Shown: positions 1 through 64,000 of the stretch, in pieces
Position numbering within the stretch: position 1 is the stretch's first letter
Layout: the number at the start of each line of letters is the position of its first letter
Virus record (IMG/VR): IMGVR_UViG_3300014204_000113
Coordinates: 32,001 to 96,000 of that record
Length of the DNA stretch: 64,000 nucleotides
DNA from: a virus
Lineage: Duplodnaviria; Caudoviricetes
Reading direction: 5' to 3' (one strand)
The notes under the pieces: model-generated
Told to the model about the DNA's origin: nothing
What the model saw: only the letters and a program-made list of their open reading frames with translations
Databases searched by the model: none
Position numbers and translations under genes: made by a program

Positions 1-13
1 GCGAAGAAATTTC

Positions 14-42
14 TTGACAAGCCAACCATAAAAATTTAAGAT
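14..42 (+). promoter_or_regulatory. sigma70-type promoter of the ubiquitin-like operon
   Basis: TTGACA-17nt-TAAGAT followed by AAGGAGG RBS before ATG 66. Confidence 0.7.
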
Positions 43-65
43 AATTTCATAAGGAGGACAAACGA

Positions 66-1385
66 ATGTGGTTCATGCTTGACAATCACCTTGACGCAGA
101 AAAAATCTTGACCAAGGCTTTAATACCCACTCTGCTTCACACAATCACCACCCCAAGAGAAATCAAAGGGTTGGCTTTCCCGGAAGAAGAAAAAGACAAG
201 GTGCTCAAACTTCTGAAATTGGAAGAAAAAACTTGGGCGACGGTTAGAACCAACGATGACAATATTCTCCTTATGGAAGCACAAGGAAGGGTCGTCAAAA
301 TTGGCGGTCATCTTCAAACTTGGGATGAATTTTCTGGAGTTTTAGAAGAATACGCAGAATTGCTAAATGTTAAAATAGTGGTTTCAAATCCACATGTGAA
401 TCAAATTATAGGAAAAGGAGTAACTTTAGAACCAGAGGCAGAAGAAGGAACTTTGTTTATAAAATTCTATGCCTCCCCTGAAAAAACCAAAGCAAAATCA
501 TACAAAGAAGTTTTCGGTTTTAAATTAGGAACAAGTCAAAGCGATGGAGTAGAGCCTTCCGGTCAAGGACAACCAATTATTGACCCTTCTTCTGAAACCA
601 CCATCGCAGAAGTAATTGGTGACAGCCTTTATGTTCTATTCGATTTGCCTCATAATGACGGTTTGAAAAACAGCCAAGAAATTATGCGACAAATCATGGA
701 ACAATATTCTCTTCTGCAAAAGTCGCCAGAAGAATTGAAAAAATGGCGAGAAGAAGCGAAAGAAAGAGAAGCGACCAAAACAAAAACTGCCTATGTTAAG
801 GAGTGTTCAAAAAGATTAAAAGCAGTAAAGAATGAACTGATAGAGGATATTGAAGGAAATGAAAACGAACTAAACGCATTAGGGCAAAGAATTACTGAAT
901 TGGTGAGACAAATTGATGAGAAGAAGAAACAACTCTTCGGTTTTGACGACCTTGGAGATAGGGAAGAAAGATTTTCTCAAGAATATGATAAGTTGTTAGG
1001 ATTGCCTCATGTCAAGAAAGTTTTGGTTGAAGAGGGCAAGGTTAAAGTTTTCACCAATACTATCTTTCTTGAAAGTGATGGCAAGGTCTATGAAATGGGG
1101 GATTATCGCATTGACATTCCTACACAAGACACCAATTTAAAAATCGCCAATCTGAGGATGGAAGAGTTGACTGGGCAAACATATTTCCACCATCCTCATG
1201 TTTCTGGAAATAAAGATGGCGCAACTCCTTGTTTGGGGAACATTTCAGAAGGTGTTATGCGTCTAATTGGTGCATATGAATTTTCAGTAGTGGCACAAAT
1301 TCTCATTGAATATCTACATAGCAATAGATATCAAGACGAATTGACAACTTACTGGAAGCCAATAAAGAAAGCAAAAAGGGCGTAA
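66..1385 (+). CDS. Coiled-coil protein with C-terminal prokaryotic E2 (ubiquitin-conjugating-like) domain
   Basis: HHPHV...PCLGN motif typical of UBC-fold catalytic region; long coiled coil; first gene of operon with JAB, E1 and Ubl genes. Confidence 0.7.
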   Translation: MWFMLDNHLDAEKILTKALIPTLLHTITTPREIKGLAFPEEEKDKVLKLLKLEEKTWATVRTNDDNILLMEAQGRVVKIGGHLQTWDEFSGVLEEYAELLNVKIVVSNPHVNQIIGKGVTLEPEAEEGTLFIKFYASPEKTKAKSYKEVFGFKLGTSQSDGVEPSGQGQPIIDPSSETTIAEVIGDSLYVLFDLPHNDGLKNSQEIMRQIMEQYSLLQKSPEELKKWREEAKEREATKTKTAYVKECSKRLKAVKNELIEDIEGNENELNALGQRITELVRQIDEKKKQLFGFDDLGDREERFSQEYDKLLGLPHVKKVLVEEGKVKVFTNTIFLESDGKVYEMGDYRIDIPTQDTNLKIANLRMEELTGQTYFHHPHVSGNKDGATPCLGNISEGVMRLIGAYEFSVVAQILIEYLHSNRYQDELTTYWKPIKKAKRA

Positions 1386-1417
1386 ATGAAATTAAAGATA
1401 AATAAAAGGAGGAACAA

Positions 1418-2242
1418 ATGAAAATTGAATCGGTAGTTCCAATCATTGCCATAACCCCAGACGCCAAGGCAAAATTAGATGCCTATATCGGCATCTGCAA
1501 AGAAGAAATTAGTGGTTTGGGTGTTGTAAGGAGATTGCCACAATGGAAATTCCTTATTGAAGACATCATTCTCTTTTCCCAAGAAGTGACGGCAGGAACG
1601 ACAAACCTTGATGAAGAAACCCTTCACCAATTTTTGACCGAAGCTGTGGAACAAAATTTGGACCCATCGGTTTTAAAATTGTGGTGGCATAGCCACGTCA
1701 ACGGGTCTTGCTTTTGGTCTGGAATTGACACTGGGACTATTAACAAGGCGTTATTAGGTGACGATTGGATGTTATCTATTGTAGGCAATAAAAAAGGCGA
1801 ATACAAATGCCGTCTTGACACCTACGATCCAGTCCGCATCGCCTTAGATGAATTATCCTTGCAGTTGCAGCAAACAACTGATGTCGGCCTTTGGAAGCAA
1901 TTGAAGGCCGAAGTTAAAGAAAAGGTGAGAAAAAAGAAATATACCACATATCAAGGTGGTGGTGGAATTTGGGAAAAAGGAAAGGTTTGGGATAAAAAGA
2001 ATTATAAGTGGGCGTGGCCGGATGAAATTGATGAGACCGATGAAAACGACCAACCCATCCTTCCCAAACATTCTTCAAAGAATTCTTGCGGGGAATGCAA
2101 GGATTTTCTTGAAGGAAAAAAAACTTGCAAACAAAACTTTGCCAGTGGAAAATTTATGGCTGCTTGCAGACTATTTGAACCTATCCAAATAGGCGAAAGT
2201 GAAGAAACAAAAGAACAAGACTTGCAAGTGGGGATGGTTTAA
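1418..2242 (+). CDS. JAB/MPN+ metallo-isopeptidase (prokaryotic JAB)
   Basis: EISG...WWHSH-x7-S-x2-D JAMM motif; C-terminal Cys cluster. Confidence 0.85.
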   Translation: MKIESVVPIIAITPDAKAKLDAYIGICKEEISGLGVVRRLPQWKFLIEDIILFSQEVTAGTTNLDEETLHQFLTEAVEQNLDPSVLKLWWHSHVNGSCFWSGIDTGTINKALLGDDWMLSIVGNKKGEYKCRLDTYDPVRIALDELSLQLQQTTDVGLWKQLKAEVKEKVRKKKYTTYQGGGGIWEKGKVWDKKNYKWAWPDEIDETDENDQPILPKHSSKNSCGECKDFLEGKKTCKQNFASGKFMAACRLFEPIQIGESEETKEQDLQVGMV

Positions 2243-2904
2243 TGGTAAATCAAGAACCCGATTTTTGGAGGCAGTTTGACATTCTTCGGCCTACCGACTT
2301 AGAATTCCCTGTTCATATGGGAGGTTGTGGAGGTATCGGATCGCCCACTGCTTTGGCTATGGCGAAAATGGGGTGTAAAGATATGACCTTACATGACCAT
2401 GACACTGTGGAAAACCACAATTTACCCAATCAGATTTACCGATTGACAGACGTGGGAATGTTCAAGGTGGAAAGTTTGGCCAAAACCATTGAAGACTTCA
2501 CTGGTGTAATACCAAAAACTTCCCTCGAAAAGATAACTGCCGATTCAAAATTGGTCGGGTTAGTAGTGTCTGGGGTTGATTCTATGGCAGCTAGGAAAGA
2601 AATTTGGCAAGCCATCAGATATAAAACGACAATCCCTTTGTATGTGGATGCCAGAATGGGGGCGGAAGTTTGTCGCATCTATTCCATCAGGCCGACTAAT
2701 CCCATTGATGTAGCGATGTATGAAGGGACGTTGTATGATGATGCAGAAGCCCAAGAATTGCCTTGCACGGGCAGAAGCATTATCTACAATGTATTTATGA
2801 TCGCGGCATTGATTTGCAGTCAAATCAAGAAATTTGCTCGTGGACAAGAGTTCAATAAAGAAGTTATCTTTGATTTGGTTACATTGATGTGTTTGACTGA
2901 GTGA
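2242..2904 (+). CDS. ThiF/MoeB family E1-like ubiquitin-activating enzyme
   Basis: GCGGIGS nucleotide-binding loop, DHDTVENHNLPNQ, K-V, VDS-R, DARM, C-terminal ELPC cysteine; TAATG coupling to JAB gene. Confidence 0.9.
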   Translation: MVNQEPDFWRQFDILRPTDLEFPVHMGGCGGIGSPTALAMAKMGCKDMTLHDHDTVENHNLPNQIYRLTDVGMFKVESLAKTIEDFTGVIPKTSLEKITADSKLVGLVVSGVDSMAARKEIWQAIRYKTTIPLYVDARMGAEVCRIYSIRPTNPIDVAMYEGTLYDDAEAQELPCTGRSIIYNVFMIAALICSQIKKFARGQEFNKEVIFDLVTLMCLTE

Positions 2905-2967
2905 AACTATCAACTTTAAATAAATCTATCATGAGAATAGGAGGAAAATAAAAGGGATAACAAACAG

Positions 2968-3153
2968 ATGTTTATCAAGGTGGTGTGGAAGGGGAAAGTA
3001 ACCGAAGTTATCCTTCCCCAAAATGGGACAACGGGAGATGCGTTGAAAGCGGCCCAAATCCCATCAAGTCAAGTAACTGGAATAACCGTAACCGGAGTTC
3101 GCTGCTGCGCTGATACCCAATTGAGACCTGACGACGCGGTTTACGCAACTTAA
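2968..3153 (+). CDS. Ubiquitin-like (beta-grasp) protein lacking C-terminal GG
   Basis: Paralogous to 3189-3395 (MFIKV...GxTxGDALxxA...DTQL) but ends VYAT. Confidence 0.65.
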   Translation: MFIKVVWKGKVTEVILPQNGTTGDALKAAQIPSSQVTGITVTGVRCCADTQLRPDDAVYAT

Positions 3154-3188
3154 CCATCAACCTTAAACAAAAAAGGAGGAATTAAAGC

Positions 3189-3395
3189 ATGTTCGTTAAA
3201 GTGGCAAAGTTGGGCGCGAAAGTGGAAGAAGTGAATCTGGCTACCGGGGCCACCGTGGGCGAAGCCCTGAATGTGGCGGGCGTCACCGGGGACAACATGG
3301 AGATGAAGTTCAACGGGATGGTGGTTCAGAAGGACACCCAACTCCATGCGGATGGCGTTTTGACCCTCGTAGGCCAGATCAAGGGCGGCGCATAA
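3189..3395 (+). CDS. Ubiquitin-like modifier (ThiS/MoaD-like fold) ending in GG-A
   Basis: 68 aa beta-grasp pattern, C-terminus IKGGA; strong RBS; GC-rich codon usage. Confidence 0.85.
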   Translation: MFVKVAKLGAKVEEVNLATGATVGEALNVAGVTGDNMEMKFNGMVVQKDTQLHADGVLTLVGQIKGGA

Positions 3396-3407
3396 TCTAA
3401 CCTAAAC

Positions 3408-3447
3408 CGGCAGCCTTGTGATGTTTGCAAGGCTGCCGAACCTTTTT
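3408..3447 (+). terminator. Rho-independent terminator
   Basis: 11-bp stem CGGCAGCCTTG/CAAGGCTGCCG followed by T-run. Confidence 0.8.
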
Positions 3448-3462
3448 AAAATTGGGAGAATC

Positions 3463-3486
3463 ATTTGTATATTTGTATATTTGTAT
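3463..3486. repeat. Tandem 8-mer ATTTGTAT x3
   Basis: Direct reading; lies just beyond the TnpB right end. Confidence 0.8.
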
Positions 3487-3518
3487 ATAAAAATCAGTGG
3501 TGAATGTTCTATCTAAAG

Positions 3519-4631
3519 TCAGACAGCTTTTAGAACCAAGTTCAAAGACTCCATCCCGAGTCTTAAAATATTAATCGCGGCATTGTGATCACGATCAATA
3601 ACTAAATTACAATGAGGGCAAGAATGAGTTCTAACAGACAACTCTTTATCAACCAAGTTATAACATCCAGAACACATCTTGCTGGTGTTTCTTGGATTTA
3701 CGAAGATTGTTTGTCTACCAGCATATTCTGCTTTGTATTTAACAAAATTCATAAATTGATTCCAAGCAACATTACTTATGGATTTTCTAATTCCTTTAAA
3801 GGTAGTTTGTTGCATACTTTTAATATCAAGTTTTTCAAAAACTATTATTTGATTTTCATTTATGATTCTTCTGCTGAGTTTATGTGCAAAATCTGTTCTT
3901 TTGTTTGTGATTTTAGAATAAATTTTAGCAACAATTTTCTTGAGTTTATTTCTTTTTCTAGAACATTTTTTCGCATTAGAAAATTTACTTTGATATCTTG
4001 CAAGTTTCTGTTCAGATTCTTTGAAAAATCTAGGATTAGGAATCTTCTCGCCATCAGAGAAAGTAGCAAAAGAAACAAGACCCACATCAATACCAATAGG
4101 TTTCTCAATATTTGGCAAAATATTCGTTTCAACTTCACAACTAAAACATGCAAACCACTTGTTTGTAGAATCTCTTCTGATAGTGAGAGTTTTAATCTTG
4201 CCCTCAATATTCCTATGTTGTTTGATTCTAACAGCGCCTATTTTAGACATCTTCAAAAACTTATCTTTAATCTTAAAGCCGCCTTGAGTAAATGTGAAAC
4301 TATTATACCTATCATAACCTTGAAATCTAGGATAACCGGGTTTATCGCCTTTCTTAACTCGTCTAAAGAAAGATTTAAAAGCTTTATCAAGTCTATTTTG
4401 TGCATCTCTAAGGCAATGAATATGAATATTTTCAAATTCAGGTTTTTCTTTTTTCCATTGAGGCAAAAGATTATAAGTATCATAAAGACTAAAACTTTTC
4501 TTTTCTTCTTCCCAGCTTTTCTTTCTAGTTTCAAGCGTTTTGTTGTAAATCCAGCGACAAGAATCAAGATAGGCTTGCAAAGATTTTTCTTGTTTACTAG
4601 TAGGATAAATCCTGAATTTAAAAGTTTTCAT
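3519..4631 (-). CDS. tnpB: TnpB RNA-guided endonuclease (IS200/IS605 family), no tnpA
   Basis: MKTFKFRIYPT HTH start, GYPRF, RuvC GIDVG / VFEKL / DRDHNAAINI, CSGC..CPHC zinc finger; start placed at ATG 4631. Confidence 0.93.
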   Translation of the reverse strand: MKTFKFRIYPTSKQEKSLQAYLDSCRWIYNKTLETRKKSWEEEKKSFSLYDTYNLLPQWKKEKPEFENIHIHCLRDAQNRLDKAFKSFFRRVKKGDKPGYPRFQGYDRYNSFTFTQGGFKIKDKFLKMSKIGAVRIKQHRNIEGKIKTLTIRRDSTNKWFACFSCEVETNILPNIEKPIGIDVGLVSFATFSDGEKIPNPRFFKESEQKLARYQSKFSNAKKCSRKRNKLKKIVAKIYSKITNKRTDFAHKLSRRIINENQIIVFEKLDIKSMQQTTFKGIRKSISNVAWNQFMNFVKYKAEYAGRQTIFVNPRNTSKMCSGCYNLVDKELSVRTHSCPHCNLVIDRDHNAAINILRLGMESLNLVLKAV

Positions 4632-4643
4632 GCTCACATCTAG

Positions 4644-4694
4644 ATTATAACATATGGAAAAAGACAATGCAAGCTAGTAGTTCAAATTTTTGTA
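4644..4694 (-). promoter_or_regulatory. Phage-type promoter driving tnpB
   Basis: Minus strand TACAAAAATTTGAACT-N6-TTGCAT-17-TATAAT; same upstream element at 13434 and 46464. Confidence 0.7.
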
Positions 4695-4733
4695 CTGAGG
4701 ATGAAAATAATTTGGTTTGAGTGAAAATTTTTC

Positions 4734-4762
4734 TTGACAAGGTGATTTTAATGATTTAATAT
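4734..4762 (+). promoter_or_regulatory. sigma70-type promoter
   Basis: TTGACA-17-TAATAT upstream of AAGGAGG and ATG 4794. Confidence 0.65.
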
Positions 4763-4793
4763 GAACTAAGAAATTGATTTGCAAGGAGGTTTA

Positions 4794-5984
4794 ATGGAAC
4801 CAAAACCCGGCACCAAAGTAAAGTTATTAAAAACAAGTCGATTCTATAATCAAGCGCCTGATGAAATTGGAATAATTGTTGAAAGTGTATATGTTGATGA
4901 CCCTGATACTGATTGGTGCAAAGTACAATTTCCAAATAAAACAGACGCATATCGTTTCAGAGGAGAAGGAATAGACTTGGAATTAGCTGAAAAATGGACT
5001 TATAAAAAAGTTGGTGAATTAAAACCAAAAGATTTGGAAGATGAACAACCGACTTCTTGTGTATATAAGGATGGAATAGTCTTATTGTTACCAAAGAAGT
5101 TTTATGAACTATTTGAAGAAAAACAAGTTGAAATTACCGGACAAATAATTTCTTCTCATTGGGGGTGGCCAGCTAATGGGAAATTCCGTTTCATAAAAGA
5201 AGGTTGGCGTGGTTATTGGTATAATAAAGAAAAAGAATTTCTTGACGACCTTTTAAAAGCAATTGCCATCGCTAATGAAGAACCTTTTACTGAAATAAAA
5301 GAAGAAAACACATTGGAAAAAGCAATAATGGAAAAAGCAAAACAAGAACAGGAAGAAATTGATTTAAAAGAATCAAGGAACAGGTATGCAAAAGAATGTA
5401 CAAAAAGATTAAAAAACAAGAGACAAGAATATGAAAAAAGAATTAAAGAATATGAAGAAGAAACAAAAGAAATTTCTCGGCGCTTAGTTGAATTGACTAG
5501 GAATATTGATGAAAATAAAAGGATGGTTTTTGGTTTAAACGATCAAAAAGACCAACTTGAAAGATATAAAGAAGAATATGACAAGTTATCAGAACTGCCC
5601 CATGTTAGGAAAGTTTTGGTAAAAAATGAGAAAATAACAGTATTCACCGACACAATATATTTATCTTACGAAAATGAAACCTATGAATTAGGTGAATATC
5701 AAATAAATTTTGAAGGACAAGTTAGAATAATTAACGAAAGACCTATATTTAACCCAACCCATGGCACTAATGGACAATGGTTTCATCATCCCCATGTTTT
5801 TGAAAAAGATGGAAGCAATACTTGTTTGGGAAATATTACAGCAGGAATTCGTGAATTAGTAGGAAAATATGAATATGCAATAGCCACTGCAATTCTGATT
5901 GATTTTTTACATACTTGCAAATATCCTCATTATTTACAAAGGAATTGGAAGCCAATGGAGAAAAAGGAGGCATTATGGGCCTAA
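4794..5984 (+). CDS. Coiled-coil + E2-like protein, paralogue of 66-1385
   Basis: Shares YxKECxKRLK, EYDKL..LPHV.KVLV, HHPHV..CLGNI with ORF 66-1385; different N-terminus. Confidence 0.7.
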   Translation: MEPKPGTKVKLLKTSRFYNQAPDEIGIIVESVYVDDPDTDWCKVQFPNKTDAYRFRGEGIDLELAEKWTYKKVGELKPKDLEDEQPTSCVYKDGIVLLLPKKFYELFEEKQVEITGQIISSHWGWPANGKFRFIKEGWRGYWYNKEKEFLDDLLKAIAIANEEPFTEIKEENTLEKAIMEKAKQEQEEIDLKESRNRYAKECTKRLKNKRQEYEKRIKEYEEETKEISRRLVELTRNIDENKRMVFGLNDQKDQLERYKEEYDKLSELPHVRKVLVKNEKITVFTDTIYLSYENETYELGEYQINFEGQVRIINERPIFNPTHGTNGQWFHHPHVFEKDGSNTCLGNITAGIRELVGKYEYAIATAILIDFLHTCKYPHYLQRNWKPMEKKEALWA

Positions 5985-6469
5985 TGGAATTGATCGCAGA
6001 AGGATTAGATGTTTCTGGAAGTTATTTTGATTGGAATAGTTTGCCTGTAGTTGAAAGAAAAGTAGTTTTGGTTGAACCAGAAAAATTCATTCATATGACA
6101 AACAGGGAAATGAAGTCAATTTTGAACAATTCTCTTGTAGAAAAAGTAGAAGAGAACAATTCATGCTATGGAATCGTTGCCCACATAAAGCCATTCACCA
6201 TCAAATATGCTGCCTATTTTGGAAAAGAACCAATGGAAATGAATAATGGTTGCAGAATTTTACTGAGAACAAGAGGAAAAGGTCCAATGGTAAAATTTTA
6301 TCATTATAGATATCCAGAAAGAATTGGTCATCATTATAATGTAAGGACAAATGGGGGTGTTTGTTTGAGAAATCTTGAAAAACCAATTTCTAAACTGCTC
6401 AAAGCAAAAGAATACGCGGTAGCACTTAGTTTGTTAATTGAATTTATCCAAGTATTTAATGGAGCATAA
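5975..6469 (+). CDS. Divergent E2-like protein
   Basis: HHYNV..GGVCLRN and KEYAVALSLLIEF tail shared with other E2-like ORFs; RBS AAGGAGG before ATG 5975. Confidence 0.5.
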   Translation: MGLMELIAEGLDVSGSYFDWNSLPVVERKVVLVEPEKFIHMTNREMKSILNNSLVEKVEENNSCYGIVAHIKPFTIKYAAYFGKEPMEMNNGCRILLRTRGKGPMVKFYHYRYPERIGHHYNVRTNGGVCLRNLEKPISKLLKAKEYAVALSLLIEFIQVFNGA

Positions 6470-6499
6470 ATCAACCAACTAAATAAGGAGGAACAAAAA

Positions 6500-6949
6500 A
6501 TGCCAAGGTATCGAGTAACGGAAAAGATTTATCGCGATTTGGAAGTGAAGCAATACGGCATCCAAGTGTTTGACGTGGAGGCTGATAACGAAGGTGAAGC
6601 TAAAGAGATGTCTTCAGATGAAGGCGAATTGGTCTCTGAAACTTGGGAACCTGTAGCACAAGAAAAAATGGAAGAAGCCATAAAAGAAGCTGATGAAGAT
6701 GATTATCATGACTATGACGAAAACATCAGCGTCGTCCAAATTGGTGGTTCTTCCACAGACCATATGTTTGTCAAAGTGGTCTACAAAGGCAAAGTGGATG
6801 AAGTGATGATTTCTCGCGGTGGCGTCATCAGGGAAGCGTTAGGTGCCGCGAATATCTCTTCAAGAGATGTCATCAACCTCACTGTCACCGGCATCGCTTG
6901 TTGTCTGGATACTGAATTGCGCCCCGATGACATGGTTTATGTGGACTGA
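6500..6949 (+). CDS. Acidic domain fused to C-terminal ubiquitin-like domain
   Basis: C-terminal 61 aa closely match ORF 2968-3153 (MFVKVVYKGKV...CCLDTELRPDD). Confidence 0.7.
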   Translation: MPRYRVTEKIYRDLEVKQYGIQVFDVEADNEGEAKEMSSDEGELVSETWEPVAQEKMEEAIKEADEDDYHDYDENISVVQIGGSSTDHMFVKVVYKGKVDEVMISRGGVIREALGAANISSRDVINLTVTGIACCLDTELRPDDMVYVD

Positions 6950-6951
6950 TT

Positions 6952-6984
6952 TAATGGGGTCGTATTAAGCGACCCCATTATTTA
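6952..6984 (+). terminator. Rho-independent terminator
   Basis: 11-bp stem TAATGGGGTCG/CGACCCCATTA + TTT. Confidence 0.75.
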
Positions 6985-7016
6985 ACTAAAAGGAGGAAAA
7001 ATATGATATTGAAGTT

Positions 7017-8276
7017 TTGAAAGTTGTTCTAGAAGAAGAAATGCAATCAACATTCGCAATCAAAGGTGTCCGCAAAGATAAGAATTTTAAACCTAACTAT
7101 AAGACAATTGATAAAATAAAATCAAAATATGATTCTGTCTATCTTGAAATATCAGATTACAACATTAACAAAACCCAACTAAATACAGGATACACTAGCA
7201 GAAGTTTTTTGTCTAATGGCTCTAACATTTTCTATATGGCACCAACTATGGCACCAGTGGACTATAATCCTCAATTTCCTAACTACCTTGAACATCCAGA
7301 AACTTGTTTTGAATATTATCGCCAAAGAGGAATAACCCATCTGATAGGCGAAGAAAAATACATGGGAAGCAGAGCAGAATTGCTCATATTTAAAGACAAA
7401 GAAAAAGCAAATATGATGGGATATGAACATCCAGTAATTGTCAATTCTCGCTCTGGTTATGAATTTTTTGATGATGAAGAAACTAAAAATAAAATTCACG
7501 ATGATATAAAAGATAAAATGAAGGGAATATGTGACTTCATCATATTAGATGCTGAAATCATGCCCTGGAATTATAAGGCTGATAAATTAATAATAAAAGA
7601 ATTTCTTTCACCTATAGAATCAACTTTGCTATCAAGAAAATATACTGATAAAGGTTCATTAGAAAATGCATGGAAGGCTTTGCTTTCGCTTGGAAGGTTT
7701 TCAAAAGAATCACCAATTGAAATAAGACCTTTTCATATATTGGCAAAAGGCAGTGTCGTTGAAAAGAAAGGAAAAAGAATATTTTCAAATGTTGAAGTTG
7801 GTTTTTTAAAAAATCATATTCAACATATGACAGAAATCGAATCTCTTACAAAGAATGGAATTATTTTTAAACCTTGTAAATGGCATTGTTTTGATTTGAA
7901 TGACCAATATCTAAGAAACGAATCTATTAAAAAATGGGAAGAATTTTGCCAAATAGGTGAAGGTTTTGTTTATAAACCTTATGATTTCTTAAATTATGCG
8001 CCCAATTACCACCTGATTCAACCTGCTATGAAAGTCAGAGGCAAAGAATATTTGAGGATAATTTATGGAATTGACTATCTTGAACCTGAATGTTTTCAAA
8101 GACTTACCCATAGACACACCATAAGAAAGAGAATTTTGGCCATCCAAGAGCAAGAATTGGCAATAAAAATCTTGCTTTCCTTCCTGAAAGGGAATAGAAT
8201 AATGAAAGAAAAATTTGTGGCAGCTTTCATAGGAATGGAATCAGTAAACATGGCGAATATTGACGCTACGTTATAA
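7017..8276 (+). CDS. Stand-alone Pnkp-type RNA ligase/adenylyltransferase domain
   Basis: APTMAP, LEHP, EEKYMGSRA, LDAEIMPW, GEGFVYKP, QPAMKVRGKEYLRIIYG motifs of the bacterial Pnkp C-terminal module. Confidence 0.85.
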   Translation: MKVVLEEEMQSTFAIKGVRKDKNFKPNYKTIDKIKSKYDSVYLEISDYNINKTQLNTGYTSRSFLSNGSNIFYMAPTMAPVDYNPQFPNYLEHPETCFEYYRQRGITHLIGEEKYMGSRAELLIFKDKEKANMMGYEHPVIVNSRSGYEFFDDEETKNKIHDDIKDKMKGICDFIILDAEIMPWNYKADKLIIKEFLSPIESTLLSRKYTDKGSLENAWKALLSLGRFSKESPIEIRPFHILAKGSVVEKKGKRIFSNVEVGFLKNHIQHMTEIESLTKNGIIFKPCKWHCFDLNDQYLRNESIKKWEEFCQIGEGFVYKPYDFLNYAPNYHLIQPAMKVRGKEYLRIIYGIDYLEPECFQRLTHRHTIRKRILAIQEQELAIKILLSFLKGNRIMKEKFVAAFIGMESVNMANIDATL

Positions 8277-8342
8277 TTATGCTAATAGTAACCATTATCA
8301 TAATAGCTTTACTTTTATCTATATTCCATAGTGAGTGAATAA

Positions 8343-8810
8343 ATGGCGTCGATTAAAAAATTAATGAAAATAGACAGAGAGATTTCAAATTGTATTGATG
8401 ATAGAGAAATCAATTTTATTGAAGCAGAGAATATAATCTCTACAATTTGTGAGAAACTTAATTTACCAAAGATGACAATTAAATTTTGTTTTTATGAAAA
8501 GAAAGCTGATTGGTTTTTGAGAAAATTATGCAGATTTTTCAACAAAGAAAAACTTTGTGATTTGTATGAAGAAAAAATAGGAAAAAGAAGATTAAGAGTT
8601 GGAGAAGCATATCATGAAATAAATTATATAGTATTATATTCTTCTGGTCAAAATATTAGTACACTATTGCATGAGATTGCTCACTTATTGCCAAATGGAG
8701 TTAATCATGGGAAGAATTGGATAAAGAATTTTAAAGAAGTAGTGAAAATATATAACAAGGAAATTTCAATATGCGCCTGTCGCCAAGCGGACATGGCAGA
8801 AGACTTCTAA
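8343..8810 (+). CDS. SprT-like zinc metallopeptidase-domain protein
   Basis: LLHEIAH...HGKNW motif. Confidence 0.6.
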   Translation: MASIKKLMKIDREISNCIDDREINFIEAENIISTICEKLNLPKMTIKFCFYEKKADWFLRKLCRFFNKEKLCDLYEEKIGKRRLRVGEAYHEINYIVLYSSGQNISTLLHEIAHLLPNGVNHGKNWIKNFKEVVKIYNKEISICACRQADMAEDF

Positions 8811-8855
8811 TCTTCCGGGGAACCATCGGAGGTTCGAATCCTCCCAGGCGTGCCA
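8773..8855 (+). tRNA. tRNA-Arg(TCT) with extended variable loop
   Basis: GCGCCTG/CAGGCGT acceptor, GAAGA-CTTCTAA-TCTTC anticodon arm, GGAGG-TTCGAAT-CCTCC T arm, encoded CCA. Confidence 0.85.
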
Positions 8856-8888
8856 TAATATAAATTCTCAAAGTTAAAGGATAAACGA

Positions 8889-9443
8889 ATGCACGAATTT
8901 GGATCGGGTCCAATCTTTGATGTTGGTGTTTATATCGGAAGATTTAATCCTATTCATAAAGGACATCAAAGAACAATTGAACAGATGATGTTTAATCACA
9001 CTATCAACCATTCTTTATTAATGATTGGTTCTCCAAATGTAAATCTTTCTTTAAGAAATTTATTTACATATAAAGAGCGTAGAGATTTTATAAAAGCAAT
9101 ATATCCAAATATTAGAATTGCTCCATTGCCAGATCAAATATCAGATGAAGATTGGTTTTCTTCACTAATAGATATAATTGAAATATCTTTTCCATTTTAT
9201 CATAATGTGAACATATATTGCGGAGATATTAAAGATTTAGAACACTTTAATTATCATAACAAAGCAACCGTAAAAATTATAGATAGATATGAAGAGCAAG
9301 TATATTCTGCTACAGAAGTAAGGCGTTGTATTATGATGGGTGAAATTGAACCACTAACTAAACTGATACATCTTGATTTATTATATCCAGTTTATGAGTT
9401 AGGAAGGAAAAGACTTGAAGAAATGTTAAGAGGAGAAAAATAA
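8889..9443 (+). CDS. Nicotinamide-nucleotide adenylyltransferase (NadM-like)
   Basis: GRFNPIHKGH (HxGH), GS..N, ER, SATEVR. Confidence 0.85.
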   Translation: MHEFGSGPIFDVGVYIGRFNPIHKGHQRTIEQMMFNHTINHSLLMIGSPNVNLSLRNLFTYKERRDFIKAIYPNIRIAPLPDQISDEDWFSSLIDIIEISFPFYHNVNIYCGDIKDLEHFNYHNKATVKIIDRYEEQVYSATEVRRCIMMGEIEPLTKLIHLDLLYPVYELGRKRLEEMLRGEK

Positions 9444-10273
9444 TGGGCAAAGAACTTAAAGCAGAAAACTTAACTATTAGCGTCCCCAATGTGGGTTGTG
9501 ATAAAAACTGTCCTTATTGTGTAAGCAAAATGACTGGATATATAAAATCAGATATTGTTAAAATGAATATGAATATAAAAAAGGTTATAAATATTTCACA
9601 AATAGCTGAAGTTACTTCTGTCTTATTTACTGGTAAAGGAGAGCCAACTTTAAATTTTGAAGCAATAGAACAGCTTTCTTTCAATTTTAAAAATCTATTC
9701 CCATTAGAATTACAAACAAATGGGGTCTTTTTATCTAAAAATCTAAATAAAGTTGATTCTTTATTAATTCAAGGGTTTGATATAATAGCGATATCAATAG
9801 ATACAGAATTACAATTAGAAAATTATCAAAAGCTATTTAAAAAAATAATTGATTTAAATATGATTTGTAGATTAACCATCAACATCACAAATAAACTTGA
9901 TAAAGAATTCACATTTGAAAAGACGATAAAATATTGTACTGAAAATGGAATACAACAATTAACTTTAAGAAGAGTAGCAATCCCCCAAAAACCATTAGAT
10001 AAAAAAGTGGTTGGTTGGATCAAAGAAAACGCTCCTCTTGATTTATATGAAAATGTAATGAGGGATGTTTTTCTAATTATAAAAGAAAAAGGCAATTTAA
10101 TCAGAATATTAAATCAAGGGACAAAAATATATGATATTGATGGCGTTTCTTTTACTTACTCTGATTATTGTTTACAAGAAAAAGACAATGGAAATAATAT
10201 TCGATCATTAGTCTTTCAGGAAGATGGACATTTATACACTTCTTGGGCTTCTAAGGCGTCAATTTTATTTTAA
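9443..10273 (+). CDS. Radical SAM protein
   Basis: CDKNCPYC cluster motif, TGKGEP, LQTNG. Confidence 0.85.
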   Translation: MGKELKAENLTISVPNVGCDKNCPYCVSKMTGYIKSDIVKMNMNIKKVINISQIAEVTSVLFTGKGEPTLNFEAIEQLSFNFKNLFPLELQTNGVFLSKNLNKVDSLLIQGFDIIAISIDTELQLENYQKLFKKIIDLNMICRLTINITNKLDKEFTFEKTIKYCTENGIQQLTLRRVAIPQKPLDKKVVGWIKENAPLDLYENVMRDVFLIIKEKGNLIRILNQGTKIYDIDGVSFTYSDYCLQEKDNGNNIRSLVFQEDGHLYTSWASKASILF

Positions 10274-10285
10274 AGGAGAAAAATA

Positions 10286-11668
10286 ATGATAAATCAAATC
10301 TTAAATACAGACTCATACAAACTTTCTCATTTTCTTCAATATCCACCAAACACAGAACAAGTTTCTTGTTACGTAGAATCTAGAGGAGGAAGGTTTAATA
10401 GAACCTTATTTTTTGGCTTACAAATATTTCTAAAAGAATATATGACAAAATTTATAACTAAAGAAGATATTGAACTTGCTAATCTTTTTAGTTCTGAACA
10501 TGGAGAACCTTTCAACATGAAGGGTTTTTTGGAATTACAAGAGTTGGGTTATTGGCCTGTACAAATTCAAGCAATTCCAGAAGGAACAATTATTCAAACC
10601 AATAATGTGTTGGTTCAGATAACCAACACCGACCCTAGATTCTATTGGCTACCATCTTTTCTTGAAACAATGTTATTGAGAGGAGTTTGGTATCCAACTA
10701 CTGTGTGTACTTTATCTTGGATGTGTAAACAATTAATCAAAGATTTCATGTTAAAAACTTCTGATAATCCAGACGATATCAACTTCAAATTACATGATTT
10801 TGGAGCAAGAGGGGCATCTTCATTAGAAACTGCATCAATAGGTGGTTGTTCCCATTTGGTTAATTTCATGGGCACAGATACTATGGTTGGTATTTTAGCA
10901 GCACAAAAATATTACAATGCCAAAATGGTTGGTTTTTCAATTCCAGCCGCAGAGCACTCTACCATCACTTCTTGGGGTGGAGTGGAAGGTGAACTGGATT
11001 CTTACAAAAACATGTTAAATCAATTTGCCAAACCTGGAAAAATAGTAGCAGTAGTGTCTGATTCGTACGATATATTCAAAGCTATTAAAGAATTATGGGG
11101 AGGACATTTAAAAAATAAAATAATTGACTCAAAAGCCACTATAGTGATTCGACCTGATTCTGGAAATCCAGTAACAGTAGTTAGAGATGTAATCAAAGAA
11201 CTGATGAATGTTTTTGGATACGAAACTAACACTAAAAATTATGATGTTCTTCCACCATATATCAGAGTAATACAAGGAGACGGAATTGAATATGATTCTA
11301 TCTTTGATATTTTAACTGAGATGACTAATTGTAAATTATCAACAGATAATATATCTTTTGGTATGGGTGGTGCTTTGCTTCAAAATTTAGATAGAGATTT
11401 TTTAAAATTTGCAATGAAAACATCTGCTATTAAAATAAATGGTAATTGGATTGATGTTTATAAAGACCCTATAACAGATACTACTAAAAGGTCAAAAAAG
11501 GGTAGATTGGCTTTATGTAAGAATAATATCAATCAGTTTATCACAATTCGTGAAAATGAAGCAATTGCTTTTGGCGCAGAAAATCTGCTAAAAGATGTTT
11601 ATCTTAATGGGAAAATTCTTCGTGAATTTGAGTTTGAAGAAGTCAGAAAAAACGCTTCTGGAAATTAA
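10286..11668 (+). CDS. nadV: Nicotinamide phosphoribosyltransferase (Nampt)
   Basis: TDSYKLSH, LHDFGARG, SIPAAEHS, VVSDSYD, IRPDSG, GMGGALLQ, SKKGRL. Confidence 0.95.
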   Translation: MINQILNTDSYKLSHFLQYPPNTEQVSCYVESRGGRFNRTLFFGLQIFLKEYMTKFITKEDIELANLFSSEHGEPFNMKGFLELQELGYWPVQIQAIPEGTIIQTNNVLVQITNTDPRFYWLPSFLETMLLRGVWYPTTVCTLSWMCKQLIKDFMLKTSDNPDDINFKLHDFGARGASSLETASIGGCSHLVNFMGTDTMVGILAAQKYYNAKMVGFSIPAAEHSTITSWGGVEGELDSYKNMLNQFAKPGKIVAVVSDSYDIFKAIKELWGGHLKNKIIDSKATIVIRPDSGNPVTVVRDVIKELMNVFGYETNTKNYDVLPPYIRVIQGDGIEYDSIFDILTEMTNCKLSTDNISFGMGGALLQNLDRDFLKFAMKTSAIKINGNWIDVYKDPITDTTKRSKKGRLALCKNNINQFITIRENEAIAFGAENLLKDVYLNGKILREFEFEEVRKNASGN

Positions 11669-11697
11669 AAATCGCAACTTAAAAGGAGGAACAAATC

Positions 11698-12174
11698 ATG
11701 ATGGTATTCATAATTTTGGCAAGTACGCTTATTTTGACTGTTTCTTGGTTGTATTTCTTAAAAAAGTATGGAGAAGGAACATATAACGAAACAAACGTCA
11801 CAGATATTCTATTTGGTTTTTCTGTTGTAGGATGGATAATTTCAACATTTACTTTGGTCACATTGCTTATTGTCTATACACACCATGCAACAAACTTGGG
11901 CACCATTCGCCAAGGATATTCTGTAGTTAAAGTCCAACAAGATAGGTTAAATAGGTTAAGAACCGATTTGACGCTTGTAAATGATTCTATCAAACAAGGA
12001 AATGTGGCTTTAGTCAACTCTGACAGCCCTATTAAAAGTTTAATAGACCAAATTGCTTTGGCTGAAACTTCTGTAGCAGAAGCCAATCTTAAAATTGCTA
12101 ATGCAGAAGTTAGTATCGCTCAACGTAAAGCTGGACCAGGATATTTTATTGTTTCTTGGTTTGGAGACAAATAA
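11698..12174 (+). CDS. Membrane protein (2 TM + coiled coil)
   Basis: Hydrophobic segments; AGGAGG RBS. Confidence 0.6.
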   Translation: MMVFIILASTLILTVSWLYFLKKYGEGTYNETNVTDILFGFSVVGWIISTFTLVTLLIVYTHHATNLGTIRQGYSVVKVQQDRLNRLRTDLTLVNDSIKQGNVALVNSDSPIKSLIDQIALAETSVAEANLKIANAEVSIAQRKAGPGYFIVSWFGDK

Positions 12175-12322
12175 CTTATGGAGGAAATTCAATCAATTTA
12201 TATTGGTAATGGAAAATTTATTCAATCCACTTCTAATCATCAATTTCTAACTGAATTTGGTTATAAAGAATTGAAAGATTTATCACCAGAAGAAATTTCT
12301 AATATCAAACGAAGAGAGGAAA

Positions 12323-12817
12323 ATGACTATGAGAAAATTTAAGAAATTCATTTGTTTTATCACTGGCATAACTTTAGTCAGATATATAAAAAGAAGGATT
12401 GAATTAAAGAAAGAATTGGAATTGATTTCAACCTTTCCTAAAGTTAAAAGCTTTCTTTTCAAAAAGAAAAATTTAATTGTTAAAACAATGCCGATTAAGA
12501 TGGACGGACACTTATTGGGTGATTTTGAAATAATCATAAAAACAAAAAATATATATGATGTTTTAAATATTCAAAATTTAACTGGGAAAAGAAGAATAAG
12601 AGACTCAATATATCACCATCCACATATTTGGTCTAGTTGGATATTAAATACAGAACCAACCTTTTGTCTAGGGAATATTTCAGTAGAAGTAAAATGGTTA
12701 ATTCAAGAAAAAGAATATTCCGCAGTCGTTCTTCTTCTAATCCAGTTTTTAGAAGAAGGATATGGTTGGGAAGAATGGGAAAAAGAAGAATGTCTATCTC
12801 ATTGGCCTGAAATATAA
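12323..12817 (+). CDS. E2-like protein (paralogue 4)
   Basis: HHPHIW...FCLGNI...KEYSAVVLLLIQFL. Confidence 0.6.
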   Translation: MTMRKFKKFICFITGITLVRYIKRRIELKKELELISTFPKVKSFLFKKKNLIVKTMPIKMDGHLLGDFEIIIKTKNIYDVLNIQNLTGKRRIRDSIYHHPHIWSSWILNTEPTFCLGNISVEVKWLIQEKEYSAVVLLLIQFLEEGYGWEEWEKEECLSHWPEI

Positions 12818-12829
12818 AGGAGGAATAAA

Positions 12830-13405
12830 ATGTATAACTATTATGATTTTACAAATGATTGTACGATTGGATATTGGTCAGCAACAGAAAACTTTTTTAA
12901 ACCAGAACTAGTTAAAAAAATCGAACCTATTAAAATTGAATTGTCTGCAAATGATTTAGAAATCATAAGAAGTTTTTCTGAAATTCAAGAAATTTCTCTT
13001 CTTAAAGATAAATTATCAATACTAACCAACATAATAAATATGTCAAACCATGAATTAGGACAATATCAAATTGAAATTAATAAAACTTTTGAAAAATATG
13101 ATGCCATAAGCGCGATATACATCTGCAATCAAACAAGAACTGTAGATGTAGACAAGTTTCATGACACTAATGGAAGTTTTGTTTTCCACCATCCTCATAT
13201 CTGGGCAAGAGGAGATAATGTTAAAAACACGGAAATTTGTTTTGGTAATATAAAAGAATACATTGAAAAAATGTTGATAGCAAAAGAACCTATCGTATTA
13301 ATAAGCACAATTTTGGAATATCTCAAGAATGGCTATGGATGGCGTCATAACAAAAAAGAATACTTGAAGTGTTGGCCTGAAGTAAATTCTTCGCCTCGTC
13401 TATAA
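12830..13405 (+). CDS. E2-like protein (paralogue 5)
   Basis: HHPHIW...ICFGNI...ILEYL; shares GYGW...WPE tail with 12323-12817. Confidence 0.6.
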   Translation: MYNYYDFTNDCTIGYWSATENFFKPELVKKIEPIKIELSANDLEIIRSFSEIQEISLLKDKLSILTNIINMSNHELGQYQIEINKTFEKYDAISAIYICNQTRTVDVDKFHDTNGSFVFHHPHIWARGDNVKNTEICFGNIKEYIEKMLIAKEPIVLISTILEYLKNGYGWRHNKKEYLKCWPEVNSSPRL

Positions 13406-13433
13406 GAATGAGACGATTTTTTAAGGCGGATGG

Positions 13434-13484
13434 TACAAAAATTTGAACTTTTGTCTTGCACTAAGGATTTCTAAATTCTATAAT
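13434..13484 (+). promoter_or_regulatory. Phage-type promoter with conserved upstream element
   Basis: TACAAAAATTTGAACTT..TTGCAC-17-TATAAT. Confidence 0.7.
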
Positions 13485-13661
13485 AAAGAAGGAAATTTAT
13501 GCGATAATTGCCTATACATATTGTGGTCTATTTTTTCTATACATACATAATATAGGAAAGGCTAAATTTATGCTAGTTTTGACTTGCGCTATCTATAAAA
13601 TTAAAGTAAAATTATAATAGAGGCTTTTATTTTAAAATAGATTTAGTCTAAAGTTTTTATA

Positions 13662-15053
13662 TTGAAAAAATTTATTGATTCTGAAATAGATAACATAGAA
13701 GAAAGAAGATTTTATGTCTATGCTCTAAGGAGACCTGACTGGCCAGACCCGTTTTATGTTTGGAAGTGGCAGCCGTTTTATATTGGTAAAGGGTTTGGAA
13801 AAAGAATGTTTGACCATAGAAAAGAAGCTGAGAAAGATTGGTATTTAGCAATAAAACCAAAAGATATTAAAATTAATATCATCCATAAATTACTAAACAA
13901 AAAATTAAATTTTATTGAAGAAATATTGTTTGATAATCTCACAGAACAAGAAGCCTTTGAAATTGAAATAAAACTCATTGCCAAATATGGGAAAATATGT
14001 GATGGAACAGGATGTTTAGCTAACCTTACTGATGGCGGGGAAGGAGCCTCGGCAAAAAATTATGAAAAATTTTTATCAGATTTGAAAGATAAACATGGTG
14101 ATATTGCATACGATTTATTTGTTAATTATTTAGATGATCCATTGATAACTCAAGCTGATATTTCTGAATATACTAGCCTTACACGTGAAGGAGTTAGATA
14201 TTTTTTAAAGAAAATTCATGGTGATGATGTTAAAAAAATAAAATTAGAAAATTCTCACCAAGAAAAACTTTCTTGTTACCCATCTAATCTTCAAGGGATA
14301 ATTGGAGACAAATTAAGAGAAGAAAGAATAAGATATAAGAAGAAATATAAAACTATTTGGGAATGTGAAAATAATAAGACATTTACTGTTAAAAAATTAG
14401 TGTTACATAAAGAAAGCAAATTATATATTTTAACTCTATATACTAAAACTGATTATATAATTACTTCTAAAGACAATAATGTCTATTTGATTCCATTTCC
14501 AAATTCTGATGTTGATAGAATTTATTTGCACTATCCACAGGATTTAGAACAATACAAAGATTTCACTAATTTGAGAAATTTAGATTTAGATGGGAATGAA
14601 AAAGAATTAATTTGTAAATTTGAATTTGATGGGGAAGAACCAATTAATGAATATATTCCTTATGGTTATTGCCAATGTGGTTGTGGGCAGAAAACAAATA
14701 TAATTAAAACTAACAATAAGAGTAAAGGACGAGTTAAAGGAGAACCATATAAATATATTTCTGGCCATAATAAAAATAGACAATTAAAAAAATTAACTAA
14801 AGAAAAAATTCAGAATATGATAGATTTATTTAACCAAAAAATTTCTATTTATGAGATAGCAAATTTATTTAATATAACCTATCCAACAGTTTTATATCAT
14901 TTAAGAAAAAATAATATAATTTCTCAACGGTCATCTGATGGATATTCATTCTTGCCACAAGAATTTATTTGTTCTGTTTGTGAAAAAACTTTTATAAAAA
15001 AAAGAAAGCCTAAAGAAATGATTTGTTTATCTTGCAAAAAAGACCTTACATAA
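13662..15053 (+). CDS. GIY-YIG (LEM-3-like) homing endonuclease-like protein with HTH/zinc modules
   Basis: FYVYAL..PFYIGKG..R, EQEAFEIE..LI, LANLTDGGEG; CQCGCG and HTH modules. Confidence 0.75.
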   Translation: MKKFIDSEIDNIEERRFYVYALRRPDWPDPFYVWKWQPFYIGKGFGKRMFDHRKEAEKDWYLAIKPKDIKINIIHKLLNKKLNFIEEILFDNLTEQEAFEIEIKLIAKYGKICDGTGCLANLTDGGEGASAKNYEKFLSDLKDKHGDIAYDLFVNYLDDPLITQADISEYTSLTREGVRYFLKKIHGDDVKKIKLENSHQEKLSCYPSNLQGIIGDKLREERIRYKKKYKTIWECENNKTFTVKKLVLHKESKLYILTLYTKTDYIITSKDNNVYLIPFPNSDVDRIYLHYPQDLEQYKDFTNLRNLDLDGNEKELICKFEFDGEEPINEYIPYGYCQCGCGQKTNIIKTNNKSKGRVKGEPYKYISGHNKNRQLKKLTKEKIQNMIDLFNQKISIYEIANLFNITYPTVLYHLRKNNIISQRSSDGYSFLPQEFICSVCEKTFIKKRKPKEMICLSCKKDLT

Positions 15054-15058
15054 AAATT

Positions 15059-15982
15059 ATGCCTTTTATTGACTTTCCTCGTCTCTTAGATTCTATCCAT
15101 GTGCCTTATAAAACTTCTGGCGCAGGTATATCCAGAGACTTCATTGGTATCTACTGTCCTTTCTGCTCTAATCCACATGGCCCCAGAGGAGGATTCAGCC
15201 TAGACAAAGGATTCTATTCTTGTTGGCGTTGTGGTCATCACAAACTTGTGGATGTGATTAAGGCTTTAGCAAGATGCACAGAAAAGAAAGCCTATGAATT
15301 AATTCAAGCCCATAAAACCAACAATCCTGCCTATCCCTTACAAGATCATTCGTTTGAAAGAAACTCTTCGCTACGAGGCTCTGAGGCAGCCACAGGCACC
15401 TTAAAATTGCCTGGAAATGAGTTGTCTGAGAGACACAGAAAATATTTATTGGATAGGAATTTTGATCCTGATTATTTAATGTCTAGATATGGTGTTAGAG
15501 GCGTCGGTCCAGTTGGTGATTTTAAGTGGCGAATAATAATTCCCATTAAAGTTGGTGGACAAATAATTAGTTATCAAGGGCGAGATATAACTAAAATGTC
15601 GATTATGAAGTATCGTCCTTGTCCAAAAGAATTGGAATTAATTCCTTATAAAAATTGTTTGTATGAATTAGATTCTTGTGGCAAGAAGTTGGTCGTTGTT
15701 GAAGGTGTCATGAAGGTTTGGCGTTTAGGTATTGGATCGACAGCTACATTTGGAATTAAATATACCCAAGAACAAGTGAAAAGAATAGTTGAAAAAAAAA
15801 TAGAAAAAGCATTTGTTTTATTTGACAATGGTTTTGAAGCACAAAGGCAAGCTGGGAAGATGGCAAATGATTTGAATTGTTTTGGTATTGAAACGGAAAT
15901 TATTACTTTGTTAAAATATGACGATCCTGATAATATGCCAAATGATGAAGCTAAACAATTGATGAGAGACCTGTTAGGATAA
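15059..15982 (+). CDS. DNA primase (zinc finger + TOPRIM)
   Basis: CPFC..CWRC zinc finger, YQGR, VVEG, FDN, DPD. Confidence 0.85.
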   Translation: MPFIDFPRLLDSIHVPYKTSGAGISRDFIGIYCPFCSNPHGPRGGFSLDKGFYSCWRCGHHKLVDVIKALARCTEKKAYELIQAHKTNNPAYPLQDHSFERNSSLRGSEAATGTLKLPGNELSERHRKYLLDRNFDPDYLMSRYGVRGVGPVGDFKWRIIIPIKVGGQIISYQGRDITKMSIMKYRPCPKELELIPYKNCLYELDSCGKKLVVVEGVMKVWRLGIGSTATFGIKYTQEQVKRIVEKKIEKAFVLFDNGFEAQRQAGKMANDLNCFGIETEIITLLKYDDPDNMPNDEAKQLMRDLLG

Positions 15983-15984
15983 AA

Positions 15985-16170
15985 ATGGCTAAAAAATATA
16001 GAAGAAAGAAAAGAGAAATTGTAGTTAGCAGTGATGGTTTATTTAGATGTCCTATTTTACCAACCAGACATTTTACATCAACGGAAGTTTGTTTGAATAG
16101 AAGAAGCAAATTAAAATTATTCCAAGAATGTGTTGGTTGTAAAATTGAATTGCCAGAGGTTGAAGAATGA
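15985..16170 (+). CDS. Hypothetical Cys-containing protein
   Basis: ORF in tight operon spacing. Confidence 0.55.
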   Translation: MAKKYRRKKREIVVSSDGLFRCPILPTRHFTSTEVCLNRRSKLKLFQECVGCKIELPEVEE

Positions 16171-16202
16171 GCCATTTATGAGCCATTTAAATTGAGGTTA
16201 AT

Positions 16203-16475
16203 ATGCCAGACTTAAATGTTTTACCTACAGAAGAAGAATTGAAATTCATAGAAGATTATGATGTAATAAAAAATGGCCCTGTAGATTTAATAAAATATTT
16301 AAAAACTTTATGGCTTTGGGATGATTATATTAAATTTGATAACGAAACTGGCATATTAGAATTACATACTGGTGGAGGAGGACCAAACGAGGTAATAATT
16401 CAAACTTTGGAAAAAACATTCTTTTGGTTTTTCTACTGGCAAAAAGTTTTCGTGGTGGTCACTATTATTTTTTAA
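16203..16475 (+). CDS. Hypothetical protein, probably frameshifted near 3' end
   Basis: Alternate frame after A-run ~16441 reads SFRGGHYYFLIPKRFVDYYEDK*. Confidence 0.5.
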   Translation: MPDLNVLPTEEELKFIEDYDVIKNGPVDLIKYLKTLWLWDDYIKFDNETGILELHTGGGGPNEVIIQTLEKTFFWFFYWQKVFVVVTIIF

Positions 16476-16487
16476 TTCCAAAAAGGT

Positions 16488-16718
16488 TTGTTGATTATTA
16501 TGAAGATAAATAAATTTAAAGCAGACCTAAAACAAATGACTTGTCCAGAATGTGGCTGTCCATTAAGAATGGTAGATTTTTCATATCAATCTGATAACTT
16601 TATTTTTGACCATAAAATTGGTTTTGATTTACAAAATAAAAATTGCAGTCTTAGATATAAACCTATTTTATTGCCTTTTGATGATGTAATTGACTTTTAT
16701 GGATTGGATGAAAAATAG
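16488..16718 (+). CDS. Hypothetical zinc-ribbon protein
   Basis: CPECG motif. Confidence 0.5.
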   Translation: MLIIMKINKFKADLKQMTCPECGCPLRMVDFSYQSDNFIFDHKIGFDLQNKNCSLRYKPILLPFDDVIDFYGLDEK

Positions 16719-16741
16719 TTTTAAATAAATGTAACTTTTCG

Positions 16742-16770
16742 TTGACAAGAATAGTAATCTATGATAAACT
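16742..16770 (+). promoter_or_regulatory. sigma70-type promoter
   Basis: TTGACA-17-TAAACT. Confidence 0.6.
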
Positions 16771-16795
16771 ATAGATGTGGATAGGAGAAATTTAA

Positions 16796-16975
16796 ATGGA
16801 TAAACTTTATGACATGGGCCAAACATCAGAATTGTTGAAAGTATCTAAGTCTACTTTGGCAAGATGGAAGAAAGAAAGAATTATACCATATATTAAGATA
16901 GGTAGAAAGACATTATTTGATTATGAAGATTTGATTGAATTGATTGAAAAGAATAAGATTGGTGTGGAAAAATAG
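16796..16975 (+). CDS. Excisionase-like HTH_17 DNA-binding protein (59 aa, not in ORF track)
   Basis: MDKLYDMGQTSELLKVSKSTLARWKKERIIPYIKIGRKTLFDYEDLIELIEK; AGGAG RBS. Confidence 0.8.
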   Translation: MDKLYDMGQTSELLKVSKSTLARWKKERIIPYIKIGRKTLFDYEDLIELIEKNKIGVEK

Positions 16976-17274
16976 TGTTTTAAAAAAAGCACAGACTAGT
17001 GATTTTGGATATTTTTACAATTTATTTGTCAATAATATCAATATGTTGAAAAGTCATTTTTGGCTATTTTCATAAAACTAATGATATTGGTCAAGTATTT
17101 TCGTTGAAAAAGTTGAAAAAACAAATTGTTTAATATTATCAAATAGTTATTGAATTTATGTAACGCTTTAAGAAATAAAAAGATTCAACCTGAGATTTAA
17201 TGACATTTTCTTGGCGCAAAGCAGGTACTTAGGTCATATTTTGTTGGAATGAAAATAATAAAAAAGGAGGATTT

Positions 17275-17859
17275 ATGAGTGTTGACAAATGGACAGACCG
17301 TTGGTTAGAAAGAGGTAAAAATTGGCTATGTCCAGTCTGTTATGAAATTTTTGATACAAAAGTATATCATTGTTTACATTGTGACCACCATTGGGAAGTC
17401 CCAGCAACTTCTTGTCGCAATTGCTATAACACATCAAGAAAAATGCCAAGAGCCTTCAAGATAACAGTTGAAGAAGCGAAAGAAATATTCAATGGACAAG
17501 AAAAAGTAAGAAAAGAAGAAATAGAAAAATTAAAAAGACCTTCTGTTTTTTATCGAGATTCAAATGGTTTTGAACCAGTCAAAGATTGGTTAGAAAAGAA
17601 TGGTTGGCCAAGAACAGATTATAATCGCAGTTTAGATGAATATGAAACAAACATTCCAAATTGTCATTTACATTGGGTAAGTGGTCATTTAAAAGGTGGA
17701 TATGTCGCAACAATAATTGTTGGTATTTTTCCTAGTCTTTTTATTTCTTTACATGCCGACTTTTTTAAAATACCGATTGATAAAAACCAAGAAAAAGAAG
17801 CAGTTGCTGTCGCTTTAAAACGATTAAATGAAATAAAATTAAGTAATTATCTACAATAA
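17275..17859 (+). CDS. Hypothetical protein with N-terminal Cys/His zinc-binding motifs
   Basis: CPVC, CLHC, CRNC; AGGAGG RBS. Confidence 0.6.
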   Translation: MSVDKWTDRWLERGKNWLCPVCYEIFDTKVYHCLHCDHHWEVPATSCRNCYNTSRKMPRAFKITVEEAKEIFNGQEKVRKEEIEKLKRPSVFYRDSNGFEPVKDWLEKNGWPRTDYNRSLDEYETNIPNCHLHWVSGHLKGGYVATIIVGIFPSLFISLHADFFKIPIDKNQEKEAVAVALKRLNEIKLSNYLQ

Positions 17860-17879
17860 AATAAAAAGGATGATGAAAA

Positions 17880-18146
17880 ATGACAGTTAAAGAATTAATA
17901 AAAGAATTAGAAAAATTTGACCCAGATTTAGAAGTTTTTAACAAACTGTGGTCTGATGAATGTTTAAATTGTGATTTTCATTGTGGTCCAAATGCAGAGG
18001 GAGAGATAGACGGAATCCCTTGTGAATTTGCTTGGGATGTACCTGATCTAAAGGTTGGAGAATGGGAAATATACAAAGTTGATAGTGATGGCAAAACTTT
18101 GTTAGATGAAGAGGTAGAAGTAGTTGAATTTTTAACTATTTTTTAA
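17880..18146 (+). CDS. Hypothetical phage protein (MTVKELIxxL family)
   Basis: ORF with common small phage protein N-terminus. Confidence 0.6.
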   Translation: MTVKELIKELEKFDPDLEVFNKLWSDECLNCDFHCGPNAEGEIDGIPCEFAWDVPDLKVGEWEIYKVDSDGKTLLDEEVEVVEFLTIF

Positions 18147-18185
18147 GTAGGAATATATGAAAAGATAAAGAGGAGAATTTAAAGA

Positions 18186-18440
18186 ATGAAAATAGGAAAA
18201 TTTTTATATCTTAAAGAAACAATAAAATGGGAAGAAGTTTATGAAGAATTTGAATATGATGAAGAATTTGAATATGATGAGGTTGATGACTTAGCCTATG
18301 AAATACGTAGCAAAGTTGCTGATGAACCAGAATGTGTTGTTGTTAAAAAAATAAAATGGTTTGATGAGAAACAAGATTCTTGGGTTGATGTTTTTTGCGA
18401 AGAAGGTTATGAAAATTGTGAATTTGATAAGGAGAAATAA
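18186..18440 (+). CDS. Acidic hypothetical protein
   Basis: RBS GAGGAG; contains in-frame 18-nt duplication (EEFEYD x2). Confidence 0.55.
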   Translation: MKIGKFLYLKETIKWEEVYEEFEYDEEFEYDEVDDLAYEIRSKVADEPECVVVKKIKWFDEKQDSWVDVFCEEGYENCEFDKEK

Positions 18441-18443
18441 AGA

Positions 18444-18632
18444 ATGGAAAAATTCCCGAATAAAATTAGCTGTGCGAAATGTAAAAAACCAATAACTGGA
18501 TGGGTCTATTATCAAAATGGTAACATTTTTGATTCAAGCGGGTTTATCCCTTTTGATGATGGATATCAATGTGATAAATGTATAATTGGTGGCGATCCTG
18601 AATTTGAAAGTGAATTAGCAAATGAAAAATGA
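18444..18632 (+). CDS. Hypothetical zinc-finger protein
   Basis: CAKC...CDKC. Confidence 0.55.
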   Translation: MEKFPNKISCAKCKKPITGWVYYQNGNIFDSSGFIPFDDGYQCDKCIIGGDPEFESELANEK

Positions 18633-18735
18633 TCGAAAGATTGTGTGGAAATTTATCAAACGACCAAAAAACAGCTATTGCTTTGTCTTTTATACGAAAA
18701 CATAAATTGGCAACTAAAAAATAAGGATAAAATAC

Positions 18736-19983
18736 ATGGAACAGATGACAATTGGAAATATAGAAAGAAAAATAATTATCGATCAAGAAATCAAAGCGTT
18801 AATTCCACCAATTTCACCAGAAGAATACAAACAACTTGAAACCAATATTCTAACAGAAGGTTGTCGCGATTCTTTGGTTGTATGGAATGGAATTTTGTTG
18901 GATGGACACAATAGATTATCTATTTGTGAAAGATATAATATTTCATATAATATAAAAAACATTGAATTTGATGATCGTGATGCTGCTAAATTGTGGGTCT
19001 ATGAAAACCAACTTGGTAGACGAAATTTAACAACTGACCAAACAGCATCAATAGGTTTTGCGATTCTTGAACTAAGAACAGCAATAGAAAAGAAATTAAG
19101 AGCGCAGAAAGCAGGGGAAAAGCGTGTAGAAACCGCAGAAAGAAAACCAGATGGAACTTTAGGCACCAGCTTGTCGGACAACGTGTCCGACAAGCTGGTG
19201 GTCCCTTCCCAAGCCCAAGCACAGAATTTAGGGATGGTGGGGGAAGTTAATGTAGAACCCAAACCAAAGATAAAAAAAGATTCTCGCGCTTCTGTTGCAA
19301 AGGAGTTAAACATCCCAGAGCGCAAATTAAGGGATATATCTGAAATCGCAAAAACTAAACCAGAAGTTGTTAAAGAAATAGCTAATGGCACAATTACTAT
19401 CGCCCAAGCCAAACGTGAAATTAAACGTGAAGAAACAATTAATAAATTAGAAGACATCAAAGTCAAAGAAGCAAAAGCTGTAGAAGGTGTTTATGACGTT
19501 TTGGTTATAGACCCACCTTGGCCTATGCAAAAAATAGAAAGAGATGTACGTCCAAATCAATCTGAATTTGATTATCCAACAATGACAGAAGAAGAACTTA
19601 ATGAACTTCATATTCCTTCTGCTAATGATTGTCATGTTTGGTTATGGACAACTCATAAATTTCTTCCAATGGCATTTAGACTTTTAGAGGAATGGAATTT
19701 AAAATATGTTTGCACTTTTGTATGGCATAAAGCAGGTGGTTTTCAACCCATAGGATTACCACAATATAATTGTGAATTTGTACTTTATGCTCGTAAAGGT
19801 ACACCTAAATTTGTTGATACAAAAGCGTTCCCCGTTTGTTTTGAAGCACCTCGTGGTGCTCATAGTGAAAAACCAAAAGAATTTTATGAATTAGTTAATA
19901 GAGTTACTGCTGGCAGGCGACTTGATATGTTTTCAAGACGTAAAATTGATGGATTTGATTCTTGGGGGAACGAAGTTGTCTAA
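18736..19983 (+). CDS. ParB-like N-terminal domain fused to MT-A70 family N6-adenine DNA methyltransferase
   Basis: LLDGHNR, NQLGRRNL; DPPW, YPTM, HSEKP, RLDMFSR, WGNE. Confidence 0.9.
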   Translation: MEQMTIGNIERKIIIDQEIKALIPPISPEEYKQLETNILTEGCRDSLVVWNGILLDGHNRLSICERYNISYNIKNIEFDDRDAAKLWVYENQLGRRNLTTDQTASIGFAILELRTAIEKKLRAQKAGEKRVETAERKPDGTLGTSLSDNVSDKLVVPSQAQAQNLGMVGEVNVEPKPKIKKDSRASVAKELNIPERKLRDISEIAKTKPEVVKEIANGTITIAQAKREIKREETINKLEDIKVKEAKAVEGVYDVLVIDPPWPMQKIERDVRPNQSEFDYPTMTEEELNELHIPSANDCHVWLWTTHKFLPMAFRLLEEWNLKYVCTFVWHKAGGFQPIGLPQYNCEFVLYARKGTPKFVDTKAFPVCFEAPRGAHSEKPKEFYELVNRVTAGRRLDMFSRRKIDGFDSWGNEVV

Positions 19984-20515
19984 ATTTTGGAAAGATGACA
20001 AGAAGTGGTCTGATATTTTTATTCCAGAAATAAAACAAATTCTGGGTAAAACTTTTAATGTTGATGAAGACCTTATCGTTGAAGCAGACGATGAAGAAGA
20101 TATGAAACACAACACAGATATTGTTTTGTTAATAAATTCAAAAAGGGTTGCTTGTAGGATAAGGAGACTTTTTTATTATAATAAACATTATTATCGCAAT
20201 GATTTTACAATAAGGACAGACAGACCAAGTGGTAGTAAAACTGAACTTGAAAAAATAAGAGAAGGATGGGGTGATTATTTTTTCTATGGTTTCGGTGATG
20301 AAGAAAAATTATTATGGTGGGGAATAGGCGATTTGAAAACATTCAGAAATTGGTTTGAAGAAAACACAACAATTACAAGATTTGGTGGAGAAATATTTCC
20401 AAGTATTAAACATTCAAACAAGGATGGCTCTAGTGATTTTCATGTCTTTAAATGGAATGACTTACCATCTAACTTTATAATTAAAAAAGCACCGGGATAT
20501 CGTAAAGTAAAATAA
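19976..20515 (+). CDS. Putative PD-(D/E)xK-like nuclease adjacent to MT-A70
   Basis: ED...TD...ACRIR, FTIR, DYFFYG; overlaps MTase stop; function inferred. Confidence 0.45.
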   Translation: MSKFWKDDKKWSDIFIPEIKQILGKTFNVDEDLIVEADDEEDMKHNTDIVLLINSKRVACRIRRLFYYNKHYYRNDFTIRTDRPSGSKTELEKIREGWGDYFFYGFGDEEKLLWWGIGDLKTFRNWFEENTTITRFGGEIFPSIKHSNKDGSSDFHVFKWNDLPSNFIIKKAPGYRKVK

Positions 20516-20521
20516 CCAATC

Positions 20522-21064
20522 ATGCCACTACCATCACTTGAAGAATCTAACCAACAATATATAAATTCTTTCAACAGGTACAAAACTAATACAGAAAGAA
20601 ATAATCAAACATTGAAAAATTACATACTTAAACAAATATTCAATAACCATGATGTAGGCATCATAGCTAGAAAAGATGATAATTTTCATGATATAAACAA
20701 ACTATACATTGAAACATCTACCAAGACTAATTCAGAAGAAGAATACATACCATCTGAATTATACACCAGTAATGATTGGTTATATTACATAGGAGACCAA
20801 CAAACAATTTGGATATTTGGATGCAAACAACTTAAAGAATTACTTAGACCAAGTAGTATGAAATGTAAGTTTAAAAATACTATATTTGGTTTTGACTTTG
20901 GTGAATATGAGGACTGTTTCGATAATTGTGAAAATTGGTTGGAATGTAGAATAGCTAAAGATAGGAAATATGAATTAAAAACTTCTGTGGTATCAAAAGG
21001 GTATATGATGCCTATAGAAGATGCAGATAAGTTTTGTTTGAAGAAGGTAGAAATTAAAATTTAA
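20522..21064 (+). CDS. Hypothetical protein (possible degenerate nuclease)
   Basis: LYIET, WLYYIGD motifs. Confidence 0.45.
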   Translation: MPLPSLEESNQQYINSFNRYKTNTERNNQTLKNYILKQIFNNHDVGIIARKDDNFHDINKLYIETSTKTNSEEEYIPSELYTSNDWLYYIGDQQTIWIFGCKQLKELLRPSSMKCKFKNTIFGFDFGEYEDCFDNCENWLECRIAKDRKYELKTSVVSKGYMMPIEDADKFCLKKVEIKI

Positions 21065-21069
21065 CAGCT

Positions 21070-21151
21070 TCTTGGACTAGGGTGCGCACCCGAAAAAGGA
21101 AGATGCCTCATCATCTTCCTTGTCCAAGATTTAACAGTCTATGAGGAGACT
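21070..21151 (+). promoter_or_regulatory. Structured 5' leader with kissing-loop sequestering the RBS
   Basis: TCTTGGAC/GTCCAAGA outer stem, AAGGAAGATG-CCTCAT-CATCTTCCTT hairpin, AGTCT-ATGAGG-AGACT hairpin; loops complementary. Confidence 0.65.
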
Positions 21152-21156
21152 AAATT

Positions 21157-21873
21157 ATGGCAAAAATTATCAGGATTGTTGATAGAGAAAAAAGAACACC
21201 AAAACCAAAAGATATTTCAAAAACCGTTGATGTTTGGAGAGATTATTTTTCTATCATCACCCAAGAAAAATTAGACAATAATGAATTAACAATACCAGAA
21301 AAATATTTTAAAAAATATAATGATAATTATACAGAAGCAGAAAAAGCATTTATATTTGATGAACAGTGTAGACTAACTAAAGAATTCTACAAAACAATTG
21401 ATGAAGAAAAAGAGAAAGATAAACACCTTTTATCAAAAAGTTTTAAAGATAGTTGGCCACCTTCTTGGGCAATTAGAGATAAGAGGATAAGAGAAATGAG
21501 AAGAAAATTTAGATTTGATGACTTTAATAATTATCTTAGAAGTCAAGCGACTTCAGCAGTTTCATATAAATTAGGAAAAATTCTTCCTAAAGAATTAAAC
21601 AAGAATTATGTTTTAATTCAAATTGATGCAGAAAAAGCAGCCGAAAAACTTGATATGTCAAAATGGACTTTCTATAAATATCGAGAGGCTTTCTTAAAAA
21701 TAGGCATCATAAAAGATTTAGGCAGATGGGGTGAGAAAGAAAACAATCATATTATGGCCATAGGAAATTGGCAAACTTATCCCACTAAAAGAAAACTATG
21801 GTTTTTGAAAGAGACCCCAGAATGGAAGGAAAAACTTAGGAATTTCTCTCTTCATGAACCAAAAAATAAGTAG
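21157..21873 (+). CDS. Putative replication-associated winged-HTH protein
   Basis: AAEKLDMSKWTFYKYREAFLKIGII HTH-like segment; next to AT-rich gap and helicases. Confidence 0.5.
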   Translation: MAKIIRIVDREKRTPKPKDISKTVDVWRDYFSIITQEKLDNNELTIPEKYFKKYNDNYTEAEKAFIFDEQCRLTKEFYKTIDEEKEKDKHLLSKSFKDSWPPSWAIRDKRIREMRRKFRFDDFNNYLRSQATSAVSYKLGKILPKELNKNYVLIQIDAEKAAEKLDMSKWTFYKYREAFLKIGIIKDLGRWGEKENNHIMAIGNWQTYPTKRKLWFLKETPEWKEKLRNFSLHEPKNK

Positions 21874-22293
21874 GTTTTCATTGTATTGAATACAACGAAC
21901 ATTTTGGTCCCAGTACTAATGAACACCTGTTTTTGAGGCTTCTGTTGTATTGGCAAAACTTGCAAGTTGTTTATTTTTAAAGAAAATTAGACACAAGACC
22001 AGCCACAACACTAGTCAACAGACATTTTCATTAGTACCTATATCATGACACAATTTACTTTCTTCTAATTGAAGACCTGTATTATTCATTCCATTCATAA
22101 CACAGGATACTATCTTCAATTATTCAGAAAGTAAATAAGTTTTTCACTTTGTGAAAAACGTAAACATACTAATTTTCAAAAAATTGGTTTCAAAAGGTGA
22201 TTATTTTTTAAAACAAACAACTCTTTTGAAAATTAATTAACTAATAATTTGTTTTTTAAAAAAACAAACCTCTTTGCTACCATCCGATAGGAT

Positions 22294-23193
22294 ATGTTTT
22301 GCCGTAAATTTTTAATTATGCCGAATTCAAAAATTAAGAAGGATATGCCGATGCCAGACACAGCTAGTGAATTAAGACCAGATTATTTTAAAATTATAAA
22401 CCAAGTAACTACAAAACCCGAACCTAAACCAAAAAAAGTACATCGTAAAAATAGAGAATTGGAAGAAATGTTGATTTGTTTTCCTAGATTGCCGAAAGTC
22501 AAGACAACTGAAAAAGCCTATTTGGAATGTGGCAAAGTTATCAGAGCATTAAAAAATGGTTTGTATGAAACTTATGGAATGGAATTAGTTGATAAAATAT
22601 CTGCTAACTTGAAACCAGAAGGAATAACCAAAAGCCAAGTGTTGAAAGTATTCCGTATTGAATATTCCAAAGAAGAAAGATTTGAATTTTATTCCAGACT
22701 CGAACAATTGAAAGACCCGAAGTATATTCCTAATTTAAAAACCAACAATATAAAATTAAACACCGCGCTTTGGAATGAATTTGGTTTAGGCATAAAGTCT
22801 TGGTTGGTTTACGTGATGATTAAACCACCTGTCAAAAAACTTGAATGGACTGATGATGAATTACAACAAAGAAATAACGCTTTGAAGCAATTGAAAGAAG
22901 CATGGGAAAACATGAATGACAATAGAATTGATAATGTTTTGAAATGGCTGCATATCCATTATAAAAAAGACTTGGTTAATGAAGATGGTAAATTAGGTGA
23001 ATTATGCAGTGGTGGTTTTGATAAATTCATAAGCAGATATATCGCTTGGATGATGGTTTACTATGGTGATATGGTTGATAAAGATGATGCCATAGTTAAT
23101 GTTGGATGGTTAGATAAGAAGTCTAAGCCATTTAGGAAATTTATGGAAACATACAAAAATTATATGGACCATTTAATGGAATGCGTGAGATAA
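22294..23193 (+). CDS. Hypothetical protein (replication region)
   Basis: Long ORF; start uncertain. Confidence 0.6.
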   Translation: MFCRKFLIMPNSKIKKDMPMPDTASELRPDYFKIINQVTTKPEPKPKKVHRKNRELEEMLICFPRLPKVKTTEKAYLECGKVIRALKNGLYETYGMELVDKISANLKPEGITKSQVLKVFRIEYSKEERFEFYSRLEQLKDPKYIPNLKTNNIKLNTALWNEFGLGIKSWLVYVMIKPPVKKLEWTDDELQQRNNALKQLKEAWENMNDNRIDNVLKWLHIHYKKDLVNEDGKLGELCSGGFDKFISRYIAWMMVYYGDMVDKDDAIVNVGWLDKKSKPFRKFMETYKNYMDHLMECVR

Positions 23194-23231
23194 TAAAGAA
23201 AGTGAATTTAATATTTGATAAGGAATAAACC

Positions 23232-23426
23232 ATGAAACATTATAAAATTGGTTCAAGATTCTTAATTAATGGCGAAAGATATATCTTAACGCAAGTCAAT
23301 CAAATGGAAGTATATTTAGTTAATGTCACAACTGGTGTACAATTTGGCAATAAACTTACTTTTGAGTCTATATCAGAAAAAGACTTTAAAGACATCTGTA
23401 ATAAAGAATATAAACTTATAGGATGA
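23232..23426 (+). CDS. Hypothetical protein
   Basis: ORF with AAGGA RBS. Confidence 0.5.
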   Translation: MKHYKIGSRFLINGERYILTQVNQMEVYLVNVTTGVQFGNKLTFESISEKDFKDICNKEYKLIG

Positions 23427-23429
23427 GAT

Positions 23430-23690
23430 ATGAATAATATAAAAATAATTACAAATGACCTTGGAGAATTTATAATGGTTAATGATGATAACCAAACAGA
23501 ATGTGGATGTTTTGAAGAAGAATATGAAGAAGTTGTATTATCTAAAGAAAAGGTTGAAAATATAGTCTATATGTTTGAAAAGATATTGAGTATTCTTTAT
23601 GTGAATATTGAATTAGGTAGCATAAAAACTGTCCAACTTTTGAAAAAATTGGAAGGCAATATGAAAAATATTGTAGAGGATTTGTCTTGA
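23430..23690 (+). CDS. Hypothetical protein
   Basis: ORF in operon. Confidence 0.5.
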   Translation: MNNIKIITNDLGEFIMVNDDNQTECGCFEEEYEEVVLSKEKVENIVYMFEKILSILYVNIELGSIKTVQLLKKLEGNMKNIVEDLS

Positions 23691-25066
23691 TGCTTTCATT
23701 AATAGTAGATTCAAGACTGCGCCTTCCTCTTGGTCAACTCTCACCAGGATTGTTGGAAAAAATAAAGAAAGAGTTTGAATTCAAAAATCCTCAATACTAT
23801 ATTAATAAGGCTCGAAACTATAGCAATTATAAAACTCCCGAGGTAATTAAAGCTCACAAACAAACAAAGAAGGAACTTACTTTACCTAGAGGAACAACTT
23901 CAAATGTCATATCTTTGTTGGAAGATGAAGGAATAGAATATCAAGTAATAAATAAAACAAGAATGTTGCCGAAAGTGGATTTTGAATTTCATGGCGAATT
24001 GAGAGAAACACAGATAGAGCCAGTTGAAGCTATTCTAAGTAGGAAGTTTTCAACTTTGTCTGCGCCTCCAGGATCAGGCAAGACGACAATTTCTTTATAT
24101 ACCGTTGCTAAGAGAAGCCAAAAAACACTTGTAATTGTTCACACAAAGGCGCTTCTTGTCCAATGGCAAGAAAGGATAGAACAATTTCTTGGAATAGATA
24201 GAAAAGATATTGGTACGATAGTAGAAGGAAAAATTAAATTAGGCGAAAAAATAACAGTAGGTATGGTTCAAACATTAACAAAATGCAGTCATAAAGTCAA
24301 ACCATATATAGGTTATATAATTTGTGATGAATGCCATCACCAACCTGCAAAATCCTTCTCTGATGTTGTTTCTGTTTTTGATTCAGCATATAGTGTTGGT
24401 TTAAGCGCAACTCATGTGCGTAGAGACAAACTTGAAAGACTTATAGCATGGTATCTTGGTCCAATAGTTTCTGTTGTGGGATTAAATGACCTTATCAAAC
24501 AAGGTAATGTTATGATGGTAGAACCTATAATAAGAGAGACAAATTTTCGTTCAAATCTGATGGAACCCAGTTGGTCAAATTTAATATCTGAGTTGATTTT
24601 AGATGAAGAAAGAAATTTATTGATAGCAAATGATGTAGTTAAAGAATCTAAAAAGGGACCATGTGTGGTCTTATCAGATAGGAAAGCACATTGTGAAATT
24701 TTGACTAGTTTGATTGATAGTTTTGGAATTGATGTTGAAATGGTTACTGGCGATGTCAAAGGAGAAGACAGAGATAATATTTTAAAGAAATTGAAGGAAA
24801 AGAAAATAGACGTAATAGTTGCAACCGGACAACTGCTTGGAGAGGGTTTTGATGAAAAGTCTTTGACTGCATTATTTCTGACAACACCAATCTCTTGGGC
24901 TGGAAGGTTAACACAATATCTAGGAAGAATTTCTCGAATATGTGATGGAAAAACACGAAGCGTGGCATACGACTATAAGGACACCTTTTGTGATTATCTA
25001 ATGAAGGCTTTCGAAGAAAGAATGCGCACTTATCGTAAATTAAAAAAACAAAGTTTAAAGAAATAA
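23687..25066 (+). CDS. SF2 DExH helicase (UvsW/ResIII-like)
   Basis: PPGSGKT, DECHH, GLSAT, GEGFD, QYLGRI.R. Confidence 0.92.
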   Translation: MMLSLIVDSRLRLPLGQLSPGLLEKIKKEFEFKNPQYYINKARNYSNYKTPEVIKAHKQTKKELTLPRGTTSNVISLLEDEGIEYQVINKTRMLPKVDFEFHGELRETQIEPVEAILSRKFSTLSAPPGSGKTTISLYTVAKRSQKTLVIVHTKALLVQWQERIEQFLGIDRKDIGTIVEGKIKLGEKITVGMVQTLTKCSHKVKPYIGYIICDECHHQPAKSFSDVVSVFDSAYSVGLSATHVRRDKLERLIAWYLGPIVSVVGLNDLIKQGNVMMVEPIIRETNFRSNLMEPSWSNLISELILDEERNLLIANDVVKESKKGPCVVLSDRKAHCEILTSLIDSFGIDVEMVTGDVKGEDRDNILKKLKEKKIDVIVATGQLLGEGFDEKSLTALFLTTPISWAGRLTQYLGRISRICDGKTRSVAYDYKDTFCDYLMKAFEERMRTYRKLKKQSLKK

Positions 25067-25070
25067 ATAT

Positions 25071-26606
25071 ATGACTGAAAAATCTCAATTTTCCAGAAAA
25101 CGCCTCGACTTTTCGATAGAGGGAAGGATATTAACTTCTCTCATTATGTCTGATAAGTTTATTCAGAACGTTGCTCTGATGCTGAAAATTGAATATTTTA
25201 CCAATGCTTTCTCTCGTACTATTGCTATTTGGTGTCTTGATTACTATAAGATTTATGGAAAGTCTATTAAAAAAGATATTCAAAATGTTTACGAATCAAA
25301 TAGACGTTCTGGTCAGATAAGAGAAGATGCAGATTTGATAGCCTCGTTTTTGCAAGGACTTTCCACTAAATTTGAAGAAGAATTGGAAGAAAGTGAAACA
25401 TATAATTTAGAATATCACTTGGATCAGGCAGAAGCATATTTTAAAGAGAGAGCATTAACTTTACTTTCTGACAATCTGCAACAAGCATTAACTAACGGAA
25501 GAATTTTAGAAGCGCATGAAGCAGTAGCTACATTCAGAGTGCCAGACAGGGTAATGGAAATAGGCTCTGAGCCATTTGATAACCCAGATTTAGTAAAGAA
25601 AGCATTAGAGAAGAAGAATGGTTTTTTTAAGATGCCAGGAGCACTTGGCAAAATGATGGGAGACTCAAAAAGAAGTACATTAGCTGCGATTGCAGCACCG
25701 ATGGGATTCGGCAAAACGAGTTATATGCTTGACTTCGCTTTACAAGCCTATTATAGCAGATTAAATGTAGCTTTCTTCTCTCTTGAAATGGCAGAAGATG
25801 AAGTGACAGAAAGGATGGCAAGAGCCATCACTGCATCACCTAGAAAATCAGGAAAATATTTATTTCCAGTTTGGGACTGTCTAAATAACCAATTGGGAAC
25901 TTGTAAAAAGAGAGGTTTTGAAAATCCTACCATAGCAAGAAGTATTCAAAAAGGCAGAAGCACTATAATTGAAAGAGACGACTTTCCAGTACATAATTAT
26001 CGACCATGTACTCAATGTGATAAATTCAAAGTTACTGCATGGTGGGAAGAAATTGATAAGAAAGGAATATCTACTAAAGAAGCAATTCAGAAATTTAAAG
26101 GTTTGAAAGAAACGTTTTCTTCCAGATTCAAATTGGTATCTTGGCCTATGTACTCAGCAGGATTACAGGAAATTATTTCTTGTCTAAGAATATGGGAAAA
26201 CATGGAAGGTTTTATACCAGATTTGATAGTAGTTGATTATGCAGATTTACTTAAACCAGAATCTAATCAGAAAGAAGAAAGGCATAATCTAGATAGAATT
26301 TGGAAAGGATTAAAAGCTCTGTCTCAATCTACCAAAACTTTGGTTTTGACAGGGACGCAGACCAGAAGAAGCACTCTAGAAAAAGGTGAGGTTGGACAAG
26401 CTGACATGGCAGAGGACATTAGAAAATTGGCTCATGTGGACGCTATGTGGGGCTTGAGCCAAACGCCTGATGAGAAAAGGTGGGGTTTGGCTAGGATAGG
26501 AATGCTGAAGCAGAGGCATGACGAATTCGATGTGGTTTCACAATGTTACATATTGCAACAGTTGAAATGTGGTCAGTTTTGCTTGGATTCAAAGCTCAAA
26601 AAATAA
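25071..26606 (+). CDS. DnaB-like replicative helicase
   Basis: APMGFGKT, SLEM, VVDYADLL, TQ, AEDIRK; internal Cys-rich insertion. Confidence 0.88.
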   Translation: MTEKSQFSRKRLDFSIEGRILTSLIMSDKFIQNVALMLKIEYFTNAFSRTIAIWCLDYYKIYGKSIKKDIQNVYESNRRSGQIREDADLIASFLQGLSTKFEEELEESETYNLEYHLDQAEAYFKERALTLLSDNLQQALTNGRILEAHEAVATFRVPDRVMEIGSEPFDNPDLVKKALEKKNGFFKMPGALGKMMGDSKRSTLAAIAAPMGFGKTSYMLDFALQAYYSRLNVAFFSLEMAEDEVTERMARAITASPRKSGKYLFPVWDCLNNQLGTCKKRGFENPTIARSIQKGRSTIIERDDFPVHNYRPCTQCDKFKVTAWWEEIDKKGISTKEAIQKFKGLKETFSSRFKLVSWPMYSAGLQEIISCLRIWENMEGFIPDLIVVDYADLLKPESNQKEERHNLDRIWKGLKALSQSTKTLVLTGTQTRRSTLEKGEVGQADMAEDIRKLAHVDAMWGLSQTPDEKRWGLARIGMLKQRHDEFDVVSQCYILQQLKCGQFCLDSKLKK

Positions 26607-26642
26607 TTTCAAGAAAGTGAAAATAATTCTTGACAAGGGATT

Positions 26643-27131
26643 TTGATGGTCTATAATATAGGAAAATTAAGAAGGGGAGGGAAATTTTTGGATACAACTC
26701 ACGAAGAAGAATTAAAAATTCTAGGCAAAGAATTGATGGGTTGGACTCTTTTTGGGATTTCTCCTGCTGAATATACATTGACAATAAAAATGGACGAAGA
26801 TGAATTTGCAATTATGTCAGCCGCGGCAAATTCAGAAGGTAAATTTCTTCGAGGAAAAATTAAAGATATGGTGGATCAACATTTACGCGCTGTCCAAATG
26901 GTTTATAATATAAAGAAAGAAAATAAAAAATATGAATTAATCTATGAAAACATTGATAATCCAGATAAAAACTATACAGATATCGTGAGTAGCATCACGA
27001 TAGGCCAAATGGAAGAAGTTTTTGGAGATTTTGATAAAAAATCTAAAATTGGGGACAAAATAGAAAAACTTTATAATAGTATTTATTACAAAGTTGAATG
27101 TATTGGATTTTTTAATCGTCATGGATTATAA
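26643..27131 (+). CDS. Hypothetical protein
   Basis: ORF downstream of TTGACA-16-TATAAT at 26630; true start probably later. Confidence 0.5.
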   Translation: MMVYNIGKLRRGGKFLDTTHEEELKILGKELMGWTLFGISPAEYTLTIKMDEDEFAIMSAAANSEGKFLRGKIKDMVDQHLRAVQMVYNIKKENKKYELIYENIDNPDKNYTDIVSSITIGQMEEVFGDFDKKSKIGDKIEKLYNSIYYKVECIGFFNRHGL

Positions 27132-27172
27132 TTAAATTGTTTAATAAATTCTAAATACAAGGAGGATAAATT

Positions 27173-27481
27173 ATGGAAGACCTTTTTGATTTTGTTTGTG
27201 AATTTGGGCTATTTTTTATTGGGGGATTTTTGTTTATTGCTCTTCTTCTCTTGCCGTTCAATTATTACTCGACTAAAAGCGAAATAGTCGAATTCAAATC
27301 AATTCAATCTACTTTGGAAAACGCTCGCGAAAATAAAAACGCCAGTCCTTATGAAATTGCTGCCATCCAACAAAAAGTTGTGGACGCCAACAAATGGTTG
27401 GCTAGCAATCAATATTGGAACGACACCGTTTTAGGTTGGTATATTCCTGACGAAGTTGACGATTTGAAACCGATAAAGTAA
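27173..27481 (+). CDS. Membrane-anchored hypothetical protein
   Basis: N-terminal TM; AGGAGG RBS. Confidence 0.6.
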   Translation: MEDLFDFVCEFGLFFIGGFLFIALLLLPFNYYSTKSEIVEFKSIQSTLENARENKNASPYEIAAIQQKVVDANKWLASNQYWNDTVLGWYIPDEVDDLKPIK

Positions 27482-27733
27482 TGATATATGAAAACCAAAG
27501 GTAAATATTTTTGGAAATATGATGGGAAATTAAAATGAAACATAAAAAGGCAACTTGTCCTAATTGTGGCAGAACAGTTGATGTTGATGAAAATGGAGAA
27601 TTCTTATGTCATCGTAAAAAAATAATGGGAAAGAAAGTTGTTTGTAGTAATCATAGAAAGCTTAAATCAAAGAAAAGATTGTGGCCAGCTAAAGGTGGAT
27701 TAATTTTAATCGATAATTAAGGAGGATATAACA

Positions 27734-28057
27734 ATGATTGGATCAACCAAAGAAAGTGTCACAACCATAATATCTTCTTGTCTTCATTGTGAATATCTTC
27801 ATCAAGGAAAATATATTTACCCATCACATCTTAAACCACCACTATTTTTTGAAAGTTTTTGTAGACATCCTGATATAATCAAACATTTTGGCAGTGGTCT
27901 TGGATTGCCAGATGGGAAAGCAGGAAAAACACTTGAAGAAATTAAGAATCCAGAAAGCACCATAACTCCAAGTTGGTGTCCTGTGAACAAACCAGTTAGC
28001 GAATGGCCAACAGTGATGAAAAGAATAAATAGAATAGAAAACGGTGATATAAAATGA
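27734..28057 (+). CDS. Cys-rich hypothetical protein
   Basis: CLHC..C..PSWCP; AGGAGG RBS. Confidence 0.55.
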   Translation: MIGSTKESVTTIISSCLHCEYLHQGKYIYPSHLKPPLFFESFCRHPDIIKHFGSGLGLPDGKAGKTLEEIKNPESTITPSWCPVNKPVSEWPTVMKRINRIENGDIK

Positions 28058-28285
28058 ACATTCTATGTAAAAGTTGTGGTGATCCCATCAACCATCTTTC
28101 TCTTTTGTTGAAAGGAGAAGAAGTTTTCGGCAATGGTTCCGCGACCAATGAAGGCGATTGCCTATCTTGCTATTTCATCAAGAATCCAATAGGAAGTGAG
28201 CCTGAGTGGTTCAAGGATTTGGAAAGATGGGGTTGTCTGGATTTTATGAACTGAAAAATTATTTTCAATTTTCCCAACTTTTCTC

Positions 28286-28314
28286 TTGCGCTATGGGTTT
28301 TGGCATTCTATAAT
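28286..28314 (+). promoter_or_regulatory. Promoter upstream of tRNA-Pro
   Basis: TTGCGC-17-TATAAT. Confidence 0.65.
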
Positions 28315-28333
28315 ATAGGTAATAAAAGATTTT

Positions 28334-28408
28334 GTGAGTGTAGCTCAGAGGTAGAGTGCAGGTTTTGGGAACCTGAAGTCAGGATTTCGAAATTCCCCAC
28401 TCGCACCA
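28334..28408 (+). tRNA. tRNA-Pro(TGG), non-canonical T arm
   Basis: GTGAGTG/CACTCGC acceptor, CAGGT-TTTGGGA-ACCTG anticodon arm, encoded CCA. Confidence 0.8.
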
Positions 28409-28428
28409 ATTAAAAAGTTTAAATAAGT

Positions 28429-28551
28429 TTAGGCAAAAGAGATTCCTATAAATTATACAATCATAATGTTAATATCTCTCGCCTAATCAGTAAAAGTTTT
28501 GAGGCAAACAGGGTTCCTATAAAATTCATTGGCGAAATTACCCTCGGCCTC
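28429..28551 (+). ncRNA. Two tandem copies of a structured RNA motif (28429-28486, 28501-28551)
   Basis: AGGC-AAA(C)-AGRGxT-TCCTATAAA...AxCYCT-C(G)-GCCT with compensatory stem changes. Confidence 0.6.
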
Positions 28552-28578
28552 TAATAAAATGAAGGAGGACAAATTCAC

Positions 28579-30465
28579 ATGAAATCTACTTTAAAACTTT
28601 TCAGAGCAGTTCCCATCAAAGAAAAGAAAGATGGCATTCTCGACAAGAAGGTGCTGTCCAGAACTATTAAAAGTGGATTTGTCCTCTCTTCTGAAATCTT
28701 CGCCAATTATTCTGGAAAAGAATTAGATAGGCTTGTAGCTCAAATTGAAAAAGAAATCGGCCTTTCCGCAAAACAAGCAAACAGTTCCTTCCACAAATCT
28801 TGGAAAAAAGTCAAAGAAGCAAGCATTGAACAGTTAGTTTTGGAACAATTGGTTCATTATTTTACAACTTATGGAATGGAAAGATTAGGTTTGTATGATG
28901 AGAATTTCATTTACATTCCAACTGAAGAATTGAAAATTCCTAAAATCAACATTGATAAAGTTCCTTTGATTGTCATCAAAGGATATACCAAAGAAGAACT
29001 GCAACAAAAGTTGATGCAACTGCTGGGAACTGGAATTGCTCTAGGTGAAGATACCATTAAGGCGGTTTTGGATGTCATAACTTATGTTGGTTTCAATCCA
29101 GAAGATATTGATAATGTCAAGAATAAAGAAGTAAAAATTGCTTTGTATGATTATTTGAATATCGTTCCTGAAAATCCAGTTGAATTTTTGAGATATGTTG
29201 TTTATAGAGCCACCAATAAAACTTTGTTGATTAAAGACACAACCACCATTGATGCTATCAAAACAAGAAACAATCTTGATGTCTTGGGATTGTTTGTGAG
29301 ATATTCTCAAACTTATAAACTTGAAAACTTGGCAACCATCTTTTATAGATTCAAACCTATTTTTCTGGCATTCAGAACCAACAGGCAATTAAAAACAATC
29401 ATAAACAAAATCAGGAAATTAGCAAACATTTATCACAAACCAATGCTGGAAGATTATCTGAATGAAATAACCGCTAAAATCAAAAGAAACGAAAAAATTG
29501 ACGAAGAAAAACTAATTAAAGAATTATCTAAAGTCAATCCTTTCAGGAAAATTAGACTAGCCTACGCTTTGAATTATAGAATGGGTGATGTTGAATCTAT
29601 TTTATATAAAATAAGAAATGGGAAGGCATTTGCATCTGATTTCAATTTTGATAATTTTGGTGCAACTAATAATGTTTTGGTGACTGTTAAAGAATCTATT
29701 ATTAATGACTTGAAAAAGAATGTCAAAGGCAAGAAAATATACATTCCTGACAATATTGAATATGCTTTGCCAGCAACGGAAAAGCAATTTACTGGTCAAT
29801 TTCCATCCGGCACTTGCGTTAAACTACCTAAGAATATGGTCTTTGGCGTTTATTGGAAAAATGTTGATGGTAATAGAATCGACTTGGACTTATCTTTGAT
29901 TGATGTCAATAATAAATTTGGTTGGGACGGACATTATCGAAATGACAAAAGGAGTATTTTGTTTTCTGGCGATATGACTGATGCACATAATGGTGCTTCT
30001 GAACTGTTTTATATTCAAAAACAATCAGAAAGTCAGTTTCTTGTTTGTCTGAATTATTACAATTATGACACTGAAATTGAAGTACCAATCAAAATTTTTG
30101 TAGCTAATCAAGAAATAACTAAATTAAAACAAAATTATATGGTCAATCCTAACAATGTGGTTGCTACTGCTGAAACTAAAATAAATAAGAAACAAATAGT
30201 ATTGGGATTGGTGGTTATAAACAAATATGAAAGCAAATTTTACTTTTCTGAAACCAGTATAGGTAAGTCAATAACTGCAAACAATTTGCCTTATGTGGAA
30301 AATACTCGTAAATATCTTCGCGATTTTTATTCAAATACAATAAATTTGAAAGATTTGTTGATTGGCGCTGGCGCTGAATTTGTTGATGAAGAAAGTTGTG
30401 AAATCAATTTATCACCACAAAAACTTGAGAAAGATACTGTTATAAATTTATTAAAGGTCAACTAA
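28579..30465 (+). CDS. Large helical protein with C-terminal TerD-like domain
   Basis: GVYW..RIDLDLS..FSGDMTDA.NGASE resembles TerD motifs. Confidence 0.55.
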   Translation: MKSTLKLFRAVPIKEKKDGILDKKVLSRTIKSGFVLSSEIFANYSGKELDRLVAQIEKEIGLSAKQANSSFHKSWKKVKEASIEQLVLEQLVHYFTTYGMERLGLYDENFIYIPTEELKIPKINIDKVPLIVIKGYTKEELQQKLMQLLGTGIALGEDTIKAVLDVITYVGFNPEDIDNVKNKEVKIALYDYLNIVPENPVEFLRYVVYRATNKTLLIKDTTTIDAIKTRNNLDVLGLFVRYSQTYKLENLATIFYRFKPIFLAFRTNRQLKTIINKIRKLANIYHKPMLEDYLNEITAKIKRNEKIDEEKLIKELSKVNPFRKIRLAYALNYRMGDVESILYKIRNGKAFASDFNFDNFGATNNVLVTVKESIINDLKKNVKGKKIYIPDNIEYALPATEKQFTGQFPSGTCVKLPKNMVFGVYWKNVDGNRIDLDLSLIDVNNKFGWDGHYRNDKRSILFSGDMTDAHNGASELFYIQKQSESQFLVCLNYYNYDTEIEVPIKIFVANQEITKLKQNYMVNPNNVVATAETKINKKQIVLGLVVINKYESKFYFSETSIGKSITANNLPYVENTRKYLRDFYSNTINLKDLLIGAGAEFVDEESCEINLSPQKLEKDTVINLLKVN

Positions 30466-30466
30466 T

Positions 30467-30770
30467 ATGGGTTTCTTTGGTTTTCTTAAAAACAAATGTG
30501 ATATTTGTGGTAAAAAGGGGAATCTTAAAAAAAAAGATTTAAAAGATTTAAATGTAACATTTATGTAAATGAATATTATGCCTATCACCTAGAATGCTTG
30601 AAGGATGTAATTAAGAATCCAGAAAAATACACTAATTTAAAAGTAGACAAGGCTATTGAAATTACAGACATTCTTGAAGAAATGCAGAAAAAAGAAGAAA
30701 ACGAAAAACAAGAAAGGCAGGAAAAACTCGATAAAGTTAGAAATAAAATTTGTTCTTTGTTAAATAATTA
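30467..30770 (+). pseudogene. Zinc-finger ORF split by frameshift at an A9 run
   Basis: MGFFGFLKNKCDICG.. stops early; the -1 frame continues ..YHLECLKDVIKNPEKY.. Confidence 0.5.
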
Positions 30771-30780
30771 AACCATTTTG

Positions 30781-31135
30781 CAAGCAGGTGGGTGGGGTGC
30801 AGCCTGAGAAAGAAATAAGGAGTCGTTAAGCGTCTTTGAAGTTCTTTCTAAATAGTGCCTCTTATGTGTCTGGTGCCGCGTGTCGGCTCGATATGGATAA
30901 TCCCAGCCGGACATGACCACAGAGAAGACGTTCTCTGTTTGTAACCCCAGGTCTCACCTGCCTGTCTGAATAAGAGAAGGGTGGCCCTGATGTGGGCGTC
31001 CTGCCTCTGGACAAAATCAGAGGTAACTTGGCAGGGGCAAGTGACAGCACCGGCTAAAACTGCGATTGAGCCATGGTAATTAATCGTGGGGTTGGCAGGG
31101 CCTCAAAAGAAGTCCGAAGCGGCTTGTCTTTGCTA
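30781..31135 (+). ncRNA. Unidentified ~350-nt GC-rich structured RNA
   Basis: No credible ORF, GC far above genome level, multiple long-range and local helices (see findings). Confidence 0.6.
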
Positions 31136-31309
31136 AGTTTATATTTTTTATAGAAGGAGGAATATGATAATGAAAGTAGTTAATATATCTAATGAATTAC
31201 AAAATTTGAGTTTTTCTAATTTGAAATTATCTATCAAATTATTAAAGATTATTGCTCTGAAAAGAGGATATACATTTATTATGCCAAGTCAAAAATAGAG
31301 AATTAAATA

Positions 31310-31822
31310 ATGACCAATCTTATTTCTAGACAAGACCTTAAAAAAGCAATCAAAGAAGTAAATGAGAAGTTCAAAATTAAACAAAGTCTTGCTGTTTCAA
31401 CAGAAGACTTGTCCAGTTTTTTACGTTCTGTTTATATTAAACACAAAGAAGCGATGCCTAAATTTGCAAGACAAGTGGCAGAATTGATACCGGAAGAAGA
31501 AACTTGTCCTGAATTTGGTTATGGATATAATCCTAAAGAATGCCAAGGATGTGATGAAGGACAAGAGTGTAGGAGATTGTCAGACCTTGCAGCAAAAGGT
31601 GATTACGACCCAGTTAAAAGATTCGTGGACAAATATGGGAATGTCCAACCTGTAAATGTCATGTTTGATATTCTTTGTAGAGAACCAGATATAGATAAGA
31701 ATGAATTTGAAAAAAGAGTGAAGGAGACTGGAATAGATTATAGTTATCATGGTTTTGATTTGGCATGGAGAATGACGCAAAAAGTTGTTGCAGGATTGAG
31801 AAGGCATAAATGGATGAAATAA
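31310..31822 (+). CDS. Hypothetical protein with CPxFG..CxxC..C module
   Basis: CPEFGYGYNPKECQGCDEGQEC. Confidence 0.6.
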   Translation: MTNLISRQDLKKAIKEVNEKFKIKQSLAVSTEDLSSFLRSVYIKHKEAMPKFARQVAELIPEEETCPEFGYGYNPKECQGCDEGQECRRLSDLAAKGDYDPVKRFVDKYGNVQPVNVMFDILCREPDIDKNEFEKRVKETGIDYSYHGFDLAWRMTQKVVAGLRRHKWMK

Positions 31823-32202
31823 TGGAAGAATTAATAATCACACAAAAATATCTTCAAGACAATCCAGACCATATCTTTGTTTTTGGGGATAATCTTTTAA
31901 GGAAAGGAAAGGCTGGGGCGGCAAAACTGAGAGACCTTCCTAATTCTTATGGATTCATTACAAAGAAATATCCAAACAATGACATTAAAAGTTTTTACAA
32001 ACCAGAAGAATATAAAACAGTATTTGAAAAAGAATTAGATAAATTGATATTTCAAATTGTGATGCATCAAGACAAGACTTTTCTAATTAGTAAATTAGGC
32101 AGCGGTCTTGCTAATCGTTTTCACATTTGGGAAAAGGTTATCAAATTCGGACTTGTGCATTTAAAACACTATGAAAATGTAAAATTTCTATGGACGGAAT
32201 AA
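31810..32202 (+). CDS. Conserved phage protein (IFVFGDN family, macro-domain-like)
   Basis: IFVFGDN..GKAGAA, GxxTKK, LGSGLA. Confidence 0.55.
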   Translation: MDEIMEELIITQKYLQDNPDHIFVFGDNLLRKGKAGAAKLRDLPNSYGFITKKYPNNDIKSFYKPEEYKTVFEKELDKLIFQIVMHQDKTFLISKLGSGLANRFHIWEKVIKFGLVHLKHYENVKFLWTE

Positions 32203-32574
32203 ATGAGAAATAATAGTATGAAAGACGAAAATTTAAAAGATAAGATAACAAAAGACTTTCCAGAAATTTATTCTGATTGTTTTGATTTTTCCATTGGCAA
32301 AGGGTGGTACAAAATTGTTTATAAACTAACAGAAGAAATAAGGAAGGTTGACAAAAATGTAAAAGTTTTGCAAGTGAAAGAGAAGATGGGTTTTATTCGT
32401 TACTACATTTCAATTCCAAAAGAAGAAGCAGTTGATAAAATTTACACATTGATTAGAAAGGCGATGGAAGAATCGGGCAAGACTTGCGAATTCTGTGGCA
32501 CTAAGAAGAACATCACTACAGAAGGAAAATTTTGGATAAAAACATTATGTGATAAATGTCGAGAACAATTATGA
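32203..32574 (+). CDS. Conserved phage protein with C-terminal zinc ribbon
   Basis: GKGW, QVKEKMG..RYY, CEFCG..WIKTLCDKC. Confidence 0.65.
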   Translation: MRNNSMKDENLKDKITKDFPEIYSDCFDFSIGKGWYKIVYKLTEEIRKVDKNVKVLQVKEKMGFIRYYISIPKEEAVDKIYTLIRKAMEESGKTCEFCGTKKNITTEGKFWIKTLCDKCREQL

Positions 32575-32948
32575 AAACTATTTACATCGTTTATGGTAGT
32601 GAAGGAAATTACGACGATTATTACGAATATGACATCAAAGCGTTTATTTGCAAAGACAAAACAGAACAACTTGTCGAATTGCTGAAAGAGGAAGCGAAAA
32701 GAGTTATTGAACATAACAGAAAGGTGTATGAAAAACATCCTTTTCCAAAGAATGATGGAACCTTTAGAGACAGAAGGGGGAGGGCGCATGAGGGTTGGCG
32801 GGAAGAGTGGGACAGAGTAAAGAATTTGATAGAAAGTGAACTGACAGAAAACAAATATGATTCAACGACATTTCAAGATAACGTGGAATATAATATAAAA
32901 GAATTGGAATTGGATGAAACATTGCATGTAGAAATAGTAGAAAATTAA
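32556..32948 (+). CDS. Hypothetical protein
   Basis: ORF in operon. Confidence 0.55.
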   Translation: MSRTIMKTIYIVYGSEGNYDDYYEYDIKAFICKDKTEQLVELLKEEAKRVIEHNRKVYEKHPFPKNDGTFRDRRGRAHEGWREEWDRVKNLIESELTENKYDSTTFQDNVEYNIKELELDETLHVEIVEN

Positions 32949-33161
32949 ATAAAACATTGGAGAATTGAAAGAAATGTTAGACTGTGAATTTAATCCTATT
33001 GAAAATCGTCCTTTGACCCTAAAGGAATATAGGGATGGTTTGTCTCATGCCAAAGCTGTGTATATGTTGGGTGGGGAAGAACAACTTGCAGTGTGTGAAC
33101 GTTGTGCTGAATTGCCTTTGTTAGTGAAGAAGTATAAAATTAAGAAGTTGATTGAGGGATA

Positions 33162-34409
33162 ATGGAAGTTTCTTACATCATAGAAAGACTTTGTGACTGC
33201 GGATACCATGCATATATAACCGGGGGCGCGGTTAGAGATGCGCTAGCAGGCTTACCGTCTAAAGATGAAGATATAGTTACTAACGCTACACCTGAAGAAA
33301 TAGAAAAAGTATTTCTTGGCCATGACGTTAAATTTGTTGGAAAACAATTTTTAGTGACATTGGTTGATGGTGTGGAAGTCGCAACATATCGCAAAGATAC
33401 TTATGGTGGTTTCTCTGACAAAAATTGCGAAGTTTCTTTTGTAGAAACTCTCGGAGAAGATTTAGGCAGAAGGGACATAACTATAAATTCCTTAGCCTAT
33501 TGTGAATATACAGGAGAAGTGATTGATTTATATGGTGGCCAAGATGATTTAAAAAAGAAAATTATCAAATTTGTAAATAATCCAAAAGAAAGAATTCATG
33601 AAGACCCAAACAGAATAATCAGAGCTTGCAGATTCCTTGCTAAGATTGATGGTAGATTTGAATGTAAAACTTTTGAAGCATTGTGTGAATATTCTCATTA
33701 TGTCCGAGATTATGTTGCGAAAGAAAGAATCAGGCTTGAAATATTAAAAGCATTAGAATTACCAAAACCTTCTTTGTTTTTCCAAGCATTGTTTGAAATT
33801 AACGCTTTGCAATACATTTTTCCAAGCATGATTCCTTGTGCCGACCATCACCATGGCAAACATCATAGAGAAGATATTTTTACTCATCTAATGATTGTTG
33901 GTGATTCTATTTCTCCTAAATATCCTTTATTAAGATTATCAGGATATTTACATGATGTTGGTAAACCAGAATCATATTCAGATGATGGTAAATTTATAAA
34001 TCATGAAAATGTTGGTGCTGAAATAATTATAAAAGAACTACAAGATTTGAGATTTTCCATAGATGAAGTTTCTAAAGTATCAAATTTGATAAAATGTCAT
34101 ATGTATTCAATTAAAGATATTTCTCCAAAATCAATTAGAAAATTATTAGTTTTTCTCAATGAATTAGGTTTGAATTATTCTGAATTTTTAAGATTAAGAA
34201 TTGCAGATAGAATTGGTAATTTAGCTAAACCAAATTTTACTTTAAAAGAAATAAAAGAAGTCTTATTGAAATTTAAAAATGTAATTAACGAAAAAACTCC
34301 ATTCAGTGTTAAAAGTTTAATGATAAATGGTGATGATGTTATGAATCTTCTTAATCTTGTTCCTGGAAAGAAAGTTGGAGAAATCTTAAAAATGTTGAAT
34401 GTTGTTTGA
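33162..34409 (+). CDS. cca: tRNA nucleotidyltransferase (CCA-adding/PAP class II) with HD domain; C-terminus altered by 7-nt duplication
   Basis: GGAVRD, DEDI, RRDITINS, EDPNRIIR, ERI, LHDVGKP. Confidence 0.9.
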   Translation: MEVSYIIERLCDCGYHAYITGGAVRDALAGLPSKDEDIVTNATPEEIEKVFLGHDVKFVGKQFLVTLVDGVEVATYRKDTYGGFSDKNCEVSFVETLGEDLGRRDITINSLAYCEYTGEVIDLYGGQDDLKKKIIKFVNNPKERIHEDPNRIIRACRFLAKIDGRFECKTFEALCEYSHYVRDYVAKERIRLEILKALELPKPSLFFQALFEINALQYIFPSMIPCADHHHGKHHREDIFTHLMIVGDSISPKYPLLRLSGYLHDVGKPESYSDDGKFINHENVGAEIIIKELQDLRFSIDEVSKVSNLIKCHMYSIKDISPKSIRKLLVFLNELGLNYSEFLRLRIADRIGNLAKPNFTLKEIKEVLLKFKNVINEKTPFSVKSLMINGDDVMNLLNLVPGKKVGEILKMLNVV

Positions 34410-34481
34410 ATACGTCCTTGAAAATGGACCTGAGTATAATACTAGAGAGAAACTGCTTGAGCAATTAAGAGAGATGGGATA

Positions 34482-35363
34482 ATGGCAAGCATTGTAGCAA
34501 ACCTCGCTAAAAGAGGATTAATCAAACCTCCTTCATATGCAATTGACACCCAGTATGAAGTTATTACTGGTAGTGTTTCGTATGGTGTGTCTTCTGGTTC
34601 TTCTGACCTTGATGTTGTTGGGTTTTGTATCCCTTCTAAAGAAATTGTATTTCCTCATCTTGCAGGAATAGTTCAAGGTTTTGGTTCTCATGGAGAAAGG
34701 TTCGATCAATTTCAACAACATCACATAGAAGATAAAGAGGGAAGGAAAGAATATGATTTAACGGTTTATAATATTGTAAAATTCTTTCAATTGTGTATGG
34801 AAAACAATCCCAATATGGTGGATGCTTTGTTCGTCTCGCAAAGATGTGTTTTACATATCACTAAAATTGGGCAAATGGTTAGAGATAACAGAAAAGAGTT
34901 TTTACATAAAGGTTGTTTTTACAAATTTCGCGGATATTCTTACAGCCAATTGCACAAAGCGAGAATCAAACAACCAACAGGGAAAAGAAAAGAAATTGTA
35001 GATAAATTGGGATTTGACCCAAAATTTCTTTATCATTGTGTAAGATTATTAGATGAAACAGAACAAATACTTATTGAAGGCGATTTAGACCTTGAAAGAA
35101 ATAAAGAATATTTAAAAGAAATTAGAAGAGGCGAAGTATCATTAGAAAGAGTTGAAGAATATTTTCAAATGAGAGAAAAATATCTTGAAGAAGTTTATCA
35201 AAAATCAACCTTGCCTCATTCGCCAGATGAACAGAAAATTAAGAACTTGCTTCTTTCTTGTCTTGAAGAATTTTATGGGAATTTAAACAATTGTATAAAA
35301 ACACTTGGAACTACAGAACAGATTATCAATGATTTGAAATTAATTGTAAATAAATATAGTTAA
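34482..35363 (+). CDS. Pol-beta superfamily nucleotidyltransferase (RlaP/YcgL-like)
   Basis: GSVSYG..SDLD, NNPN..L, YH..RL, EIRRGE. Confidence 0.8.
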   Translation: MASIVANLAKRGLIKPPSYAIDTQYEVITGSVSYGVSSGSSDLDVVGFCIPSKEIVFPHLAGIVQGFGSHGERFDQFQQHHIEDKEGRKEYDLTVYNIVKFFQLCMENNPNMVDALFVSQRCVLHITKIGQMVRDNRKEFLHKGCFYKFRGYSYSQLHKARIKQPTGKRKEIVDKLGFDPKFLYHCVRLLDETEQILIEGDLDLERNKEYLKEIRRGEVSLERVEEYFQMREKYLEEVYQKSTLPHSPDEQKIKNLLLSCLEEFYGNLNNCIKTLGTTEQIINDLKLIVNKYS

Positions 35364-35387
35364 ACATTTCATAATGGATACATCATA

Positions 35388-35792
35388 ATGGCCATAAAAT
35401 TTAGTTGGGAGAAAATTGTTGAAGGTCGTTTTAAAATGAGTTTAGATGAAGCATGGGAACTTGAATCGGGTAAAAATAAGAATGATGAGAAAATTTGGTA
35501 TCAAAGAATAGCAATTAGACATGATGGTTATATAATTTTAAAAAGTTTAGACCCGGTTCTTTTTGAGGCATGGACACCAAAACAAAAACAAACATTAAGA
35601 ATTATAGCCAATAAATATCCAGAAATTGTAATAGATGAATATTATGAAGGACAAGAAGGGGCTATTGTTTTTCCACCAAAATATCTACATGAAGTTGCTG
35701 AAATATTAGGTGCTAAGAAGAAAAGAAAGTTGACTGAAATTAAAAAAGAGGAACTTGCAGACAGAATTAGGAAGTACAGATTTAAACCCTAG
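35388..35792 (+). CDS. Hypothetical protein
   Basis: ORF. Confidence 0.55.
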   Translation: MAIKFSWEKIVEGRFKMSLDEAWELESGKNKNDEKIWYQRIAIRHDGYIILKSLDPVLFEAWTPKQKQTLRIIANKYPEIVIDEYYEGQEGAIVFPPKYLHEVAEILGAKKKRKLTEIKKEELADRIRKYRFKP

Positions 35793-35919
35793 ATTTACGC
35801 CTGAGAAAGCGTTAAAAAGGTTCAAAAACAAGAGATAATTTAAAATAGGTAGTTTGACAGGTCTTAATAAAAATTTATCAAAATCGAGGCTATTTAATTC
35901 AAGTTAGAAAGGAAAATAA

Positions 35920-36900
35920 ATGAATAAAACCAACGTTATCAAAGTGTTAGACAGTATTTCACCTATTCTTTCAGAAGATTATGACATTATTCACTTTAAT
36001 CAAGATTCAATTTACGCTGAAAACAACATGATAGGAATTTCTTGCAATCTAGATTTTGGTTTTAAGGCTTCAATTAGAGGGATTGAATTAATAAAACTTC
36101 TTAAAAAGATGTCAGGCGATGAAGTAGAATTTAAACTTACAGATAAAACTTTATCAGTCAAAGGTGGTGGTTTATCAGCCAAGTTTAAGAAATACGACAA
36201 GGAAAAAATGCCGCCAGACTTTACTGAATTGGAATTTAAGGAAATTCCAGATAATTTTATTGAAGCAATAATTGCTTGTTTGCCATCTGTATCAGACAAA
36301 GATATTCAAGGAATTTTAACTGGATTACACATTGATAATGCTTTGATGTATGGTTGTAACAATGTTTCTGTGACTGAATACGAAATACCAGATATGGATG
36401 TAACATTTACTCTTCCAAAACAAACCGCTTCTTTGTTGACCAAATTTAATCCAAAATATTATCATATCACTGATAACAAAGCCATTTTTGCCAATGAAGA
36501 TAAAACTTCATTTCTATGGTCTGTGCTTATGGCTGGTGCTTATCCTGTAGAAAACATGGTAAAGTTATTGTCTAAAGAAGGTGATATTTTTTCTTTGCCA
36601 GAAGAAATAGGCAAAAGGGCAGATATTGTAAGTCTGTTTGCTTATGATGCTCAAGATGGAAGTTCATTTATTGAAGTGGATATACAAGCGGATAAGATTG
36701 TATTGGGCGGTAACAAGTCTTTTGGGAATTTAGAAGATGTAATGGAATATAAATCAGAAGGAAGCGTAAAATTTCATGTGAATTCAAGTGCTTTGGGAAG
36801 GGCATTGACAATAAATAATAAATTTGTTTGCTGTGGAAATTATTTGGTATTTGAGGATGATAAGATTCGACATCTAATTTGTTTGGTTGACCATAGTTGA
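35920..36900 (+). CDS. DNA polymerase III beta-clamp-like protein
   Basis: Size, S......LTG.H, G.YP pattern and context with DnaE and clamp loader. Confidence 0.7.
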   Translation: MNKTNVIKVLDSISPILSEDYDIIHFNQDSIYAENNMIGISCNLDFGFKASIRGIELIKLLKKMSGDEVEFKLTDKTLSVKGGGLSAKFKKYDKEKMPPDFTELEFKEIPDNFIEAIIACLPSVSDKDIQGILTGLHIDNALMYGCNNVSVTEYEIPDMDVTFTLPKQTASLLTKFNPKYYHITDNKAIFANEDKTSFLWSVLMAGAYPVENMVKLLSKEGDIFSLPEEIGKRADIVSLFAYDAQDGSSFIEVDIQADKIVLGGNKSFGNLEDVMEYKSEGSVKFHVNSSALGRALTINNKFVCCGNYLVFEDDKIRHLICLVDHS

Positions 36901-36926
36901 TAATATGGGAATATTTGATAAAATAT

Positions 36927-36994
36927 GGTGAGGTAAGGTAAGGTTTGGTACGGTTAGGTTGGGTGGGGTAAGGTAGGGTGTGGTATGGTAAGGG
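36927..36994 (+). repeat. GGT-NN pentamer array A (13 units), candidate guide RNA
   Basis: NN = GA AA AA TT AC TA TG GG AA AG GT AT AA; invariant GGT. Confidence 0.9.
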
Positions 36995-37020
36995 TGCAAG
37001 TCTAAAGAATTAGACTTGCA
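36995..37020 (+). terminator. Perfect 11-bp hairpin immediately 3' of array A
   Basis: TGCAAGTCTAA-AGAA-TTAGACTTGCA. Confidence 0.6.
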
Positions 37021-37054
37021 CAGTTTCAAAGAATTAAAAAAGGAGAAATAAACA

Positions 37055-37309
37055 ATGTTAATGACACCACAGAATGAAGATTGGAATGAATTTTGCGCTA
37101 TTCTTGAAGGGCCAGAAGGCTGCGATTTTAAGAAAGATGAAAACGACAAAATCGTATGGAAGTGTGATAGTAGTATGGATAGACCGCTTGCCAATAAAAT
37201 TCTCGCTGAATATTTTCCAGAGATAGACATTGAAGGTTCGTTAGAATATTTCGATGAACATGGAGGCCTCTGTGATTGTGAAATTCTGTTTAATGTAGGT
37301 GATGAATAA
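37055..37309 (+). CDS. DUF2695-like hypothetical protein
   Basis: HGGLCDCEILFNV motif. Confidence 0.65.
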   Translation: MLMTPQNEDWNEFCAILEGPEGCDFKKDENDKIVWKCDSSMDRPLANKILAEYFPEIDIEGSLEYFDEHGGLCDCEILFNVGDE

Positions 37310-37716
37310 AAAGGGAGATAATTATGGATTGTTTTAACAGAGTAAGGTTTGGTGCGTGTCCTTATAGATTATCAAATCCAAATTACAGTTCTGTTAATGC
37401 TGCTGCTTGTTTAAAAACAGATTGTTTGGCTTTCGCGATAAAACATGAAATTAATGAACGATCAGGAAGAACCAGAGAAAGACCTTTTTGCCAAGCCCTT
37501 AAAATTTATTTGGATTAAAAAAGGAGAAACAAAATGGGTCCAAAAACTTGTTATGAATGCAACAACAAAGATTTGTGCGCTATCCTTTTTGTTTTTCAAA
37601 AGGCGATGGAAGAAAGTCCTACGCTTCCTGTAGTGGACAGTGATGATTTTGAACATAGGCTATATGAACTGCTTGGTCAAGACTGTTTGTATTATAATTA
37701 AAGGGAGACAAATAAA

Positions 37717-37992
37717 ATGCCTACAATTAAAATTCCAGCAGAATTGGCAAGAGATATCATTTATGATGACACGGACGAAGGAGAATTGGTTGAAGAAGAA
37801 ATTTTTGATAGTGGCAGATGGTCTATCACTTATAAAGCTATAATTAAATATCAGGATAAATTTTACAAAACATTTTATAGAGTAGGCGCTACTGAAGCAC
37901 AAGAAGAAAGACCGTGGGAATATGATGATGAAGCAGAGTTGGTTGAGGTTAAGCAAGTAGAGAAAATGGTTAAAGTTTGGGAAAAAGTTTAA
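37717..37992 (+). CDS. Conserved acidic phage protein
   Basis: GRWS, GATEAQE motif. Confidence 0.6.
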   Translation: MPTIKIPAELARDIIYDDTDEGELVEEEIFDSGRWSITYKAIIKYQDKFYKTFYRVGATEAQEERPWEYDDEAELVEVKQVEKMVKVWEKV

Positions 37993-37993
37993 A

Positions 37994-38302
37994 ATGCAGT
38001 TTGATCTAATATCTCACATACAACGACAGAAAGATTTTTCTCTCAAAACCTTTGGTCCTGGTTTTCGCACTCAAGGTATTCTTGACCATATCAAAAAAGA
38101 ATTGAAAGAAATTGAAGAAGAACCATATTCCATGGAATGGTTGGATGTGGTGATTTTGGCTCTTGATGGAGCGTGGAGAGCAGGTTTCACTCCAGAAGAA
38201 ATTGTTAAAGTGATAGAAGATAAACAAACTAAAAATGAAAATAGAAAATGGCCAGATTGGAAATTATTTGGTCAAGATGAAGTGATTGAACATATAAAGT
38301 AG
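37994..38302 (+). CDS. DUF550 / MazG-like (d)NTP pyrophosphohydrolase
   Basis: FGPG, HIKKELKE, EWLDVVILALDG, K..KN..RKWPDW. Confidence 0.75.
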   Translation: MQFDLISHIQRQKDFSLKTFGPGFRTQGILDHIKKELKEIEEEPYSMEWLDVVILALDGAWRAGFTPEEIVKVIEDKQTKNENRKWPDWKLFGQDEVIEHIK

Positions 38303-38310
38303 GAGGATAG

Positions 38311-38769
38311 ATGGCAGATTTTGACAATAATAGATTTGCATCAAAAAATCAAGAATGGGAAACACCAACAGAACTTTTCAATATTTTAAATGAAGAATTT
38401 AATTTCAATTTTGATGTGTGTGCTGATGAAAACAATAAGAAAGTAAATGATTATTTTTCAGAACAAGACGATGCTTTGAGCAGAGAATGGAAGGGTATAT
38501 GTTGGATGAATCCTCCATATAAAGATTTAAAATTGTGGGTCAAGAAAGCCTATCTTGAAAGTAGACACAAAGATTGTGTTGTTGTTTGTCTTGTTCCCGC
38601 TAGAACTAATACTAATTGGTTCTATGAATATTGCATGAAAGGCGAAATAAGATTTATTAAAGGCAGACCTAAATTTAAAGGGTGTGAACACGGCTTGCCA
38701 CAACCACTTGCAATAATCGTATTTGGATTAGATTATCAAAATAATTATAAATCTGTAAAGTTGAAATAA
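38311..38769 (+). CDS. Phage DNA N6-adenine methyltransferase (Dam-like)
   Basis: WETP, DVCA, MNPPY, LVPARTNT, GRPKF. Confidence 0.9.
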   Translation: MADFDNNRFASKNQEWETPTELFNILNEEFNFNFDVCADENNKKVNDYFSEQDDALSREWKGICWMNPPYKDLKLWVKKAYLESRHKDCVVVCLVPARTNTNWFYEYCMKGEIRFIKGRPKFKGCEHGLPQPLAIIVFGLDYQNNYKSVKLK

Positions 38770-38771
38770 TT

Positions 38772-41700
38772 ATGGCCTTTGTCCACCTCCACACCCATAC
38801 AGATCGCAGTTTGCTCGATGGTGCTGCTAAAATTTCAGACTACATTGTTGAAGTTGTTCGACACAATCAAAGTCATTTGGCGATAACAGACCATGGAAAT
38901 TGTGATTGCTTCCTTGAATTTCAGAAAGAGGCTTTGAAACAATCTATAACCCCAATCTTTGGTGTGGAATTCTACATCGTCCCAGACATCACTAAAAAAG
39001 AAAAATACGAAAAGAAATATCATATAACAGTTTTAGTTCAAAATAAGGTTGGGTTTACCAATGTCCTAAAAATGCTCACCATAGCCAATCTAGAAGGTCA
39101 TTATTATAGACCACAAATTGATCCATCTATATTGCTTAAAAATTATGAAGGTCTAGTTTTTATGACTGCTTGTGTGTCATCTTTTATTAATATGGAAGGA
39201 GGAATTGAATTATTATTAGAATTAAATAAAAAAGCACCAACCTATCTTGAATTGATGCCGCACAATTATCCCATCCAAAAAGAAATCAATTTAAAGAAAT
39301 TGGAATTGGGAAAGAAGTATAATATTCAATTTTCAGCAAGTAATGATGCGCACTACGCAAAACCAGAACATGCCCAAGCGCAGGAAATGTTGCTTGCCAT
39401 CCAGAAGAAGGCTAAATGGGATGACCCAAAAAGATGGAAGTTTGATTTTGGAGGTTTATATTTAAAGTCTGAACAAGAAATGGAACAAGCGTTTATAGAA
39501 CAAAATTGTGTTCCTAAAGAAATTTGGCGTCCAGCAATGGACAACACCATGGAAATCGCCAAACTATGCGAAAACTTCAAGATAAGAAAAAGAAAAGTTT
39601 CTTTGCCAAAAGTCTATGGATATGAGCACAGAGATGAAACAGAGTTGATGAGGGAAATTATTGAAAGCGGATTAAAAGAAAGAAAAATAGGAGATTACGA
39701 TACATATAGAAATAGAATAGAAGAAGAATTTGAAATAATTTGTAAATTGAATTTTCAAAGATACTTCCTTATAGTATGGGAATTGATAGATTGGTGTAAG
39801 AAGAATGGGATTGGTGTCGGTCCTTGTCGTGGGTCATCAGGCGGAAGTTTAATCTGTTATTTAATGCATATTACAGATATAGACCCAATAAAATATGGTC
39901 TTATCTTTGCTCGTTTTATTTCTATCGAACGCAACGATCTGCCAGATATTGATGTTGATTACGAAGATATAAAAAGAGAAGAAGTAAAAAAACATTTAAG
40001 AGATTGTTATGGAGAATACAATGTAGCAGGAATATCAACATTTTTAACATTAAAAGGGAGAGGGGCATTACGAGATGTAGCAAGGGTTTTTGATTTACCA
40101 TTAAGAGAAGTTGATTTAGTTGCAAAGGAGATAGAAACAAAATTAGACGGGGATAAACTTTGCGGACATACAATTGAAGAAGCATGTAAAAAATCTGAAA
40201 TTGTCGCTTCATTTAAAAAGAAATATCCAGAAACAGTTCAACTTGCAATAGATTTAGAAGGGCAGACGAAAGCTGTCGGCCAACATGCGGCTGGAGTAGT
40301 TGTTTCTTCTGATGATTTAAGGAAAGGGGAAAGATGTAATCTTTGTATTAGAAGTGGAGAAATTGTAGTTAATTGGGACAAAGAAAATGCAGAACAAATG
40401 GGGTTAATGAAACTTGATGTTCTTGGTTTAACTTCATTGACTATTATTAATTCTTCTAAGAAGTTTATTAAAGAGAATTATGATATTGATATAGAATTAG
40501 ATAAACTTACATTAGATGACAAAGAAATATATGAAGAAATTTCTAAAGGAAATAATGTAGGTTTATTTCAATTGAATTCACATGGTTTAACTGGCTTATG
40601 TAAAGAGATGGGAGTAAAAGAATTTAATGACATCGTTCTTGCAACTGCCATCTTTCGTCCAGGTGTGCTCGGAAGTGGAATGGCAGATGAATATATCAAA
40701 AGAAGGAAAAATAAAAAGGAAATAAAATATATTCATCCAAAGTTAAAAAAATATACAAAAGACACGCTTGGAATTGTTTTATATCAAGAACAAGTAATGT
40801 GGGTAATGTATGAACTTGCTGGCTTACCTTGGTCTATTTGTGATAAAGTAAGAAAAGTAATGGGTAAATCTCAAGGAGACGCAAAGTTTCAAAAATTTAA
40901 ACAACAATTTATTGATGGTTGTAAAAATAATAAGACGTTATCAGAAAAAGAAGCAGATAAAGTTTGGGATACATTAGCTTCATTCTCAAAATATGGATTC
41001 AACTTAAGTCACGCCACTGCTTATTCTATGATAACTTATTATTGTGCCTATCTCAAATATTACTACCCTAAAGAATTTCTCTGCGCTTGTTTAACTTATG
41101 GTGGCGAAGATAAGAAAGCAGAATATGTCAATGAAGCAAGAAGGTTGGGTTTGGAAGTAAGCCTACCAAAAATAGATAAATCACTTGCAGATGTTTGGTA
41201 TCCGAATAAAGACAGTAATATCATCTATGCGCCATTGACTGAAATAAAAGGTGTAGGGAAAACACAAGCAGAAAAGATAATTGAGCAAGGTTCAAATAAG
41301 AAAGTTGGTTTTTTCACTATCATGGATCAATCTGTTGTGCCTACCAATTCTACTGATGAATTATTGAATAAAGTAGGATTTTATAAGAAAACTTCTTTGA
41401 CACAAAAAGAGTTGATGAAAGCTAGACAATATCTTAATTTTAATCCATTGACTGGTATGAATAGATTTAGTAGATTACCAAAAGATTTTGATTATTCAGA
41501 CGATGATATTATTAAATGCAATTTGGAAGGATTTGAAGGTAATCTTATTGAAATAAAGAAATATGGAAAGAAGATAGAATGTGATAAATGCGAGTTGAGG
41601 AGAGAAGCAAAACAGATTGTTTTCCCATCTTTTGGACGCTATAATATAATGGCAATCGGGGAAGCACCCGGATCACGAGAAAATGAAGAAGGAATTGGGT

Positions 41701-42257
41701 TTGTAGGTGATGCAGGAAAAGATATTCTTTGGCCAGAATTGAAGAAGCATAATTTAGTTAGAGACATGTTTCACCTAAGCAACATCTGCAAATGCTTCCC
41801 TGGGAAGAAAATCAAAACGCCAACTAAAAATCATATAAAAATTTGTTCTGAACATATTATAGATGAAATTAATAATTTAAAACCAATAATGATTCTTGCT
41901 TTTGGTAATACTAATGTTAAATTTTTCAAAGAACAAGATGGTGGAATTACCGCTTTGAATGGAACTACTGAATGGTCAGATAAATTCCAATGTTGGATTT
42001 CATTTTGTGTGCATCCAGCATCATGTCTCTATCAACCATCAAATAAAGAACTATTTGAGAAAGGAATAAAGAATTTCGCAGATAAAATAAATATGATTGG
42101 TGGTAATTGGTTAAGGAAAAATAAAGAACAGAAATCCAACAGAAAATGTCCTTATGGTGGTAAATTTGGGATAGATAACAACGAGTATGAGGAATGTGAA
42201 GTATGTAATATTTGGCTTGATTGCACTAAAATTGCTATGAATGATGATTTTAAATGA
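38772..42257 (+). CDS. dnaE: DNA polymerase III alpha subunit with C-terminal family-4 uracil-DNA glycosylase domain
   Basis: PHP (HLHTH, TDHG), RGSSGGS, PDIDVD, KLDVLG, YQEQ, YGFNLSHA; then CxxC, GEAPG, N..KC.P, HP of UDG-4. Confidence 0.93.
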   Translation: MAFVHLHTHTDRSLLDGAAKISDYIVEVVRHNQSHLAITDHGNCDCFLEFQKEALKQSITPIFGVEFYIVPDITKKEKYEKKYHITVLVQNKVGFTNVLKMLTIANLEGHYYRPQIDPSILLKNYEGLVFMTACVSSFINMEGGIELLLELNKKAPTYLELMPHNYPIQKEINLKKLELGKKYNIQFSASNDAHYAKPEHAQAQEMLLAIQKKAKWDDPKRWKFDFGGLYLKSEQEMEQAFIEQNCVPKEIWRPAMDNTMEIAKLCENFKIRKRKVSLPKVYGYEHRDETELMREIIESGLKERKIGDYDTYRNRIEEEFEIICKLNFQRYFLIVWELIDWCKKNGIGVGPCRGSSGGSLICYLMHITDIDPIKYGLIFARFISIERNDLPDIDVDYEDIKREEVKKHLRDCYGEYNVAGISTFLTLKGRGALRDVARVFDLPLREVDLVAKEIETKLDGDKLCGHTIEEACKKSEIVASFKKKYPETVQLAIDLEGQTKAVGQHAAGVVVSSDDLRKGERCNLCIRSGEIVVNWDKENAEQMGLMKLDVLGLTSLTIINSSKKFIKENYDIDIELDKLTLDDKEIYEEISKGNNVGLFQLNSHGLTGLCKEMGVKEFNDIVLATAIFRPGVLGSGMADEYIKRRKNKKEIKYIHPKLKKYTKDTLGIVLYQEQVMWVMYELAGLPWSICDKVRKVMGKSQGDAKFQKFKQQFIDGCKNNKTLSEKEADKVWDTLASFSKYGFNLSHATAYSMITYYCAYLKYYYPKEFLCACLTYGGEDKKAEYVNEARRLGLEVSLPKIDKSLADVWYPNKDSNIIYAPLTEIKGVGKTQAEKIIEQGSNKKVGFFTIMDQSVVPTNSTDELLNKVGFYKKTSLTQKELMKARQYLNFNPLTGMNRFSRLPKDFDYSDDDIIKCNLEGFEGNLIEIKKYGKKIECDKCELRREAKQIVFPSFGRYNIMAIGEAPGSRENEEGIGFVGDAGKDILWPELKKHNLVRDMFHLSNICKCFPGKKIKTPTKNHIKICSEHIIDEINNLKPIMILAFGNTNVKFFKEQDGGITALNGTTEWSDKFQCWISFCVHPASCLYQPSNKELFEKGIKNFADKINMIGGNWLRKNKEQKSNRKCPYGGKFGIDNNEYEECEVCNIWLDCTKIAMNDDFK

Positions 42258-42724
42258 ACATATACTTTGCAGCGCCGCTATTCACAATGGCAGAAAAGGA
42301 ATGGAATAAGAAACTTGCAACTGCCATAGAAGAAAAAGATAAAGACATCAACATCTTTCTACCACAAGAAAATTCTGTATTTGATGAATATGGCGAATTT
42401 CTTTCAAAAGAAACATTTGATTCTGATTTGAAGGCCATAAACAAATCCGATTTGGTATTGGCGATTCTTGATGGTTCTGATGCTGATTCTGGCACTTGCT
42501 ATGAATGTGGTTATGCTTATGCCAGTGGAGTAAAAATTCTAGGTATAAGAACAGATTTTAGGTCTGGTGAAGAAGAAGGTCTGAATGTAATGTTAAAACA
42601 CGGAGTTGACGATTTAATATTCTACCCTTGTAATAATAATCCACATTTGAACCCACCAGATATTGATTATTTAGCATGGATGATAATTGAAAGAATAAAT
42701 AGTTTGTTTGGAGAAAAGTTATGA
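42254..42724 (+). CDS. Nucleoside 2-deoxyribosyltransferase family
   Basis: IYFAAPLF, FLPQE, D..AI, DSGT.YECGYA. Confidence 0.85.
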   Translation: MNIYFAAPLFTMAEKEWNKKLATAIEEKDKDINIFLPQENSVFDEYGEFLSKETFDSDLKAINKSDLVLAILDGSDADSGTCYECGYAYASGVKILGIRTDFRSGEEEGLNVMLKHGVDDLIFYPCNNNPHLNPPDIDYLAWMIIERINSLFGEKL

Positions 42725-42963
42725 CCAAAGAGAAAGTACAAGAAGTTATAAAGAAGTATAGAAATTTATTTGATACTCTTAGAGAACACGACCATTCTTG
42801 GGAACATCTACATTGGATGACTTATCAAATGGAAGATATGTTATTTGAAGAAGATAACATGGAAAAAGTCATGAGATGGCTTGATTTTTTGCAAGGTGTA
42901 CTTTTTTGTAAAGGAGTTTATACAATCGAACAATTGAAAGAACACAATAGGAATAAGAAATGA
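42721..42963 (+). CDS. Hypothetical phage protein
   Basis: HLHWM..KVMRWL.FLQG motif. Confidence 0.6.
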   Translation: MTKEKVQEVIKKYRNLFDTLREHDHSWEHLHWMTYQMEDMLFEEDNMEKVMRWLDFLQGVLFCKGVYTIEQLKEHNRNKK

Positions 42964-43312
42964 CTTATGTGTAGAAATATTATAATTTTGATAAATGTCA
43001 TAGGATTTTTAATTACTTTTGTTTGGATATGTATATTAGGATATTATGATAAAGACGAATTTAATGGTAATCTTTTAGGCATAACATTAAACGCTTTTAT
43101 TTGTAGTTTAGCTTGGCCTATCTTTATGATTATGGGACTTATTGAATTTATTGACACAAAAAATGGTTAAAAATTATGACCTATGATACTGGTTTTCAAA
43201 CTTTATGTCCAGAATGTGGTTTTTTGGCTGATAATTATCAAATAAGATGTTTTGGAAGATGTAAAGATTGTCAAGATAAGAAAGACAAAGAAAACAAAAA
43301 GGAGAAATAAAA

Positions 43313-43756
43313 ATGGCTACAACTTACACAGATGCACCAATCGAAGAAATGGCAAACAAACTGATTGAAAAGTATGAAGAACTTGAAGATTGCTTTGATG
43401 CAAAAATAAAATTTCTTTTCAAAGAAAGCGAAAAGTCTTCCTACATCGGCAAATGCAGTAAGGCGACAGGTAAATGGAAATTCTTGACAGGCGACCTTGA
43501 TTATGTAGTAGAAGTGTGGGAACCCTTTTGGAATGTGGCTACAGACAAACAAAAAGAAGCCTTGTTATATCACGAACTAAGACATATTGAAAAGAAAATC
43601 AAAGAGAATGATGATGGCGAAGAAACGGTAACATGGAAGGTTCGGAAGCATCATGAAGAAATTTTTGCAGATGAGATAGAACATTTTGGTGCATGGAATG
43701 ACGGCCTCAGCAATCTTATGGGTGCTTTCTTGGCACAAAACATTGGGAAAAGATAA
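43313..43756 (+). CDS. Putative phage metallopeptidase
   Basis: ALLYHELRH...HHEEIF. Confidence 0.7.
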   Translation: MATTYTDAPIEEMANKLIEKYEELEDCFDAKIKFLFKESEKSSYIGKCSKATGKWKFLTGDLDYVVEVWEPFWNVATDKQKEALLYHELRHIEKKIKENDDGEETVTWKVRKHHEEIFADEIEHFGAWNDGLSNLMGAFLAQNIGKR

Positions 43757-43934
43757 TGAAAATTAGATGGGAAGTTGAAGATGGTTATGTTGGCAAATCA
43801 GGACCACATTATCTTGAAATAGACGATGATGAGTTGGAAGGTTTGTCAAAAGAAGAAACAGAAAGTTATATCAACGATTCTGTTCAAGAAGAATTTGAAC
43901 AGAATGTTTATCCTGTGTGGGAAATTGTGAAAGA

Positions 43935-44693
43935 ATGAAAGTTGGTTCATTGTTTTCCGGCATAGGTGGTCTCGAACTAGGCCTTGAATGGGCCGGGATG
44001 GAAGTAATTTGGCAAGTTGAATGGGATTCATTTGCCAGAAAAGTTTTGGAAAAACATTGGTTGGGAGTGCCTAAATATGAAGACATCAAAACAGTGGACT
44101 TTAAATCTTTGCCTAGGCCAGACCTCATTTGCGGAGGGTTCCCTTGTCAACCCGTGTCTTGTGCAGGGAAAAGACAAGGTGACAAAGATGAAAGGTGGCT
44201 CTGGCCGGAGTTCTATAGAGCCATTTGTGAAACTCAACCAAGATGGGTCTTGGTTGAGAATGTTCCCGGCTTACTCAATATTGACAATGGTAGATTATTC
44301 GGAAGAATACTTAAAGACTTGGCCAAAAGCGGGTATAATGCAGAATGGGATTTGCTCCCAGCAGCAGCCTTTGGTGCCCCACATTTACGGTATAGGCTCT
44401 TTCTTATTGCCTACCCCCAGAGTTTTCATGATATACAATGCTTTGAGGAAAAAGACAGAAGGGAACTGGAAAAACATTTTGAATCTGGAAGATGTGCTGC
44501 ACAGAAATGGGTTCAAGTTGCAACCAAATTTTGTGGAGTGGATGATGAAATTTCCAAAAGATTGGACAAAGACAGATTGAAATGCCTTGGAAATGCAGTT
44601 GTCCCTTCAGTTGTAGAATGGATTGGAAAAAGAATTATTGAATGTAATAATAAGATTGAAATTAATAAAGAAATAGAAATAATAAAGAAATAG
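43935..44693 (+). CDS. dcm: DNA cytosine-5 methyltransferase
   Basis: LFSGIGG, GFPCQ, ENV, PHLRYR, GNAV. Confidence 0.92.
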   Translation: MKVGSLFSGIGGLELGLEWAGMEVIWQVEWDSFARKVLEKHWLGVPKYEDIKTVDFKSLPRPDLICGGFPCQPVSCAGKRQGDKDERWLWPEFYRAICETQPRWVLVENVPGLLNIDNGRLFGRILKDLAKSGYNAEWDLLPAAAFGAPHLRYRLFLIAYPQSFHDIQCFEEKDRRELEKHFESGRCAAQKWVQVATKFCGVDDEISKRLDKDRLKCLGNAVVPSVVEWIGKRIIECNNKIEINKEIEIIKK

Positions 44694-44962
44694 AAGTAAT
44701 AAAGGAATAAATAATGTTTGACTACAACAATATGTTAAATCTTGGTAATGGCATATCGTCTATGGCTCAACAATATGATTTGTTGCATAAACTTGATAAA
44801 TGTTTTGAATTATTAAGTGGATGGCAACAACCAGTACATAGAAGATTAACAGGAAAAGAAGAACGTCAACGAAGGTTTGATGAAATTTTTATCAAAACAT
44901 TTATCAAAGATGTTGCTATGGCTTTAACTGGTGACAGAATAGAATTTATAAAGGAATAAATA

Positions 44963-45871
44963 ATGCCACTACATTTGTCAATGCGTCCTGATTCACTACA
45001 AGGCCTTCTTGGCAACGAACATATCAAAGAAAGTTTAAAGAATATTTTTGAGAGTGAAGATAAACCAAGAACTTATTTGCTTTATGGTAAAACCGGTACA
45101 GGCAAGACGAGCCTATCTCGCATCATAGCCAAAGAACTTGGTTGCAATATGGAAATGGATTTCCAAGAATTAAATATAGCAGAAGCAAGGGGGATAGATT
45201 CTGCTCGTGCCATTATGGAAGATATGAGATATTTTCCAAGAGGTGGACCAATCAAAGTTTATGTATTGGATGAAGTTCAAGGCAGCGTGTCAGGCTTCCA
45301 AGAGGCTTTGCTTAAACCGCTTGAAGATACACCATCTCATGTAGCTTTCATCCTAACGACTACTGATCCACAAAAATTAAAGGCCACTATTCGCAATCGT
45401 TGCAGCCAATTTGAACTAATGCCTTTGCCAACAGTCTTAATCAGAAAATTACTTAATAACGTCTTGGAAAAAGAAGGCGTAGAAACATTTCCAAAAGAAG
45501 CCATTAATATAATTTCTGAATTGAGCAATGGTTGTCCAAGAGACGCTTTGCAACTTCTTAACCAAGTCATAGATATACCAACAGATGAAGGTGTCATAGC
45601 ATTTCTTAAAGAAAAGAAAGCATCTGAGGAAGCAACTGAAAGTCTTGCCAAATTATTGTTGCAGAAAGCAGATTGGAAAGAAGTATCTAAGGCGTTAAAA
45701 GCGATGAAAGAGCAAGATTCAGAAAAGACAAGAAATGCCGTATTGGGATATTGTAGTAAGGTATTGTTAGATAATGGGAATAAGAGAGCAGGGATGATCA
45801 TGGATATTTTTGCATCTCCGATGTATTCATTTAATTTATTGGTATTGGCCAGCTATAAGGTGATATTGTGA
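44963..45871 (+). CDS. Clamp loader AAA+ subunit (DnaX-like)
   Basis: MRP, GKTGTGKT, LDEV, LLKPLE, IRNRC, GCPRDA. Confidence 0.9.
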   Translation: MPLHLSMRPDSLQGLLGNEHIKESLKNIFESEDKPRTYLLYGKTGTGKTSLSRIIAKELGCNMEMDFQELNIAEARGIDSARAIMEDMRYFPRGGPIKVYVLDEVQGSVSGFQEALLKPLEDTPSHVAFILTTTDPQKLKATIRNRCSQFELMPLPTVLIRKLLNNVLEKEGVETFPKEAINIISELSNGCPRDALQLLNQVIDIPTDEGVIAFLKEKKASEEATESLAKLLLQKADWKEVSKALKAMKEQDSEKTRNAVLGYCSKVLLDNGNKRAGMIMDIFASPMYSFNLLVLASYKVIL

Positions 45872-46350
45872 AGGATGTTCATTTTAGCTCTGAGTCTAAT
45901 GAATGGGAAACTCCAGAAAAACTTTTTGATCAATTGAATAAATTATATGGACCATTTGATTTAGACCCATGTGCTACTAATAAAAACTTTAAATGTGATA
46001 AATATTATACTAAAGAAGATGATGGATTGACCAAAACTTGGTTTGGTAAAGTATTTATGAATCCACCTTATGGGAATCAAATTAGTAAATGGATTGAAAA
46101 AGCATATAATGAAAGTTTAAGAGGTATTGAAATTGTTTGTTTAATACCAGCAAGAACTGACACTTCATATTTTCATAAATTTTGTCTTAGATACGGAACC
46201 ATAATTTTTTTAAAAGGAAGAATAAAGTTTAAAAATAGAAATTTTAAAATTAATTCAGCACCATTTCCTTCTATGATTGTGATTTTTCCAAAAATAGAAA
46301 TTAAAGAAAACCCAAAATTTTATCAACTAACTTTGAAAGATTTATCTTAA
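45868..46350 (+). CDS. Second phage DNA N6-adenine methyltransferase
   Basis: EWETP, LDPCA, MNPPY, LIPARTDT, SAPFPS. Confidence 0.9.
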   Translation: MKDVHFSSESNEWETPEKLFDQLNKLYGPFDLDPCATNKNFKCDKYYTKEDDGLTKTWFGKVFMNPPYGNQISKWIEKAYNESLRGIEIVCLIPARTDTSYFHKFCLRYGTIIFLKGRIKFKNRNFKINSAPFPSMIVIFPKIEIKENPKFYQLTLKDLS

Positions 46351-46355
46351 ATCAA

Positions 46356-46431
46356 GCGGGAATAGCTCAATTGGTAGAGCGCAGACCTTCCCGGTCTGAG
46401 GTTGAGTGTTCAAACCACTCTCCCTGCTCCA
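46356..46431 (+). tRNA. tRNA-Gly(TCC), atypical C37/G38
   Basis: GCGGGAA acceptor, CAGAC-CTTCCCG-GTCTG anticodon arm, T73-CCA. Confidence 0.85.
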
Positions 46432-46463
46432 ATTTCAAGAGTTTAAAAATTCTGCCTCTAGAG

Positions 46464-46514
46464 TACAAAAAATTGAACTTTTCACTTGCGCTCACCTTCC
46501 AGAAATTCTATAAT
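46464..46514 (+). promoter_or_regulatory. Phage-type promoter with conserved upstream element
   Basis: TACAAAAAATTGAACTT..TTGCGC-17-TATAAT. Confidence 0.7.
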
Positions 46515-46536
46515 ATAGTCAGGAGAAAGAAACACC

Positions 46537-46818
46537 TTGAAACTTCTAATCAAGCATTTCCCACAAATTCCCTGCAAGCCGTTTGAAGTCCCAGTAGAAA
46601 GCATTGAAGAAGCAGTCAGAATTATGGATATCTTGGCTGATTATGACTTGTTCCAATTCTACAATAAAATCAAACCAGACTATGCGAATATTACTGGTCT
46701 TTATATGTGGAATGATGAGGAAAAAGATTGGGAAGATTGGTATATTGAATTAGATGGTAATTACTTTGATGATCCACAGGAATATCTGGAATATTTAGAA
46801 AATAAAAAGGAGGAATAA
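46537..46818 (+). CDS. P22 gp17-like superinfection exclusion protein
   Basis: PQIPCKPF.V.V, LADYDLFQ..IKPDY.N..GL pattern. Confidence 0.7.
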   Translation: MKLLIKHFPQIPCKPFEVPVESIEEAVRIMDILADYDLFQFYNKIKPDYANITGLYMWNDEEKDWEDWYIELDGNYFDDPQEYLEYLENKKEE

Positions 46819-47045
46819 ACATGTTGGGCTCCTATTTCGACCCAGAGTTTTTCTGCCCTTCTTGTGATTGGGTTGGGGAATGGGAAGAAACTATTCAAGA
46901 AAATAAAGTTTTGAAAATTGGTATTTCTAAAATTAATAAGTGTCCACAATGTCTTACAGAAGTTAGAGAAATAAATCCAAAAGACAACAAAAGATACATA
47001 GAAGATATATAAAAACTTTAACTATATAACAGGAGAAATTAATTA

Positions 47046-47300
47046 ATGCCTAAATTTAAAGTGCGCCATTTGATGTTTGTTCCTTATTGGGTCTATACCG
47101 AAGTTGAAGCAAAAAGTGTAGATGATGCCATTGAAGAATGGAACGAATCAGAAGAGCCAGGAGAAATTGATTTTGACAATATGCCAGAAGATATTGATTT
47201 TGTTTATGACTTTGACGCGGCTGAAATAGAAATAAATGGTGAGTTTTGTCCTATCTATGAGTCTGAAGATGATGAAGATGGAATTGTGGGGAATGCGTGA
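47046..47300 (+). CDS. Acidic hypothetical protein
   Basis: EVEAKSVDDAIE motif; similar in type to N-terminus of 6500-6949. Confidence 0.55.
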   Translation: MPKFKVRHLMFVPYWVYTEVEAKSVDDAIEEWNESEEPGEIDFDNMPEDIDFVYDFDAAEIEINGEFCPIYESEDDEDGIVGNA

Positions 47301-47839
47301 TGGAAAACGATTATGCTAAAGATATTTTTATTGATGAAAACGATCTTGTAGGTGAGTGGTTGGATCACGGAAATAGAGTTTATCATTATAATAAACTTTC
47401 TGCCAACGCCAATGATGAACGCGATAGGGCTAAAGAAAAATTAAGTGTTGTTGAATCGGAACTACTACTCAAAGTGAAAAGTGATCCTGAAAAATTTATT
47501 CCAAATATTGCTATTAATAAGATAAGCGAAGCTACATATTCTGCTTGGATAAAAACACAACCGGAATATAAAGAAGCATTGGAAGATTATCTTAAGAAAA
47601 AACACAATAGCAGCATCTTGGGCGGGGCAGTAAACGTTTTTGATTCACATAGAAAATACGCCTTGAGCAACCTTGTCAATATGTTGCTTGCGGGATTTTT
47701 TTCTGTTCCAAGAGTGAAAGATGAATTCAAGAAAGAGGTTGAAGAAGATTGCAGAAAGGTTCAACTTGAAGGACTAAAAGATATGGGACCACAACTAAAA
47801 ACATTGAAAAGGAAGAAGAGAGATGCAGGAGCAAATTAA
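47297..47839 (+). CDS. UvsY-like recombination mediator
   Basis: D..ID..DL..EW helical protein upstream of SSB and RecA. Confidence 0.55.
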   Translation: MMENDYAKDIFIDENDLVGEWLDHGNRVYHYNKLSANANDERDRAKEKLSVVESELLLKVKSDPEKFIPNIAINKISEATYSAWIKTQPEYKEALEDYLKKKHNSSILGGAVNVFDSHRKYALSNLVNMLLAGFFSVPRVKDEFKKEVEEDCRKVQLEGLKDMGPQLKTLKRKKRDAGAN

Positions 47840-48329
47840 TTTAATAATTAATCAAATAGTTGATGTTGTTGAAAACATCGGCGAAAACGAAAAGTTGTGG
47901 ACTTCGCTCACCAAAATAATGAATAGAGCGAAGAGCAGTGCAATTGAAGTTGGTGCTACAAACAAAGAAGCAATCGCTTTTGCTTTAAGACTTGGTGAAC
48001 AATTTCAAATTGCTAAACCAACATAATTGATTATGAAACACATAGACTATTCAATTATGCAACAAAACGGAATGGTGGAATATCCAGATGGCGAATGTTC
48101 GCATGGTTATCCAGAAGACATAGATTGCCCAGATTGCATTGAAGACAAATATAATGACGAAATTATAGCCTTAGAGGAGGAATTAAACAATAGAGATAAA
48201 TTACTTTTAAAAATAAAGGATTTCTTATTTGGTTTATCTACTTCAACAAAAGCAATTGGTTTATGGGAAGAAATAGAAGATTTGCTTCCTGAAGACGAGA
48301 GGGAACTTTAAATTTTAAGGAGAAGAAGC

Positions 48330-49349
48330 ATGAGTTTATCAGAAGAACAAAGAAAGAAATTGTATGATGACCACTCTATGGACGGAGCACACCAACAATC
48401 TTACAACAGCAGGGATGCAGGTGGTTTCAAAGGTATCTTTGACAGGGAAAAATGTCAGAAGTATGGAGTCAATTTTTGGAAGCCACAAGCGGGTGAACAT
48501 TTAATTGACATTCTTCCATATCTGTCTGGTGAAAATGCGCCTTATGTGGATGGGGTAAAAGCTAAACCCGACTCTCCAGCTTATGTAGTGGACATCTATG
48601 TGCATCAACGGGTCAATGTAAACAATGACCAGTATATTTGTCTTACCAAGTCATATCGCAAGCCTTGTCCTATTTGTGAAGCGATGGAAAAAGGCGATTA
48701 TTCCGCGGAAGAATTGGATGAAATGCGTCCTAAACGCAGAACCATTTACGCCATTATGGATTTGGACGCTACTTCTAAAGGAATTCAAATTTGGGAATTG
48801 GCTCACTGGTTCATGGAAAAGAAATTGCAGTATCGGGCCAAAAGACCTCGCGGCGGCGGATATGTAAACTACTCTCATGCCAAAAACGGAAAGTCAATTG
48901 CTTTTTCTATTACTGGAAGTGGGTTGAAAAAAGCGTTTGAAGGCCACGACTTCATTGATAGGGACGGACCCATTGACGAAGAAATTCTAGCTAAAGTTCC
49001 TTGCCTAGATGACTTGCTTCATATCCCGGAATATGATGAAGTCAAGAGAGCGTTTGAAAGTATGCAAGAAGAAGAACCGGAAGAAAGACAAGAAAGAGAA
49101 CCAGAACCAGAAAGAACAATGAAGTATGCGCCAGAACCAGAACATGAATATCCTGGTGATAAGAAAGAAGTAAAAGAAGCTGCAACAAATGAAAGCAATA
49201 AATGTCCAATTGGGGTGACATTTGGGGCGGACTTTGACCAATACGAAGATTGTGATGAGTGCATTGTCCGCATTGAATGTAAACGAGAAAAAGAAGGACC
49301 GCCTAAAGATAATGTAACACCGATGCCGCGGCGCAGAAAGAAAGAATAA
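48330..49349 (+). CDS. Single-stranded DNA-binding protein (T4 gp32-like)
   Basis: FWKP..G, ILP, VH..C..PCPICE zinc motif, acidic region. Confidence 0.75.
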   Translation: MSLSEEQRKKLYDDHSMDGAHQQSYNSRDAGGFKGIFDREKCQKYGVNFWKPQAGEHLIDILPYLSGENAPYVDGVKAKPDSPAYVVDIYVHQRVNVNNDQYICLTKSYRKPCPICEAMEKGDYSAEELDEMRPKRRTIYAIMDLDATSKGIQIWELAHWFMEKKLQYRAKRPRGGGYVNYSHAKNGKSIAFSITGSGLKKAFEGHDFIDRDGPIDEEILAKVPCLDDLLHIPEYDEVKRAFESMQEEEPEERQEREPEPERTMKYAPEPEHEYPGDKKEVKEAATNESNKCPIGVTFGADFDQYEDCDECIVRIECKREKEGPPKDNVTPMPRRRKKE

Positions 49350-49373
49350 AGAGAAACTTTTTCTACTGACCTA

Positions 49374-49402
49374 TTGACAAATTTTGGGAAAAATTCTACA
49401 AT
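49374..49402 (+). promoter_or_regulatory. Promoter upstream of recA and downstream array cassette
   Basis: TTGACA-17-TACAAT. Confidence 0.65.
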
Positions 49403-49494
49403 AAAGGTAGTCAAAATTTCCATTTCCCATCCTCCTAAACCCCTAACCCTGTCCCATCTGAAAATGGTGGGGCAGGAACTTTATGGAGTTTATA

Positions 49495-50586
49495 ATGCCA
49501 CCAAGAAAGAAAACAGATGATGTTGTAAATCAAATCAAAGAAGTTGCAAATAGTCCTGTGAGAAAAGATGATGAACGAGTTGAGTTTTTGAACAGTGGTT
49601 CAACTTTATTAAATTTAGCTGCTTCACAAAAAGGTAAAGATGGTGGATGGGCGCGAGGGAGAGTAATTAATTTGGTTGGTGATTCTAGTTCTGGGAAAAG
49701 CGCCCTTGCATTAGAAGTTTGTGCTCAAAGTCTTTACAATATTAAAAATATAGAATCTAAAATATATCCAAAACCTCAAAAGGTTTCAATAGTTTACAAC
49801 AATGTTGAAGGCGTAATGGATTTTCCAATTTCACAAATGTTCGGTGAGAAATTTAATAATGAAATCGAATGGATACAAACACCAACTTGTGAAGGTTTTG
49901 GTAAAGATTATCAACAAAGAGTCCGTAATTTAAAATCTGGAGAATTTCTTTTATATATTTTAGATTCAATTGATGCTTTAACAACAGAAGCTTCTTCAGA
50001 AAGAATGGATCAACTTTTAACCGATAAAAAAGTTGGTGGTTCTTATGGTTTAGAAAAACCAAAATTTTTTTCAAGTGAATTTTTCAATCATTTATGTGGA
50101 ATAATGAAAGGAAAAGATTCAACACTAGTTTGTATCAGTCAAGTTAGACAAAATATTGGCATAATGTTTGGGGAAAAACTTACAAGAACTGGTGGGAAAG
50201 CTCTAGATTTTTATGCACATCAAGTTTGTTGGTTGGCAACCATTGAAAAAATGAAGAAAACTTTTCGTAATCAAGATAGAATTTATGGAGTAAAAATAAG
50301 AGCACGTTTTAAAAAAAATAAAACAGCAATACCTTATAGAGAATGTGATTTTAGTATTATTTTCAATTTTGGAATTGATGATGTCAATTCAATGTTAGAT
50401 TTTTGTTTTGGTCCAAAAAGCAAGGAAATGACTTGGAATGACCAAGAAATGAAACGAGGAGATTTAGTAGAATTAATTGACAACTCAAAGGAGGATTATT
50501 TACTGCTACAAGAACTGACTGAAAAAATTTGGCATGAAATAGAGGAGGGAATAAAACCACGAAGAAAAAACAGGTTTATTGATTGA
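49495..50586 (+). CDS. recA: RecA/UvsX-like recombinase
   Basis: GDSSSGKS, LDSIDAL, ISQVRQNIG, TGGKALDFYA, KNK. Confidence 0.9.
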   Translation: MPPRKKTDDVVNQIKEVANSPVRKDDERVEFLNSGSTLLNLAASQKGKDGGWARGRVINLVGDSSSGKSALALEVCAQSLYNIKNIESKIYPKPQKVSIVYNNVEGVMDFPISQMFGEKFNNEIEWIQTPTCEGFGKDYQQRVRNLKSGEFLLYILDSIDALTTEASSERMDQLLTDKKVGGSYGLEKPKFFSSEFFNHLCGIMKGKDSTLVCISQVRQNIGIMFGEKLTRTGGKALDFYAHQVCWLATIEKMKKTFRNQDRIYGVKIRARFKKNKTAIPYRECDFSIIFNFGIDDVNSMLDFCFGPKSKEMTWNDQEMKRGDLVELIDNSKEDYLLLQELTEKIWHEIEEGIKPRRKNRFID

Positions 50587-50709
50587 GGTTAGGTTTGGTT
50601 AGGTGGGGTCCGGTAAGGTGAGGTAAGGTGAGGTGTGATGAGGTTGGGTAAGGTGGGGTGAGGTAAGGTATGGTAAGGTACGGTATGGTAGGCTAGGGTG
50701 AGGTATGGA
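50587..50709 (+). repeat. GGT-NN pentamer array B (24 units), candidate guide RNA
   Basis: Starts at the base after recA TGA; NN = TA TT TA GG CC AA GA AA GA GT GA TG AA GG GA AA AT AA AC AT AG AG GA AT. Confidence 0.92.
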
Positions 50710-50711
50710 TT

Positions 50712-51026
50712 TTGCGACTTAAATTTGAAAGTTGTTTTGAAACTCAATTTCGGGAAGAACTTGAAAGTCGTGGATTCATAAAGAATAAAGATTTCATACA
50801 AGAATTTCCAGTTCGGTATCCAACCCGAATAATCGACTTTGTATTTTATGACAAAAAGGTTGGTGTTGAATTGGATGGTCCACATCACATTGGTAAGAAA
50901 AAGTATGTTGACAAGTGGAAAGATGAAAAAGCAATAAAACAAGGATGGGTTATTGTAAGATTTGATTTGGAGCAAATGAAAGATATCAAGAATTGTGTTG
51001 ATATGGCTTTAAGTTTGATTAAATGA
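50712..51026 (+). CDS. DUF559/Vsr-like endonuclease
   Basis: QEFPV..IIDF..VELDGPHH..D..KD..GW.IVRF. Confidence 0.8.
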   Translation: MRLKFESCFETQFREELESRGFIKNKDFIQEFPVRYPTRIIDFVFYDKKVGVELDGPHHIGKKKYVDKWKDEKAIKQGWVIVRFDLEQMKDIKNCVDMALSLIK

Positions 51027-51033
51027 ATTTTAT

Positions 51034-51096
51034 GGTGCGGTTGGGTCTGGTGTGGTACGGTTTGGTCAGGTATGGTCAGGTAGGGTAAGGTATGGG
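51034..51096 (+). repeat. GGT-NN pentamer array C (12 units)
   Basis: NN = GC TG CT GT AC TT CA AT CA AG AA AT; ends GGGTTTTT. Confidence 0.9.
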
Positions 51097-51122
51097 TTTT
51101 TCTATACTCAAATTAAAACAAG

Positions 51123-51653
51123 ATGGAGAAACAAATCATGGAGTTGACAAGAATTAAAGTAACAGTTCATGGAACAAAACCTCTTTTGGTGCATCGTTTT
51201 GCGGAAGAAGAAAGCGGCAAATCCAGGAAGAAAGCAACTGAGGATTCAAAAACGCAGGCAGAAAAGGCTCTTTACACAAATGCAGATGGACCTTATGCAC
51301 CATCTTCTTGGTTTGAAGGAGCTATGGTTAAAGCCGGTGTAAATTTCTCGTTGCGCGGCAAGAAAACTTACAAAGATTTGGTTAAAAGTGCGGTTGTGGT
51401 GACACCAGAAGAAATTCCTCTACGCAACGAATGGGAAGTAGATTCTCGTCCTGTTGTGATTAGCGGCAGGATTATGCGCCATCGTCCTAAATTTAAAGAA
51501 TGGTCGGCAGAATTCACAGTTGAAATTACAGACCCGCAATTACCAGCAAATGTCTTGCAAGACATTTTGAAAGATGCAGGACAATATTGTGGCGTGGGTG
51601 ACTACAGACCCAAGTTTGGTACTTTTGAAATTGTTGAATTTAAAGAAATTTAA
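51123..51653 (+). CDS. Small RAMP/Cas7-like protein 1 associated with GGT-NN arrays
   Basis: IKVTVHGTKPLLVH (beta1), PSSWFEGAM, R.RP, C-terminal glycine loop GVGDYRPKFGTF; paralogue of 55107-55661. Confidence 0.7.
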   Translation: MEKQIMELTRIKVTVHGTKPLLVHRFAEEESGKSRKKATEDSKTQAEKALYTNADGPYAPSSWFEGAMVKAGVNFSLRGKKTYKDLVKSAVVVTPEEIPLRNEWEVDSRPVVISGRIMRHRPKFKEWSAEFTVEITDPQLPANVLQDILKDAGQYCGVGDYRPKFGTFEIVEFKEI

Positions 51654-51660
51654 TTGATAA

Positions 51661-51702
51661 TTTATGTAGCAATAAAATTTAATTATTCTATTGCTACATA
51701 AA
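51661..51702. terminator. Inverted repeat after RAMP-like gene 1
   Basis: TTTATGTAGCAATA...TATTGCTACATAAA. Confidence 0.6.
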
Positions 51703-51720
51703 AACAAGGTGGGCAGATTA

Positions 51721-51987
51721 ATGTACAAAATATACAAATACCCGTTTGAAATCAAAGATGAATTCATCATTGAGATGCCTTATGATTCAAAGATTCTCAA
51801 CGCCTTTTGCCAAAATGATATTCCTTGTATGTGGGCATTAGTTAATCCACAAAGAAAATTACAAAAACGTAAATTCACCATTATAGGTACAGGGCATCCA
51901 ATTGAAGAAACTTACAATTTAGAACATATTTCAACTTTTTCACAATCTGATGGCAAATTCATCTGGCACCTTTTTGAGATAGTCTAA
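51721..51987 (+). CDS. Conserved hypothetical phage protein
   Basis: IYKY, WALV, GTGH, FIWHLFE. Confidence 0.65.
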   Translation: MYKIYKYPFEIKDEFIIEMPYDSKILNAFCQNDIPCMWALVNPQRKLQKRKFTIIGTGHPIEETYNLEHISTFSQSDGKFIWHLFEIV

Positions 51988-52394
51988 TGCCAGAAGATGA
52001 CAACAAGAAATTTGAAACCATAGCGATTTCAGCGGATTTGATAGCTGAACAATTATTAATCGGTTTTGGAACTATGGATGTTGATGCAGCAAGCAGTTTG
52101 CAATTGGGAATGGTCAAGGCTTTGGCTGTGATGTGGGCAGCTTGTTCCAATGGTGATTCCAATGAAATATTTCATAAAATAATGGAAGCGATGCCGCCAT
52201 TAGCAAATTTAAAACAAGCAGGGTGGGTGCAATAATATGGATAAATTAAAAAAGATTTTTTCAGAAATTGAACCGAAAAAGATTCCTCCAATCCCAAAAC
52301 ACATAAGAAAAATATTGGATGATTATTCTGATATGGTGGACAACGCATTAAAGAAAGGTGAAGAATATAGAAAAAATTCAAAGGACAGATTCTA

Positions 52395-52934
52395 ATGGAT
52401 TACGAATATTATTTTTCGATGTGCGACAAAGTAGCGGAAAAAAGCAAATGTTTCAGTCGTAAAATTGGTGTTCTTGTAATGACACCAGACCTTAGTATTA
52501 TAAATACAGCGTATAATGGCCCAGCACGAAAAGTAAGTCATTGTGATAGTCAAGAACGATTACAATGGCTTGAAAAACAATTGAAAGATACCCATGTTGG
52601 AGCGGTAGATTTATATTTATTGGACAATGGCTATGGAACAAAGTGTCCTCGTCAAATATTAAAATTTAAAAGTGGAGAAGGATTACATCTATGTCAGGCT
52701 GCACATGCGGAAAGAAATGCAATTGCAAACTGCGCTAGAGAAGGAATAAAAACAAAAAATAACTGGATGTTGATGAATTGTAGCCTTCCTTGTCAAGAAT
52801 GTTCCAAAGGAATTATTGGTGCAGGTTTTTCAAAAATAATATGTGTTGAAGGTGATGATTATGACAAAGGAAGCCGGTGGATTTTAGATCAAGCTGGAAT
52901 TGAAATAGTTCAAATAAAAAGACAAAAAATATAA
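52395..52934 (+). CDS. dCMP deaminase
   Basis: SKC.SRKIG, YNGP, HAERNA, PCQEC. Confidence 0.9.
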   Translation: MDYEYYFSMCDKVAEKSKCFSRKIGVLVMTPDLSIINTAYNGPARKVSHCDSQERLQWLEKQLKDTHVGAVDLYLLDNGYGTKCPRQILKFKSGEGLHLCQAAHAERNAIANCAREGIKTKNNWMLMNCSLPCQECSKGIIGAGFSKIICVEGDDYDKGSRWILDQAGIEIVQIKRQKI

Positions 52935-53261
52935 AAAGAGAGGAATAAACAAATGAATTTTACGCCTGAAGAAATTAAAGAATTGGAAGAGGCGGTTGGT
53001 GTTTATCTTGAAATGGCCAAAGTTGTCAAACCAGTAGCAGAAGATATCGTTGATAGTATTTTGCAGTATGGACCTGTTTTAAGAAAATTGTTTGATGCCA
53101 TCATAGATTATCAAAACGAAAGAACCATTGCGACTATCAAACAATTTAAAGAAGCCGGTCTTGAACTTCACAACGATCAGATTCTTGCTTTGGTTCTTGG
53201 AAATAAAATGAGTTTTACTGACGTGTTGAAAAATATCAATTTTCAAAAATAAGGAGGAATA

Positions 53262-53690
53262 ATGAACATTTCCAAAGGCAGCAAATGGTATAAAATATTC
53301 ATGTGGTCATTGAGTATTTGTGAATCGTTTACTGGAAAACATTTATCATACAAATACCAAAATGGAACAAACCTTTGCCATATGATGCGAACCATATTTG
53401 TTTACATACCGTTGATCTTTTTGTCCCAGTTGTTGGTGTTGGGCGCGGCATTTTCGGTTTTAATTTACGTGCCGTTTAAATGGTTCGGAGCATTAACTTG
53501 GCTTGGTTTGATATTGGCAATAGTAGTTGGGTTTATTCTATTGTTTTCTCTTTTCATGGGTGGAGACAAACTTAAAAACAAGTTTGAAAGATGGTGTGAT
53601 GAAAAAGAACCAAGTCTTGTTTGGGAATGGATCAAAGCAAAGAAACATAAAATTTGTCCGTTGATCCAGTGGGAGAACAATCATGAGTAA
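53262..53690 (+). CDS. Membrane protein
   Basis: Two TM segments, C-terminal KAKKHKICP. Confidence 0.6.
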   Translation: MNISKGSKWYKIFMWSLSICESFTGKHLSYKYQNGTNLCHMMRTIFVYIPLIFLSQLLVLGAAFSVLIYVPFKWFGALTWLGLILAIVVGFILLFSLFMGGDKLKNKFERWCDEKEPSLVWEWIKAKKHKICPLIQWENNHE

Positions 53691-53996
53691 ATGGATAATG
53701 CCTCTTCCGGCTGTCGGAATCGCTCTCTTTGTAATCCCTTTTATCTTCGCGATTCAATTTGCTGTCCATCAAGATTATAAAATTTATGAAGGTCCGTGCT
53801 CATTTGTTGAATGGTCAACAGACAGTTTTAGATTGAAAATGAAGGTTAAATTTGACAATGGCAAAGAAGGAGAAACCTCTGACAAGAAAGCCTATCTACT
53901 TTTGGAAAAAGGTAAAACCATGATTGGTGAGTTGAAAATTTCTGGCGATGTTGATTTGAAAGAGCCTAAAGAAGAAAAGATTAAAGGATAATTAAT

Positions 53997-54437
53997 ATGC
54001 TACCAAGAAGCGGTTATCAACCAGAAGAAGAACTTGATTTGACGAATCCACCACAAGGTGATTCTGGTATTGATTGGCAAGAAATATTTTCCCAAACAGA
54101 AAAGAGGTCTCCTAAATTTTTTCAGATGTTGGTCAAGGCGGCTGACATCCACAATCGAAAAAACGCAAATTACGCAGGTTTGGGAAACGACCCGTTTGCC
54201 AATTTCAGAGAAGCGGAAAAATACGCTTGCCCTTCTTGCGGTGAAAAAATTCCAGCATGGCTCGGAGTAGCCATACGTATTTCGGACAAAACCAGTAGAA
54301 TCAACAACTTGCTTGGTGGTATTCCAGATATGGTTGGAGAAAGCCTTCTTGACACCTACACAGATTTAGGGGTTTATTCCAAAATTTTCTGCATTCTTTA
54401 CGAAGAATGGGAAGAGAAAAAGAAGAAAAAACTCTAA
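53997..54437 (+). CDS. DUF1599/Nmad-like (MazG-fold) protein
   Basis: RKNANYA..DPFANF, RISDK.SR, DT..DL..Y. Confidence 0.6.
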   Translation: MLPRSGYQPEEELDLTNPPQGDSGIDWQEIFSQTEKRSPKFFQMLVKAADIHNRKNANYAGLGNDPFANFREAEKYACPSCGEKIPAWLGVAIRISDKTSRINNLLGGIPDMVGESLLDTYTDLGVYSKIFCILYEEWEEKKKKKL

Positions 54438-54444
54438 AAATTTC

Positions 54445-54472
54445 TTGACAACCCGATTCTAAGGTTTATAAT
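54445..54472 (+). promoter_or_regulatory. sigma70-type promoter
   Basis: TTGACA-16-TATAAT. Confidence 0.65.
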
Positions 54473-54503
54473 AGAGGCAAATCTTTGAAGGAGGAACCTG
54501 AAA

Positions 54504-54758
54504 ATGAAAACCCTATTCCTGATTTTGCTTCTATGTCTGCTTGCAAGTCCCGCATGGCCCAGAGACCACAACAATTATGTAATCAGAGACAAGAATTATA
54601 CTGTCAAAAATTATGTCAAAGATGGAAAAATTTATGATAAGAATTACCGTCTTGAAGGTTACATAAGTCCTAATGGCACTATCAGAGATAGAAATTATAA
54701 AACTGAAGGTTATCTTGACAGGAATAGAAGTGGCGGTCGCAAAGGGCGAAACAAATGA
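54504..54758 (+). CDS. Small secreted protein with three I.DKNY...GY repeats
   Basis: Signal peptide; IRDKNYTVKNYV / IYDKNYRLEGYI / IRDRNYKTEGYL. Confidence 0.7.
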   Translation: MKTLFLILLLCLLASPAWPRDHNNYVIRDKNYTVKNYVKDGKIYDKNYRLEGYISPNGTIRDRNYKTEGYLDRNRSGGRKGRNK

Positions 54759-54928
54759 GAATTTCTGCTTACATTGTCATAATCGGTTTTGTCCTTGTAC
54801 TGGGTGGATGGATTTGGTTGGTGAATGATGTAGAATCCAAAAAACCAAGAGGTTTGAGTCCAAATCAGCAAGTAATGCTTGATAATGAAATATCAATCAA
54901 GAAAAAGATTTATGGTGATAGGAGATAA
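54755..54928 (+). CDS. Small membrane protein (57 aa, not in ORF track)
   Basis: MRISAYIVIIGFVLVLGGWIWLV...; ATGA overlap with upstream gene. Confidence 0.55.
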   Translation: MRISAYIVIIGFVLVLGGWIWLVNDVESKKPRGLSPNQQVMLDNEISIKKKIYGDRR

Positions 54929-54983
54929 ATTATGATTAATCTTTACATTACCAAATGCCATTAGAAGAGAATAAAAAGTTTAC

Positions 54984-55061
54984 AGCATGGTTAGGCGAGT
55001 CCGGGCGATGCTAGGTAGGGCATGGCCAGGCGGGTCTAGGTGTGGCAGGTTGTGGCGAGGA
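54984..55061 (+). repeat. GGY-NN pentamer array D (15 units)
   Basis: NN = AT TA GA CG GA TA AG AT CA GG TA GT AG GT GA; ends GGATTT. Confidence 0.88.
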
Positions 55062-55106
55062 TTTAAAAAACGAAAAATCTAACACAAATAAAAGGAGGAA
55101 CAACAA

Positions 55107-55661
55107 ATGAACTTGGTACTGTGTAAATACAAAATTACTGGCTTATTTCCACTTTTAACCCACAGTCCTGCTGGAATGAGGCAAGCGGCCAATGCGCCAA
55201 AAGTCAAGAAGATTCCATCGCCAGAAGATGAAGCACAAGCTGGTTTGTATATTGATAATGATGGAAATTATTGCATCCCGTCTATTGCTTTTCGTTCAGC
55301 TTTATTGAATGGATTGAAAGGGAAAAAGATTGGCAAGGTGGGTGCAATTTCAGTGTTTCAAGCTGCGGTTTTTAACGTGGACGAATTGAGTCCATTAGTT
55401 GACCCTGAAACTGGGCGAGCATTAAGGGAATATACGATCGACACTCGTAGAGCTATCGTGCAAAGACAAGGAATTTTAAGAAACCGTCCAAGATTTGAAA
55501 AATGGGGATGTAATGTTTTTCTTCAAATCGACTTGGAAATAACCACACCTGAGCAAGTAGAAGAAGCATTGAATACGGCTGGTCAAATCATTGGCGTGGG
55601 TGATTTCCGTATTGAAAAGAGAGGAATGTTCGGTAAGTTTCAAGCCGAATTGGTTGAATAA
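55107..55661 (+). CDS. Small RAMP/Cas7-like protein 2 associated with GGC-NN arrays
   Basis: KITGLFPLLTH, IPSIAFRSAL, RNRPRF, glycine loop GVGDFRIEKRGMFGKF. Confidence 0.7.
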   Translation: MNLVLCKYKITGLFPLLTHSPAGMRQAANAPKVKKIPSPEDEAQAGLYIDNDGNYCIPSIAFRSALLNGLKGKKIGKVGAISVFQAAVFNVDELSPLVDPETGRALREYTIDTRRAIVQRQGILRNRPRFEKWGCNVFLQIDLEITTPEQVEEALNTAGQIIGVGDFRIEKRGMFGKFQAELVE

Positions 55662-55679
55662 AAGATTTTAAAGATTTGT

Positions 55680-55749
55680 GGCAAGGCGAGGCTGGGCTAG
55701 GCGGGGCTAGGCGGGGCTAGGCGGGGCTAGGTATGTCAAGGCGAGGTTT
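55680..55749 (+). repeat. GGC-NN pentamer array E (13-14 units)
   Basis: NN = AA GA TG TA GG TA GG TA GG TA AT AA GA; internal (GGCTAGGCGG)x3. Confidence 0.88.
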
Positions 55750-55789
55750 GAAAAAGAAATTAAGAACAAGAAATATAATGATTTTTCGC

Positions 55790-55842
55790 GGCGGGGTGGG
55801 GCGATGCCCGGCCCGGCATGGTAAGGCAAGTTAAGGCGAGGG
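55790..55842 (+). repeat. GGY-NN pentamer array F (10 units)
   Basis: NN = GG GG GA CC CC AT AA AA AA GA; ends GGGTTTT. Confidence 0.85.
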
Positions 55843-55870
55843 TTTTCAAACAAAACAAAGGAGAATAAAT

Positions 55871-56548
55871 ATGCTAATCAAAGCAGCAGAATTGATTGAG
55901 GATTTCAGTTTATATCCACGTTCCCAAGTGGACACAACACATGTAAGAAATATTGCAGAAGCAATGATGGCAGGAGAAAAATTTCCGTCTATCATCATTG
56001 ATGAACAAAATAGGATTATTGATGGCTTCCATCGGAAAAGAGCTACATTGAGGGTTTTTGGAGATGAGGCTGATATTGAAGTAGAAGTTCGACAATATGT
56101 TAACGATAAAGAAAGATTTCTTGATGCTTTGAGATATAATTCAAGACACGGTAAGGGAATAACTGGAGTTGAACAGACAGGAGCTATTTTGAAGGCTCAA
56201 GGTTTCAAGATTGACCCTAAATTTATCGCTTCTGCTTTGGGAATCAGCCAAGAAAGAGTCAAAGAAATCGTGCAATGTAAAGTCGGGAACATTCGCCAAG
56301 GTACGACTGCTCATGGAGACCCAGTTCCTCTAAAACGCTCTATGCAGCATTTTGCTGGGAAAGAAATGACTGTTGAGCAAGTTAAGGTGAATGATATGGC
56401 TCCCGGCACGCCACAATCTCTTCTTATCAATCAACTTATCGGATTTATTGAAAGCGGTAGTTTACAACTGGAAAATGAAAAGATTGTTAATGGACTCATC
56501 CATTTGAAGGAACTTTTAAATGGATTGGTTTTGGAAAAAGCGGTTTGA
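55871..56548 (+). CDS. ParB/Srx-like domain protein
   Basis: YPR, FP.I.ID, IIDGFHR, N.RHG. Confidence 0.8.
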   Translation: MLIKAAELIEDFSLYPRSQVDTTHVRNIAEAMMAGEKFPSIIIDEQNRIIDGFHRKRATLRVFGDEADIEVEVRQYVNDKERFLDALRYNSRHGKGITGVEQTGAILKAQGFKIDPKFIASALGISQERVKEIVQCKVGNIRQGTTAHGDPVPLKRSMQHFAGKEMTVEQVKVNDMAPGTPQSLLINQLIGFIESGSLQLENEKIVNGLIHLKELLNGLVLEKAV

Positions 56549-56563
56549 AATAATTAAAGATTT

Positions 56564-56626
56564 GGCTCGGCTTGGTTGGGCGCGGCTAGGCTATGCGCGG
56601 CTTTGCGTGGCAGGGCAAGGCGTGGA
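56564..56626 (+). repeat. GGC-NN pentamer array G (12 units)
   Basis: NN = TC TT TG GC TA TA GC TT GT AG AA GT; ends GGATTT. Confidence 0.88.
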
Positions 56627-56723
56627 TTTATCATCACAAAGAACAAATTTGAATTAAGTGAAACAGGAGGAGGTAATTTATGATTAATCTTTACACGAGG
56701 TTGGCCTATGTTAGACGACCCGA

Positions 56724-57230
56724 GTGAGATGGACACTAAAGCTGACGGCCTTCTTATGGCTGATTTTAACAATAACCCTTTACCCGATGGCAACCTCCAG
56801 CCAACCTTTAAAAGAAACGACTATGTTGCCAACTCGGAAGTATCAAAAGCAGGAACCTTCAATTATTGTGATTAAGGCTTTGATTTGCGCTTCTGCAATT
56901 AAACATAAAGTTAAGCCAGAGGAATTAATGGCATTAGCTCACATTGAATCTCGCAAAGGTAAAAAAGAATTTCGTGTGGGATTAACTGGTAGATACTATT
57001 TGCCGATGGGTATATACAAAGGGTGTAAAACCGAAGATGACAAATCAACTTTAAGTGGCAATATTGAAATTGGAGCAAAAACATTGTCTAGACTTATCCA
57101 CAGAAGAGGAAGTCTAAAAAAGGCGCTTCAAAAATACAATGCCAGTTTCAATTCCAGTTATTGGAACGAAGTAAGAAGAGCATCCAAGAAATATAAACAT
57201 GAACTTAAACATGGATTTTTAACCCAATAA
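56724..57230 (+). CDS. Lytic transglycosylase (SLT-like) with N-terminal signal/TM
   Basis: ALAHIES, NIEIGA..L, ALQKYN. Confidence 0.65.
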   Translation: MRWTLKLTAFLWLILTITLYPMATSSQPLKETTMLPTRKYQKQEPSIIVIKALICASAIKHKVKPEELMALAHIESRKGKKEFRVGLTGRYYLPMGIYKGCKTEDDKSTLSGNIEIGAKTLSRLIHRRGSLKKALQKYNASFNSSYWNEVRRASKKYKHELKHGFLTQ

Positions 57231-57244
57231 AGGAGGAATAAGAA

Positions 57245-57559
57245 ATGAAGAAAATGGTTGAAGGTCTTTTGGTGGAAACTTTTCCCAACGAACAAATTAG
57301 GGCTTGGTGTACAAGAAGTCGTCTATGTGGTCAGGGATCGGATGGTAATTGTTTTGAATTTGACGACCCAGACAAAAGAAATTTATCTAAAAATACTAAA
57401 TCTTTAATAAAAGAACTTTGTTTTATCAATGGAATCAAAAAAGCGAGTTGTTGGCCTTATGAAATAAGAATTGAAAAGGCTAAAACCTATACTTGGGAAG
57501 AACTTGAACCAATCATCTTATATCTGATGGTTAAATATGAGGTTTATGCTGAGAGGTAG
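57245..57559 (+). CDS. Hypothetical protein, possible NifU/Nfu N-terminal-like fold
   Basis: ETFPN, L..I.GI, IEKA..WEELEP.I. Confidence 0.4.
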   Translation: MKKMVEGLLVETFPNEQIRAWCTRSRLCGQGSDGNCFEFDDPDKRNLSKNTKSLIKELCFINGIKKASCWPYEIRIEKAKTYTWEELEPIILYLMVKYEVYAER

Positions 57560-57565
57560 ATAAAA

Positions 57566-57652
57566 ATCGGTGTGGCGGAATGGTAAAGGCAATAGATTGC
57601 TAATCTATCTGGTGTCAAAGCCGCGAAGGTTCGAATCCTTCACTTACCACCA
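57566..57652 (+). tRNA. Degenerate tRNA-Ser(GCT)
   Basis: ATAGA-TTGCTAA-TCTAT anticodon arm, long variable arm, T arm and CCA; acceptor stem pairs poorly. Confidence 0.55.
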
Positions 57653-57663
57653 TTTTAAAATGT

Positions 57664-57739
57664 GGACTCGTAATTCAGTTGGTAGAAGCCTCAACTCATA
57701 ATTGAGTAGTCTCCCGTTCGAGCCGGGACGAGTCCACCA
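57664..57739 (+). tRNA. tRNA with CAT anticodon (elongator Met or Ile2)
   Basis: GGACTCG/CGAGTCC acceptor, CTCAA-CTCATAA-TTGAG, encoded CCA. Confidence 0.88.
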
Positions 57740-58046
57740 TAAATAAAAGGAGGTTTGATATGGGAGATAGGTATGAATTCAGTTTAAACTGCACAAGATG
57801 TTTATATAACAACCAAGTTTATTATGCGCCATCTTCTGGTTTCACTACATTTAAATGTGAGATGTGTGGACAATTTCATAGGATACAATTAGGATTTACT
57901 GCTATTCCTATAACCGAAGAAGAATATAATAATCCAATATGTGAGGAATAACTTATCTCGAATCTACATTTATTGGTTAAACAAAACCAACAAGAAGTTT
58001 TTAAATTTTGATTATGTTTAATGAAATTTAAAAAAGGAGAAATCTA

Positions 58047-58736
58047 ATGAGAGATAAAATCTGTGTAGCCCTTGATGTTCCAAGTCCCGAAGCAATTCAG
58101 TTAATAGAAAAATTAAATGGTAAAGTAGGATGGTGCAAGATCGGTCCTGCTCTTTTGACTACGGAAGATGGTCTACGATTGGCAGTTTTTGCTAAAGATC
58201 ATGGATTTAAAACCTTTCTTGATTTCAAATTTAAAGACATCCCTTCTGTGGTTACTAAGGGTATCAAAAATCTACACGGTATTGCCGATTTGATCACTGT
58301 TCATATTGATGGTGGAATTACTATGTTGAAAGAAGCAAAACAAGCAGCAGGTGATAATATCAAAATAATTGGTGTTACCTTACTCACTAGTCTTGGGAGA
58401 CAAGATTTGGAAGATTTTGGCTATGACAATTCCAGAACCTCAGAAGTCCAAGTTATTCAAATGACCCATCTTGCAATTAAATCTGGTATCGATGGTATAG
58501 TTTGTTCTGCTCAAGAATTAGGTAGGGTGAAGGCAAATAATTCACAATTGTTTTGTGTAACTCCAGGCTTAAAAATGCCTCAAGGAGATGATCATGAAGA
58601 CCAAGCGAGAACTGGCAACCCTCGTTGGGCCTACCAGCAAGGAAGTGATTTATTGGTTATGGGTCGAGATATTTATGAAGCCAAAGACCCTGTAAAACAA
58701 GTGGAGTCTATTGTAAAATTGTGTTTAGGGAATTAA
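58047..58736 (+). CDS. pyrF: Orotidine-5'-phosphate decarboxylase
   Basis: VALD, KIG, DFKFKDIP, VTLLTS, TPG, DQAR, GR. Confidence 0.92.
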   Translation: MRDKICVALDVPSPEAIQLIEKLNGKVGWCKIGPALLTTEDGLRLAVFAKDHGFKTFLDFKFKDIPSVVTKGIKNLHGIADLITVHIDGGITMLKEAKQAAGDNIKIIGVTLLTSLGRQDLEDFGYDNSRTSEVQVIQMTHLAIKSGIDGIVCSAQELGRVKANNSQLFCVTPGLKMPQGDDHEDQARTGNPRWAYQQGSDLLVMGRDIYEAKDPVKQVESIVKLCLGN

Positions 58737-59586
58737 ATAATTTTATAATAAATCATATGTCTTACTAAGGAGGACTTAACACAAAGGAGATTTACCATGA
58801 TCGGAGCAAGACTATTCATGGCTAATAAAATTGCAGAAAAAGTATGGTGGAAGTATCATGGAGAAGATTATCAGCATTGGGAATATGGAGACCCTTGGTT
58901 TTGCAATCGCATAGTTAATACTTTCACATTTCCACCTGTTGGAATATACAGAAAAACAAGAGTATTTTGTAGCAGTCCTTGGTGTTGCGGCAATCCAAGA
59001 AGGAAAAAGAAAGGTAAAGACAGATTGACTTTGCAAGAAAGGAGGATGATATGAAGCCGGAAGAAAAGTTGGAATTGATTAAAAAATGGCCATTAGGAGT
59101 CGGAGATCGTTTTACTTTTATTCCAACAGAAAAACAACAAAACGACCATAAATTTTTATCACTCGTGAAAGAAATAGAAAAAAGTAGAAGAGGTGATGTT
59201 TAATTCTAAATGGAGAAAATTAAATGGAACCAGAAGAAAAACTTGAACTGATTAAAGAAGCATTGAAAGATTGGAGGAATGGAAGTTTACATGAAACTTC
59301 TTGCCTTATTGCTATTGATGGAATAGTTAATGGTCTTGGAAAAATTACAAAAGAAGATATTGAATGGGGAAAGAAATCTATTAAAGAAATGGAAGAAAGA
59401 TGAGAACTATGAGTGAAATAAATTGCGTAAACAGCGGGCATAGATTAAGTCCAGTTGCTTATCACTATGTAAATAAAAATACTATGGTGCCAATTGTAGT
59501 TTGTTATGATTGTAACTGTTTGTTACCACATAAAGATATAATAATTTCTGTAATCATAAAAACAAATCAAAAGTGAAGGAGATAAA

Positions 59587-60327
59587 ATGCTCAACCCGGT
59601 ATTTATAAAAGCTACAGACTTGAATGATACGTGGCATCAAGTTTTGTTTGCTCTTTTAGACAAGGGTAGAAGATTTAAAATAGACAAAGGAAGTTATGCA
59701 GGAGAAACTCGTCTTGAATTTGATTATTTAACTATTCAAATTACTCATCCTGGTGCAAGACCATTGGAACCGCAAATTCCTCAACATTTAGGAATTCCTA
59801 ATCCTGTAGAACTAGGATATATTCTTGGAGACCATCCAAGTTTTAAAGGAAAACCATATATTGAATATCTGATGTCTCCAATTAAAGAAAAAGGAGAAGA
59901 TTATACTTACGGAAGTCGGATATCTGGTTATGATTATTTAGTATGTGATATGGAAGAAAGAATAGATTGTCATTATGCTACATTGAATCAAATAGAGAAA
60001 ATTATTTACACATTCAAAAATTTCGGTTACAGAAACAATCAAATGGTTTTGCAGATAGCGAGGCCGGAAGATTTGATGTTGGAAGACCCTCCTTGCTTAC
60101 GTCACATTCAATGTCGAATACAAGACAACAAATTGCATTTCATGGTCTATTTTCGGAGTTGGGATATGTTCTCCGGCGCTCCTAGTAATCTTGCTGCTAT
60201 ACAAATTTTGAAAGAATACATGGGAGGAGAAATAGGAGTTGAAGACGGTGAAATTATAGCCGCATCTGCTGGAGCACATATCTATGGATATGTTGAAGAA
60301 ATTGCTAAATTAAGAAGGGGTTATTAA
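59587..60327 (+). CDS. thyA: Thymidylate synthase-like protein
   Basis: YTYG.R, PPCL, FRSWD...SN, AHIY. Confidence 0.8.
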   Translation: MLNPVFIKATDLNDTWHQVLFALLDKGRRFKIDKGSYAGETRLEFDYLTIQITHPGARPLEPQIPQHLGIPNPVELGYILGDHPSFKGKPYIEYLMSPIKEKGEDYTYGSRISGYDYLVCDMEERIDCHYATLNQIEKIIYTFKNFGYRNNQMVLQIARPEDLMLEDPPCLRHIQCRIQDNKLHFMVYFRSWDMFSGAPSNLAAIQILKEYMGGEIGVEDGEIIAASAGAHIYGYVEEIAKLRRGY

Positions 60328-60987
60328 TAATGCTCTCTTTCCAATGTGCTAAATGCAAGAAACTTAGCAATAATATATTTGGTGGTCAATGCGTCATTGA
60401 AAAAGATGGTGTTCAACTTGAAGTTTGTGTAAAATGTTCTGAAAAACTTCAAAAGAAGGGTTGGAAAGAAATTTCCAGAGCTAGATGAGGTAAAAGAACT
60501 ATGTCATATCCAAAAGAAAGTGAAAGAAAACCCTTCTTTGATAAATGCCCATATTGTGGAGCAAAAATTCATCCAACTTATTATCATAGTGAAGGAGGGA
60601 TAGAAATAACAAGAATGTTTTTATGTGGAACTGTGCAAAAACGAAAACAAGAATATTTTGATTCAAAGTGGACTTCAACTTGTAGGGAACAAGGCTATAA
60701 TGGAGTAATGTAATCAATGCCAAAAATAACTTGTAATGAATGCAGGAAAAATGTAGTTAAAGACCTAGAATACCCAGCTTGGCTTTCACTTATGAATTTC
60801 CTTTCATTTCTTTATTATGAAGAACAGATTACTAAATTAACTTATGAAACTATGCAAAACGATTTGATGATGTTAAAACCATGGAGAACTTCACAAGAAG
60901 AAGAGTTGGAAGGCATCGTAGAAAATCTTGAAAAGAGAGATATTACTATTGAGGATGTAATTAAAAAACTAAAGAGAGATTATTACA

Positions 60988-61359
60988 ATGAAGAAGATTA
61001 ATCCTGTTGTTATTGATAAAGTGAAAAGTTTTTTAGATTATGATGGTTATGCCTTCTTTCTTATGTGCAAAGAAGAATATCGAACCGTATCACCAACTTG
61101 GGTAGAAGGCAAAGGTAGGAATAAAACTACTCATTCAGTACAACTTAGAGAAGGTATGGAAGTAAAAAACTTCATGCGTGGTCTTGGTCTTTTGAACGAT
61201 TGGACAGATAAAGATTTTGACAAAGGATGGATAAAAGCCATTGAAATAATCTTGGAAGACATGGATAAAGAACCGATACCAGAAAATTTGATGCCAAAAG
61301 AAAAAATACAAAAAACTTTGCCGAAGATAATTAAAATTGAAGACAGGATGGATGATTAA
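60988..61359 (+). CDS. Hypothetical phage protein
   Basis: H.V..REGM.V.NFMR motif. Confidence 0.55.
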   Translation: MKKINPVVIDKVKSFLDYDGYAFFLMCKEEYRTVSPTWVEGKGRNKTTHSVQLREGMEVKNFMRGLGLLNDWTDKDFDKGWIKAIEIILEDMDKEPIPENLMPKEKIQKTLPKIIKIEDRMDD

Positions 61360-61499
61360 ACTCTTAACTTAAGGAGAATTATTAATGTCTTTTCAATGCG
61401 AACGCTGTGGAAAAACTATTGACAAAATTACTTACAAAATTGTCAAGGCAGAACCAAAAGAAGTCAAAGGATTGTGTTCATATTGTGAAATGACGATAG

Positions 61500-61859
61500 A
61501 TGTCAGAAAAAACCTTCTTTTGGGTGCAAACCTATATAGATACCTTTATAATAATGAATAAACCTCATTTCAATAAACTATCTAATGCTGAATTGGAACG
61601 TCTTGCTTGTCTCGCTGAAGAATGCGGAGAAGTAATTCAAATGGTGAATAAGACAATAAGACACGGTTTTGATAATTCTCATCTAAAATATGGTAATAAA
61701 ACTTGCAGAGAATTGTTAGAACAAGAAATTGCTGACCTATTTGTAATTTTTGAATTGATGAATGGAAATGAAGATTTCGATGAAGATCGTTTGTATGAAT
61801 GTAAAATGTTTAAGAAAAGTAAAATAAACAAAAGTCTTAGATATAATGAGGTTTCATAA
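61500..61859 (+). CDS. MazG-like NTP pyrophosphohydrolase
   Basis: LAEECGEVIQ..K..RHG..LEQEIADL. Confidence 0.75.
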   Translation: MSEKTFFWVQTYIDTFIIMNKPHFNKLSNAELERLACLAEECGEVIQMVNKTIRHGFDNSHLKYGNKTCRELLEQEIADLFVIFELMNGNEDFDEDRLYECKMFKKSKINKSLRYNEVS

Positions 61860-63082
61860 TGTCTTTAAAACAAGTTTACAATATTGTAGAATCAATCGCA
61901 GCAACTCCCTCTTTGAATGAAAAAGAAAGAATTATTCAGAATTCCTTAGATATTCCATACTTCAGAAAAGTAGCCTATTATGCTCTAAATACTTTGATGA
62001 AATATAAAATCACAGAAGTTAAATATGCTGGTTCAATGATAGCAGAAGATGAAGATAAGGCAACTAATAATATCTTTGAATTTCTTTATTTTCTTTCAAA
62101 TAAGTCTGGTGCTACGGATGAAGATAGGCAAAAGTTATCATTCATGTCGTCTTTAGACCAGCCAACTAATGTTATTGTAAATAGAATATTGAAAGGAGAT
62201 TTGCGTTGTGGCGCTAGTATTAAATTGTTCAGAAAATATATTCCAGAAATTCCTATTCACGAACCAATGCTCTGTGGTAAAGACTTCAATAAATTTATGA
62301 AATTGGCAGGTTCTTTTGATAATGTAGTAACTTCAATTAAGTTAGATGGCGTCAGAGTTTGGTGTATCGTTACAGAATCAAATGTGAAGTATTTGTCACG
62401 TAACGGTAAAGAATATTCTAATTTTAATATATTTAATGAAGATTTAATTGAAATATGTAAAGAAATGGATTTGCCTTATCCAATCATATTGGATGGCGAA
62501 ATAACTACCAAAGACAAGAAATTCCAGAAACTTTTGACTCAATTTAGAAGAATAACAGAAGTGGATGAAGATTCATTTGAATTGACATTGTTTGACATAG
62601 TTTTAAACAAACCATTTTATGAAAGGTATGAGAAATTAAAAGAACATTTCACTTTGGATTATGAAAAGATAAATAGAATTTCCTTATTGTATCATTCAAC
62701 TAATTTTAATACAGAACAAAAGATATTTGATTTTTTGAATCAAGTTGCTAAAGAAGGAAAAGAAGGATTAGTTCTTAAAACCTTGAATGGTCCTTATGAA
62801 TTCAAAAGGTCTAATCATTGGGTTAAGTTAAAGAAATTTTATGAAGAAGACTTGCCGGTTATTGGTTTTGAAATGGGAACTGGTAAATATTCTGATATGT
62901 TAGGCGCTTTAATATGTGATTATAATGGAGTAGAAGTAAAGGTTGGGTCTGGATTTACAGATGAAGAAAGGATTGAATTTTTGGAAAATATTCCAGAATT
63001 GATAGAAGTGAAATTCCAATCTCTTACAGAAGATAAATCACTTCGTTTCCCTATTTTCTTGAGGATAAGGGAGGATAAATAA
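61859..63082 (+). CDS. ATP-dependent DNA ligase
   Basis: KLDGVR, SRNGK, LDGE, FDI, EGLVLK, WVKLK, VGSGF, SLRFP. Confidence 0.95.
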   Translation: MSLKQVYNIVESIAATPSLNEKERIIQNSLDIPYFRKVAYYALNTLMKYKITEVKYAGSMIAEDEDKATNNIFEFLYFLSNKSGATDEDRQKLSFMSSLDQPTNVIVNRILKGDLRCGASIKLFRKYIPEIPIHEPMLCGKDFNKFMKLAGSFDNVVTSIKLDGVRVWCIVTESNVKYLSRNGKEYSNFNIFNEDLIEICKEMDLPYPIILDGEITTKDKKFQKLLTQFRRITEVDEDSFELTLFDIVLNKPFYERYEKLKEHFTLDYEKINRISLLYHSTNFNTEQKIFDFLNQVAKEGKEGLVLKTLNGPYEFKRSNHWVKLKKFYEEDLPVIGFEMGTGKYSDMLGALICDYNGVEVKVGSGFTDEERIEFLENIPELIEVKFQSLTEDKSLRFPIFLRIREDK

Positions 63083-63936
63083 TGTGTGCTGCTCCTAAAG
63101 GTCAAATTCCTTGGAATAAGGGTAAAAAAGGTTATCATCTTACAGAGGAATCTCTAAAAAAGAGAAAAGAAAAAATAGGTGATTGGTCTGGCGAAAATAA
63201 CCCAAACTATGGTAAACGTTGGTCAGATGAACAAAGAAGAATAGCAAGTGAATCTCATATTGGAATATCTCCTTCTGAAGAAACTAAAAAAAAGATTAGC
63301 ATTACATTAACTGGAATTAAAAGAGGTCCTCAATCTGATGAACACAAACAGAAGAACAGAGAATCACATTTAGGAAAACCATCTCCAAATAAAGGCAAGA
63401 CGGGAGAAAAAAGTGGTGTATGGAAAGGTGGTTATGGAGAAGTTCCTTTGTATGATACTCATATTTATCATATACAACCAATAGAAGAATGCAGAAGAAA
63501 TAAAGAAGACCCAAATATATTAGAAGTAAAATGTACTTATTGTGGTAAATGGTTTGTACCAACTCTTGAGACTGTATATGCAAGAAGAGTTGGAATTAAT
63601 TGTAATGATAGAAATAGATTTTATTGTTCTAAAGAATGCAAATCAAATTGTCCGATCTATAATCAGCGAAAATATCCTAAAGGTTTTAAAGAAGCAACAT
63701 CTAGAGAAGTTCAACCAGAATTAAGACAAATGCGTTTTGCTTTGGATAACTATACATGTCAAAAATGTGAACAACATGGCGGTTCACTTCATTGTCATCA
63801 TTATGAAGGTATTTGGATTAATCCTATAGAATCTGCTGACTTGGATATGTGTGTGACTTTATGTGTTGATTGTCATATGGAGGCTCATGAAGAAATCGGG
63901 TGTAGAAGAATAGATTTAAGAAATAAATGTCATTAA
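63082..63936 (+). CDS. NUMOD3 + HNH homing endonuclease
   Basis: PWNKG, SEETKKKIS repeats, CQKC..LHCHH..LC..CH. Confidence 0.8.
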   Translation: MCAAPKGQIPWNKGKKGYHLTEESLKKRKEKIGDWSGENNPNYGKRWSDEQRRIASESHIGISPSEETKKKISITLTGIKRGPQSDEHKQKNRESHLGKPSPNKGKTGEKSGVWKGGYGEVPLYDTHIYHIQPIEECRRNKEDPNILEVKCTYCGKWFVPTLETVYARRVGINCNDRNRFYCSKECKSNCPIYNQRKYPKGFKEATSREVQPELRQMRFALDNYTCQKCEQHGGSLHCHHYEGIWINPIESADLDMCVTLCVDCHMEAHEEIGCRRIDLRNKCH

Positions 63937-64000
63937 TGGTGGACAAATAATGTTAATAACCAAAGAATGGATAGACAAAGTTTGTCCTAAACATGGCAGG

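Follow-up and report, generated by a model that had tools for sequence, protein, structure and literature searches.

Systems of the class to which the present locus belongs were published in 2026 under the name VIPR (bioRxiv 10.64898/2026.04.26.720920, 10.64898/2026.04.26.720927 and 10.64898/2026.10.15.759431). The SUSP1 type II system consists of a Vipr protein, of vap1 and of vrRNAs, with a structure available as PDB 36pp (bioRxiv 10.64898/2026.04.26.720920 and.720927). According to the same work, vrRNA genes comprise approximately 9-16 units, natural targets are matched to at least 80%, self-hits above this value do not occur, and the vrRNAs of the SUSP1 clade carry a long conserved pseudoknot tail (10.64898/2026.04.26.720920 and.720927). 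Solo vrRNAs, carried by phages or satellites that lack vipr, are directed against vipr, vrRNAs or satellites (10.64898/2026.10.15.759431), and non-canonical motifs, including WGT/NN, TGH/NN and others, have been listed per cluster (bioRxiv 10.64898/2026.10.21.760802).

The window analyzed here, a viral DNA stretch of 64,000 nucleotides, contains two of the three VIPR systems carried by a complete 188-kb uncultured phage (Table 1). New in this phage are the presence of three vipr paralogues and 13 arrays, with a fixed triplet that differs by paralogue, and the match of array B to recA. A preliminary description of the window had proposed that RAMP-like subunits polymerize on a guide RNA, one per GGY, and present NN for pairing, and it had pointed to the name VIPR; the preprints do exist and describe exactly such a mechanism, which by homology would also operate here. 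The novelty implied for the system class had to be given up in view of these publications. Taken as a whole, we regard as very probable the explanation that combines a homology-inferred VIPR mechanism, the direction of array B against a rival recA and subsystems split by triplet.

Table 1. Positions of the genes and arrays in the window.
Feature	Position	Strand	Description
array A	36927..36991	+	GGT-class vrRNA gene; 13 units, then GGG and hairpin; distant from any vipr gene
recA	49483..50586	+	RecA/UvsX-like recombinase gene, the phage's own; Pfam RecA E 1e-26
array B	50587-50706 (to 50712 with end)	+	GGT-class vrRNA gene; 24 units and GGATTT
DUF559 gene	50712..51026	+	Vsr-like endonuclease fold; E 4.5e-8; between arrays B and C
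array C	51034-51093 (to 51099 with end)	+	GGT-class vrRNA gene; 12 units and GGGTTT; directly upstream of vipr-1
vipr-1	51123..51653	+	176-aa Vipr (ancestral RAMP) protein
beta-flower gene	54504..54758	+	encodes a small protein with a signal peptide; PF21785 (beta-flower family)
array D	54989-55058 (to 55064 with end)	+	GGC-class vrRNA gene; 14 units (4 degenerate) and GGATTT; directly upstream of vipr-2
vipr-2	55107..55661	+	184-aa Vipr protein, distinct clade
array E	55680-55749	+	GGC-class vrRNA gene; 14 units
array F	55790-55839 (to 55845 with end)	+	GGC-class vrRNA gene; 10 units and GGGTTT
vap	55871..56548	+	accessory gene of the Vipr-2 clade; 225-aa ParB/Noc/KorB-fold protein
array G	56564-56623 (to 56629 with end)	+	GGC-class vrRNA gene; 12 units and GGATTT; directly after vap

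Both Vipr proteins of the window match the SUSP1 Vipr protein (PDB 36pp_D; E 1.9e-14 for Vipr-1 and 6.1e-6 for Vipr-2) as well as phrog_4652 (E 8e-26 in the case of Vipr-1), and an AlphaFold model of Vipr-2 (pLDDT 89.5) has Csm3/Cas7 subunits as its top structural neighbours (probability 1.00), in agreement with the RAMP/Cas7-like identity originally assigned to the two open reading frames. Their suspected paralogy is borne out by 30% identity (E 4e-19), and the motifs G..PL..H, P...F..A and GVGD(Y/F)R...FG.F, on which the early assignment had drawn, occur in both. Vipr-1 is closest to the type II protein of SUSP1, with 30% identity, but is found without vap1, and no conserved vap could be recognized for it; for Vipr-2, 70 metagenomic homologues were retrieved. 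The third paralogue, Vipr-3, is encoded outside the window and has a UGU-NN array upstream. Vipr-1 keeps the contact residues H17, R138, D177, aromatic 178 and R179, and R138, D177 and R179 do not vary across the three paralogues and 112 other Viprs, all of which have an aromatic residue at position 178 (W178 of SUSP1 is replaced here by Y or F). His17 is found in Vipr-1 and Vipr-2, and Asn in Vipr-3. Differently from SUSP1, the Y pocket of Vipr-2 has Ala at position 72 and Ile at position 173. Among 160 homologue loci, 138 have a same-strand GGY pentamer array no further than 2.5 kb from vipr, and several of the apparent exceptions have TGT-type arrays instead.

All seven arrays of the window (10-24 units) are found on the plus strand and none on the minus strand; their coordinates and strict 5-nt register had been given correctly in the preliminary description, and the variant triplets GAT, GCT, GTC and TGC, to which GTT can be added, stay in register. 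That description overlooked the division between a GGT class (A, B and C) and a GGC class (D-G), as well as the third paralogue and six more arrays that lie beyond the window. The 13 arrays of the complete phage are spread across about 100 kb, and 12 GGY-NN arrays are counted genome-wide, compared with 0 in 20 Markov-1 shuffles; Tandem Repeats Finder independently returned periods of 5, 10, 15, 20 and 25. With 24 and 20 units, two arrays are longer than the 9-16 units published. Endings of the form GG(A/G)TTT, earlier attributed to most arrays, are strict in five of the seven (B, C, D, F and G), array E instead ending in GGTTTG and array A in GGG before its hairpin, and no common 3' tail longer than GGRUUU or, for A, the simple hairpin was seen. 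The next in-register triplet after the tract is GGR in 62% of 322 arrays, as in SUSP1. Array E also shows an internal 10-nt repetition, GGCTAGGCGG, approximately 3.5 times. Features of class 1 CRISPR systems are lacking: as noted at the outset, Cas1 and Cas2 families find no match in the complete phage genome (positive controls included), and tandem repeats here have only periods in multiples of 5.

The DUF559 gene and DUF7352 show synteny with vipr in no other locus among 160, and for this reason the DUF559 gene is probably an unrelated or mobile insert. Vap combines an HTH domain with a ParB/Srx N-domain in which a DGxHR motif is invariant, matches phrog_1033 (E 1.7e-12) and is syntenic in 30 loci of the Vipr-2 clade. 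The folds that best match its model (pLDDT 92.7) are those of Noc, ParB and KorB (E ~2e-5); a search of the text of the published VIPR work for "ParB" gave no occurrence.

Array B, which begins at the base that directly follows the recA stop codon, carries a guide for which a natural target was found. The 24-base gapped pattern formed by its units 1-12 has exactly two matches in the viral collection. Each falls at the homologous position of a recA homologue, in sense orientation and in codon phase 1. When 20 units are considered, 38/40 NN positions agree with the foreign recA of two related viral contigs, in the 3' part of the gene and with the wobble base skipped; units 1-20 correspond to the recA of a rival phage, and the remaining 3' units, 21-24, are constant within the class. 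This target obeys the published 1-nt-skip rule, as the gapped code proposed at first would predict, and under that code the guide of array B, read as sequence, spells the recA of a related phage lineage. In the recA gene that the phage itself carries, 25/36 NN agree with array B (segment 50401-50459, codon phase 1); the mismatches are spread along the site and affect roughly a third of the bases read, so that this copy stays under the published 80% targeting threshold. The contigs with the rival recA are 14-18 kb fragments, so that co-infection is an assumption.

For array D, the best genome-wide partial match lies in phase in the upstream beta-flower gene (self segment 54633-54673, 18/28 NN, codon phase 1), and one natural allele of the beta-flower protein spells the first seven guide codons of this array. 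No target of array D was found at the DNA level; it would point in the same direction as array B, towards a rival allele, at the protein level only, and its target is presumed. Exact-match scans of arrays C, E and G found no targets, array F being too short for a specific search. Self-targets with at least 80% NN agreement are absent, and the best self-matches (75% or less) stay within shuffled controls.

Partial matches to the adjacent gene are significant in 5/13 arrays (H, J and L, p <= 0.0005; B, p = 0.019; D, p = 0.036), and could be taken to mean that the arrays regulate the phage's own neighbours, these matches being real targets of a weak, tunable self-repression. Such a role appears very improbable to us, given that array B fits the foreign recA much more closely than the phage's own copy, in which the mismatches are distributed along the site, and that published natural targets are matched to at least 80%, a level above which self-hits are missing both there and here. 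It can also be asked whether the arrays are non-coding DNA features, i.e., G-rich repeats involved in packaging, replication or recombination, with the RAMP-like proteins binding something else: the arrays are flanked by neither sigma-70 promoter enrichment nor terminators, and have no matching family in Rfam. The proteins are, on the other hand, homologous to a Vipr solved in complex with vrRNA, the strand bias follows transcription, the NN positions vary while the triplets are fixed, arrays and vipr co-occur over about 160 loci, and the decoding of array B into a real gene effectively refutes this explanation, to which we attach hardly any probability.

Arrays abutting Vipr-1, Vipr-2 and Vipr-3 have GGU, GGC and UGU, respectively, as their fixed triplet, and GGT:GGC counts are 123:3 in the GGT class versus 8:33 in the GGC class (Fisher p = 7e-24). 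We tentatively propose, at rather less than an even chance, three mutually orthogonal VIPR subsystems, in which pocket positions 72 and 173 would read the third base of the triplet and His17/Asn17 would read the first, together with guide-allele cassettes of the poison-antidote type. The GGC/GGU split might instead reflect history, the Vipr-2 cassette having come from a higher-GC phage and having retained the C of its donor, with any Vipr able to load any GGY array; this is a realistic reading, although we would not bet on it either. The closest Vipr-2 relatives (69-78% identity) indeed come from contigs that have a GC content of 51-60% and arrays rich in GGC, C fraction and GC content increase together across loci (Spearman rho 0.50), making GC a partial confounder, and in the published structure the Y pocket excludes purines only. 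Yet in this phage genome of 34% GC the coding genes of the cassette have been ameliorated (GC3 0.30-0.33 in vipr-2 and vap; mean for the genome, 0.27 +/- 0.08), whereas the GGC-class arrays still hold C at 80%, and even their degenerate units tend to retain C (TGC, GTC). Moreover, when loci of a matched GC band are compared, the C fraction differs with the residue at pocket position 72 (0.38 versus 0.87, p = 4e-5, among loci that are phylogenetically non-independent). Asn17 goes with arrays lacking a first-base G across loci, and Vipr-3, in which His17 is replaced by Asn, has its UGU array; triplet and protein thus co-vary in the family, which speaks against a purely historical split.

By homology with SUSP1, for which others have demonstrated this mechanism, the pentamer arrays would be transcribed into vrRNAs on which Vipr protomers polymerize, one per GGY, each pair of protomers burying the fixed triplet and leaving the NN pair exposed; the resulting filament would bind double-stranded DNA matching NN-x-NN-x and block transcription. 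The fixed triplet would keep the subsystems apart, GGU arrays serving Vipr-1 and GGC arrays serving Vipr-2, for which the ParB-like Vap is a probable enhancer of DNA binding or of silencing. During co-infection, the phage may silence the recombinase of its rival via array B and a small secreted protein of the rival through array D, its own alleles presumably being immune to both guides. Such an arrangement would amount to a poison-antidote cassette, in which the guide silences a core gene (recA and others) of co-infecting relatives and adjoins the resistant allele carried by the phage itself; guide and immune allele, inherited as one unit, could spread by recombination, in a manner reminiscent of marker exclusion by homing endonucleases.

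A single genome that combines several Vipr paralogues, each with its own fixed triplet, provides a natural setting where orthogonality between guides and proteins would have to evolve, and the candidate specificity residues may be useful for building multiplexed VIPR tools. As read from the gapped match, the recA target would widen the known use of VIPR to direct competition between sister phages. Guides located beside the phage's own mismatched allele suggest selfish linkage, and this placement may bear on how new vrRNAs arise or spread.

The fold and the genes of this locus can be compared with several known systems. The Vipr proteins share the RRM/RAMP fold, its glycine-rich loop and its thumb with Cas7/Csm3 of type III-A and type VII effectors, and like these would polymerize on guide RNA with fixed periodicity; differently from these systems, there is no repeat-spacer array and no cas1/cas2 or other cas gene, two bases would be read per 5-nt period instead of five per 6-nt period, and sequence identity is only 10-17%. 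Vap resembles the CTP-dependent DNA clamps ParB, Noc and KorB in its ParB/Srx N-domain and HTH domain, but its alignments (~140/225 residues matched) do not include the C-terminal dimerization region, its motif is DGxHR and not the GERRxR CTP-binding box, and neither ParA nor parS is evident. With SUSP1, the phage shares a homologous Vipr with the same GGY-contact residues, same-strand GGY-NN vrRNA genes flanking vipr, tracts ending in GGR, often after GGTAT, a 1-nt-skip code in which the wobble base is skipped and the target is a competing mobile element, and a phage-borne location without cas1/cas2 or self-targets of at least 80%. It departs from SUSP1 by a protein identity of only 24-30%, by three paralogues per genome versus one, by the lack of a vap1 homologue, by what appears to be a short GGRUUU or simple hairpin end in place of the conserved pseudoknot tail, and by dispersed arrays of up to 24 units whose triplets are partitioned between paralogues (GGU/GGC/UGU). 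In addition, the sequence target of array B is recA of a sister-type phage, hence an essential core gene and neither a prophage regulator nor the recombinase of a satellite, and directly beside this guide lies the mismatched recA allele of the phage itself. Like solo or orphan vrRNAs (10.64898/2026.10.15.759431), guides lie apart from vipr and are aimed at related phages, with self-match scores below non-self ones, so that autoimmunity is avoided; unlike solo vrRNAs, they occur in a phage that has its own Viprs and adjoin the homologous self-allele of the target, an arrangement absent among 260 arrays of other loci and not found in the text of that preprint or of the founding VIPR preprint. 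Finally, the UGU-NN array upstream of Vipr-3 fits the non-canonical motif classes (bioRxiv 10.64898/2026.10.21.760802), as do arrays of several homologue loci whose triplets start with T or A, but here the same genome has canonical as well as non-canonical arrays, each next to a paralogue of its own, and, going beyond that report, the first base co-varies with His17, the residue that contacts G1 in the SUSP1 structure.

The repeat arrays and RAMP-like proteins of this phage belong to VIPR (Viral Interference Programmable Repeat; bioRxiv 10.64898/2026.04.26.720920), of which the locus is a real and well-supported member. The preliminary description had mentioned a preprint under this name on viral RAMP proteins with GGY/NN RNAs, and this assignment was correct. 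The system consists of Vipr, an ancestral RAMP protein, of guide RNAs (vrRNAs) with 9-16 GGY/NN repeats and a 3′ tail, and usually of an accessory gene (vap); the variable dinucleotide NN pairs with the DNA target, one target base being skipped (10.64898/2026.04.26.720920). The companion structure paper (bioRxiv 10.64898/2026.04.26.720927) places one Vipr protomer on each repeat, with H17 and D177 contacting G1, R138 and W178 contacting G2, and E71/M72, C173 and R179 forming a Y3 pocket from which purines are excluded.

The two ORFs of the window, Vipr-1 (176 aa) and Vipr-2 (184 aa), are indeed paralogues (30% identity, E 4e-19), and the glycine-loop and other motifs previously ascribed to both are found in both. 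Their proposed RAMP identity is borne out by matches to the PDB entry 'SUSP1 Vipr protein' (36pp, from an Escherichia phage) at E 1.9e-14 for Vipr-1 and 6.1e-6 for Vipr-2, no other credible PDB match being obtained for either; both also match phrog_4652. The alignment to SUSP1 Vipr shows R138, D177 and R179 unchanged and an aromatic residue at position 178, which is also the case across 112 other Viprs; H17 is retained in both window proteins. The suggested structure prediction and fold search, run for Vipr-2, gave an AlphaFold model (pLDDT 89.5, pTM 0.84) whose nearest structures are the Csm3/Cas7 subunits found in type III-A and type VII effectors (probability 1.00, E ~5e-6). As had been stated, cas1 and cas2 are absent: neither was found in the complete genome in searches run with positive controls, and the locus failed as a member of CRISPR-Cas. 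All the testable defining features of VIPR were found, except for a SUSP1-type tail, of which none was seen, and a vap for Vipr-1.

Coordinates of the features discussed (window positions, unless marked C1, which denotes the complete genome)
Feature	Coordinates	Strand	Remark
Array A	36927 (start)	+	GGY-NN
Array B	50587 (start)	+	GGY-NN
Array C	51034 (start)	+	GGY-NN
Array D	54989 (start)	+	GGY-NN
Array E	55680 (start)	+	GGY-NN
Array F	55790 (start)	+	GGY-NN
Array G	56564 (start)	+	GGY-NN
Array H	C1:112598-112656		GGY-NN
Array J	C1:116737-116783	-	GGY-NN
Array L	C1:167463-167515	-	GGY-NN
TGT-NN array	C1:126439-126518	+	16 units
vipr-1	51123-51653		176 aa
vipr-2	55107-55661		184 aa
vipr-3	C1:126575-127141		locus L002
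DUF559 gene	50712-51026		Vsr-like endonuclease
ParB-like gene	55871-56548		225 aa
Leader of array C	51017-51033		TTGATTAAATGAATTTT
Leader of array I	C1:116327-116343		TTGATTAAATGAATTTT
Leader of array E	55670-55679		TTAAAGATTT
Leader of array G	56554-56563		TTAAAGATTT
Tandem copies inside array E	55685-55731		GGCTAGGCGG
Perfect sigma-70 promoter	54445-54472		TTGACA, 16 nt, TATAAT
DnaE-type Pol III alpha, gp32-like SSB and RecA genes	38772-42257, 48330-50586		
Five tRNAs	8773, 28334, 46356, 57566, 57664		

The window (33.5% GC) spans bases 32001-96000 of an IMG/VR virus record that is complete, 187,988 bp long and bounded by direct terminal repeats. The seven GGY-NN arrays reported within it were recovered with the same coordinates, unit counts and strict 5-nt register, all of them on the + strand; a scan of the whole window for arrays left the - strand empty. 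Twelve GGY-NN arrays occur genome-wide, against none in 20 Markov-1 shuffles; a scan of the whole genome allowing any fixed triplet brought a thirteenth, composed of TGT-NN units, and Tandem Repeats Finder, independently of the array scan, returned periods of 5, 10, 15, 20 and 25. Most arrays occupy their intergenic space wholly, and array B begins at the base directly 3′ of the recA stop codon. The arrays close with either GGRUUU or a GGG followed by a hairpin, a long common tail not being seen, and their terminal 2-4 units are constant within each of two classes (GGTAT-GGR and GGCGA-GGR). Of 322 dereplicated arrays from loci L005-L163, 62% have GGA or GGG as the triplet that follows the tract in register (chance ~3%), and a GGR end-of-tract triplet is also present in SUSP1's own vrRNAs. 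A purine as third base seems to mark the end of the tract generally; this fits the purine-excluding Y pocket, which may act as the filament end.

Around the arrays, neither promoters nor terminators are enriched, the promoter consensus used being that of sigma-70; the sole 12/12 promoter match in the region lies upstream of a small beta-flower-family gene. No Rfam family, including hammerhead, was matched in the region between the arrays. Two short 5′ leaders, TTGATTAAATGAATTTT directly before arrays C and I and TTAAAGATTT directly before E and G, might serve one array class as promoter or processing signals. Array E contains ~3.5 tandem copies of GGCTAGGCGG, its code reading (TA-x-GG-x)n, so that a period of 6 nt would be expected in its target, as in a Tyr-Gly repeat or a repetitive DNA element.

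Most vipr genes are accompanied by such arrays. With 159 homologue loci taken from the viral collection via two protein alignments, 138 of the 160 vipr genes have a GGY array of six or more units on their own strand within 2.5 kb, and several apparently array-less loci carry T- or A-first arrays instead. The co-occurrence proposed as a check is thus found, and the possibility that homologues lack arrays does not refute the claim.

A third paralogue, Vipr-3, is encoded outside the window and is 41% identical to Vipr-1; Vipr-1 also has relatives in other sequences at 71-75% identity. The four arrays within 1.7 kb around vipr-2 contain 33 GGC and 8 GGT triplets, versus 3 GGC and 123 GGT in the other eight GGY arrays (Fisher p = 7e-24). 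This GGC bias is not simply an imported base composition, as the GC3 of vipr-2 (0.33) and of its neighbour gene (0.30) resembles that of vipr-1 (0.32) and lies within one SD of the genome value (0.27 +/- 0.08), unlike the nearest Vipr-2 relatives, which are found on contigs of 51-60% GC. Across loci, the C fraction of the arrays tracks pocket position 72 (0.38 with His vs 0.87 with Ala/Gly, in the GC band 0.45-0.62; p = 4e-5); Vipr-2 has Ala72 and Ile173, and Vipr-1 has Trp72 (His in its clade) and Cys173. The TGT-NN array lies directly upstream of Vipr-3, in which the G1-contacting His17 is replaced by Asn. In a comparison of ~140 loci, His17 occurs with G-first arrays in 90 cases vs 16 and Asn17 in 15 vs 17, nearly all strongly non-G (T- or A-first) arrays falling to Asn/Ala17 Viprs, although in all these triplet-residue associations the loci are phylogenetically non-independent and GC content accounts for part of the signal as a confounder (rho 0.50). 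Taken from these sequence comparisons, it is plausible that the paralogues are kept orthogonal by their fixed triplets.

The paralogues also differ in their neighbours. The 225-aa ORF beside vipr-2 keeps its synteny with vipr at 30 loci of the Vipr-2 clade, which repeatedly show the arrangement array, vipr, array(s), ParB-like gene, array. It has a ParB-like PHROG match and an invariant DGxHR motif, and its model (pLDDT 92.7) comes closest in fold to Noc, ParB and KorB; the word 'ParB' is absent from the main text of 10.64898/2026.04.26.720920. A conserved vap for Vipr-1 was sought and rejected, the DUF559 and DUF7352 genes having no syntenic homologues at any locus examined, and the neighbours of Vipr-3 likewise have none. 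The DUF559 gene sits between arrays B and C with a spacer of just 5-7 nt per side and, given its lack of a syntenic homologue at any other Vipr locus, may have entered the array cluster as a mobile insert. We also would like to mention a small HNH-motif ORF just 3′ of vipr in five Vipr-1-clade loci (L091, L096, L099, L102 and L104), of which it is probably the vap; it is missing at the Vipr-1 of this phage.

In a gapped-pattern scan of the viral collection, units 1-12 of array B (24 specified bases) matched exactly two viral contigs, in both cases within a 371-aa recA homologue 63% identical to the phage's own RecA. The foreign sites are sense-strand matches in phase 1 and lie ~180 nt before the recA stop, as does the site in the own copy. 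Array B agrees with the foreign recA at 38/40 positions in units 1-20, whereas its last four units, which are constant within the class, are unmatched; with the own recA it agrees at 25/36. Several core genes of the two contigs show 66-74% identity to this phage, and neither vipr nor arrays were found in their available 14-18 kb. Judged by these matches, the predicted target of array B is the recombinase gene of a rival lineage. By analogy with SUSP1, where it was demonstrated by others, Vipr filaments would form on the vrRNAs and silence the DNA that these match, presumably during co-infection and against the rival recA; the own recA would be immune through its differences at the read (non-wobble) positions, and placing the guide beside the immune allele would keep both linked.

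Self-regulation was rejected: when the whole genome was searched for self-targets under skip rules 0-3, against shuffled controls, no site reached 80%, and the best self-matches (<=75%) were within the range of the controls. Some partial self-matches are placed close to their arrays: the best genome-wide ones of D, H, J and L lie within 1 kb (0.01-0.06 expected each), and A, B, D and H align in sense and in codon phase 1 with the 3′ portion of the gene upstream of them. In a local shuffle test the adjacent match was significant for H, J and L (p <= 0.0005 each), B (0.019) and D (0.036); it was not confirmed for A (0.09), and C, E, F, G, I and K were not significant. For H, J and L the best gapped partial match covers 69-70% of NN and is ~300 bp away at most, a layout of guide beside own allele as at array B. 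Adjacency as a general VIPR rule was rejected as well: among 260 arrays of ~160 other loci, 4.6% reached p <= 0.05, which is the null rate, so that it appears particular to the arrays of this phage (5/13). Exact gapped-pattern scans of viral, metagenome and genome collections gave no DNA match for array D and were empty for C, E and G, which is weak negative evidence since exact matching is unforgiving; array F has too few informative units to scan. Alleles of the beta-flower-family protein adjacent to array D vary among themselves inside the segment covered by guide D, and one of them spells the first seven D guide codons, permitting up to 20/22 NN (first 11 units) vs 16/22 in the phage's own gene.

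Among the gene products of the phage are a DnaE-type Pol III alpha, a gp32-like SSB, RecA and five tRNAs. No close GenBank relative was found by DNA, its RecA and DnaE-type polymerase are <=35% identical to those of cultured phages, and a search via RecA in the viral collection found no sister phage; having no close cultured relative, it is an uncharacterised large-phage lineage. Text searches of the founding preprint (10.64898/2026.04.26.720920) and the competition preprint (10.64898/2026.10.15.759431) found no mention of triplets that differ between paralogues within a genome and are linked to candidate specificity residues, of recA as a VIPR target, or of a guide that abuts the phage's own mismatched allele. 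The class of system itself, the novelty of which was to be checked according to the preliminary description, is already published, the VIPR preprints covering seven types, non-canonical triplets, solo vrRNAs, guides directed against relatives and self-matches that are poorer than non-self matches.

Follow-up and report, generated by a model that had tools for sequence, protein, structure and literature searches.

A VIPR cassette directly behind the recA gene of an uncultured phage includes a predicted DUF559/Vsr-like nuclease gene

Closest described systems

VIPR was described only in 2026. Its RAMP protein, Vipr, polymerizes on an RNA of GGY-NN repeats (VIPR preprints), and the system was presented together with the NNx (NN-skip-1) rule (bioRxiv 10.64898/2026.04.26.720920). 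In phages VIPR is understood as silencing, and nuclease accessories have been reported only for host-borne types (bioRxiv 10.64898/2026.04.26.720920). The characterized phage VIPR represses, and the accessory protein Vap1, required during natural infection, increases protection (VIPR preprints).

The locus analyzed here lies in a 64,000-nt stretch (the window) of the 188-kb genome of an uncultured Caudoviricetes phage (IMGVR_UViG_3300014204_000113). With type II VIPR, e.g., of SUSP1 and a Pseudomonas fulva prophage (bioRxiv 10.64898/2026.04.26.720920, 10.64898/2026.04.26.720927, and 10.64898/2026.10.15.759431), it shares the Vipr RAMP protein, GGY-NN arrays flanking vipr, and an NN-skip-1 code on coding DNA in which the wobble base is skipped. 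Both are phage-borne, are aimed at competing mobile elements, and have one small accessory gene per locus. The accessory gene itself differs, however, being a Vsr/DUF559 nuclease core here and the unrelated, DNA-binding Vap1 in SUSP1. The guide comprises 19 to 24 units, compared with the 9 to 16 published for VIPR, and a short GGTATGGRTTT handle is seen at the 3' end, where published type II systems have a pseudoknot tail. Unlike in the type II exemplars, arrays occur at 13 places in the genome, and one of them, array B, immediately adjoins the phage's own, resistant copy of the gene that it targets. What it targets is recA, a core gene in sister phages, whereas type II VIPR is directed at a satellite or prophage regulator. 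VIPR types III to V also combine Vipr and vrRNA with a predicted DNA nuclease, a combination that their authors read as target destruction (bioRxiv 10.64898/2026.04.26.720920), but those nuclease loci are reported as host-borne and enriched in defense islands, and the nuclease fold shown for them is HNH, in contrast to the predicted Vsr/PD-(D/E)XK fold on a 188-kb phage. Judged by the description in the preprint, a Vsr-like fold is not reported for VIPR accessory genes.

Among homing systems, the EDxHD/Vsr-like endonuclease I-Bth0305I (PMC3239194; PDB 3r3p) is closest. Its Vsr-like catalytic domain is the best fold match of the phage protein by TM-score (0.61), and it is phage-borne and recA-linked and follows a comparable selfish strategy in which alleles devoid of the element are cut. 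I-Bth0305I resides in a recA intron of Bacillus phage 0305phi8-36 and has 266 aa, with NUMOD/HTH motifs in its N-terminal part and a crystallized catalytic domain at residues 167 to 266 (PMC3239194). The nuclease studied here is a 104-aa core alone, encoded by a free-standing gene between two arrays, so that guide-RNA genes flank it and recA is uninterrupted. The free-standing homing endonuclease genes of T4-like phages, and nuclease genes at boundaries of genetic exchange, as outlined in PMC10055350, share with the locus the insertion between conserved genes, a target in the neighboring gene of relatives with a resistant allele of their own, and a divergent island with recombination breakpoints beside the element. 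Compared with the T4-like genes as outlined there, the specificity that can be demonstrated here resides in an RNA guide and not in a protein, and homing is a proposal.

In TnpB and IscB of the transposons of the IS200/605 type (OMEGA systems; see also PMC13565253), a single protein binds a contiguous guide and also cuts. What they have in common with the locus is the concept of a nuclease that is directed by RNA and helps its own element to spread or to be retained. At the phage locus, two proteins would divide these tasks, the Vipr filament recognizing and the Vsr-like protein cutting, and a gapped code is used.

Layout of the cassette and identity of the guide module

The cassette is located in a replication module of the phage (gp32, recA, sliding clamp, and dCMP deaminase) and is inserted directly behind the gene for a recA/UvsX-like recombinase (49483 to 50586; Pfam RecA, E value of 1.2e-26; PHROG UvsX-like, E value of 1.8e-35). 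Like the elements of the cassette, recA is on the plus strand. Its stop codon TGA occupies positions 50584 to 50586, and the first GGT of array B begins at base 50587 without any spacer. Array B (50587 to 50709) is a vrRNA gene of 24 GGT-NN units in a strict 5-nt register, units 1 to 19 of which constitute the guide. It is followed by the predicted DUF559/Vsr-like PD-(D/E)XK nuclease gene (50712 to 51026; TTG start, 104 aa), by array C, a vrRNA gene with 12 GGT-NN units and a GGG-ttttt tail (51034 to 51096), and by vipr1 for a Vipr RAMP protein of 171 aa (51138 to 51653; phrog_4652). A hairpin at 51661 to 51702 closes the cassette. This order, from the recA stop to the inverted repeat, had been put forward in the original prediction, and every element listed there was found in its place. 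The RAMP reading frame is open from position 51123, but its real start is the ATG at 51138, as indicated by the related contig L031, which has a GTG at the equivalent position and lacks the upstream ATG.

The closing hairpin has a 14-bp stem and a dG of -16.6 kcal/mol (z of -4.3 against shuffled sequences). L031 carries a hairpin with a different stem sequence at the same place (dG of -25.5, z of -6.3). The structure probably represents a transcript end or a stabilizer; the stem is not followed by a U-run. Upstream of recA, a promoter-like site, TTGACA-17-TACAAT (49374 to 49402, plus strand), agrees with the consensus at 11 of 12 positions, by which match alone it was recognized, and the same consensus scan found no comparable plus-strand site between recA and vipr. 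Because the sole strong plus-strand consensus site precedes the cassette, recA, both arrays, the nuclease gene, and vipr are probably co-transcribed as a single transcript.

The proposal that arrays and RAMP gene form an RNA-guided module was borne out, and the module is VIPR, comprising the Vipr protein and its vrRNAs. The profile of the RAMP clade matches PDB entry 36pp_D ("SUSP1 Vipr protein") over its full length with an E value of 9.9e-27, and in BLASTP Vipr1 and SUSP1 Vipr share 30% identity, with 96% of the query aligned. A tblastn search placed the match at 28501 to 29061 of phiSUSP1, in a gene flanked by long intergenic regions, as published for SUSP1 vipr (bioRxiv 10.64898/2026.04.26.720920). 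The genome has three vipr paralogues, one of which is vipr1. GGT-NN arrays are present far beyond chance expectation, seven of them in the window, all on the plus strand, and thirteen in the 188-kb genome, twelve of which share this orientation. In sister cassettes the NN dinucleotides vary and the GGT is kept; array B contains three degenerate triplets (GAT, GCT, and a terminal GGA). Its last units (..GGT-ga GGT-at GGA-tttt) form a conserved 3' handle that also provides the nuclease reading frame with its ribosome-binding site and start region, and the GGT-type arrays have the short end GGT-at-GGR-ttt in common. G-quadruplexes and TRAP-like or CsrA-like protein-binding repeats had also been considered for the GGT-NN tracts and were dropped in view of the VIPR papers and the Vipr match. 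PADLOC gave no matches at the locus, and PADLOC together with NCBIfam yielded nothing beyond a weak generic DUF559 match. Since the guide/RAMP system has already been published (bioRxiv 10.64898/2026.04.26.720920), most of the novelty that had been claimed for it falls away. What is new about the locus is the pairing with a nuclease.

The target of array B and the recA island

Array B was read by the published NNx rule. Its NN dinucleotides spell the sense strand of the C-terminal region of recA in relatives that lack the cassette, and the skipped base coincides with the wobble position of their codons. An 11-unit pattern taken from array B matched only two contigs in IMG/VR, both within recA and in frame. 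With recA of these two relatives, 37 of 38 bases agree over units 1 to 19 and 39 of 48 (81%) over the whole array, compared with 33 of 48 for the best shuffled-unit control; the threshold given for natural targets is an NN match of at least 80% (bioRxiv 10.64898/2026.04.26.720920). The phage's own recA allele is mismatched at the homologous site (50401 to 50472, plus strand), with 26 of 48 guide bases matching, and its RecA protein is 63% identical to those of the targeted relatives. The original prediction that array B is directed at a non-self allele of recA, the gene next to which the cassette is inserted, thus holds, the matching alleles having been found in relatives devoid of the cassette. 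The suggested comparison of recA loci extended to these two relatives and 14 further recA loci, all of which lack the array, vipr, and the DUF559 gene. The guide runs in the same sense as the recA mRNA, so that pairing between the two is impossible, which fits DNA targeting.

The decisive evidence for the target is provided by the relatives' recA and not by the window itself. Over its full length, array B reached 27 of 48 in the window against a null value of 28.6, which is not significant. The description of the target as a diverged homologue of the phage's own recA is therefore valid at the protein level only and finds no reflection in the nucleotide scan of the window. A scan of IMG/VR with the single RecA protein likewise returned no matches, and an alignment-based scan was required. 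Array C scored no better than its shuffled controls anywhere in the window, in the 188-kb genome, or in 40 retrieved loci, and pattern scans of IMG/VR with 10 and 9 units remained without matches. No target was found either for the arrays that separate the nuclease gene from vipr in contigs L031, L032, L033, L034, L041, and L042.

The surroundings of recA are mosaic, and the region behind the gene differs between relatives. Compared with L031, the window is 54% identical in the recA C terminus, 89% in the DUF559 gene product, and 97% in Vipr. With contig L005 it is 92 to 100% identical across the greater part of the gp32 gene. This identity ends at about position 49575, inside recA, and the 90 bases that precede the break (49480 to 49570) contain only three differences. 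Judging by these comparisons, we regard recA and array B as a swapped island between closely related flanks. The upstream array of L031 (B2) also decodes to a recA segment (27 of 34 against a null maximum of 23), and the B arrays of L032 and L041 fall on homologous recA sites with borderline scores. The mosaic fits guided gene conversion and ordinary recombination with escape selection equally well.

The nuclease gene and its possible roles

The 104-aa reading frame matches Pfam PF04480 (DUF559) with 33.4 bits (cutoff of 20.6; E value of 4.5e-8) over residues 39 to 99, and the precomputed Pfam assignment of its homologues is the same. It contains the DUF559/Vsr catalytic motif D..(E)xDG..H, and its stretch ELDGPHH aligns with EADGGQH of 3hrl. 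Residues D42, E53, D55, H58, H59, K68, Q77, and R83 are invariant across five sequences with identities down to 55%, and the codon differences to L031 are 19 synonymous and 11 nonsynonymous. These patterns argue for an intact gene under purifying selection. The AlphaFold2 model is of moderate quality (pLDDT of 69.8); the best Foldseek TM-scores were obtained for 3r3p (0.61) and 3hrl (0.55), with weak E values of 0.14 to 0.96. As had been supposed, the small nuclease has no DNA-binding domain of its own, the reading frame being filled by the DUF559 domain as a catalytic core. This holds no special meaning, however, because small stand-alone DUF559 proteins are common in bacteria, e.g., 3hrl, which also has 104 aa. 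All close homologues have 104 to 107 aa.

An association of the nuclease with RAMP homologues elsewhere, on which the proposed partnership had been made to depend, exists within the close clade and ends there. The DUF559 gene is located immediately upstream of vipr in eight of eight contigs (the window, L031, L032, L033, L034, L039, L041, and L042), the seven homologues being 55 to 89% identical and occupying the same position, and recA precedes the cassette in all four contigs that include upstream sequence. All distant Vipr homologues stand without it: the gene is absent from their 13 loci (at most 52% identity), as it is from the two other vipr cassettes and ten other arrays of the same genome. 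Near one of these arrays with a similar leader (genome position 116344), a suspected DUF559 remnant 5' of the array proved to be an unrelated 339-aa reading frame. VIPR function therefore does not need the nuclease. A profile search of 5.8 billion proteins recovered only three close members, followed by bacterial DUF559 proteins at 31 to 38% identity, and no homologues were found in 50,697 GenBank phage records. We saw no member of the clade apart from vipr and no case in which the nuclease by itself was sporadically present or missing. Because its synteny with vipr across the clade corresponds to the published definition, we classify the gene, from its genomic context, as a clade-specific Vipr accessory gene (vap). 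A precedent exists in the same genome, where the ParB-like gene of cassette 2 is conserved in L030 as well, next to the homologue of vipr2. The eight cassettes form a single clade with only about three independent sub-lineages, and the adjacency could be inherited by descent. When Vipr1 and the nuclease were co-folded as proteins (alignments of 17 and 5 rows, respectively), the score was 0.00 against a mark of 0.32, which speaks neither for nor against binding; Vipr is a filament on RNA.

The reading that we put forward, tentatively and at slightly less than even chances, is that the filament of this VIPR cassette targets the recA gene of rival phages and that the DUF559/Vsr-like vap product acts on the DNA so marked. 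During co-infection, the Vipr-vrRNA filament would bind the rival recA DNA. Since the nuclease lacks a DNA-recognition domain, it would act on DNA distorted or exposed by the filament and might turn reversible silencing into a nick or break, with exclusion of the rival phage as the outcome or, should the break be repaired from the cassette-bearing genome, conversion of the 3' part of its recA together with guides, a homing-like spread; the features of the locus suggest that marked rival DNA may be cut. The location of the guide beside the resistant allele would keep weapon and immunity linked. An extended version, with the cassette as a homing or exclusion element programmed by RNA, appears doubtful to us. 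Here the specificity-less nuclease would cut the filament-marked recA, and repair of the break from the cassette-bearing genome would copy the resistant 3' part of recA, along with its linked guides and the cassette, into the rival.

It is unlikely that the DUF559 protein is instead a noncutting or weakly cutting DNA-binding helper of silencing in the manner of Vap1, or has a housekeeping role unrelated to the cassette. The repression exerted by characterized phage VIPR and the boost of protection by Vap1 are in line with a helper, as are the other VIPR elements of the genome that manage without a nuclease, but Vap1 is unrelated in sequence, and the Vsr/DUF559 catalytic set (D42, E53, D55, and H58/H59) is invariant across 55% divergence, which is not expected of a purely structural helper. 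Quite unlikely, too, is an autonomous, Vsr-like free-standing homing endonuclease with which the VIPR parts merely share a spot behind recA. Such an enzyme would rely on its own specificity to cut the DNA of rivals near recA. It would resemble I-Bth0305I, the Vsr-like prototype that sits in a phage recA gene (PMC3239194) and whose structure 3r3p is the top fold match by TM-score, and it would suit a region behind recA that varies among relatives, 16 recA loci of which lack the whole cassette. Known members carry N-terminal NUMOD/HTH DNA-binding modules (PMC3239194), however, where the present protein is a core only. Furthermore, vrRNA arrays lie on both sides of the gene, whose start codon falls within the conserved handle of one of them, and the gene was accompanied by vipr in every contig of the clade.

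Very improbable, finally, is a Cas6-like RNA processor with a Vsr/RAP-like fold that would free vrRNAs by cutting the long transcript from recA to vipr where the arrays end. Lying within an mRNA, the arrays need release, their ends are conserved, Vsr-like RAP-domain proteins are reported to act on RNA in mitochondria (PMC11879112), and mitoribosome-associated chains are among the fold matches. The ten other arrays of the genome and all distant VIPR loci nevertheless lack such an enzyme, and SUSP1 vrRNAs were detected in E. coli expressing the SUSP1 VIPR locus from a plasmid (bioRxiv 10.64898/2026.04.26.720920). In addition, the known activities of the DUF559/Vsr family are on DNA.

Should the nuclease prove to be inert or to act autonomously, the locus would be no more than a further VIPR cassette. 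If filament and nuclease do act together on rival recA, phages, too, would have coupled the gapped RNA code to DNA cutting, a coupling so far confined to the nuclease accessories of host-borne types, and VIPR on a phage would, for the first time, serve to destroy and not to silence. It would then represent a two-protein, gapped-code counterpart of the free-standing homing endonuclease. The locus would also be a natural example of a guide linked to the resistant allele of its target, and its two genes would offer a simple test bed for the question of whether a Vipr filament can aim a specificity-less nuclease core. With the proposed mechanism, one could further explain why phages that are nearly identical elsewhere differ sharply in a recA island.

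Layout of the recA-linked cassette

The window represents an AT-rich phage replication module (33% GC) with genes for a gp32-like SSB, a RecA/UvsX-like recombinase, a sliding clamp, and a dCMP deaminase. The layout of cassette 1 in the original prediction proved exact, with every element at its predicted place on the + strand. The TGA stop codon of recA (50584-50586) is followed without any spacer by the first GGT of array B (50587-50709; 24 GGT-NN units in a strict 5-nt register), the DUF559/Vsr-like nuclease ORF (50712-51026; 104 aa, TTG start), array C (51034-51096; 12 units), the RAMP-like ORF vipr1, and a closing hairpin (51661-51702; 14-bp stem, dG -16.6, z -4.3). The true start of vipr1 is ATG 51138; the sister contig L031 has GTG at the same place and lacks the upstream ATG, and its cassette also ends with a hairpin, of different stem sequence. 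Since the sole strong + strand promoter-like site (49374-49402) is located 5' of recA, cassette 1 is probably part of the recA transcript. In the recA leader (49455-49473), a small hairpin (stem CCCATC/GGTGGG, 7-nt loop TGAAAAT) has a counterpart with an exactly inverted loop (ATTTTCA) in the close relative L005, which looks like a hairpin-loop flip. The cassette is followed in the window by a DUF7352 gene (51712-51987), which L031 shares, with an additional 57-aa ORF between hairpin and gene, and which is absent altogether from the recA-cassette relatives L001 and L006.

The predicted RNA-guided array/RAMP module is real, yet it is a known, published system, namely VIPR, and thus not novel. 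A profile built from the Vipr clade of the window matched the solved SUSP1 Vipr protein (PDB 36pp_D) over its full length with an E value of 9.9e-27, and the window protein shares 30% identity with the product of the phiSUSP1 gene, which is flanked by long intergenic regions in agreement with the published description. Vipr is a minimal RAMP protein that polymerises on vrRNAs built from GGY-NN repeats, whose NN dinucleotides pair with DNA and leave one target base unread in each unit; natural targets are found mostly in coding sequences, the skipped base falling on the wobble position, and the phage-carried loci, usually with one accessory gene (vap), are directed against competing elements (bioRxiv 10.64898/2026.04.26.720920).

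GGT-NN-like arrays number 7 in the window (7/7 on the + strand) and 13 in the 188-kb genome (12/13), which encodes three paralogous RAMP genes versus a single DUF559 gene, the latter not being found in the two other cassettes. The GGT-type class, to which A, B, C, and several arrays elsewhere in the genome belong, has the terminus GGT-at-GGR-ttt; the GGC-rich arrays D to G are grouped around vipr2, and one array adjoining the third vipr paralogue uses TGT. These triplet classes suggest that every Vipr paralogue recognises a repeat triplet of its own.

Array B and the exchanged recA allele

As predicted, array B is directed at a non-self recA allele. In IMG/VR, a pattern of 11 array B units with fixed NN and any third base hit two contigs and no others, both inside recA, in frame, with the wobble base as the skipped one, and at a position homologous to 50401-50472. 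The agreement amounts to 37/38 bases over units 1 to 19 and 39/48 over the whole array, compared with 33 for the best of 30 shuffled-unit controls against all fetched DNA and merely 26/48 for the phage's own recA at the homologous site. The last units of array B (GGT-ga GGT-at GGA-tttt) form a handle common to the sister cassette and other GGT-type arrays and are probably not guide. The guide runs in the sense of the mRNA, in line with targeting of DNA and not of mRNA. The RecA proteins of the targeted phages are 63% identical to that of the window, and neither these two phages nor 14 further recA loci contain arrays, vipr, or the DUF559 gene near recA. Array B runs without a break for 24 units, of which 19 match the target, compared with a published range of 9 to 16 (bioRxiv 10.64898/2026.04.26.720920), and L031 has two separate arrays (14 and 17 units, 32-base spacer) at this position. 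For array C, no target was identified in IMG/VR, the own genome, or the 40 fetched loci.

Between the window and L031, identities are 89% for the nuclease, 97% for Vipr, and 86 to 97% (nucleotide level) for the downstream genes, but merely 54% for the RecA C termini, and the upstream arrays carry different NN. The recA of L005 is of the L031 type (92% nucleotide identity). The similarity of the window to L005 is 92 to 100% over the greater part of gp32 (48044-49143), and only three positions differ within the 90 bases that precede the break; at ~49575, ~90 bases into recA, it collapses. From about codon 30 to the stop and through array B (49575-50690), the window shares only 52 to 75% of its nucleotides with L005 and L031, compared with 86 to 100% in the sister-phage flanks, and the right edge coincides with the array B handle. 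Judged from this collapse between closely related flanks, this recA-array B stretch is an exchanged island of ~1.1 kb. Upstream arrays of sister cassettes likewise decode to parts of recA: the B2 guide of L031 decodes to the N-terminal LAASQKG..GGWARG region of RecA (27/34 versus a null maximum of 23), and B1 of L031, B of L032, and B of L041 map to homologous sites in recA with scores that are borderline relative to the null. The left break of the island lies ~40 bases upstream of the site decoded by B2.

A clade-specific nuclease accessory

A search of 5.8 billion proteins, with the single sequence and then a profile, yielded only three close relatives of the nuclease, followed by ordinary bacterial DUF559 proteins of 31 to 38% identity, one of which adjoins smpB; no homologue was found in 50,697 GenBank phage records. 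For each of the three closest Vipr homologues (71 to 74% identity), the gene immediately preceding vipr is that of the nuclease. The proposed association with RAMP homologues elsewhere holds for 8/8 contigs of the close clade (window, L031, L032, L033, L034, L039, L041, and L042), which share the order nuclease, array(s), vipr, even if the array between the still adjacent genes has decayed in L039; recA lies upstream in all four contigs that reach that far. Relative to L031, the nuclease gene shows 19 synonymous and 11 conservative non-synonymous codon changes. Its start codon (TTG in the window, ATG in the L032 group) is located inside the conserved 3' handle of the array, the last GGT/GGAG units of which serve as the ribosome-binding site. 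The association does not extend to 13 loci of Vipr homologues with 29 to 52% identity (9 from IMG/VR, 4 from assemblies), all of which are devoid of a DUF559 gene. Genes found next to vipr at these loci code for, among others, Sak4-like ATPases, UvsW-like helicases, and a portal protein. The IMG/VR cassettes L023, L027, L028, and L022, which belong to other phages, lie between such core genes (Sak4-like AAA_24 ATPase, UvsW-like helicases, lambda-type portal), and placement next to an essential gene may be typical of VIPR in general.

Cassette 2 (54989-56626) consists of array D, vipr2, arrays E and F, a ParB-like 225-aa gene, and array G. The ParB-like gene is retained (38% identity) after a vipr2 homologue (Vipr, 52%) and arrays in the IMG/VR locus L030 and is probably the accessory of the vipr2 clade. 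With DUF559 limited to the recA-linked clade and the ParB-like companion kept in the vipr2 clade, gene neighbourhoods indicate that every Vipr clade carries an accessory gene of its own, DUF559 being that of the recA-linked one. SUSP1 Vap1 is unrelated to the window nuclease. Nuclease accessories have been published only for host-borne VIPR types, with HNH shown (bioRxiv 10.64898/2026.04.26.720920), whereas that of the window is phage-borne and Vsr-like, and the VIPR papers make no mention of DUF559, Vsr, recA, or homing (bioRxiv 10.64898/2026.04.26.720920, 10.64898/2026.04.26.720927, 10.64898/2026.10.15.759431).

Possible roles of the nuclease

The ORF passes the Pfam threshold for DUF559 (33.4 versus 20.6 bits) and matches by sequence 3hrl, a DUF559 structure of 104 aa; a moderate model (pLDDT 70) gave top TM-scores of 0.61 (3r3p) and 0.55 (3hrl) with weak E values. 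That it is an autonomous homing endonuclease is rather unlikely: although its top structural match by TM-score, 3r3p, is the homing endonuclease I-Bth0305I, its 104 aa are the catalytic core only, without an evident DNA-binding domain, as originally noted. Small stand-alone DUF559 proteins are frequent in bacteria, so small size alone is no proof. I-Bth0305I, from the recA intron of Bacillus phage 0305phi8-36, has 266 aa with the catalytic domain in the last 100 residues and NUMOD/HTH DNA-binding motifs in the remainder (PMC3239194). A non-cutting helper or an unrelated role is likewise unlikely; D42, E53, D55, H58, H59, K68, Q77, and R83 are invariant while identity drops to 55%. A role in RNA processing is very improbable.

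The locus is a VIPR cassette that combines a guide to a rival recA, mismatched to the phage's own, with a conserved, intact, clade-specific Vsr-like accessory gene. We tentatively favour, with somewhat less than even confidence in the combined reading, that the nuclease would act on DNA held by the Vipr filament and turn silencing into a nick or break, with rival exclusion or homing-like conversion as the outcome. The recA island would be the expected trace of such guided cutting with co-conversion, but equally of escape by allele replacement, which leaves the same island because guide and resistant allele must remain linked. As a whole, the original interpretation is partly supported. The core system, VIPR, was already known; the novelty lies in the pairing with a nuclease beside the resistant allele of the target, and this nuclease-VIPR pairing merits a bench test.

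Follow-up and report, generated by a model that had tools for sequence, protein, structure and literature searches.

A G+C-rich tract in the genome of an uncultured phage, placed between the gene of a 57-aa membrane-protein-like product and ORF 55107-55661, holds a series of five-base units (array D). The question raised by this locus is whether the array carries a readable message and, if so, against which sequence the message is directed. The tract is part of a window of 64,000 nucleotides, the whole stretch of DNA analysed here, which belongs to an uncultured phage record of 187,988 bp with 34% G+C. Arrays in the same five-base register occur at least 12 times in the whole genome, and seven of them are inside the window: those of the GGT class at 36925, 50585 and 51032, and those of the GGC class at 54987, 55678, 55788 and 56562. 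Comparison of positions 52000-58000 by blastn with 50,697 GenBank phages gave zero matches. The features of the locus are collected in Table 1, and coordinates without a prefix are those of the window.

Table 1. Features of the array D locus and of the first cassette
Feature	Position	Strand	Remarks
Array B, first cassette	50585..50704	+	GGT class; parallel case, versus recA
vipr1, 176-aa paralogue	51123..51653	+	30% identical to vipr2
Sigma-70-type consensus promoter, ahead of beta-flower operon	54445..54472	+	TTGACA, 16 nt, TATAAT; 12/12
84-aa beta-flower gene, resident allele of the predicted target gene	54504..54758	+	Pfam PF21785, E 1.6e-6, below gathering score
Resident site in beta-flower gene	54630..54674	+	sub-threshold: 7/15 dinucleotides, 20/30 nt, in frame
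57-aa membrane-protein-like gene, last before cassette	54755..54928	+	start overlaps beta-flower stop codon
Left 18-nt direct repeat, bounds cassette	54930..54947	+	TTATGATTAATCTTTACA
Array D, candidate vrRNA gene	54986..55061	+	15 YNNGG units, strict 5-nt register from C54986
vipr2, 184-aa Vipr (minimal RAMP/Cas7-like) protein	55107..55661	+	PDB 36pp_D, Foldseek, phrog_4652
Array E	55678..55747	+	GGC class, 14 units, low-complexity (TA GG)x4 core
Array F	55788..55842	+	GGC class, ~11 units
ParB-like protein, 225 aa, probable vap (accessory) gene in this VIPR clade	55871..56548	+	phrog_1033, E 1.7e-12
Array G	56562..56626	+	GGC class, ~13 units
Right 18-nt direct repeat copy	56678..56695	+	homology to cassette-free relatives resumes here

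Array D, Vipr2 and the published VIPR systems

Clean GGY triplets were found in 11 of the 15 units of array D, the exceptions being units 3, 5, 10 and 13 (GTC, TGC, GTC and GTT, respectively). The dinucleotides (NN) of the successive units read AT TA GA CG GA TA AG AT CA GG TA GT AG GT GA. Unit 15 (GA-GG, then TTT) is common to arrays D, E and F and to one homologous locus, and is therefore probably a constant 3' end and not part of the guide. The array ends 45 nt upstream of vipr2.

Vipr2 was aligned by phmmer with PDB 36pp_D, the Vipr protein of SUSP1, over residues 42-182 (E 6.1e-6), and the alignment takes in the C-terminal glycine-rich AG..GVGD[FW]R..FG.F loop. With the AF2 model of the protein (pLDDT 90.6) the top Foldseek matches were Csm3/Cas7, with a probability of 1.0 and a TM of about 0.5. 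Vipr2 is 30% identical to the product of vipr1 (ORF 51123-51653), both proteins belong to phrog_4652, and a third paralogue, vipr3, is located outside the window (genome 126572-127132). Like Cas7/Csm3 of class 1 CRISPR systems, Vipr2 has the RAMP fold with the glycine-rich loop and would use one protomer per RNA repeat period. Unlike in class 1 CRISPR, the period is 5 nt (three bases buried, two presented) and the period of reading along the target is 3, a repeat-spacer array is absent, and no other cas genes were seen beside vipr2.

The system is already known: VIPR has been described in 2026 preprints. It consists of a minimal RAMP protein (Vipr) and of vrRNAs built of alternating GGY and NN, with Escherichia phage SUSP1 and a Pseudomonas fulva prophage as the type II exemplars (bioRxiv 10.64898/2026.04.26.720920, 10.64898/2026.04.26.720927). 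[quoted passage not shown] A 0.8 identity criterion has also been used for targets (bioRxiv 10.64898/2026.10.15.759431). Natural targets have been identified mainly in two clades, and comprise satellites, regulators of prophages and further VIPR loci.

The present locus shares with VIPR a homologue of the SUSP1 Vipr protein, intergenic YNNGG arrays (9-24 units) flanking the gene, a wobble-aligned 1-nt skip, the lack of self matches of 80% or higher, and a phage-encoded two-gene core with what is probably an accessory gene. It is unlike the VIPR exemplars in that three vipr paralogues are spread across one phage genome, that the repeat flavour goes with the clade (GGC with vipr2, GGT with vipr1), and that the predicted target is a sibling-phage allele of the gene beside the guide. 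An initial annotation of this DNA had spoken of an 'NNx codon register' and of a 'RAMP paralogue'. The RAMP assignment of Vipr2 stood, on the evidence of its fold and its identity to vipr1, and was refined to a Vipr protein, i.e. a member of a known family; since Vipr2 matches the SUSP1 Vipr and the register matches the VIPR rule, the two terms correspond to the published code and protein.

Resident and rival alleles of the beta-flower gene

The 84-aa product of the gene upstream of the cassette consists of a signal-peptide-like N-terminal segment followed by beta-flower repeats, three of which are similar to each other. It would be a small secreted protein. The codons at 54630-54674 are ATT TAT GAT AAG AAT TAC CGT CTT GAA GGT TAC ATA AGT CCT AAT, with CGT as the Arg codon where array D has AG, and rival alleles have their predicted target site at the homologous position. 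When array D was scored in the NNx register along both strands of the 187,988-bp genome (~376,000 positions), this site ranked first, and only one position elsewhere had 7 of the array D dinucleotides. The probability of finding the best match within 500 nt of the array was p = 0.0097. Among 1000 shuffles of the unit order, a match of 20 nt or more within 1 kb was reached in 0.6%, and one of 7 or more dinucleotides in 4.7%. By itself the resident match is thus modestly above chance, suggestive rather than decisive, and no self-target of 80% or higher was found for array D on either strand of the genome, the best self match being this one.

More informative were the rival alleles. In a search of 5.8 billion proteins, the close homologues of the beta-flower protein formed seven clusters with 14 sequences, which were aligned, and the DNA of the homologues, together with further loci, was scored against array D by the NNx register. 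The best match was found in L006, a 7.7-kb IMG/VR contig, whose positions 2276-2320 encode, in frame with the gene, the peptide IYDRDYRIQGYVSPN and agree with the array in 12/15 dinucleotides and 26/30 nt. L013 and L014 (peptide IYDRDYRIKGYVSPN; positions 2350-2394 in L013) followed with 11/15 and 25/30. The resident allele, which is present also in L015 and L016 (peptide IYDKNYRLEGYISPN), scored 7/15 and 20/30, and seven further loci with various peptides (L001-L005, L009 and L017) scored 7-8/15 and 19-22/30. The Arg codon is AGG in L013 and L014, as in the AG of the array, and CGA in L006. Another allele, P0006, reads IYDRDYRIRGY and is expected to match in 8-10/15 dinucleotides, a range estimated from the protein only.

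L006 and the resident allele differ in five dinucleotides (resident K, N, L, E and I; L006 R, D, I, Q and V, respectively), and at all five the array agrees with L006. At the peptide level the rival IYDRDYRIQGYVS is separated from the resident IYDKNYRLEGYIS by five conservative amino-acid changes; such changes are the only kind of escape allowed, because the code ignores wobble bases. Over the first 13 residues the L006 peptide is the same as the peptide decoded from array D. None of the 1000 unit-order shuffles reached 12 dinucleotides in L006, the maximum being 9. Units 14-15 of the array (GT GA) were matched by none of the known alleles, and if unit 15 is left out, the L006 score becomes 12/14. 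The match in L006 reaches the 80% NN and 0.8 identity levels of the VIPR preprints, its 12/15 lying exactly at the published dinucleotide threshold, which was calibrated on type II systems and not on this clade. The non-self L006 allele at 12/15 is the main support for targeting by array D, and this support is strong.

The agreement is specific for the register. A match was obtained with the 1-nt skip alone (26/30 for L006, 25/30 for L013), whereas skips of 0, 2 and 3 nt, the reversed unit order and the complemented dinucleotides all gave 17-21/30. The match is also rare: the exact 15-unit NNx pattern had no matches in IMG/VR, and a relaxed 13-unit pattern with MG at both Arg units retrieved one contig, that of L006, among the 2.9 million of IMG/VR and none in 185,579 prokaryote genomes.

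What the initial annotation had claimed about this site was borne out. Its dinucleotide string and its resident match at 54630-54674, including the Arg codon kept as AGn versus CGn, were reproduced. The codon register that it had proposed is the only one that gives a match, and is the published VIPR rule. It had also held that the array copies a non-self allele and not a decayed self copy, a view now upheld by L006, and that the idea would fall if no homologue were closer to the decoded peptide than the resident allele; such a homologue was found. The search that it had suggested in related phages succeeded with the 13-unit form and returned nothing with the 15-unit form, and the genomes with matching alleles, which it had supposed might lack the cassette, do lack it, as do the other relatives spanning the junction (see below).

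The cassette and arrays elsewhere in the genome

Array D, vipr2, arrays E and F, the ParB-like gene and array G together form a cassette of 1.75 kb (cassette 2), inserted between the 57-aa gene and an SLT-like gene. In L006 the SLT-like gene directly follows the 57-aa gene, and the block from array D to array G is absent. All nine junction-spanning relatives, L006 and L013/L014 included, are cassette-free: homology is lost at 54945-54948 and regained at 56660-56675, and the flanks are 84-98% identical. The predicted target is ~255-300 bp from the insertion point, and the guide is ~310 nt from the resident allele. As the resident allele is also present in the cassette-free L015, it is a natural allele and not the result of recoding after the insertion.

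No Vipr2-related loci were found in IMG/VR, and 70 homologues of Vipr2 were present in a large protein collection. Homologues 65-78% identical to Vipr2 occur in different phage contexts (behind dnaB/rusA, behind recT and elsewhere), always with a ParB-like gene (227-228 aa) and three GGC-type arrays that share the scaffold but not the NN. The succession of an array, vipr2, another array, the ParB-like gene (225-228 aa) and a further array is conserved between 55107-56626 of the window, L032:3892-5430, L038:512-2058 and L039:3921-5377, and the vipr2/ParB-like pairing was seen in at least three unrelated contexts (L032/L033, L038 and L039/L040). The conserved order in varied contexts indicates a portable module and makes the ParB-like protein a candidate accessory (vap) gene. 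The candidate accessory gene is of the ParB type in cassette 2, and in cassette 1 it is DUF559/Vsr-like.

The pyrimidine of GGY was found to follow the Vipr clade: it is GGC beside vipr2 and its homologues (L032, L038, L039), and GGT beside vipr1, both here and in L002:224-1386. Judged from these scaffolds, the clade linkage suggests that repeat recognition may be paralogue-specific and possibly orthogonal within one genome. The GGC-class arrays share only a short end, GGC-GAGG-TTT. Array ends in this genome appear to consist of a short constant motif or of repeat-like units, in contrast to the long pseudoknotted tail of the SUSP1 clade. A target of array E would encode a Tyr-Gly-type repeat. 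For arrays C, E, F, G, I and K no target was found in the fetched loci or in the sister genome G001.

A parallel case is provided by array B of the first cassette (cassette 1). Its first 19 units match the C-terminus of recA in 16/19 dinucleotides in L001, which has no cassette behind recA, versus 10/19 in the resident recA. The last 5-6 repeat-like units of array B (AC/AT/AG/AG/GA, then ATGGATTTTG) are shared with an otherwise different array of L002 (50680-50709 and L002:279-310); these units probably form a constant 3' tail of degenerate repeats, which would explain why the last five match no target. Relative to L001, cassette 1 had diffuse boundaries without a recognisable direct repeat. 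Between arrays B and C there is a 104-aa gene of the DUF559/Vsr-like endonuclease fold (PF04480, 50712-51026), which is kept in L002 and is a candidate nuclease partner of vipr1.

The sister genome G001 was rebuilt complete (189,632 bp, 10 arrays). It is without the regions that carry vipr1, vipr2 and vipr3 here, and its own Vipr candidate is very distant (G001:155055-155645, 22% identity to vipr1, E 0.009). The genome-wide best match was within 500 nt, in the adjacent coding sequence, for 4 of the 12 arrays of this genome and for 4 of the 10 of G001, an enrichment of the flanks with Fisher p values of 1e-4 and 2e-6, respectively, which are not independent, because some arrays are common to both genomes. 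Array A (36925-36994) matches the C-terminus of the G001 homologue of the upstream gene 35920-36900 in 22/28 nt, and the G001 array in its place (G001:136735, 136843) agrees with the allele of this genome in 24/32 and with its own in 21/32; array A and its counterpart each fit the allele of the other genome better than their own. With 28/32 nt and 13/16 dinucleotides, the match of the array at G001:1114 to a coding sequence at genome 117931 (window coordinate 85931, outside the window) exceeds the published target threshold; within G001 this array reaches no more than 20/32. Among the vipr2-type loci L032, L033, L038, L039 and L040 (arrays of 9-16 units) no flank-directed signal was detected above background, and the flank-directed rule is therefore not universal.

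Possible roles of array D

We consider it probable that array D is a VIPR guide-RNA (vrRNA) gene directed against the rival beta-flower allele, most likely interfering with a co-infecting sibling phage. The array would be transcribed, possibly by read-through from the promoter at 54445-54472, a route to be considered because a promoter of its own was looked for and not found, and the transcript would presumably be processed. By analogy with SUSP1, Vipr2 protomers would coat the RNA, one per pentamer, with GGY buried and NN presented, and the resulting ribonucleoprotein filament would read double-stranded DNA as NNx, the skipped base corresponding here to the wobble position of the codon. The promoter is conserved in L006, which places the target site ~185 nt into the rival transcription unit. 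The filament, pairing at 12 of the 15 units, may bind the rival allele at this distance downstream of the strong promoter of the operon comprising the beta-flower, 57-aa and SLT-like genes, and would then block transcription of the rival operon; silencing of this kind could have an effect on fitness. The resident allele would be spared, as its score is far below the binding threshold. Since most of the cassette-free relatives (L001, L002-L004, G001 and L015) match no better than the resident allele, the guide would reach only some of the rivals.

Other vrRNAs directed against close relatives have been described: solo and VIPR-borne vrRNAs target the vipr genes or vrRNAs of relatives, with a self match lower than the non-self match (bioRxiv 10.64898/2026.10.15.759431). 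Array D resembles them in being aimed, as we predict, at close relatives of its carrier, in having few informative self/non-self positions and in its wobble alignment. They hit VIPR machinery or satellites, whereas the predicted target here is an ordinary cargo gene that adjoins the cassette. In the VIPR literature searched, we found no guide placed next to the resistant allele of its own genome, nor any mention of flank-directed, allele or homing targeting.

Alternatively, array D could be a relic of the birth of a guide: a local copy of the L006-like flank of a former carrier, brought beside another allele when the cassette later recombined, so that the match would reflect ancestry and not a target. 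Such copying would predict the best match in the adjacent gene, as is seen for roughly one in three arrays of the two genomes, and the VIPR literature searched holds no account of how vrRNAs arise. A full copy of its own flank would, however, be self-targeting by the published rule, and the surveys found no self matches of 80% or higher; moreover, the preference of array A and its G001 counterpart for each other's alleles fits selection for non-self recognition and not passive copying. We regard this origin as unlikely to account for the match.

Much less probable is a cis-regulatory role, in which weak binding of the resident beta-flower gene by the array RNA and Vipr2 would tune their own operon and the match in L006 would be incidental. 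The best self match is indeed in the adjacent gene, which belongs to the same operon and follows a strong promoter, but 7/15 is far below the level of specific VIPR binding in print, and the five mismatches are those that separate the resident from the L006 allele, whereas selection for self-binding would have removed such mismatches. A mere resemblance between the NN set (TA, GA, AT, GG) and a Tyr/Asp/Gly-rich protein with three similar repeats, to which the local shuffles with 7 dinucleotides might point, is hardly credible, since 12/15 was never reached by shuffling, the match depends on the register and has no second instance in IMG/VR, and array B versus recA is an independent replicate.

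With array D read as a guide against the rival allele, this uncultured jumbo-size phage offers a clean natural example of VIPR, a system only months old in the literature, in which the guide, the resistant allele, the sensitive rival allele and the empty site are all identified, and the same pattern is seen again at recA and at further loci of this genome and its sister genome. The two Vipr clades with their GGC and GGT scaffolds suggest orthogonal systems that could serve multiplexed programmable silencing.

T-even phages carry free-standing homing endonuclease cassettes (seg/mob), which show presence/absence polymorphism between conserved genes; their recognition site is in the flanking gene of the cassette-free rival, a few hundred bp from the empty site, and the carrier's own flanking allele is resistant. 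Cassette 2 is like these in its exact presence/absence at one site, in the predicted site near the empty junction and in the scores of the L006 and resident alleles (12/15 versus 7/15). It is unlike them in that recognition would be RNA-guided and a proven nuclease is absent from it. A bolder and tentative proposal, to which we give clearly less credence than to the guide role itself, is that the VIPR cassettes of this phage lineage are RNA-guided allele-exclusion or homing elements, with a guide against the rival flank allele and a resistant resident allele, and that the flank bias is a general design rule of VIPR. The rival DNA would be bound 250-300 bp from the empty site and, with the ParB-like or the DUF559/Vsr-like partner taking part, stalled or broken, and recombination would then spread both the cassette and the resistant allele. 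The proposal fits the geometry. ParB-like domains include nucleases as well as clamps, and a nuclease role of the cassette 2 partner would be hypothetical. In L015 the resistant allele occurs without the cassette. If general, the flank-directed arrangement would tie RNA-guided silencing to the spread of selfish cassettes among sibling phages, and the flank bias may hint at the origin of new guides.

At the arrays the Rfam gathering scan of the window revealed no ribozyme or known RNA. The scan detected five tRNAs alone, whose genes are scattered in the window (8773, 28334, 46356, 57569 and 57664), as is usual for large phages.
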